Positions 1-6,294 of a stretch of DNA of 6,294 nt are shown in pieces. A model generated the notes under the pieces. That model was not told the DNA's origin and searched no databases. It was given only the letters and a program-made list of their open reading frames with translations. The translations under genes and the position numbers were made by a program. This DNA comes from a virus (lineage: Duplodnaviria > Heunggongvirae > Uroviricota > Caudoviricetes). Numbering within the stretch: position 1 is the first letter of the stretch; every line of letters begins with the position of its first letter. Location of the stretch: IMG/VR virus record IMGVR_UViG_3300011952_000016; one strand, written 5' to 3'.

Positions 1-398
1 GAGCGATTCCGCCTGTTTACCGATATCGCCATAAAGCGCGGCCAGTGATTCATCAACGCGGGTGAGCGACAGCGTAAAATCAATTTTTCGGGGTGTGCCG
101 TCTGCAAAGAAAATACTCCCTGTTTCACTCACCTTACTGATGACATACATGCCGTAAATCATGCCGGTGCCATCCAGCAACGGCCACGCCCGACCTTCCT
201 CTGCCATCAGCCTGAGCGTGGTCATCGTCAGCTTGCCGCCGGTCAGTTCGGGATAAAGCACACCGGCCAGCGTGATGTTTTCCTCGCCAACGCCGAGAAA
301 CTGGAATTTGACGGCCAGCGATAATCAGATTCACGCTGCATGGTCTGGTGTGGCAACGTCTGGCGCATAAAAACAAACATACCTAACGCGAGCATCAT
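1..398 (-). pseudogene. U: P2-type tail protein gpU, 5' portion (3' end lies beyond window start); reading frame broken near 300-305
   Basis: ATG at 398-396 sits 9 nt downstream of GGAGG (412-408) and 15 nt after the tape-measure stop (TAA 415-413). It encodes MMLALGMFVFMRQTLPHQTMQRESDYRWPSNS, then reaches TGA at 245-243 after 51 codons. The rest of a gpU-like sequence (KFQFLGVGEENITLAGVLYPELTGGKLTMTTLRLMAEEGRAWPLLDGTGMIYGMYVISKVSETGSIFFADGTPRKIDFTLSLTRVDESLAALYGDIGKQAESL) is in a different frame, open from 324 down past position 1. Confidence 0.75.
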
Positions 399-412
399 TT
401 TTCGTCACCTCC

Positions 413-2640
413 TTAACCGTCATGCATCATGCTGGCACGGGCGCGCGCACGTTTATCCCGCTCGTATTTTTCGAGCGCATCCTGTAACTGGCGGTCAAGC
501 TGTGTCCCCGGCGCAGTACCACCCGTCAGGCTGATGTGATATTCGTTTTTACTCTGGTCCACATAAGAGCGGCCAGCCGGTGCCGTAACCGGCTGATAAG
601 CCTGATAACCTGCATAAGAGCTGGTCGCCGGAATATAACCACCGGTGCCATACGTGGCGGCATGAGTTCTGGCGGCGGTCTGGTCAAGTGTGTCTGACTC
701 TTTGTTGATAACACCGAGTTTTTCCAGTACCCAGTCAATACCGCTGCGCAGTTTGTTGAACGCATTAAGCGGCAGCATCAGCGCGTCAGCCAGTGCCTGC
801 CCGAACATGACGCCCGTGTCACGGCAACGGTTCAGGGTGTCCTGGGTGGCTTTGACCGGGGCAATCAGGTTTTTAAACCACTGCCACGCGGCCTGTAACT
901 TTTCACCCAGCCAGTTAAACAGCGGCTTAAGTGGCGTGAACAGTTCCCCCACCGGCGCAAATGCCGCTTTCAGCCCTTCAACCACACCGCCAAAGAATGC
1001 GCTGACAGGCTCCCAGTATTTACGGATAAGCAACGCCCCGGCGACAATGGCAGCCACCACGGCCACAACCGGCCAGCTAATCGCACCGATGGCCGTCATA
1101 ACGGCACTACCAACCGTCGTGAAGATTGCCCCCATTGCGCCTGCTGCCGCGATAATGGCATTGATGCCGGTGATAACCGGCCAGGCTACAAGGCCAATGG
1201 CACCGATGACACCAGTCAGCGCCAGTGCACCGCCGGCAATGATGCCGATGGTTGACGCCAGTGATTTGTTTTTCTGTATCCAGCCGTCGAGTTTTAACAC
1301 ATACTTTGTGGCCGTCTGCGTGAGCTTACGCAGTGCGCCTTCCTGCTGGTCAAACAGGTCAGTCCCCACCGCCTCATAAGCGGACTGAAACTCCTTAAAG
1401 TCGCCGCCGAGGTTATCCTGCATGATATTTACCAGCTCGGCGGTCTTCCCGTCTGAGGCTTTAAACGCAGCAGTCAGTTTGTCCAGCTTTCCGGTTGAGG
1501 CGGCAGTCATCAGCACGGCGGCGGCTGAGCTGGCCTCCTCCCCGAAAATAGTTTTCATGTATTCAGCCTGCTGGGCAGTACCGAGCCGGTTTTTCTCAAA
1601 ACTGGCCTGCATTTCTTTCAGAATGGTAAATATTGGTCGGGTATTCCCCTTACTGTCTGAGGTTTTCACGCCAAGCTCTTTGAGTGCATCCCATGCTTTT
1701 CCCGTTGGTGCCTGCAGGCGACTTAACACGGCACGGCTTCCCGTCCCCNNNNNNNNNNNNNNNNNNNNNNNNNNNNNNNNNNNNNNNNNNNNNNNNNNNN
1801 NNNNNNNNNNNNNNNNNNNNNNNNNNNNNNNNNNNNNNNNNNNNNNNNNNNNNNNNNNNNNNGCGCACCGGCTGCATCATCTGCCGAGGCTGCGGTATTG
1901 TCGCCGAGCTGGCGCGCCTGCTTGCGTAGCGCGGCCATTTCGGCGGAGTCTTTTGCCACACCGAGCACAGCCTGCAATTCTGAGTTTTTCTGCGCAAACT
2001 CATAACCGGGCATCAGCAGCTTAACTCCGGCCATCGTTCCCGCAGCTGCAATCCCCACACCGGCAGCGCCCACTGAGGGCATATTTCCGGCCAGTTCCTT
2101 TCCTGCCTGATAACGCTGTTTGACTGCGTTAAGTTTTGCCTGTTGTGCACTGACACGCGCCAGCGCGTCACGCTGACGGTTAAGCTGTGCGGTGGTTTCA
2201 CTGATACGGTTTTTCAGTCCCTGCTCATCATGTGCAAGATTGCGGGTATTAATTCCCACAGCGGCCAGTTCCCGCTGCTGGCGTTTAACGGAATCTGTCA
2301 GGCGGTTATATTTCGCCTGTAAGTCCTCCGCCGCACGCTTTGCGGATTCCAGCACTTTCGCCTGAGCACGGGTCGGACGTTCGGTGTTTTTAAACTGTGT
2401 GGCAAGGGCTTCGGCTTCCTGTCGAGCCTTTTCAAGTGCATGACCAGTCACGGCGAGCTGTGCACTGGTCTTGCGGAATCCCTCAATACGGGATGCGTGA
2501 CCGTTCAGCTCGCGCAGTGATTTTTGTGTTTCCCGGATATCCCCCGACAGCGACTTGCTCGCTGTACGGATGGATTTAAACGGGCGGGATGCCTGGTCAA
2601 CAGCCCTGAGCAATACCTGTAATTTTACATTGTTACTCAT
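413..2640 (-). CDS. T: phage tail tape measure protein (P2 gpT-like), interrupted by a 114-nt N-run
   Basis: ORF 1723..2640 starts MSNNVKLQVLLRAVDQASRPF and is coiled-coil-like and rich in A/Q/R/K. ORF 413..1729 continues with a glycine/alanine-rich hydrophobic segment and the C-terminal part, ending TAA 415-413. The two pieces are separated by N 1749..1862 and are in different frames across it. The ATG at 2640-2638 overlaps the E' stop (ATGAGTAA). Confidence 0.9.
1749..1862. other. run of 114 ambiguous bases (N), a gap or masked segment inside the tape measure gene
   Basis: Directly visible in the sequence. Flanking coding frames differ by one nucleotide, so the N length is not the true length. 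Confidence 1.
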
Positions 2641-3060
2641 TCGTGTTTCCGCTTCGCCGGAGCGCCTTTTCGCGCCATGTGATGAGTTCGGTCAGGCTCA
2701 TGGGATACAGTTCTGATGGCGGCCAGTGAAATATCACTGCCACATCCGCCATCAGGTCATCGACCGAGAGATTTTTCGGAAACGTCACTGCACCGAGTTC
2801 GGCGACAAAAAACCGACCACCTTACCGGCCAGCGCCACAAGGTCAGGCAGCTCCAGCGCGGCGACCTCCTGCTCAGTCAGCATCGGTGCCGTCATGCGCG
2901 GCAGCACTTTAATCAGTGCATCGACTTCGGAGTTTGCGACCGCAGCCAGACTGACACCGCGCAGCGTCCCGGCATTGGGTTTCATCAGCGTGACCTGTTC
3001 GATAACCTGCTCACCACGCTTGACCGGATTGTCCAGGGTAATCACATTTTCTTTGTTCAT
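2633..3060 (-). CDS. E+E': gpE+E' tail assembly chaperone made by programmed -1 ribosomal frameshift (predicted 142 aa)
   Basis: Slippery heptamer T_TTT_TTG at 2812-2806 in the E frame. The -1 frame downstream is open for 57 codons (VAELGAVTFPKNLSVDDLMADVAVIFHWPPSELYPMSLTELITWREKALRRSGNTNE) and ends at TAA 2635-2633, overlapping the tape measure ATG. This is the same arrangement as lambda G/GT and the reported P2 E/E' frameshift. Confidence 0.75.
2785..3060 (-). CDS. E: tail assembly chaperone gpE (91 aa)
   Basis: ORF MNKENVITLDNPVKRGEQVIEQVTLMKPNAGTLRGVSLAAVANSEVDALIKVLPRMTAPMLTEQEVAALELPDLVALAGKVVGFLSPNSVQ with stop TGA 2787-2785. It sits between the tube and tape measure genes, as P2 E does. 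Confidence 0.9.
   Translation of the reverse strand: MNKENVITLDNPVKRGEQVIEQVTLMKPNAGTLRGVSLAAVANSEVDALIKVLPRMTAPMLTEQEVAALELPDLVALAGKVVGFLSPNSVQ
2806..2812 (-). other. -1 programmed frameshift slippery site TTTTTTG (X_XXY_YYZ)
   Basis: Minus-strand sequence GGT TTT TTG TCG at codons 83-86 of E. Classic heptamer 22 nt before the E stop. Confidence 0.75.
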
Positions 3061-3088
3061 GGTTTTCTCACTTCTGAATCAGGGTTAA

Positions 3089-3109
3089 CCGGTCAGCCAG
3101 GCTGACCGG
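3089..3109 (-). other. perfect GC-rich stem-loop (9-bp stem CCGGTCAGC/GCTGACCGG, 3-nt loop) in the FII-E intergenic region; candidate attenuator or mRNA-stability element
   Basis: Inverted repeat read directly from the sequence, starting 7 nt after the FII stop (TGA 3119-3117) and about 28 nt before the E start. No U-tract follows it on the transcribed strand, so it is not a canonical intrinsic terminator. Confidence 0.5.
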
Positions 3110-3116
3110 ATGAAAA

Positions 3117-3685
3117 TCACAGGCCGATATTGCGGCGGTGTTGCTCCAGCCGGTCGACGCCGTTCACCTTCTCAATCATGTTGATGGTGTCGATTTCGAC
3201 CAGCTCCTTACCGTCCATCGTCAGCCGGAAATAGGTGCAGACCACGGAGATTTTCGACTCGGTGTCTTCTCCCTGTTTACCCTCGCCGGTGTCGATTTCT
3301 TTCTGACGTCCACGCATGACCACTTCAACGGCCACCGTTTCGCCGGTATCGTCGCGCTGGTAAGAGCCGGTAAAGCGCAGCGGCACGGCAGTCGCACCCC
3401 ACTGCGTAAGCACCAGGTCATCNNNNNNNNNNGTACGGCATCCACACCGGTTGCGGCGTAAAGCTCCCAGATAACCGAATCCGGGAAGCCCCCGAGCGAC
3501 CACTCCATTGACAGCGCATCGTCATCAAGGCCGAGATCTACCGGGGCGCTGCCGTTCATCCCCGCACCGCGATAGTTTTCGAGCTTACGGGTCAGTTTTG
3601 GCAGCGTGACGGACTTTGCAACGCCCTGATAGCTGTAGCCGTTCAGAAAGACGTTCATTAACTTGAGTTTGCGCGGCATTGCCAT
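3117..3685 (-). CDS. FII: major tail tube protein (P2 FII-like), interrupted by a 10-nt N-run
   Basis: ATG 3685-3683 is preceded by GGAG overlapping the FI stop. The N-terminal 84 aa are MAMPRKLKLMNVFLNGYSYQGVAKSVTLPKLTRKLENYRGAGMNGSAPVDLGLDDDALSMEWSLGGFPDSVIWELYAATGVDAV. The C-terminal 101 aa (DDLVLTQWGATAVPLRFTGSYQRDDTGETVAVEVV...VDRLEQHRRNIGL) follow the N-run in another frame, ending TGA 3119-3117. Confidence 0.9.
3423..3432. other. run of 10 ambiguous bases (N) inside the tail tube gene
   Basis: Directly visible. The frame is not preserved across it (one base more or less would join the two halves). Confidence 1.
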
Positions 3686-3697
3686 CGGTCAGGCTCC

Positions 3698-4760
3698 TTA
3701 ATTGCTGTTAACCGAGGTGACCAGATTTGCCAGGTATTTATCGGTAATACGCTGGCGCAGGGTCAGGTTTTCAAGAGGAGGCACCGGGGTATAGTCGTTG
3801 AGGGTTTCCGCATCGTTGGATCCTTCGCTGAACCAGCAGGTCGCATCCACGATATAGCCGTTTGTTTTCAGCTCACGGAATTTGGCATTGATGCCGTCAA
3901 CGATGTCGCGAATCAGCGTTGCGGTGATGGGCTTGTCCACCGCCCACATGTGCGCCTCAGCCATCGTGTCGGCCAGCACCTGCGCGGTGCGGGTGTAGTT
4001 TTCAAAGAGGAACAGCGGGTCATCAGAGCAGGTACGGTTACCCCAGAAGCGGAAACCGTCGCGGCGAATCAGCGTAGTGACGCCTGACTCGTTAAGCAAG
4101 TCAGCATCGGTGCCGGACTCCTGCAAATCCCAGAATACAGAGGCGCTGATGCCGGTAACACCGTTCACCCCGACATTGGACAGCGTTTTATGCCAGCCCT
4201 GCTCCTGGTCGATTTTAGCGCGCAGCCCCAGTGCACGGGCGGTGGCATACGCGGTGACGGTGGTACTGGTGACCGTATCCCATGCGAGGAAATCCGGCCA
4301 GATGACCATCAGCTCACGCTGGCTGAAATTCTGGCGGTAGGCTTTCACCTCGGAAATGGTCTTACAGCCCCATGCGCTGATATATCCGAAAGCGCGCAGC
4401 TTCTGACAGACTGATGCCAGTGCAACAGCCACCTCTTTGGTATCCAGCCCCGGCACACCAAGAATACGCGGTTTAACACCGGTCGTCGCCGGTGCCGTCT
4501 TCCACACGTACGACAACGGTGACCGGTTTTGACTGGTCGGAGATGGCCTGCAACGATGCCGCCAGCGTGCCTTTTTTACCGGCCTTTGCAATTGCGCTCT
4601 GCACATTGGTAATCAGTACCGGTTTATTGAGGGGGAAGGTTTCGACATCCGCATCGCTGGCCGTACAGACCATGCCGACAATGGCCGTGGATACGGTGGA
4701 AATGACGCGGGTGCCGTCGTTAATCTCCAGCACCTGCACGCCGTGATGATAGTCACTCAT
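3698..4760 (-). pseudogene. FI: tail sheath protein (P2 FI-like) with a disrupted reading frame (apparent out-of-frame internal deletion)
   Basis: ORF 4473..4760 encodes the sheath N-terminus [38 protein letters not shown]...[10 protein letters not shown], then RC and a stop (TAA 4475-4473). The remainder ([40 protein letters not shown] ... [14 protein letters not shown], stop TAA 3700-3698) is in a second frame beginning at about 4477. The total span is 1063 nt, which is not a multiple of 3. RBS GGAG at 4772-4769. Confidence 0.8.
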
Positions 4761-4792
4761 CCGTTTAACTCCGTGGTTAATGGGTGAGTGGT

Positions 4793-4845
4793 ATTTTCAG
4801 TTGTGCCGGAGATGTCAGGCTATTTGTCCCGGTTGGCTAATCAAC
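4793..4845 (-). promoter_or_regulatory. putative late promoter for the FI-FII-E-T-U operon (P2 P_F equivalent): imperfect dyad GTTGATTAGCCAAC plus a -10-like GAAAAT
   Basis: Dyad at 4845-4832 lies about 50-55 nt upstream of a -10-like hexamer GAAAAT (4798-4793), which is about 33 nt upstream of the FI ATG. This geometry resembles activator-dependent P2 late promoters (element centred near -55). An exact TGT-N12-ACA match was not found. Confidence 0.3.
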
Positions 4846-4860
4846 AGCACAACCACCGGG

Positions 4861-4886
4861 AAAGAAAACGCGGGCAATCAGCCCGC
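4861..4886 (-). terminator. rho-independent terminator after the tail fibre assembly gene (end of the fibre operon)
   Basis: On the minus strand: GCGGGC-TGATT-GCCCGC hairpin (4886-4870) immediately followed by GTTTTCTTT (4869-4861), starting 6 nt after the Tfa stop (TAA 4895-4893). Confidence 0.7.
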
Positions 4887-4892
4887 CTGTGT

Positions 4893-5471
4893 TTATTGCG
4901 GTAGTTCCGGCCATTCAATATCCGGGGCATTTTCCGGCTGAACGCGATTCAGTAGCACACGGTATTTTTTCCAGTGTGTCAGGCTTAACTTTTCTTCCTC
5001 GGTAGCCATATCTAAATCGACAGCATCCTGCAGCGTGGCAATAATTTCACCTGCATATGCAATCTGCTCTTTCTTCTGAGACTCCGCCGCTCTGACAAGC
5101 GCATCACGTTCTGCATTCTCATCATTCACCCACGCATTTCCGTCCCATTTCTGATAATCCCCCTCCGGGGAAATAGCTGTCACGTCTGGAGGTAATACGC
5201 CAAGTTCAGAAATATAAATGGCTGCTCCTGTTTTCGTTTCGTAGACGGTCTTTCCGCGATGGTCTTCCATCAGTTCCCATTTCATTTCATCTGCATTGAA
5301 AACGGCTGCATAACCAGCAGGAATATCAGGTGGTGCAATATCTGTACTGTTTGCAGGCAGGCCAGTATACGGCGGAATATATGCATCACTTTCGCCAATA
5401 AACTCATTGGTTCCATTAAGTAAATTGAAAGCGCGGATAGTTTGTGCTTCTGCACTCATTCTGAAAGCCAT
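4893..5471 (-). CDS. tfa: tail fibre assembly chaperone (Tfa; P2 gene G equivalent)
   Basis: 192-aa [81 protein letters not shown]... with the conserved Tfa N-terminal region. Its ATG shares a base with the tail fibre stop (TAATG at 5473-5469). Confidence 0.9.
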
Positions 5472-6294
5472 TATGCAAGCCTCACAATATAGTTAAATGC
5501 GATGTTTTTGACGGTGTTTTCTGTATTACCTGTAGCATTAACGGTAATAGAGTGCCCGTGTGAGCCAATAGCAACCGTGTGTGAATGTGCACCAATACCA
5601 ACCGTATGATTATGTGCACCAATATCTACCGTGTGGGCATGATTCCCGGCAGCTCCTGATGTGCCATTAAACGATGGGTTGTCAAAGCCTGTTTTATTAG
5701 TATTGGCATTCCCTCTGTAAATGGTATGTGTATGGTTACCAGTGGTATTAGTGGTTTTTGTTCCGTAGTTAAACGTACTGACTGTCTTCGTCCCGTAATC
5801 AAACGAACTGGTTGTTTTCGTTCCCAAATCCGTATTTGACGCACTGGCGCTGTGAGTATGCGATTTAATCCCGTCCTGTTCCTGTGACAATACAGCACGC
5901 CCACTGGCGGGTTTGCCCTTGATTGTCCAACCGCGCATATCCGGAATAACACCAGAAGGATAGGCTATAGCCAGTTTCGGATATGCTGCCTTATCAAACG
6001 TCTGCCCCTGCATAATTGCATAGCCTGCAGGTGGTGTATCTGATGGCCACGGCAGCGGAACACCTGGCGGAAACGCTTCAATATTTGCCGAGCCGTCAAA
6101 TTTTACGCCGTTAATTGTCCTTGCTGTTTTCAGCTTTGTTGCTGTAGCCGCATTGCCGGACAGTTCGCCTGAAAGACCACCGCTGAATGTCTGTTTCGCC
6201 GCCCATGTCTGAGCTTCGTCAATAATTGGCACACGTCTTGTCGTGATCGTGCGGCTTCCCGGATTTCCTGAAATACGCACCATAAAAAAGCGGT
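5471..6294 (-). CDS. tail fibre protein, C-terminal (distal, receptor-binding) part; 5' end probably beyond the window
   Basis: Frame is open from the window edge (no stop in 6294-6284). The first ATG (6283) has no obvious RBS (T6 run upstream). Contains the fibre motif [21 protein letters not shown], a collar-like segment ([37 protein letters not shown]), GTKT repeats and HxH repeats. Stop TAA 5473-5471. Confidence 0.85.
5540..5647 (-). repeat. four tandem imperfect 27-bp repeats encoding 9-aa HxH units (GNHAHTVDI / GAHNHTVGI / GAHSHTVAI / GSHGHSITV) in the tail fibre tip
   Basis: Verified by codon-by-codon translation of 5647-5540. HxH repeats of this kind coordinate metal ions in the T4 long and short tail fibre tips. 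Confidence 0.85.
5735..5824 (-). repeat. three tandem imperfect 30-bp repeats encoding GTKT-type 10-aa units ([10 protein letters not shown] / [10 protein letters not shown] / [10 protein letters not shown]) in the tail fibre
   Basis: Translation of 5824-5735. The nucleotide periodicity is visible directly. Confidence 0.75.

Follow-up and report, generated by a model that had tools for sequence, protein, structure and literature searches.

A 25-nt loss interrupting gene U in a P2-like prophage tail cluster as a possible product of draft assembly

In the tail of phage P2, gpU is the tube initiator; according to a cryo-EM preprint (10.64898/2026.09.14.750843), six copies of it are found on the trimeric hub formed by gpD, where they provide the link to the inner tube and seed it. 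Also described as a tube initiator is the pyocin R2 protein PA0626 (the 'ripcord'), which is like gpU in being encoded between the tape-measure and hub genes. In fact, residues 8-126 of intact gpU are homologous to the C-terminal domain of PA0626 (residues 159-286; PDB 6u5b, chain h), with an E value of 3e-13. However, PA0626 has an extra N-terminal ripcord domain, which P2-type gpU lacks. The locus that we describe here is a phage-type cluster and in this respect is unlike pyocin R2, whereas its likeness to P2 is close, as gene U is found in the same place (right after gene T), is preceded by the same ribosome-binding site, and shares an identical stretch of 32 codons at its 5' end. What sets this gene apart from P2 gpU (PF06995, Phage_P2_GpU) is the absence of 25 nt and the resulting shift of the reading frame, with no full-length protein encoded.

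The window, by which we mean the whole stretch of DNA that was analyzed (6,294 bases), carries on its minus strand the late tail cluster of a P2-like (Peduovirus) prophage in the order H-G-FI-FII-E/E'-T-U. Included are the 3' part of the fibre gene H (6283-5471), gene G (5471-4893), the sheath gene FI (4760-3698), the tube gene FII (3685-3117), E/E' (3060-2633), the tape-measure gene T (2640-413), which is interrupted by a run of Ns at 1749-1862 and directly adjoins U on its upstream side, and most of gene U (398-1). The remaining ~19 C-terminal codons of U are outside the window, as is gene D, whose position would fall beyond window position 1. With gaps counted, the identity to many P2-like phages and Escherichia coli prophages is ~94-96%, and mismatches alone amount to ~3% when the intact relative E. 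coli AVS0578, which spans the whole window, is taken for comparison. The programmed -1 frameshift site of the P2-type E/E' pair (GGTTTTTTG, ~2814-2806, minus strand) is intact, and the E' frame is open to 2633.

Gene U begins in the expected manner, with a Shine-Dalgarno sequence (AAGGAGG, 408-414, minus strand) that lies 9 nt upstream of the ATG at 398-396, shares bases with the gene T stop codon (TAA, 415-413), and is identical in all aligned relatives. From this start, a 51-codon ORF (243-398, minus strand; product MMLALGMFVFMRQTLPHQTMQRESDYRWPSNSSFSALARKTSRWPVCFIPN) consists of 32 authentic gpU codons (MMLALGMFVFMRQTLPHQTMQRESDYRWPSNS), whose residues are identical to those of P2 gpU, followed by 19 out-of-frame codons and a TGA at 245-243. 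The recognizable remainder of gpU (KFQFLGVGEENITLAG...) is displaced to the -1 frame relative to the ATG (1-324, minus strand; KFQFLGVG... onward). Preceded by a TGA at 327-325, this second frame runs for 108 codons without a stop to the window edge (LSLAVKFQFLGVGEENITLAGVLYPELTGGK...GKQAESL), and the two frames overlap over 324-246. Both had been described in the initial annotation, the former as an ORF backed by a ribosome-binding site and the latter as open from 324 to position 1, and both are indeed present in the list of ORFs and in the translation. Its naming of the gene as gpU is likewise borne out, on the strength of the 32 identical residues and of a PF06995 profile search, in which the 3' fragment scored 106 bits (profile positions 34-120; cut-off 27.5) and the gpU of an intact relative 150 bits. 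Taken alone, the 5' fragment stayed below the cut-off, at 22.2 bits (profile positions 1-30). The gene in the window is thus matched to the family, but not as the single continuous ORF of ~159-160 codons, covering the whole domain, that the family has. Of no consequence here is that the P2 peptide given in the annotation (..RIGKSDAFQF..) is one residue off the real one (..RIGKRDAFQF..).

As to the nature of the break, alignment with P2 and its relatives confirmed what had been proposed as an out-of-frame deletion of 25 nt and located it at 305|304 (junction 302-305, minus strand), the placement being ambiguous by 2 nt (CC). Exactly 25 nt, which read CCCGTATCGGTAAACGGGATGCCTA in the closest relatives, are absent by comparison with P2 (NC_041848) and with E. 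coli F5505-C1, TUM9757, EC21Z-144, and AVS0578. The loss covers residues R33-A39 along with most of residue 40 and shifts the frame, such that Ser32 is the last residue to be read in the gpU frame from the normal start, and translation terminates 19 codons further on. Read as written, the gene is predicted to be dead, broken by the missing 25 nt to a stub of 51 residues, and this stub would be unable to initiate a tube, so no tail would be buildable from it. Among P2 and about 90 relatives that were compared, 84 clean ones were used for measuring the spacing between two anchors around the site; this was 52 nt in all 84, as against 27 in the window, and none of these relatives shares the exact junction. 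We note that an exact loss of 25 nt inside a gene that is otherwise 97-99% identical is, judged by these alignments, not a chance difference. Moreover, both flanks match the relatives perfectly up to the junction, the 3' part has a single mismatch over 304 nt (303 identical, 99.7%) with E. coli F5505-C1, in which U is intact, and U as a whole has no private substitutions. Four to five polymorphic positions are held within the lost 25 nt, and the rest of the 5' part of U is invariant among the relatives.

The junction has so far been seen in this window alone. When a 96-nt query across it was searched against 5,426 complete E. coli genomes and GenBank phages, matches were returned only as two pieces separated by 25 nt. 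Similarly, the exact 28-mer had no match in IMG/VR, and the exact 24-mer had none in GTDB genomes (one per species, 185,579 species) or in JGI metagenomes. An exact protein look-up with the 51-residue ORF and with gpG found neither on record.

Global alignment with AVS0578 revealed six structural anomalies in the 6.3 kb, among them the U lesion. Three of the others are also private deletions on the minus strand, these being an in-frame loss of 12 nt (TGGTGAAACCGG) in the tail-fibre gene H (5696|5697; microhomology of 1 nt), an out-of-frame loss of 104 nt in the sheath gene FI (4483|4484; 2 nt), and an in-frame loss of 24 nt, again in FI (3798|3799; 1 nt). The claim that the lesion in U is the second in an essential tail gene to be out of frame consequently holds, with the 104-nt deletion in FI as its counterpart. 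All four deletions are flush, with a microhomology of just 1-2 nt. As for their occurrence elsewhere, the 12-, 104-, and 24-nt junctions had no match in IMG/VR, neither FI junction was found among the top matches in complete E. coli genomes, and the 104-nt junction was not found in GTDB genomes or JGI metagenomes. The site in H falls within the HxH-repeat-rich C-terminal part of the fibre.

The same stretch has two clear signs of misassembly. In gene T, a run of 114 Ns (1749-1862) stands for what is ~332-334 nt in relatives, so that the length of T is off by ~220 nt and its reading frame cannot be judged. This run is either a scaffold gap of the wrong size or such a gap combined with a further loss. 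In FII, an insert of 50 nt (3391-3440, minus strand) forms a non-collinear joint that includes 10 Ns (3423-3432). Here, the contig before the Ns ends in ...GGTGTGGATGCCGTAC, its end at the joint is TGCCGTAC, and the Ns are followed by 32 nt (3422-3391) that encode DDLVLTQWGAT. Since this peptide is a divergent homolog of the DSVIWELYAATGVD stretch already present before the Ns, one piece of FII is represented twice and in two allelic forms, and the scaffold is therefore non-collinear at this point. Going by these two forms, the sample probably contained a second P2-like sequence.

Smaller lesions are lacking. No indels of 1-3 nt were found in the global alignment with AVS0578, and no premature stop substitutions are present in the window. 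At the 4,723 positions with coverage from 20 or more relatives, private substitutions number ~15, and four of these are clustered beside the FII joint. In FI, these are divided as 4 non-synonymous to 1 synonymous and elsewhere as 1 to 4, although the counts are too small for significance. The four non-synonymous changes in FI are found at 4645 (A>V), 4541 (A>S), 4257 (A>V), and 3822 (E>G), and the FI proteins of relatives are 99-100% identical. Such changes point to either relaxed selection or base errors at low coverage. The decay of bacterial pseudogenes proceeds mainly through small indels and stop codons, with many times more substitutions than indels. With its four mid-sized deletions free of flanking repeats, its lack of small lesions, and its very short terminal branch, the window fits this pattern poorly.

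The independent draft genome of phage vB_EcoM-720R8 (ON470606.1) has a run of 14 Ns (1957-1970) that falls inside the same 25 nt of U. This is one of five N runs in that draft, with the other four positioned away from the remaining lesions of our window, and the probability that one would fall within these 25 nt by chance is ~0.4%. The coincidence suggests that the U site is a recurrent contig break point at a polymorphic patch. In strains with two P2-like prophages, the polymorphic positions in the 25 nt make such a recurrent break plausible. As for a switch of nearest relative exactly at the lesions, which is a signature of chimeras, mosaicism extends throughout the P2-like phages, and none of the blocks of the window has a near-identical relative.

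How the 25 nt came to be missing can be considered in several ways, and the edges of the lost segment bear most directly on the one put forward in the initial annotation, namely that replication slipped from one direct copy of TTCCAG to another. This, or the same event between copies of TTCC, would be a version of a real deletion rather than an additional explanation. The window does read AAATTCCAGTTTC at the junction, and a hypothetical ancestor with the phenylalanine codon TTC would have had two copies of the 4-nt repeat TTCC, spaced by exactly 25 nt. However, the left edge in all relatives is AAATTCCCGT, and the right edge is GCCTTTCAG, GCCTACCAG, or GCCTATCAG, but never TTCCAG in any of the 84. 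At the codon in question, TTC is found in none of these 84, with TTT, TAC, or TAT in its place (TAC or TAT in those relatives that match the downstream flank of the window, CTCGGCGTTGGC), and a synthetic TTC ancestor was matched exactly by none of 1,301 E. coli records. The TTCCAG at the junction was thus created by the deletion itself, and the relatives, having no second copy, offer no direct repeat of at least 4-5 nt. What the real relatives provide is only a shared C or CC (1-2 nt), which is about what a random junction yields. We have accordingly rejected the TTCCAG or TTCC repeat, and slippage of this kind appears very improbable. Still less credible is that the split is functional, either through a programmed -1 ribosomal frameshift as in E/E' of P2 or with the two halves acting as separate proteins. 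It is true that the downstream frame of U is -1 relative to the start and overlaps the upstream one, and that P2-like phages use such a frameshift in E/E', whose site is intact here. Yet no slippery heptamer of the X XXY YYZ type was found in the overlap (324-246), the downstream frame has no start backed by a ribosome-binding site, eight conserved codons would still be missing, and no relative examined has this arrangement, all being single-frame. For these reasons, a functional split of U was likewise rejected, and we give it next to no weight.

This leaves the question of whether the loss occurred in phage DNA at all. We lean, by a little, toward a flawed or chimeric draft assembly as the source of the U deletion. 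The loss would then have arisen while the sequence was assembled, be it that short contigs from a repeated or thinly covered prophage region were joined imprecisely, that uncovered stretches were dropped from the consensus, or that two related prophage copies were woven into one scaffold, and the real gene U would probably be intact, or else the deleted allele would be one of two copies in the sample. Speaking for an assembly origin are the four flush deletions, whose ends share little or no homology and which occur within 6.3 kb together with two ill-fitting N gaps, as well as the want of 1-3 nt indels, the ~15 private substitutions, and a gene U otherwise devoid of decay. Against it, the perfect match of both U flanks up to the junction is just as in a real deletion, and the 4:1 ratio in FI hints at relaxed selection in a dead sheath gene, though errors from low coverage look the same. 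Moreover, de Bruijn assemblers that leave gaps of 10 Ns (SPAdes, Velvet) normally need read support for each junction within a contig, and this favors a real molecule carrying the deletion. Alternatively, then, the 25 nt may truly have been lost from a defective prophage of the P2-like type (which may be one of two copies) while it was losing its tail genes, with U a recent pseudogene, and we consider this a serious possibility, albeit one short of an even chance. Cryptic and defective P2-like prophages are common in enterobacteria, and their frequency favors this account, as do the flush junction with its perfect flanks, the second frameshift in FI, and the FI substitution ratio. Also, a 6-bp hairpin (TCCCGT-ATCGGTAA-ACGGGA) lies within the lost segment and perhaps helped its loss; in a possible fold of the ancestral strand, this segment is extruded between AAAT and AGTT. 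However, the ancestral fold is no better than that of shuffled sequence (z = -1.5, not significant), and the hairpin is a possible contributor only. Further against a real deletion are that the junction is in no other genome or metagenome searched, that clear assembly defects are found in the same window, and that four deletions of 12-104 nt with neither small indels nor stops, and with so few substitutions, would be a very unlikely outcome of stepwise decay. A further possibility would be that the four deletions (12, 24, 25, and 104 nt) are real but stem from a burst of double-strand breaks in the prophage, with U among the genes killed in a single episode. The cause could have been, for example, restriction, CRISPR self-targeting, or abortive induction, and the repair would have been a microhomology-poor end joining in an enterobacterium without classical NHEJ, but we consider such an episode very improbable. 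On balance, flawed or chimeric assembly seems to fit somewhat better than stepwise prophage decay. The initial annotation had taken the lesion as biological, and in light of the N runs, the non-collinear joint, and the three other private flush deletions, an origin in assembly is at least as likely.

Which of these holds has a bearing mostly on annotation, and beyond that the importance is small, though it is mildly unusual that mid-sized deletions whose ends share little or no homology should cluster like this. If the deletion is real, the prophage would be unable to build tails, with both the tube initiator and the sheath dead, and the proper annotation would be a defective prophage in which U is a pseudogene. 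In the case of an artefact, the frameshifts in this record ought not to be taken as biological, and an intact, inducible prophage may lie behind them.

Set beside known cases, the window would resemble the defective or cryptic P2-like prophages of enterobacteria if its lesions are real, as structural genes of its P2-type late operon (U and FI) are inactivated. Remnants of this sort typically owe their form to IS insertions, large deletions, point frameshifts, and stop codons. In contrast, only mid-sized flush deletions, and no small lesions, are found here. The likeness to the artefacts of draft assembly at repeated prophage regions extends to the N runs of wrong length, the FII stretch that occurs twice in two allelic forms, the flush junctions with little or no end homology, and the short blocks between lesions (0.3-1.5 kb), with the difference that the U junction itself has no Ns or other direct mark of a join, and the link to such artefacts is circumstantial. 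Altogether, the features of the window are no different in nature from those of a frameshifted prophage gene or a defect of draft assembly.

Follow-up and report, generated by a model that had tools for sequence, protein, structure and literature searches.

Lesions in the tail operon of a P2-like prophage record: scaffolding artefacts and private deletions of possible assembly origin

Results

A P2-like late tail operon

The stretch of DNA analysed here (the window, 6,294 nt) carries, on its minus strand, the late tail operon of a P2-like (Peduovirus) prophage, arranged as H'-G-FI-FII-E/E'-T-U'. The genes share one strand and follow the order H-G / FI-FII-E-E'-T-U, and two annotated loci, L001 and L002, are collinear with the window from end to end. 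The first of these (E. coli AVS0578, NZ_CP124374) is ~97% identical at aligned bases and is the intact reference throughout, and the Peduovirus members P24A7b, P24E6b, P22H1 and P2 are 94-96% identical over 78-97% of the window. Comparisons were made with a panel of 160 related loci and with further sets of 5,426 E. coli genomes and 50,697 phage records. Pfam domains for the tape measure, GpE/TAC, tube, sheath, tail-fibre assembly and tail-collar fibre proteins are present, with matches that exceed the gathering score for every piece but the N-terminal piece of T. The collinearity with intact P2-like prophages and the Pfam domains bear out the first-pass annotation of well-conserved P2-like tail genes; the cluster is of an ordinary type, and there is no evidence of anything unusual in it.

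All genes lie on the minus strand. The gpU-like tail protein gene (1..398) starts at a start codon at 398, has its 3' end beyond the window and is collinear with the reference CDS annotated as 'phage tail protein' (WP_053884702). The tape-measure gene T (413..2640) spans 2228 bp, as opposed to 2448 bp in the reference CDS, and its C-terminal piece matches PhageMin_Tail. The gene for the gpE tail assembly chaperone (2785..3060) is intact, with a product of 91 aa that matches Phage_TAC_7, and the E' frame of the E+E' frameshift product (2633..2788) matches Phage_P2_GpE (E = 1.6e-22). A slippery T6G site (TTTTTTG), read directly from the sequence, is intact at 2797-2803 and, together with the overlapping E' frame, makes up the predicted programmed -1 frameshift site of E/E'. 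The tube gene FII (3117..3685; 569 bases, 519 in the reference) is split by a run of 10 N, and the sheath gene FI (3698..4760; 1063 bp, 1191 bp in the reference) contains two deletions without Ns, its pieces matching Gp18_domIII_N, Phage_sheath_1 and Phage_sheath_1C. The tail fibre assembly gene G (4893..5471) is intact and encodes a 192-aa protein that matches Caudo_TAP and was not on record in an exact look-up. It is followed, in the short spacer between G and FI (4761-4892), by an intrinsic-terminator-like hairpin on the same strand (4870..4886); this spacer lacks cargo genes in the window, whereas several relatives carry cargo there. The C-terminal part of the tail fibre gene H (5471..6294), with matches to Collar and Phage_fiber, continues beyond the window.

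Intact P2-like tail operons, such as those of the reference locus, P24A7b (NC_049390) and phage P2, have the same gene order, Pfam domains and E/E' slippery site. The window differs from them in that it lacks segments of 25, 24, 104 and 12 bp, shows 114 N where they have 334 bp, and contains within FII a chimeric insert (38 bases, 10 N and 2 more bases). As written, the essential tail genes U, T, FII and FI are interrupted. Comparison with intact P2-like prophages, the check that the first-pass annotation had proposed, thus located six lesions against the reference rather than the four that had been counted, the in-frame deletions of 24 bp (sheath) and 12 bp (H) having been missed.

Two N-runs of scaffold origin

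The N-runs that had been reported in the tape measure and tube genes are both present. The run of 114 N in T (1749..1862) stands for 334 bp, encoding T residues 260-371; the best-matching panel loci have 334 bp at this place, and one (L015) has 336 bp. It had been listed as not preserving frame. The run itself is a multiple of 3 in length, and the frame is lost because the run is 220 bp shorter than the 334 bp that it represents. The hidden sequence belongs to the most allele-variable 5% of the operon by panel diversity, and the words that the window shares with an ENT90-like phage in this gap are of 22 nt or less and do not explain it. Judged from these lengths, the run is a mis-sized, under-estimated scaffold gap, and since the size is an under-estimate, its effect on the reading frame carries no meaning.

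The lesion in the tube gene is of another kind, because the locus is longer than the reference by 50 bases, not shorter, and the surplus is made up of 38 bases of a foreign allele, the 10 N (3423..3432) and 2 more bases. To the left of an exact 29-mer (3340..3368), a P2-type haplotype (L024) is matched at 200/200 bases, and the adjoining 100 bases agree at 56/100 with an ENT90-like tube allele (L165, IMGVR_UViG_3300031418_000773). The 29-mer is common to the two alleles and is the longest exact word that the window has in common with L165, the next being of 23, 21 and 20 bases. It marks the point of an allele switch, after which the 54 bases at 3369..3422, encoding DDLVLTQWGATAVPLRFTG, are identical to L165 at 53/54 positions and homologous to FII of Erwinia phage ENT90 (NC_019932). 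At 3340-3422, 82/83 bases are those of the L165 tube gene, and the encoded motif DDLVLxQWG..AVPLRFTGSYQRDD has the ENT90-type form of this part of the tube. Elsewhere in the window, identity to L165 is only 68-76%; the ENT90 type is limited to the 54 bases between the 29-mer and the N-run. P2-type sequence resumes at 3433, at codons that the preceding tail already covers. The flanks of the N-run thus encode the same tube segment twice, in two allelic forms, and the two FII pieces cover overlapping positions of the Pfam Phage_tube profile (1-71 and 66-165).

Four private deletions without Ns

The first-pass annotation had also described out-of-frame internal lesions in gpU and sheath FI, and comparison with the reference resolves these into deletions of 25 and 104 bp. 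The translation of U agrees with the reference for residues 1-32 of 159, after which the frame shifts at the junction 302..303, where the 25 bp GGTAGGCATCCCGTTTACCGATACG have been lost with 2 bp of microhomology. The 25 bp are found in all 79 panel loci that span the site, both flanks match the same haplotypes at 196-200/200 bases, and the junction is absent from IMG/VR, the E. coli genomes and the phage records. The frame-breaking 104-bp deletion in FI (junction 4481..4482; 2 bp of microhomology) affects residues 94-128 of 396. Its junction is absent from the GTDB representatives, IMG/VR, JGI metagenomes, the E. coli genomes and the phage records, and an exact look-up of the truncated 95-aa sheath product found it not to be on record.

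The other two deletions keep the frame. In the C-terminal domain of the sheath, a 24-bp deletion (junction 3797..3798; 1 bp of microhomology) replaces KAGKLYIDY with a single N residue; 150 of 151 panel loci have 24 extra bases at this site and the remaining one has 21, and the flanks match one haplotype (L048) at 200/200 and 199/200. In H, a 12-bp deletion (junction 5695..5696) removes GETG, with the extra 12 bp present in 7/7 panel loci that span the site and flanks that match another haplotype (L055) at 200/200 and 197/200. Neither junction occurs in the E. coli genomes or the phage records, and with 0/151 and 0/7 relatives sharing them, the two in-frame deletions were rejected as natural alleles.

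The four deletions are private, none occurring in the 160 related loci, the 5,426 E. coli genomes or the 50,697 phage records. For each of them, one and the same haplotype fits the sequence on either side at 94-100% (188-200/200 bases), so that chimeric joins between different P2-type alleles were rejected, and microhomology at the junctions is 2 bp or less. The surrounding 6.1 kb contains no 1-bp indels and no nonsense codons. Slippage- or hairpin-mediated deletion found no support: the endpoints have no direct repeats of >5 nt or hairpins close by, and the fold z-scores, at about -1.2, fall short of significance. A collapsed allelic bubble was rejected as a general cause: of the lesion sites, only the H 12-bp site (top 2%) and the T gap (top 5%) show high panel diversity, whereas the U and FI deletions do not. 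K-mers shared with the ENT90-like phage do not explain the deletions either, since none of them lie at deletion endpoints.

Most differences from relatives are synonymous by a wide margin. Synonymous and non-synonymous changes in the ancestral frames number 131:26 over U, T, E, FII, FI and G, and the bias is retained past the frameshifts (U 15:1, T 59:12, FI 26:4). Private substitutions number about 20 at most; outside H, 8 of 16 private SNPs are non-synonymous, and in FI the share is 4/7 for private as opposed to 0/23 for shared changes. The private non-synonymous share is compatible with relaxed constraint, and also with rare variants or consensus errors.

Discussion

An intact operon seen through a poor assembly

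What could have produced six lesions in a tail operon that otherwise resembles those of intact prophages? The presence of N-runs marks the record as scaffolded, and the features of the window resemble short-read scaffold artefacts, namely chimeric contig ends, minimum-length N joins and mis-sized gaps, in the switch at the longest shared word, the redundant flanks of the 10 N and an N-run length unrelated to the gap. In the tube gene, the contig left of the Ns passed through the 29-bp word, continued for 54 bases in the tube allele of another phage and stopped there; the next contig takes up the P2-type allele again at codons already covered. A de Bruijn graph with a k of 24-29 would join the two phages at the 29-mer only. 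On this comparison of alleles, the 10-N lesion is an assembly artefact, a scaffold join at which there is no gap at all. The allele switch and the redundant tube codons imply a sample with at least two P2-family phages, at least one Escherichia-type P2-like and one ENT90-like, and a record that is a chimeric short-read scaffold. One apparent lesion thus has an identifiable origin, namely a contig crossing a 29-bp word common to two co-resident P2-family phages. The two N-run lesions do not count towards decay, and the six lesions are not all independent biological events, contrary to what had been assumed of the original four. It had been held, moreover, that the sequence could not decide between decay and a draft assembly; for the N-runs the comparative data do so in favour of scaffold artefacts, and for the deletions without Ns that judgement stands.

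For these deletions, we lean towards an assembly or post-processing error over very recent genuine deletions. The losses of 25, 24, 104 and 12 bp may be products of the same poor assembly or post-processing, and one route would be that, where coverage had small gaps, contig ends were trimmed, abutted or 'closed' with no Ns written. Micro-misassemblies near contig ends and artificial frameshifts in drafts are known (PMC4515008, PMC5596377). The window as a whole, deletions included, is on balance best read as a normal P2-like contractile-tail operon from a fragmented, paired-end-scaffolded short-read assembly, and the underlying prophage is probably intact. This reading has its difficulties. 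N-free deletions with at most 2 bp of microhomology do not look like classical repeat-collapse misassembly, and a simple collapsed bubble does not fit the deleted U and FI segments, which lie outside the allele-variable stretches. A pure de Bruijn or overlap contig has no junction without a repeat of about k bases unless the reads contain it. Given 1-2 bp of microhomology and no Ns at the junctions, some step of scaffolding, trimming or gap closing would have to have made them. The record serves mainly as a caution that pseudogene or 'cryptic prophage' calls from scaffolded drafts can be artefacts.

Genuine deletions and other alternatives

An alternative, which we regard as possible but do not favour, is that the N-runs are artefacts and the deletions without Ns, or at least those of 25 and 104 bp, are genuine and very recent, leaving a freshly inactivated prophage without gpU or sheath. 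Junctions lacking both Ns and k-length repeats resemble the interior of contigs that reads support, non-synonymous changes make up a larger share of private substitutions than of shared polymorphisms (as seen in FI), and bacterial genomes are known to have a deletional bias. However, four private deletions of 12-104 bp in 6.3 kb, accompanied by no 1-3-bp indels or nonsense codons and by ≤20 private substitutions, are unlike natural mutation spectra, in which substitutions and 1-bp indels far outnumber mid-size deletions. A first knockout would also leave no selection for three further hits in the operon, the microhomology is minimal and comes with no slippage repeats, no relative has the deletions, and assembly errors are demonstrable in the same window. 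Were the deletions real, they would add another case of recent inactivation in a P2-like prophage, which is a common and well-understood fate. In both cases, the current understanding of contractile tails and prophage domestication is unchanged.

If all four N-free deletions were genuine, they would amount to a burst of microhomology-poor deletions of 12-104 bp concentrated in the tail operon of a resident P2-like prophage, which we consider very unlikely. Such a burst might follow from repeated nuclease attack (self-targeting CRISPR or restriction) and subsequent alternative end-joining, or from selection against a toxic tail module, and it would represent an unusual, rapid route of prophage inactivation.

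Equally hard to credit, or slightly more so, is that the tube gene is a natural recombinant with an ENT90-type patch, a real mosaic rather than a chimeric join, in which the 10 Ns hide a few bases. P2-family phages are mosaic, and the shared 29-mer could also serve homologous recombination. Against this, the P2-type codons after the Ns repeat the ENT90-type codons before them, so that a heteroallelic partial duplication, out of frame, would have to exist within one gene, and the P2-to-ENT90 switch junction is absent from IMG/VR, JGI metagenomes, the E. coli genomes and the phage records.

Least credible of all is an old, decaying cryptic P2-like remnant, fixed in the host lineage with lesions acquired by neutral drift: multiple lesions in essential tail genes would suit it, but the deletions are private, the haplotypes are otherwise intact with few private substitutions, and small indels and nonsense codons are missing, which together exclude it. 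A cryptic prophage would be expected to share inherited lesions with relatives, and no such lesion was found in the 160 panel loci, the E. coli genomes, the phage records, the GTDB species representatives, IMG/VR or JGI metagenomes; every 80-bp chunk off the lesions fits some intact prophage at 77-80/80 bases. Of the signs of neutral drift, the window shows no nonsense codons, 1-bp frameshifts or IS elements, and the synonymous bias in the ancestral frames is strong even downstream of the frameshifts (private SNPs being 8:8). Known remnants typically have large deletions, IS insertions, nonsense mutations and 1-bp frameshifts that are shared within lineages. If its lesions are real, the window would resemble cryptic or defective enterobacterial remnants in that essential structural genes have lost their frame; it differs from them in having private, mid-size, clean deletions in otherwise pristine haplotypes.

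Two minor observations concern the deletion junctions. Private SNPs lie 25-28 nt from two of them (3822 and 4509), an arrangement with a chance probability of ~0.15 that is not significant. The deletion lengths of 24 and 25 nt equal k-1 and k for a k of 25, within the range of 24-29 implied by the crossing of the 29-mer, and may be taken as a lead only.

Results

Every long ORF of the window lies on the minus strand, and annotated P2-like prophages and phages are collinear with it from end to end. Collinearity and Pfam matches assign, in order of transcription, the C-terminal part of the tail fibre gene H (5471-6294), the tail fibre assembly gene G (4893-5471), the sheath gene FI (3698-4760), the tube gene FII (3117-3685), the chaperone gene E (2785-3060), the E' frame (2633-2788), the tape measure gene T (413-2640) and most of U (1-398). 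Identity to the window is 94-96% for Peduovirus P24A7b, P24E6b, P22H1 and P2. The predicted E/E' programmed frameshift site, the T6G slippery site TTTTTTG at 2797-2803 on the minus strand, is intact, as are both reading frames. Its gene order, sequence identity, domains and E/E' site place the element among the P2-like Peduovirus tail operons, and uninterrupted ORFs are the sole feature of such operons that fails in the window as written. Genes on either side of the E/E' site carry lesions, yet the site itself is undamaged.

Lesions were located by base-level alignment to an intact P2-like prophage of E. coli AVS0578 (NZ_CP124374) and then tested against a panel of 160 related loci, drawn from IMG/VR and from genomes in GTDB. 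This comparison, which the first-pass annotation had proposed, places the lesions in a stretch that is otherwise 96.9% identical to the intact prophage (6,130 aligned non-N bases). The four lesions of that annotation all exist, but its count was too low because it missed two in-frame deletions, and the total is six. U has lost 25 bp at 302/303, which breaks the frame and truncates the product after residue 32 of 159. T carries 114 Ns (1749-1862), and FII carries 10 Ns (3423-3432). FI has an in-frame 24-bp deletion at 3797/3798, in the C-terminal domain, and a frame-breaking 104-bp deletion at 4481/4482, while H has an in-frame 12-bp deletion at 5695/5696. In the ancestral frames, those of intact relatives, no further indels or nonsense codons were found in the window relative to the E. 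coli AVS0578 prophage. The 24-bp deletion removes KAGKLYIDY from a conserved stretch of the sheath that has the same length in 150 of 151 relatives.

The 10-N run was correctly recognized as a lesion but needs a different description, in that the FII locus is 50 bases longer, not shorter, than the reference. The 38 bases left of the Ns encode DDLVLTQWGATAV, ahead of PLRFTGSYQRDD; this is the ENT90-type version of the tube segment (after Erwinia phage ENT90, NC_019932), and to the right of the Ns stands the P2-type form ...DSVIWELYAATGVDAV. The same codons are therefore written twice, in two allelic forms, and the pieces matching the Pfam Phage_tube profile (positions 1-71 and 66-165) are consistent with this doubling. 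No duplicate of the 38 bases was found within the window. An exact search with the tail left of the Ns matched one IMG/VR contig, IMGVR_UViG_3300031418_000773, from an ENT90-like peduovirus. Its overall identity is 81% to ENT90 but only 68-76% to the window. Window and contig have an exact 29-mer in common at 3340-3368. To its left the window is P2-type (200/200 to a P2-type panel haplotype, 56/100 to the ENT90-like contig), and to its right, up to the Ns, it matches the ENT90-like contig at 53 of 54 positions (window 3369-3422; contig 5650-5703). No longer exact word is common to both phage types anywhere in the window; the next in length have 23, 21 and 20 bases. The junction at which P2-type switches to ENT90-type sequence had no match in IMG/VR or JGI metagenomes, nor among 5,426 complete genomes of E. 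coli and 50,697 records of phages.

At the 114-N site, the best-matching relatives have 334 bp (336 bp in one), and on either side the sequence is P2-type and in collinear order. In allele variability across the panel, the masked 334 bp rank in the top 5% of the operon. The claim that this run breaks the frame holds insofar as 220 bp are lost on balance, which shifts it; 114 is itself a multiple of three.

The four N-free deletions are all private to the window. The longer form is present in every panel locus spanning the site in U (79/79), the 24-bp site in FI (151/151) and the site in H (7/7), and all loci that match the flanks of the 104-bp site have the extra 104 bp. The 60-mers spanning the junctions had no match in the E. 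coli genomes and phage records named above. For each deletion a single haplotype extends across the junction, as loci that match one 200-bp flank also match the other (188-200 identities in each). The junctions have microhomology of 2 bp (U), 1 bp (24-bp deletion) and 2 bp (104-bp deletion), and a search of the deletion endpoints for direct repeats or significant hairpins found none. About 20 of ~6,100 bases, leaving out the chimeric tail, lack panel support. In ancestral frames, synonymous to non-synonymous differences from the E. coli AVS0578 prophage are 15:1 in U, 59:12 in T, 9:0 in E, 12:3 in FII and 26:4 in FI, and the synonymous bias is strong even downstream of the frameshifts.

Discussion

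The two allelic forms flanking the Ns in FII, together with the allele switch at the 29-mer, show that the 10 Ns arose as an artefact of assembly. The simplest reading is that a de Bruijn-type contig, with a k that we infer to be between 24 and 29, crossed the shared 29-mer into a second phage and stopped, and that the scaffolder then linked this chimeric contig to the next P2-type contig by a minimum-length N-run. Accordingly, at least two P2-family phages were present in the sample, and the record is a chimeric scaffold. The segment at 3369-3422 is a trace of the second, ENT90-like phage. Because this tube allele is absent from complete E. coli genomes (n=5,426), the sample may stem from a host other than E. 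coli, or it may be a mixture. The length of an N-run in a scaffold is a distance estimate, and thus the loss of frame at the 114 Ns says nothing biological.

For the four N-free deletions, we lean towards an artefact as well. Assembly errors demonstrated elsewhere in the same 6.3 kb favor this origin, as does the size spectrum: four events of 12-104 bp, with few substitutions and without a single 1-3-bp indel or nonsense codon, are not what natural mutation produces. Moreover, no selection for repeated hits would be expected after a first knockout. Private substitutions are located at 3822, 25 nt to the right of the 24-bp junction, and at 4509, 28 nt to the right of the 104-bp junction, and the deletions of 24 and 25 nt equal k-1 and k if k is 25, a value inside the range suggested by the 29-mer crossing. 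This spacing and these sizes hint at contig ends, although the pattern is not significant (chance ~0.15 by our own calculation). Draft assemblies are known for artificial frameshifts and for micro-misassemblies where contigs end (PMC4515008, PMC5596377).

It is possible, if less probable, that the N-free deletions are genuine and very recent. Plain graph traversal could not create N-free junctions that lack a k-length repeat. In addition, half of the private substitutions outside H are non-synonymous (8:8), and in FI the non-synonymous share is 4/7 for private versus 0/23 for shared substitutions, which could mean relaxed constraint but could also come from rare variants or consensus errors. 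Minor alternatives share the little probability that remains. An old, drifting remnant is ruled out by the private deletions, the intact single haplotypes, the few unsupported bases and the strong synonymous bias, and its exclusion is what leaves artefact or very recent deletion as the two options. Whether the deletions prove to be artefacts of draft assembly or the P2-like prophage proves to have been inactivated recently, the outcome is a well-known one and would not surprise a specialist.

The G-FI intergenic spacer (4761-4892) spans a minimal 132 bp and includes a terminator-like hairpin (4870-4886). In other E. coli P2-like prophages this position is occupied by cargo, namely a DGQHR-domain protein, hypothetical proteins and insertions of ISEc12 and ISEc52, and P24A7b has extra ORFs there, whereas in the window this known variable spot is empty. 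Near the C-terminus of H (~5490-5640, minus strand), His-rich HxH repeats, which are typical of metal-binding tail-fibre tips, are intact and common to relatives. Four loci from GTDB representative assemblies (L089, L091, L095 and L155) contain sheath genes of the enterobacterial P2-like type, with an amino-acid identity of 82-91%, although the assemblies are labelled Chryseobacterium sp. 18061, Vagococcus sp. WN89Y and MAG Sporobacter termitidis; contamination or mislabelling of these records is the most likely explanation.

Follow-up and report, generated by a model that had tools for sequence, protein, structure and literature searches.

Disruption of the tail sheath gene in a P2-like tail operon, with one deletion edge at a recurrent breakpoint

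The tail sheath gene FI in the window (the whole stretch of DNA analysed here, 6,294 nt from IMG/VR record IMGVR_UViG_3300011952_000016) is split between two reading frames by a 104-nt deletion, the right edge of which lies at GGTAA/CCGGTG (P2 18,028–18,035; slashes mark breaks), a recurrent breakpoint of P2-like prophages. The window is probably the tail-gene block of a defective P2-like (Peduovirus) prophage. A disrupted prophage tail gene is in itself ordinary, as either an inactivated prophage gene or a flaw of draft assembly; the wider point is that more than 20 independent rearrangements, from unrelated assemblies of Escherichia coli and Shigella, end at a single 6-nt spot within FI.

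The tail operon and its lesions

A megablast search with the window returned approximately 96% identical, collinear sequence from bacteriophage P2, many Peduovirus phages and around 1,600 complete E. coli chromosomes. Every long open reading frame (ORF) of the window belongs to a P2-type tail gene on the minus strand (H, G, FI, FII, E/E′, T or U). FI has the neighbours of a P2 gpFI-type sheath gene, with G upstream and FII, E/E′, T and U downstream. The features are as follows.

5471..6294, minus strand: H, tail fibre, 3′ part; 12-nt in-frame deletion at 5696/5695
4893..5471, minus strand: G, tail fibre assembly; intact (ORF list and relatives)
4761..4892, minus strand: G–FI intergenic region; no cargo gene; terminator-like hairpin at 4870–4886, after G
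3698..4760, minus strand: FI, tail sheath; two fragments in different frames
4473..4760, minus strand: FI 5′ fragment; M1 to D93, two out-of-frame codons (R, C), then TAA (ORF list and sequence)
4481..4484, minus strand: junction of the 104-nt deletion, GACG(AC)/CGGTG (alignments)
3698..4480, minus strand: FI 3′ fragment; G129 to N396 and stop; frame reachable by a +1 shift
3797..3799, minus strand: junction of the 24-nt deletion, CTCA(A)/CGACTAT; break at 3798/3797
3117..3685, minus strand: FII, tail tube; split by a 10-N scaffold gap (3423–3432)
2633..3060, minus strand: E and E′, tail assembly chaperones; intact
413..2640, minus strand: T, tape measure; 114-N gap (1749–1862)
1..398, minus strand: U, tail protein, 5′ part; 25-nt frameshifting deletion at 305/304

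The G–FI intergenic region, where P2-like phages are known to carry cargo and defence genes at a hot spot (Z/fun in P2), is collinear with that of prophage L003, which likewise has no cargo gene there. The slippery run GGTTTTTTG of the known E/E′ −1 frameshift is intact at 2814–2806.

The 5′ ORF of FI reads MSDYHH...VEDGTGDD, then R and C, then a TAA stop at 4475–4473, and it aligns with nt 1–279 of FI from P2 and S164. The sheath frame resumes at 4480 with GGT GTT AAA (G129 V130 K131) and ends in ...SVNSN at the stop at 3700–3698; the 3′ ORF as listed starts earlier, at the ATG at 4606, and its first part is out of frame. There is thus no continuous ORF of about 396 codons. A sequence-only reading of the window had already placed the split at about 4477–4484 and the stop at 4475–4473, put the total span of FI at 1,063 nt and gave a length of about 396 amino acids for P2 FI. 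All of these statements hold: FI occupies 3698–4760 in the window, compared with 1,191 nt (396 amino acids) in P2 and in ten intact relatives.

That reading had also proposed that roughly 125 nt were lost at the junction, possibly between GAC microhomologies, and had suggested alignment to P2 FI and intact homologues to size the missing segment. A 1,201-nt query corresponds to 1,329 nt in every top match, so that 128 nt are missing from the window. Three-way alignment with P2 and S164, with the placement also checked against the closest collinear E. coli prophage (AVS0578, L003), divides the loss into two blocks: exactly 104 nt at the junction (FI nt 280–383, frameshifting) and 24 nt near the 3′ end (FI nt 1068–1091, in frame). 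Sequence has therefore been lost where it was suspected, but less of it, and the alignment gives a 2-nt AC microhomology in place of GAC; the earlier interpretation had the right type of lesion but not the right particulars. The larger deletion removes codons E94–V127 and 2 nt of T128, and the window reads GACGACCGGTGTT across the junction. The smaller one converts K356–Y364 (KAGKLYIDY) to N, in a segment whose aligned counterpart in the pyocin sheath 3J9Q is the conserved GKvY...T.VPP stretch, and its junction occurs in none of 906 matching E. coli records. In other respects FI resembles the gene for P2 gpFI (NP_046778): the 1,063 nt that remain are approximately 96% identical at the nucleotide level, with the same gene order (H-G-FI-FII-E/E′-T-U), start codon and ribosome binding site; the P2 gene, unlike that of the window, is a single ORF that contains both missing segments. 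The block from FI to U measures 5,140 nt, without any indel, in all ten intact relatives.

Intact FI carries three Pfam domains (PF22671, PF04984 and PF17482), and its alignment to the R-type pyocin sheath PA0622 (PDB 3J9Q; E = 1e-63) covers the whole protein. The two fragments match these three domains jointly. Only PF22671 (Gp18_domIII_N; E = 1.2e-14) is retained by the 5′ fragment; the 3′ fragment matches PF17482 and positions 17–168 of the 168-position PF04984 profile, the first 16 positions of which are missing, and the C-terminal domain is without its conserved GK.Y stretch, which falls in the 24-nt deletion. Because FI lies in two frames, meets a stop at 4475–4473 and lacks 128 nt, it is, judged by its sequence, a pseudogene of the gpFI sheath family and not a functional member. 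The suggestion that the loss would inactivate FI is supported by the sequence: the frame is shifted and conserved parts of the sheath are gone, which leaves no way to make an intact sheath protein.

FI could conceivably still function, either through a programmed +1 frameshift at ...GAC CGG TGT TAA A..., where a shift at the TGT-TAA-A stop could, from the sequence, reach the downstream frame, or as a two-piece sheath. We found no slippery motif at 4473–4490, however, and such a product would still lack 34 conserved residues together with 8 from the C-terminal domain, which is conserved too. A two-frame or shortened FI was found neither among the ten intact relatives, all of which have 396 codons in a single frame, nor among 1,625 E. 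coli records, 1,617 of which are continuous across the site. The absence of the motif, the missing residues and the single-frame relatives lead us to reject a programmed frameshift or functional split gene, the chance of which we consider minute; a functional sheath seems very unlikely to arise from this FI sequence.

Outside FI, the window differs from prophage L003 of E. coli AVS0578, its closest collinear intact relative, by further lesions. U has lost 25 nt at 305/304, with a 2-nt CC microhomology and a lost segment centred on TCGGTAA; the resulting junction occurs in one piece in none of 5,426 complete E. coli genomes, and the matches listed all span the extra 25 nt. H has lost 12 nt in frame at 5696/5695, with a lost segment that ends in ACCGGT, and the same deletion is absent from six close relatives, one of them 98.6% identical. 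These two deletions are probably further lesions of the same prophage. FI and U are both frameshifted in the record; if these deletions are real, as the recurrent breakpoint described below supports, at least one essential gene would be inactivated, as in a defective prophage. All four deletions (104, 24, 25 and 12 nt) are private to the record, and a gpD-based scan of species-representative genomes yielded 80 loci, none with the lesions of the window or with a masked stretch.

Substitutions private to the window comprise 19 synonymous and 8 non-synonymous changes, a ratio like that in intact phages; two of the eight non-synonymous changes sit at the contig end by the 10-N gap. Private substitutions cluster only at that gap and not at any of the four deletions, and the window has no 1-nt indels or nonsense codons relative to its relatives. 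The base substitutions thus still look selected, and the pattern is the product of neither long neutral decay nor random base error. Base substitutions outnumber indels by approximately 4 to 1 in E. coli mutation-accumulation lines (147 versus 37; PMC5289635), and for this reason four deletions of at least 12 nt, by themselves, would be odd for slow decay.

A breakpoint shared with other P2-like prophages

Searching a collection of 5.8 billion proteins with the FI 3′ ORF, we found chimeric sheath proteins in which the FI part starts exactly at T128 (/TGVKPRILG) behind at least seven different 5′ partners: gpA, gpV, gpI (at two sites), a holin, antisense P and antisense Q. At the DNA level these chimaeras are large internal deletions of P2-like prophages. 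The FI-side ends of seven such deletions map to P2 18,028–18,033 (.../CCGGTGTTAAACC), and their left ends are scattered over genes A, V, I (twice), P, Q and Y (P2 28,329; 10,685; 12,444; 2,117; 608; 12,619; and 6,935). Four of the seven come from Logan assemblies and three from NCBI assemblies, among which is a 4.93-Mb contig; prophages with the breakpoint edge are L094–L096, L098–L101 and L106.

The reverse search, with FI residues 1–127 as the query and with listed matches biased towards short proteins, uncovered at least 15 protein classes that keep FI residues 1–127/128 (...LLAAESV(T)) and then continue elsewhere: in gpD (three sites), Ogr, FII, T, later parts of FI (approximately residues 275, 338 and 355) or unidentified sequence. 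One of the 15 classes sits in a 4.97-Mb Shigella flexneri contig. Junctions elsewhere in FI amounted to only eight classes among the matches listed for this query. The pile-up at one codon does not follow from the choice of query, because in either search a protein with a longer part of FI would receive an equal score.

At least 22 other independent rearrangements, counted as junction classes, therefore start or stop at FI codon 127/128 (TCGGTAA/CCGGTG) in P2-like prophages of E. coli and Shigella; their partners come from every part of the phage genome, and the breakpoint is used in both directions (proteins P0006–P0028 and P0121–P0141). At its 104-nt junction the window keeps the edge (AC)CGGTG, the same as that kept at the recurrent breakpoint, and this edge falls within P2 18,030–18,035. 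Such events are rare per genome, as the site is continuous in 1,617 of 1,625 complete-genome E. coli records and lacks continuity in the other 8; they came to light only in the 5.8-billion-protein collection. A recent survey describes P2-like regions as likely defective and reports defective P2-like elements and P2 pseudogenes to be common; it names no preferred site (PMC13586616). We found no description of a recurrent FI breakpoint in the literature searched.

The defective prophages most like the window (for example L094, L096, L101 and L106, from E. coli and Shigella) combine conserved late genes with one or more internal deletions, share the FI breakpoint and have deletions with 1–6 nt of microhomology. 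Their deletions span 2.4–23 kb and remove whole genes, whereas those of the window span 12–104 nt and leave every gene present as fragments. Four prophages (L096, L101, L103 and L106) carry at least two internal deletions among otherwise well-conserved genes, and the multi-deletion pattern of the window therefore has natural precedents.

A real deletion or an assembly error

Two runs of N, at 1749–1862 (114 N) and 3423–3432 (10 N), mark the window as part of a scaffolded draft. The 114 N in T stand in place of 336 nt in all relatives and leave the two halves of T mutually out of frame. At the 10-N gap, the contig on the left ends with a P2-type FII allele (...GGTTATCTGGGAGCTTTACGCCGCAACCGGTGTGGATGCCGT), and the contig on the right opens with 83 nt (3422–3340) of a divergent allele of the same homologous segment, an 82/83 match to the tube gene of IMG/VR UViG 3300031418_000773, before passing to P2-type FII within a shared 23-nt stretch. 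As one locus cannot hold both versions of FII, the read set must have included at least two P2-like sequences. To judge by the two alleles, the scaffold is chimeric at this gap; the N gaps, and the FII and T splits that result from them, are technical. The joined FII alleles and the 114 N for 336 nt are signs of misassembly in the same scaffold that are independent of FI.

The FI lesion itself might be technical too, in which case the genome would hold an intact FI and the gaps of 104, 24, 25 and 12 nt would stem from misjoined contigs or wrong gap closing in a repeat-confounded region. The lesion has two N gaps less than 3 kb away, one of them flanked by contig ends that carry different alleles of the same FII segment; six lesions with missing sequence follow each other at intervals of 0.4–1.6 kb; all four deletions are private to the record; and the substitution pattern is that of selected genes, with small indels absent. 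On the lesion, scaffold and substitution evidence, with the recurrent breakpoint set aside, we leaned towards an artefact. The 104-nt junction, however, has a microhomology of only 2 nt, on which k-mer and overlap assemblers do not normally join. Its left and right flanks have the same closest relatives, which places both in one allele lineage and rules out an allele switch (a chimeric join) at this point. Furthermore, its right end coincides with the breakpoint of at least 22 independent rearrangements, some of them on near-complete chromosomes, and we estimate that an artefactual end would fall within ±3 nt of that breakpoint by chance in about 1% of cases. Split genes of draft assemblies share with the window an N-gap scaffold, a chimeric contig end and record-private lesions, but the junction in the window is inside a contig, has same-lineage flanks and uses a breakpoint that recurs in unrelated assemblies.

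Because the right end lies within a few bases of that recurrent breakpoint, we favour, with moderate confidence, the reading that the deletion is real and that the window comes from a defective P2-like prophage with multiple deletions, recovered in an imperfect scaffold; an artefact throughout appears rather unlikely, although it keeps appreciable weight. An intermediate case, in which the 104-nt deletion is real and some or all of the smaller ones (24, 25 and 12 nt) are assembly errors, or the reverse, strikes us as improbable. It would suit the clearly imperfect scaffold and the fact that the 104-nt junction is the only one with an external counterpart, but sequence quality does not separate the four junctions, and private substitutions are not clustered near them.

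Junction-spanning 101-nt queries for the 104-, 24- and 25-nt deletions matched none of 5,426 complete E. coli genomes in one piece, and the 30-mer of the 104-nt junction was not found in species-representative genomes, IMG/VR viral contigs or JGI metagenome contigs. No exact protein products of the FI 5′ fragment or of G are on record. For annotation, the disruption of FI, U, FII and T needs to be marked, and it would be wrong to list the element among the P2-like phages that are intact and inducible.

Candidate causes of the breakpoint

We hypothesize that the deletion arose from a DNA double-strand break inside GGTAA/CCGGTG (FI nt 378–384), that approximately 100 nt were then lost on the upstream side of the break and that the ends were rejoined through the 2-nt microhomology. 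This would have shifted the FI frame so that translation stops after 95 codons, with a further 24 nt lost in frame near the 3′ end. Without a sheath, the element would be expected to make no contractile tails.

Tentatively, and with less confidence than we attach to the deletion itself, we propose that FI nt 378–384 (TCGGTAA/CCGGTG) in P2-like phages may be a sequence-specific hot spot of DNA breakage and a recurrent route to defective prophages. A nuclease or a structure-dependent process would cut there repeatedly, end joining would give deletions in either direction, and the 104-nt deletion of the window would be a small example. If such a cutting or fragile-site mechanism is true, it would help to explain how very common P2-like prophages become disabled, and the site is directly testable. 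Two overlapping palindromes, GGTAACC and ACCGGT, lie at FI nt 378–384. A cut of the BstEII/Eco91I type (G^GTNACC) would fit the 5-nt spread of the hot-spot junctions, and one further junction falls at GGTCACC (T81); such a cut does not explain the partner ends or the three remaining GGTNACC sites of FI.

Three other causes were considered and found no support. The crossover sites of the tail-fibre invertase (TTCTCCCAAACC-AA-...) are unlike the FI site. The nick site of the P2 origin (CTCG^GAGTCC) and FI just upstream of the hot spot share the 7-mer CGGAGTC, but nicking by gpA at a pseudo-origin is a misfit, as every junction keeps or loses sequence 6–10 nt downstream of the CGGAGTC position. 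A simple repeat is not supported either, as CGGTAACCGG is unique in P2.

Several junctions elsewhere fall directly after CCGGT: at FI K62, in gene J at P2 11,546, in gpD (...CCGGTG/AAGG) and at the 12-nt deletion of the window. The association of a CCGGT/CGGTAA motif with junctions is a weaker, post hoc signal and is suggestive only; CCGG occurs in P2 about once per 130 nt.

Other rearrangements of FI were also observed. A second recurrent junction lies at K62 (GCCGGT/AAAAAAGG; P2 approximately 17,835; prophages L103–L105, proteins P0010–P0012), where FI is fused to an invertase, to gpO and to a tail fibre assembly protein. Two sheath proteins from NCBI E. coli assemblies (P0001 and P0009) contain internal tandem duplications of 43 and 29 amino acids. 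A recurrent FI deletion from T128 to T354 (P0125/P0138), with an AACC microhomology, is present in one chromosome of Shigella flexneri and one contig of E. coli, and the 24-nt deletion of the window (3797–3802) starts 5–6 nt from its right end.

Follow-up and report, generated by a model that had tools for sequence, protein, structure and literature searches.

Positions 5474-5870 of the sequence examined here, a 6,294-nucleotide stretch of a tailed virus (IMG/VR record IMGVR_UViG_3300011952_000016; its whole length is called the window below), encode the final ~132 residues of a P2-type tail fibre, and this part of the gene is both AT-rich and repetitive. The question raised by this locus is whether the fibre tip was acquired horizontally together with the neighbouring tfa gene and, if so, which pieces of DNA moved and where their borders lie. 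The segment is very probably a needle of the lambda Stf / T4 gp37 type carried on a P2-type fibre, with Tfa encoded downstream, and its exchange appears to be organised in nested units. It belongs to an already known kind, namely textbook tail-fibre mosaicism, and is no new observation. The sharing of fibre tips among P2, lambda, T4, P1 and Mu is a picture dating from the early 1990s.

Architecture of the fibre tip and its chaperone

All genes in the window lie on the minus strand. Their order (fibre, tfa, sheath, tube, E/E', tape measure) is the one expected for a P2-type (gpH-like) Peduoviridae fibre. The fibre reading frame is open to the window edge and runs off at 6294; the I, J, W and V genes and the fibre N-terminus lie beyond the window, but are found in relatives that are 96-99% identical. 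The domain map was drawn by alignment to T4 gp37, with the T4 domain limits taken from PMC6957217, and comprises the following features:

6080..6294, minus strand: distal shaft fragment of the P2-type tail fibre (fragment residues 1-71; frame open to the edge)
5864..6079, minus strand: collar (knob D10) domain (residues 72-143; Pfam Collar, PF07484)
5726..5863, minus strand: ascending stem of the needle (residues 144-189; alignment to T4 gp37)
5852-5860, minus strand: motif HxH-1, ascending stem
5795-5824, 5765-5794 and 5735-5764, minus strand: three 10-residue GTK units (30-bp repeat), ascending stem
5726-5734, minus strand: motif HxH-2, ascending stem
5660..5725, minus strand: head ('tip' subdomain), a hypervariable cassette predicted to contact the receptor (residues 190-211)
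5525..5659, minus strand: descending stem of the needle (residues 212-256; alignment to T4 gp37)
5621-5647, 5594-5620, 5567-5593 and 5540-5566, minus strand: four contiguous 9-residue GxHxH units (27-bp repeat)
5633-5641, 5606-5614, 5579-5587 and 5552-5560, minus strand: HxH motifs of the descending stem
5474..5524, minus strand: C-terminal strand of 17 residues, predicted to return to the collar
4893..5471, minus strand: Tfa tail fibre assembly chaperone, 192 residues (Pfam Caudo_TAP)
5172-5471, minus strand: Tfa N-domain (residues ~1-100), which co-varies with tip type
4896-5171, minus strand: Tfa C-domain, the generic Caudo_TAP part
4870..4886, minus strand: terminator-like GC hairpin and T-run, 7 nt past the tfa stop

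The shaft ends in a conserved linker of 22 residues (GNAATATKL...FDG), and the fibre stop codon (5471-5473) shares 1 nt with the tfa start codon. The fibre operon ends at the hairpin at 4870..4886, which is also the right-hand limit of the module; the 98.6% match to the prophage of E. coli 5-1 stops beside it, at 4892.

Fragment residues 58-273 align with the receptor-binding tip of T4 gp37 as solved by crystallography (2XGF) with E=4.7e-77, and residues 77-124 match the Pfam Collar profile (6e-11; 42.6 bits against a cutoff of 24). The resemblance of the HxH repeats to those of T4 tips, noticed earlier in the sequence-only reading, is borne out by this match, as the repeats form the needle of a T4 gp37-type tip. 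Identity to T4 gp37 reaches 76% in the collar (T4 residues 811-881), 63% in the ascending stem (882-931) and 73% in the descending stem (960-1009), while the C-terminal strand is identical at 17 of 17 residues (1010-1026) and shares 94% of its nucleotides with lambda stf. The head, set against T4 residues 932-959, is only 23% identical, and alignment detected no similarity between it and the T4 tip subdomain. At this place, where the T4 head sits, the stems are separated by an insert of 22-26 residues that is hypervariable across homologues. Of the six HxH motifs, two stand on the ascending and four on the descending stem; in 61 homologues all 12 of their histidines are invariant, as is the preceding glycine at five of the six motifs. 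An AlphaFold2 monomer model of the 216-residue tip, built on a 61-sequence alignment, was poor (pLDDT 60, pTM 0.23), as is expected when an intertwined trimer is modelled as a monomer. NCBIfam profiles gave no match for the fibre or the Tfa protein.

The T4 tip holds seven iron atoms by histidine triplets, and its tip subdomain binds LPS and OmpC (PMC6957217). By analogy, the chain described here would leave the collar and climb as an ascending stem, in which three GTK units are bracketed by two HxH motifs, then form a small head of 22-26 residues, and come back through four GxHxHTVxI units, which make up the descending stem, to a final strand that would re-enter the collar. In a homotrimer, each HxH level would create one six-histidine octahedral metal site (occupied by iron in T4), and there should be six such sites in this needle vs seven in T4. 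By the same analogy, the head is predicted to contact the receptor and to determine host range.

The Tfa protein matches Pfam Caudo_TAP (PF02413) with E=3.3e-40, its length of 192 residues falls within the range of the family (~175-195), and residues 64-192 match Mu TfaU (5YVQ; 2.9e-10). Overall, it is ~65% identical to lambda Tfa and ~28% identical to T4 gp38. When the two domains are compared separately, identities of the N- and C-domain are 70% and 59% to lambda Tfa, which serves the same tip type, 31% and 24% to T4 gp38, and 19% and 39% to Tfa of Peduovirus P24C9, which serves another tip. Judged from these alignments, the N-domain tracks tip type and the C-domain is generic. Moreover, a DNA block at 5296-5620, covering the Tfa N-domain and the 3' end of the fibre gene, is ~81% shared with the Rac/Qin genes stfR-tfaR/tfaQ. 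In characterised Tfa proteins, fibre binding is a property of the N-domain and trimerisation one of the C-domain (PMC9608196). By analogy, the variable N-domain would bind the fibre tip described here, and the conserved C-domain would trimerise and in this way drive folding.

Base composition and the borders of exchange

The GC content is 43.6% across 5474-5872. In non-overlapping 60-nt samples, mean GC is 43.1% for 5474-5870 (range 35-50%), 51.7% for the upstream fibre at 5871-6294 (48-57%), 46.3% for tfa, 55.8% for the tape measure gene (43-67%) and 56.9% for the sheath, tube and E genes; the tip differs from the other tail genes (Mann-Whitney p=4e-4). The GC drop proposed earlier holds for the tip itself, which is really low at ~43%, but the comparators had been placed too high: the 57% quoted for the upstream fibre is the maximum of the samples and not their mean, and the tape measure gene averages 56% instead of ~63%.

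Codon usage gives a different border. GC3 is low in the tip, but there is no step at ~5870, as the tip (0.39) and the upstream fibre (0.44) are alike in this respect (Fisher p=0.46). The core tail genes have a much higher GC3 than either, 0.62-0.70 (p<1e-5); values for the distal fibre and the Tfa N-domain are 0.31-0.44, and low GC3 extends from at least 6292 into the middle of tfa. What changes at 5870 is the GC content of codon positions 1 and 2, which is 46% in the tip vs 56% in the upstream fibre (p=0.026). This indicates that the extra drop follows from the amino acids encoded, among which Thr, Asn, His, Ile and Gly are abundant. Since GC3 is equally low on both sides, 5870 is a protein-domain boundary rather than a transfer boundary.

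A drop carried by codon positions 1 and 2, together with repeats that represent structural layers conserved in T4 and lambda, could be read as the product of amino-acid composition and structural periodicity in a native tip of the P2 lineage, with no horizontal transfer. This explanation is barely credible, as GC3 throughout the distal fibre and Tfa N-domain departs strongly from that of the core tail genes, close Peduovirus fibres bear unrelated tips past the same linker, and the tip and head recur in lambdoid-like phages and a Felixounavirus whose shafts are unrelated. On sequence comparison, it is already contradicted by these discordant relatives.

The relatives of the two parts of the fibre are distinct. 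The shaft is 81-82% identical to other Peduovirus fibres bearing unrelated tips; P24C9, for instance, shares it at 81% and then, after the same linker, continues into an unrelated tip. The tip is related to lambda Stf (~53% identity) and T-even gp37 (55-65%), whereas the relatives of the shaft are Peduoviruses with other tips. Uniform composition, or the same nearest relatives for the tip and the upstream fibre, had been named beforehand as outcomes that would speak against exchange; GC proved non-uniform and the nearest relatives different.

The positions of the borders come from partial matches and population breakpoints. The upstream mosaic junction lies at ~6095-6123, where partial E. coli matches end (at 6111 and 6123), and breakpoints in the population fall at ~6111-6123, ~5748-5787, ~5608-5620, 5296 and 4893. 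Contig L007 is 96-97% identical to the window across 4915-6294 and has the same Tfa, except that similarity falls to random level at 5640-5725. Among homologues with conserved stems, ~10 or more unrelated head sequences occur. The head of the window recurs in lambdoid-like phages and also in Felixounavirus JLBYU28, in each case on an unrelated shaft. The latter phage was isolated on MG1655, its collar is of a different kind, and no tfa is annotated beside its fibre gene.

This pattern suggests two nested units. The larger would consist of collar, needle and Tfa N-domain, with the GNAATATKL...FDG linker (~6095-6123) as its junction to the P2 shaft; the smaller would be the head cassette alone, ~90 nt long (about 5640-5725), with HxH motifs at both sides. 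Judging by these alignments, the head cassette between the repeat arrays is the smallest and most active exchange unit, swapped independently of Tfa. Import of the tip and tfa as one unit is in part upheld, in that the module is common to unrelated phages, but its junction is at ~6095-6123 and not at 5870, and L007 exemplifies a change of head without a change of Tfa. The breakpoint positions, considered together with published experiments in which lambda recombines with the stf-tfa homology regions of Rac and Qin at ~2e-6 (PMC3945230), point to homologous recombination at conserved flanks as the probable route of exchange.

It has also to be considered that the AT-rich segment 5474-5870 itself is a recent import, arriving with tfa from an AT-rich (T-even-like) donor, and that its repeats act as a contingency-like slippage device. 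In its favour, both the GC drop and the repeats are confirmed, homologous tips do occur in T4-type phages, and one allele with a single 27-bp unit deleted is known. Nevertheless, this scenario is improbable. GC3 does not change at 5870, where the step is confined to codon positions 1 and 2, and the mosaic junctions lie at ~6095-6123 and around 5640-5725, with none at 5870. Third codon positions of T4 and the window are 28-53% identical, which is close to saturation, and the repeats themselves, described below, show a constant copy number and limited similarity between units. The T4 tip is, moreover, GC-richer than the remainder of g37 (GC3 0.33 vs 0.25), and T4 has been described as the recipient of its tip from a lambda-like phage (PMC3157838); a T-even origin of the AT-richness was rejected on these two grounds.

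Tandem repeats and needle length

Tandem Repeats Finder (TRF) identified a 27-bp unit present 2.6 times at 5565-5635 (81% matches, score 93) and a 30-bp unit present 2.0 times at 5763-5821 (79% matches, score 76), and in 300 codon shuffles of the fibre fragment no score above 56 arose. Both repeats of the sequence-only reading are confirmed in this way, although describing the segment as built from them was an overstatement, as the arrays make up about half of its 397 nt. The units are just 77-81% alike, and the longest perfect direct repeat is one of 13 nt, at 5585-5597 and 5612-5624. In a comparison aimed at dating the duplications, in which units at the same position across phages were set against different units within the protein, units 3 and 4 matched each other at 22 of 27 positions vs 20-23 of 27 for their lambda and T4 counterparts.

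One direct example of variation in repeat number was found. In E. coli NZ_OZ040555.1, the same tip is shorter by exactly one 27-bp unit (a 3-unit allele), and the deletion falls between the two copies of the 13-nt perfect repeat. The number of repeats is unchanged in 64 of 65 E. coli genomes, all 11 IMG/VR sequences, all three metagenome contigs and the single GTDB representative, and a scan of IMG/VR revealed no 5-unit duplication allele of the 27-bp array. Slippage, proposed earlier as a source of copy-number variation, does occur but is rare, affecting 1 of ~80 close relatives, and the frequent polymorphism and near-identical units of a contingency locus are absent. The tandem repeats would be mainly structural, acting as layers of the needle, and may double as recombination flanks and only rarely as substrates of slippage.

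The lengths of the ascending and descending stems co-vary strongly (r=0.96 in 119 homologues), and the combinations seen are (45,30), (49,35), (55,39) and (59,44) residues, respectively. A tentative and rather unlikely extension of this observation is that needle length changes in fixed steps as units are gained or lost in pairs, with unpaired products being defective or having one site fewer, and that the tip varies by three routes. If this were true, a paired change would involve either one ascending GTK-type unit of ~10 residues and one descending HxH unit of 9 residues, or an HxH spacer unit of ~14 residues on each stem. Unpaired alleles such as that of NZ_OZ040555.1 would then represent short-lived defective intermediates or working needles minus one metal site. 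Reach or specificity could be altered by paired units, by head-cassette swaps, and by small indels in head loops such as the GETG deletion described below. Duplications in gp37 were reportedly found to expand the host range of T4 by Tetart et al. (1996).

The module would set the bacterial targets of a P2-like phage or of a tailocin built from one. For retargeting P2-type or R-type-pyocin-like particles, candidate cut points would be the linker at ~6095-6123 and the HxH motifs flanking the ~90-nt head, with attention to the linked Tfa N-domain; the exchange map suggests that the head may be changed while the chaperone is kept. What is added to the established picture is detail: stem lengths that change in pairs, and a single naturally occurring slippage allele.

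State of this copy and comparison with known systems

The head in the window lacks 12 bp (GETG) at 5695/5696, and this deletion junction was not found in 5,426 E. coli genomes, GTDB representatives, metagenome contigs or IMG/VR; the other carriers of this head all keep GETG or SETG. Relative to its relatives, the sheath gene has deletions of 104 bp and 24 bp and is split by the former, runs of N occupy 1749-1862 and 3423-3432, and the tube gene holds an anomalous 50-nt insert. The places of these sheath and tube lesions are 3385-3434, 3797 and 4481. The prophage may be defective, and this copy perhaps makes no working fibre.

All these irregularities fit a decaying remnant, in which the tip is non-functional and the private 12-bp deletion reflects degradation or assembly error and not adaptation. 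Such a reading is plausible, if somewhat less so than its opposite. The fibre and tfa frames are intact, the deletion is in-frame and affects a surface loop of variable length in the family (head lengths 28-45), and this copy differs from an intact E. coli prophage by only 8 substitutions in 1,403 nt. It also concerns the state of the copy and not the identity of the element, which is very probably, as stated above, a lambda/T4-type needle on a P2-type fibre.

Compared with the T4 gp37 tip (2XGF; D10 collar, D11 needle) and gp38, the element shows about 60% identity over ~200 residues and the same plan: a collar, an up-and-down HxH needle, the very same C-terminal strand of 17 residues, and a chaperone gene directly after that of the fibre. 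It differs in having six HxH motifs vs seven and three GTK units vs two, stems of 46 and 45 residues vs 50 and 50, and a head of 22 residues vs 28. Its chaperone is only distantly related to gp38 (the ~28% given above), and the tip sits on a shaft and baseplate adaptor of P2 type, not on a T-even distal half-fibre.

The same collar-needle-Tfa module is present in lambda Stf-Tfa (Ur-lambda) and in stfR-tfaR/tfaQ of the Rac and Qin prophages of E. coli K-12. Lambda Stf shares the three GTK units and four contiguous 9-residue HxH units, with 82% identity in the collar and 80% in the ascending stem, and its fibre stop codon likewise overlaps the tfa start. However, lambda has eight HxH motifs vs six, and about 45 residues vs 28 between the motifs flanking the head. 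Its fibre is the side fibre of a siphovirus, whereas that of the window is a myovirus baseplate fibre, and the shaft and virion attachment differ accordingly.

Practically the same pair of genes is present in the P2-like prophage of E. coli 5-1 (fibre WP_106474431.1), with 98.6% nucleotide identity over 4892-6294, and Peduovirus P24A7b, whose fibre and Tfa proteins are 94% and 96% identical. The gene order is that of P24A7b and E. coli P2-like prophages, V-W-J-I-H-G followed by sheath, tube, E and T. Unlike P24A7b and 5-1, the window lacks GETG in the head as well as any cargo genes separating tfa from the sheath gene, which is itself disrupted. Finally, the chaperone shares with Mu TfaU (5YVQ) and other Caudo_TAP proteins a division into two domains, of which the N-terminal one varies and the C-terminal one is conserved, but its N-domain is of the lambda Tfa type, matched to the needle tip and not to the Mu fibre tip.

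The needle tip and its place in the tail gene block

By every testable criterion, the distal end of the fibre in the window belongs to the needle-tip family of T4 gp37 and lambda Stf, accompanied by a Tfa (tail fibre assembly) chaperone and carried on a P2-type fibre. Residues 58-273 of the fibre fragment inside the window match the solved receptor-binding tip of T4 gp37 (2XGF, E=4.7e-77). In T4 gp37, the D10 collar spans residues 811-881 and 1010-1026, the stem 882-931 and 960-1009, and the tip 932-959 (PMC6957217); these limits were carried over to the window.

Domain map of the fibre tip, with identity to T4 gp37
5864-6079, minus strand: collar, 76% identical
5726-5863, minus strand: ascending stem, 63% identical
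5660-5725, minus strand: head, the small distal part between the stems, 23% identical and effectively unrelated
5525-5659, minus strand: descending stem, 73% identical
5474-5524, minus strand: C-terminal strand, 17/17 identical

According to this map, the interval 5474-5870, singled out by the sequence-only reading, is almost exactly the needle (D11) with its closing strand, and it comprises the final ~132 fibre codons in minus-strand reading. The long ORFs of the window, all on the minus strand, form a P2-like tail gene block. E. coli chromosomal relatives, 96-98.6% identical, show the order V-W-J-I, 872-aa fibre, Tfa, sheath, tube, E and tape measure genes, and this full context makes 5474-5870 the C-terminal part of a gpH-type fibre.

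Tail genes in the window
413-2640, minus strand: tape measure gene, ORF interrupted by an N-run
2633-3060, minus strand: E/E' ORFs
~3117-3685, minus strand: tube gene ORF
3698-4760, minus strand: sheath gene, in two ORFs
4893-5471, minus strand: tfa, 192-aa product, Pfam Caudo_TAP (tail fibre assembly protein), 3.3e-40
5471-6294, minus strand: fibre ORF, still open at the window edge, Pfam Phage Tail Collar domain, 6e-11

Within the E/E' region, a 91-aa ORF (2785-3060) and a 51-aa ORF (2633-2788) overlap by 4 nt, and their counterparts in relatives are annotated as 'phage tail assembly protein' and 'GpE family phage tail protein'. Such an arrangement would be expected of the E/E+E' pair of tail chaperones in P2, which a programmed frameshift produces. 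The interval 4761-4892, which separates tfa from the sheath gene, is a cargo hot spot among relatives (loci L001, L005, L006 and L007), holding an IS3 fragment and a gene for a 359-aa hypothetical protein in E. coli 5-1, three small ORFs in Peduovirus P24A7b, NUDIX and HAD hydrolase genes in P24C9, and a gene for a RES-domain protein in the metagenomic contig L007; in the window it is only ~130 nt long and includes, at 4870-4886, a hairpin resembling a terminator. A gene for a 289-aa protein separates the fibre gene from tfa in some carriers of the same tip (1698-2567 in locus L008, 2061-2930 in phage Chuche, L010), annotated as a Macro-domain protein in L008 and as merely hypothetical in Chuche. 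A Macro-domain annotation also adjoins tail-fibre genes in Gifsy-1 and in one ~101-kb E. coli plasmid.

Repeat arrays and stem length

The tandem 30-bp and 27-bp repeats described from the sequence are borne out by TRF, which reports a 27-bp unit in 2.6 copies at 5565-5635 (score 93) and a 30-bp unit in 2.0 copies at 5763-5821 (score 76), both above the highest score among 300 codon shuffles (56). At the protein level, there are three 10-aa GTK units, four contiguous 9-aa GxHxH units and two additional HxH (His-x-His) motifs; all 12 histidines and the Gly preceding five of the six HxH motifs are invariant in an alignment of 61 sequences. These arrays are old and structural. Among 119 homologues, the lengths of both stems fall into discrete matched classes (r=0.96).

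Stem classes (ascending, descending length)
(45,30): 104 sequences, window included
(49,35): 7 sequences, T4 type
(55,39): 2 sequences, Serratia and Hafnia proteins
(59,44): 5 sequences, lambda type

The (55,39) proteins have one GTK-type unit and one 9-aa HxH unit extra, which, together with the matched classes, indicates that unit number changes on both stems together, as would be expected of an up-and-down needle.

Slippage-driven variation in repeat number, also proposed earlier, has one real case but is rare. Four contiguous 27-bp units are present in 64 of 65 E. coli genomes, 11/11 IMG/VR contigs, 3/3 metagenome contigs and the sole matching GTDB representative genome, Escherichia ruysiae, and a search of IMG/VR for a five-unit allele returned none. 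The real case is E. coli NZ_OZ040555.1, which has the same tip (2 mismatches in 427 nt) but is short of precisely one 27-bp unit, IGAHNHTVG, deleted between both copies of the region's longest perfect direct repeat, ATGTGCACCAATA (5585-5597 and 5612-5624), as slipped-strand mispairing or unequal exchange would predict. Since the loss is uncompensated on the ascending stem, it is expected to impair folding.

Across 1,403 nt, the window's own allele and that of E. coli 5-1 are separated by 8 substitutions and a single indel: at 5695/5696, the window has lost the 12 bp GGTGAAACCGGT (GETG). This deletion is placed in the head, between both repeat arrays, with microhomology of just 1 nt; all other carriers of the window's head keep GETG or SETG, and the deletion junction was found in none of four collections (E. 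coli genomes, GTDB representatives, metagenome contigs and IMG/VR). The sheath gene is split into ORFs 3698-4606 and 4473-4760; compared with the E. coli relatives, it has a frameshifting deletion of 104 bp at ~4481 and an in-frame one of 24 bp at ~3797. The tube gene contains an odd 50-nt stretch (3385-3434) without counterpart in relatives. Taken together, the private 12-bp loss, the sheath deletions and the tube insert suggest that this copy may be decaying, the prophage being defective, or may be poorly assembled. The N-runs, at 3423-3432 within the tube insert and 1749-1862 within the tape measure gene, look like scaffold gaps or masking.

Base composition and units of exchange

In 60-nt samples, mean GC is 43.1% for 5474-5870 (range 35-50%), 51.7% for 5871-6294 (48-57%), 46.3% for tfa, 55.8% for the tape measure gene and 56.9% for the sheath, tube and E genes. 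The reported fall in GC at the tip is thus confirmed, although the comparison values first given were too high. The step near ~5870 is the needle's Thr/Asn/His/Ile/Gly-rich composition and no change in codon usage, since GC at third codon positions (GC3) is flat (tip 0.39, fibre fragment upstream of it 0.44, p=0.46) and the shift lies in codon positions 1 and 2 (46% vs 56%, p=0.026). Within tfa, GC3 stands at 0.31 over the initial 100 codons and at 0.48 thereafter; the core tail genes, at 0.62-0.70, lie above the distal fibre and tfa (all p<=2e-3). Along full-length fibres of relatives, GC3 begins at 0.55-0.65 over ~200 codons (the part for baseplate attachment) and is mostly 0.35-0.55 through the middle, 0.70 in a GC-rich island at codons 500-560, and 0.25-0.50 from codon ~580 through the Tfa N-domain. 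Because these distal fibres and the unrelated tip of Peduovirus P24C9 (0.38) are equally low, low GC3 is a general trait of the distal fibre in these phages.

A T-even origin inferred from AT-richness was also considered. The window's AT-richness is not evidence for it, because most synonymous sites differ from T4 (third-position identity 28-53% at conserved residues), the T4 tip has higher GC3 than the rest of g37 (0.33 vs 0.25), and earlier work, as summarised in PMC3157838, holds a lambda-like phage to be the donor of g38 and of the C-terminal end of g37 in T4.

The suggestion of a horizontally exchanged tip module is supported by kinship. P24C9 and Yersinia phage vB_YpM_22 have fragment residues 1-78 in common with the window (81-82%), and beyond a conserved linker the tip of P24C9 is without relation to the window's; homology to lambda Stf and T4 gp37 begins in this linker region. 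Judged by these alignments, shaft and tip have different relatives. The shaft fragment upstream of the collar (6170-6292) is itself mosaic: residues 1-41 are ~58% identical to the distal long tail fibre subunit of several T-even-type phages, and residues 10-71 are 58% identical to the invertible Sv' segment of P1 gene S. Beyond the window, codons ~240-500 of the full-length fibres of loci L001 and L002 hold three ~90-residue repeats (GVLEV...GTQRYT.R.GN.Y.R...W..W), and this middle is unlike between two E. coli prophages with the same tip, a further mosaic layer.

Seams were sought as the ends of partial megablast matches across 5,426 E. coli genomes, 3,672 of which have some match to 4893-6294. 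Such ends recur at ~6111 and 6123, at ~5748 and 5787 (within or adjoining the GTK array), at ~5608-5620 (within the HxH array), at 5296 and 5109 within tfa, and at 4893, the tfa end. The most frequent shared block, 5296-5620, unites the Tfa N-terminus with the fibre 3' end and matches the Rac/Qin stfR-tfaR/tfaQ genes at ~81% identity. In experiments, recombination of lambda with the stf-tfa homology regions of Rac and Qin took place at ~2e-6 and relied largely on Red-beta where the sequences had diverged (PMC3945230).

The head also moves separately. Contig L007 is 96-97% identical over 4915-6294 but at random level at 5640-5725, while its Tfa is 93-96% identical to the window's; this is a clean replacement of the head cassette with the chaperone unchanged, and its limits are the second HxH motif of the ascending stem and the first of the descending stem. 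The window's head occurs on the unrelated shafts of P0001/L008 and phage Chuche, and in Felixounavirus JLBYU28 with another collar, a T4-like stem and no tfa annotated beside the fibre gene. Homologues with six HxH motifs carry about ten or more unrelated heads, in a minimum of eight shaft contexts.

E. coli plasmids of ~87-106 kb (for instance NZ_CP074731.1, NZ_CP021340.1 and NZ_CP074968.1, 87-99 kb) likewise carry tips and Tfa genes, with ~74% nucleotide identity, and the E. coli genome searches gave 112-157 plasmid places. These carriers are presumably phage-plasmids, so that the module would circulate there too.

Chaperone and comparison with known systems

The needle-tip module is real, not novel. 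That P2, lambda, T4, P1 and Mu share fibre tips has been on record since 1992, reportedly through the work of Haggard-Ljungquist et al. Near-identical genes are already annotated (RefSeq, Peduovirus P24A7b), and needle tips of the gp37 kind are a routine observation across phage taxa (PMC11990801). The sequence-only reading was broadly right, and what is added here are the corrections it needed, namely the seam positions, the meaning of the GC step and the frequency of repeat-number change.

The Tfa of the window is closest to lambda Tfa (65% identity), and distantly similar to both T4 gp38 (28%) and Mu TfaU (5YVQ, 2.9e-10). In Tfa proteins, a variable N-domain binds the fibre and a conserved C-domain trimerises (PMC9608196). 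Identity to lambda Tfa is 70% in the N-domain and 59% in the C-domain, whereas the Tfa of P24C9, serving another tip, reaches just 19% and 39%, values that are consistent with a fibre-binding N-domain. In its arrays, the window resembles lambda, with three GTK units and four contiguous 9-aa HxH units, unlike T4, with two GTK units and a first spacing of 14 residues. HxH motifs number seven in T4 gp37, with one iron site per motif in the trimer (PMC6957217), compared with six in the window and eight in lambda Stf. The element would work like the needle tips of these two proteins.
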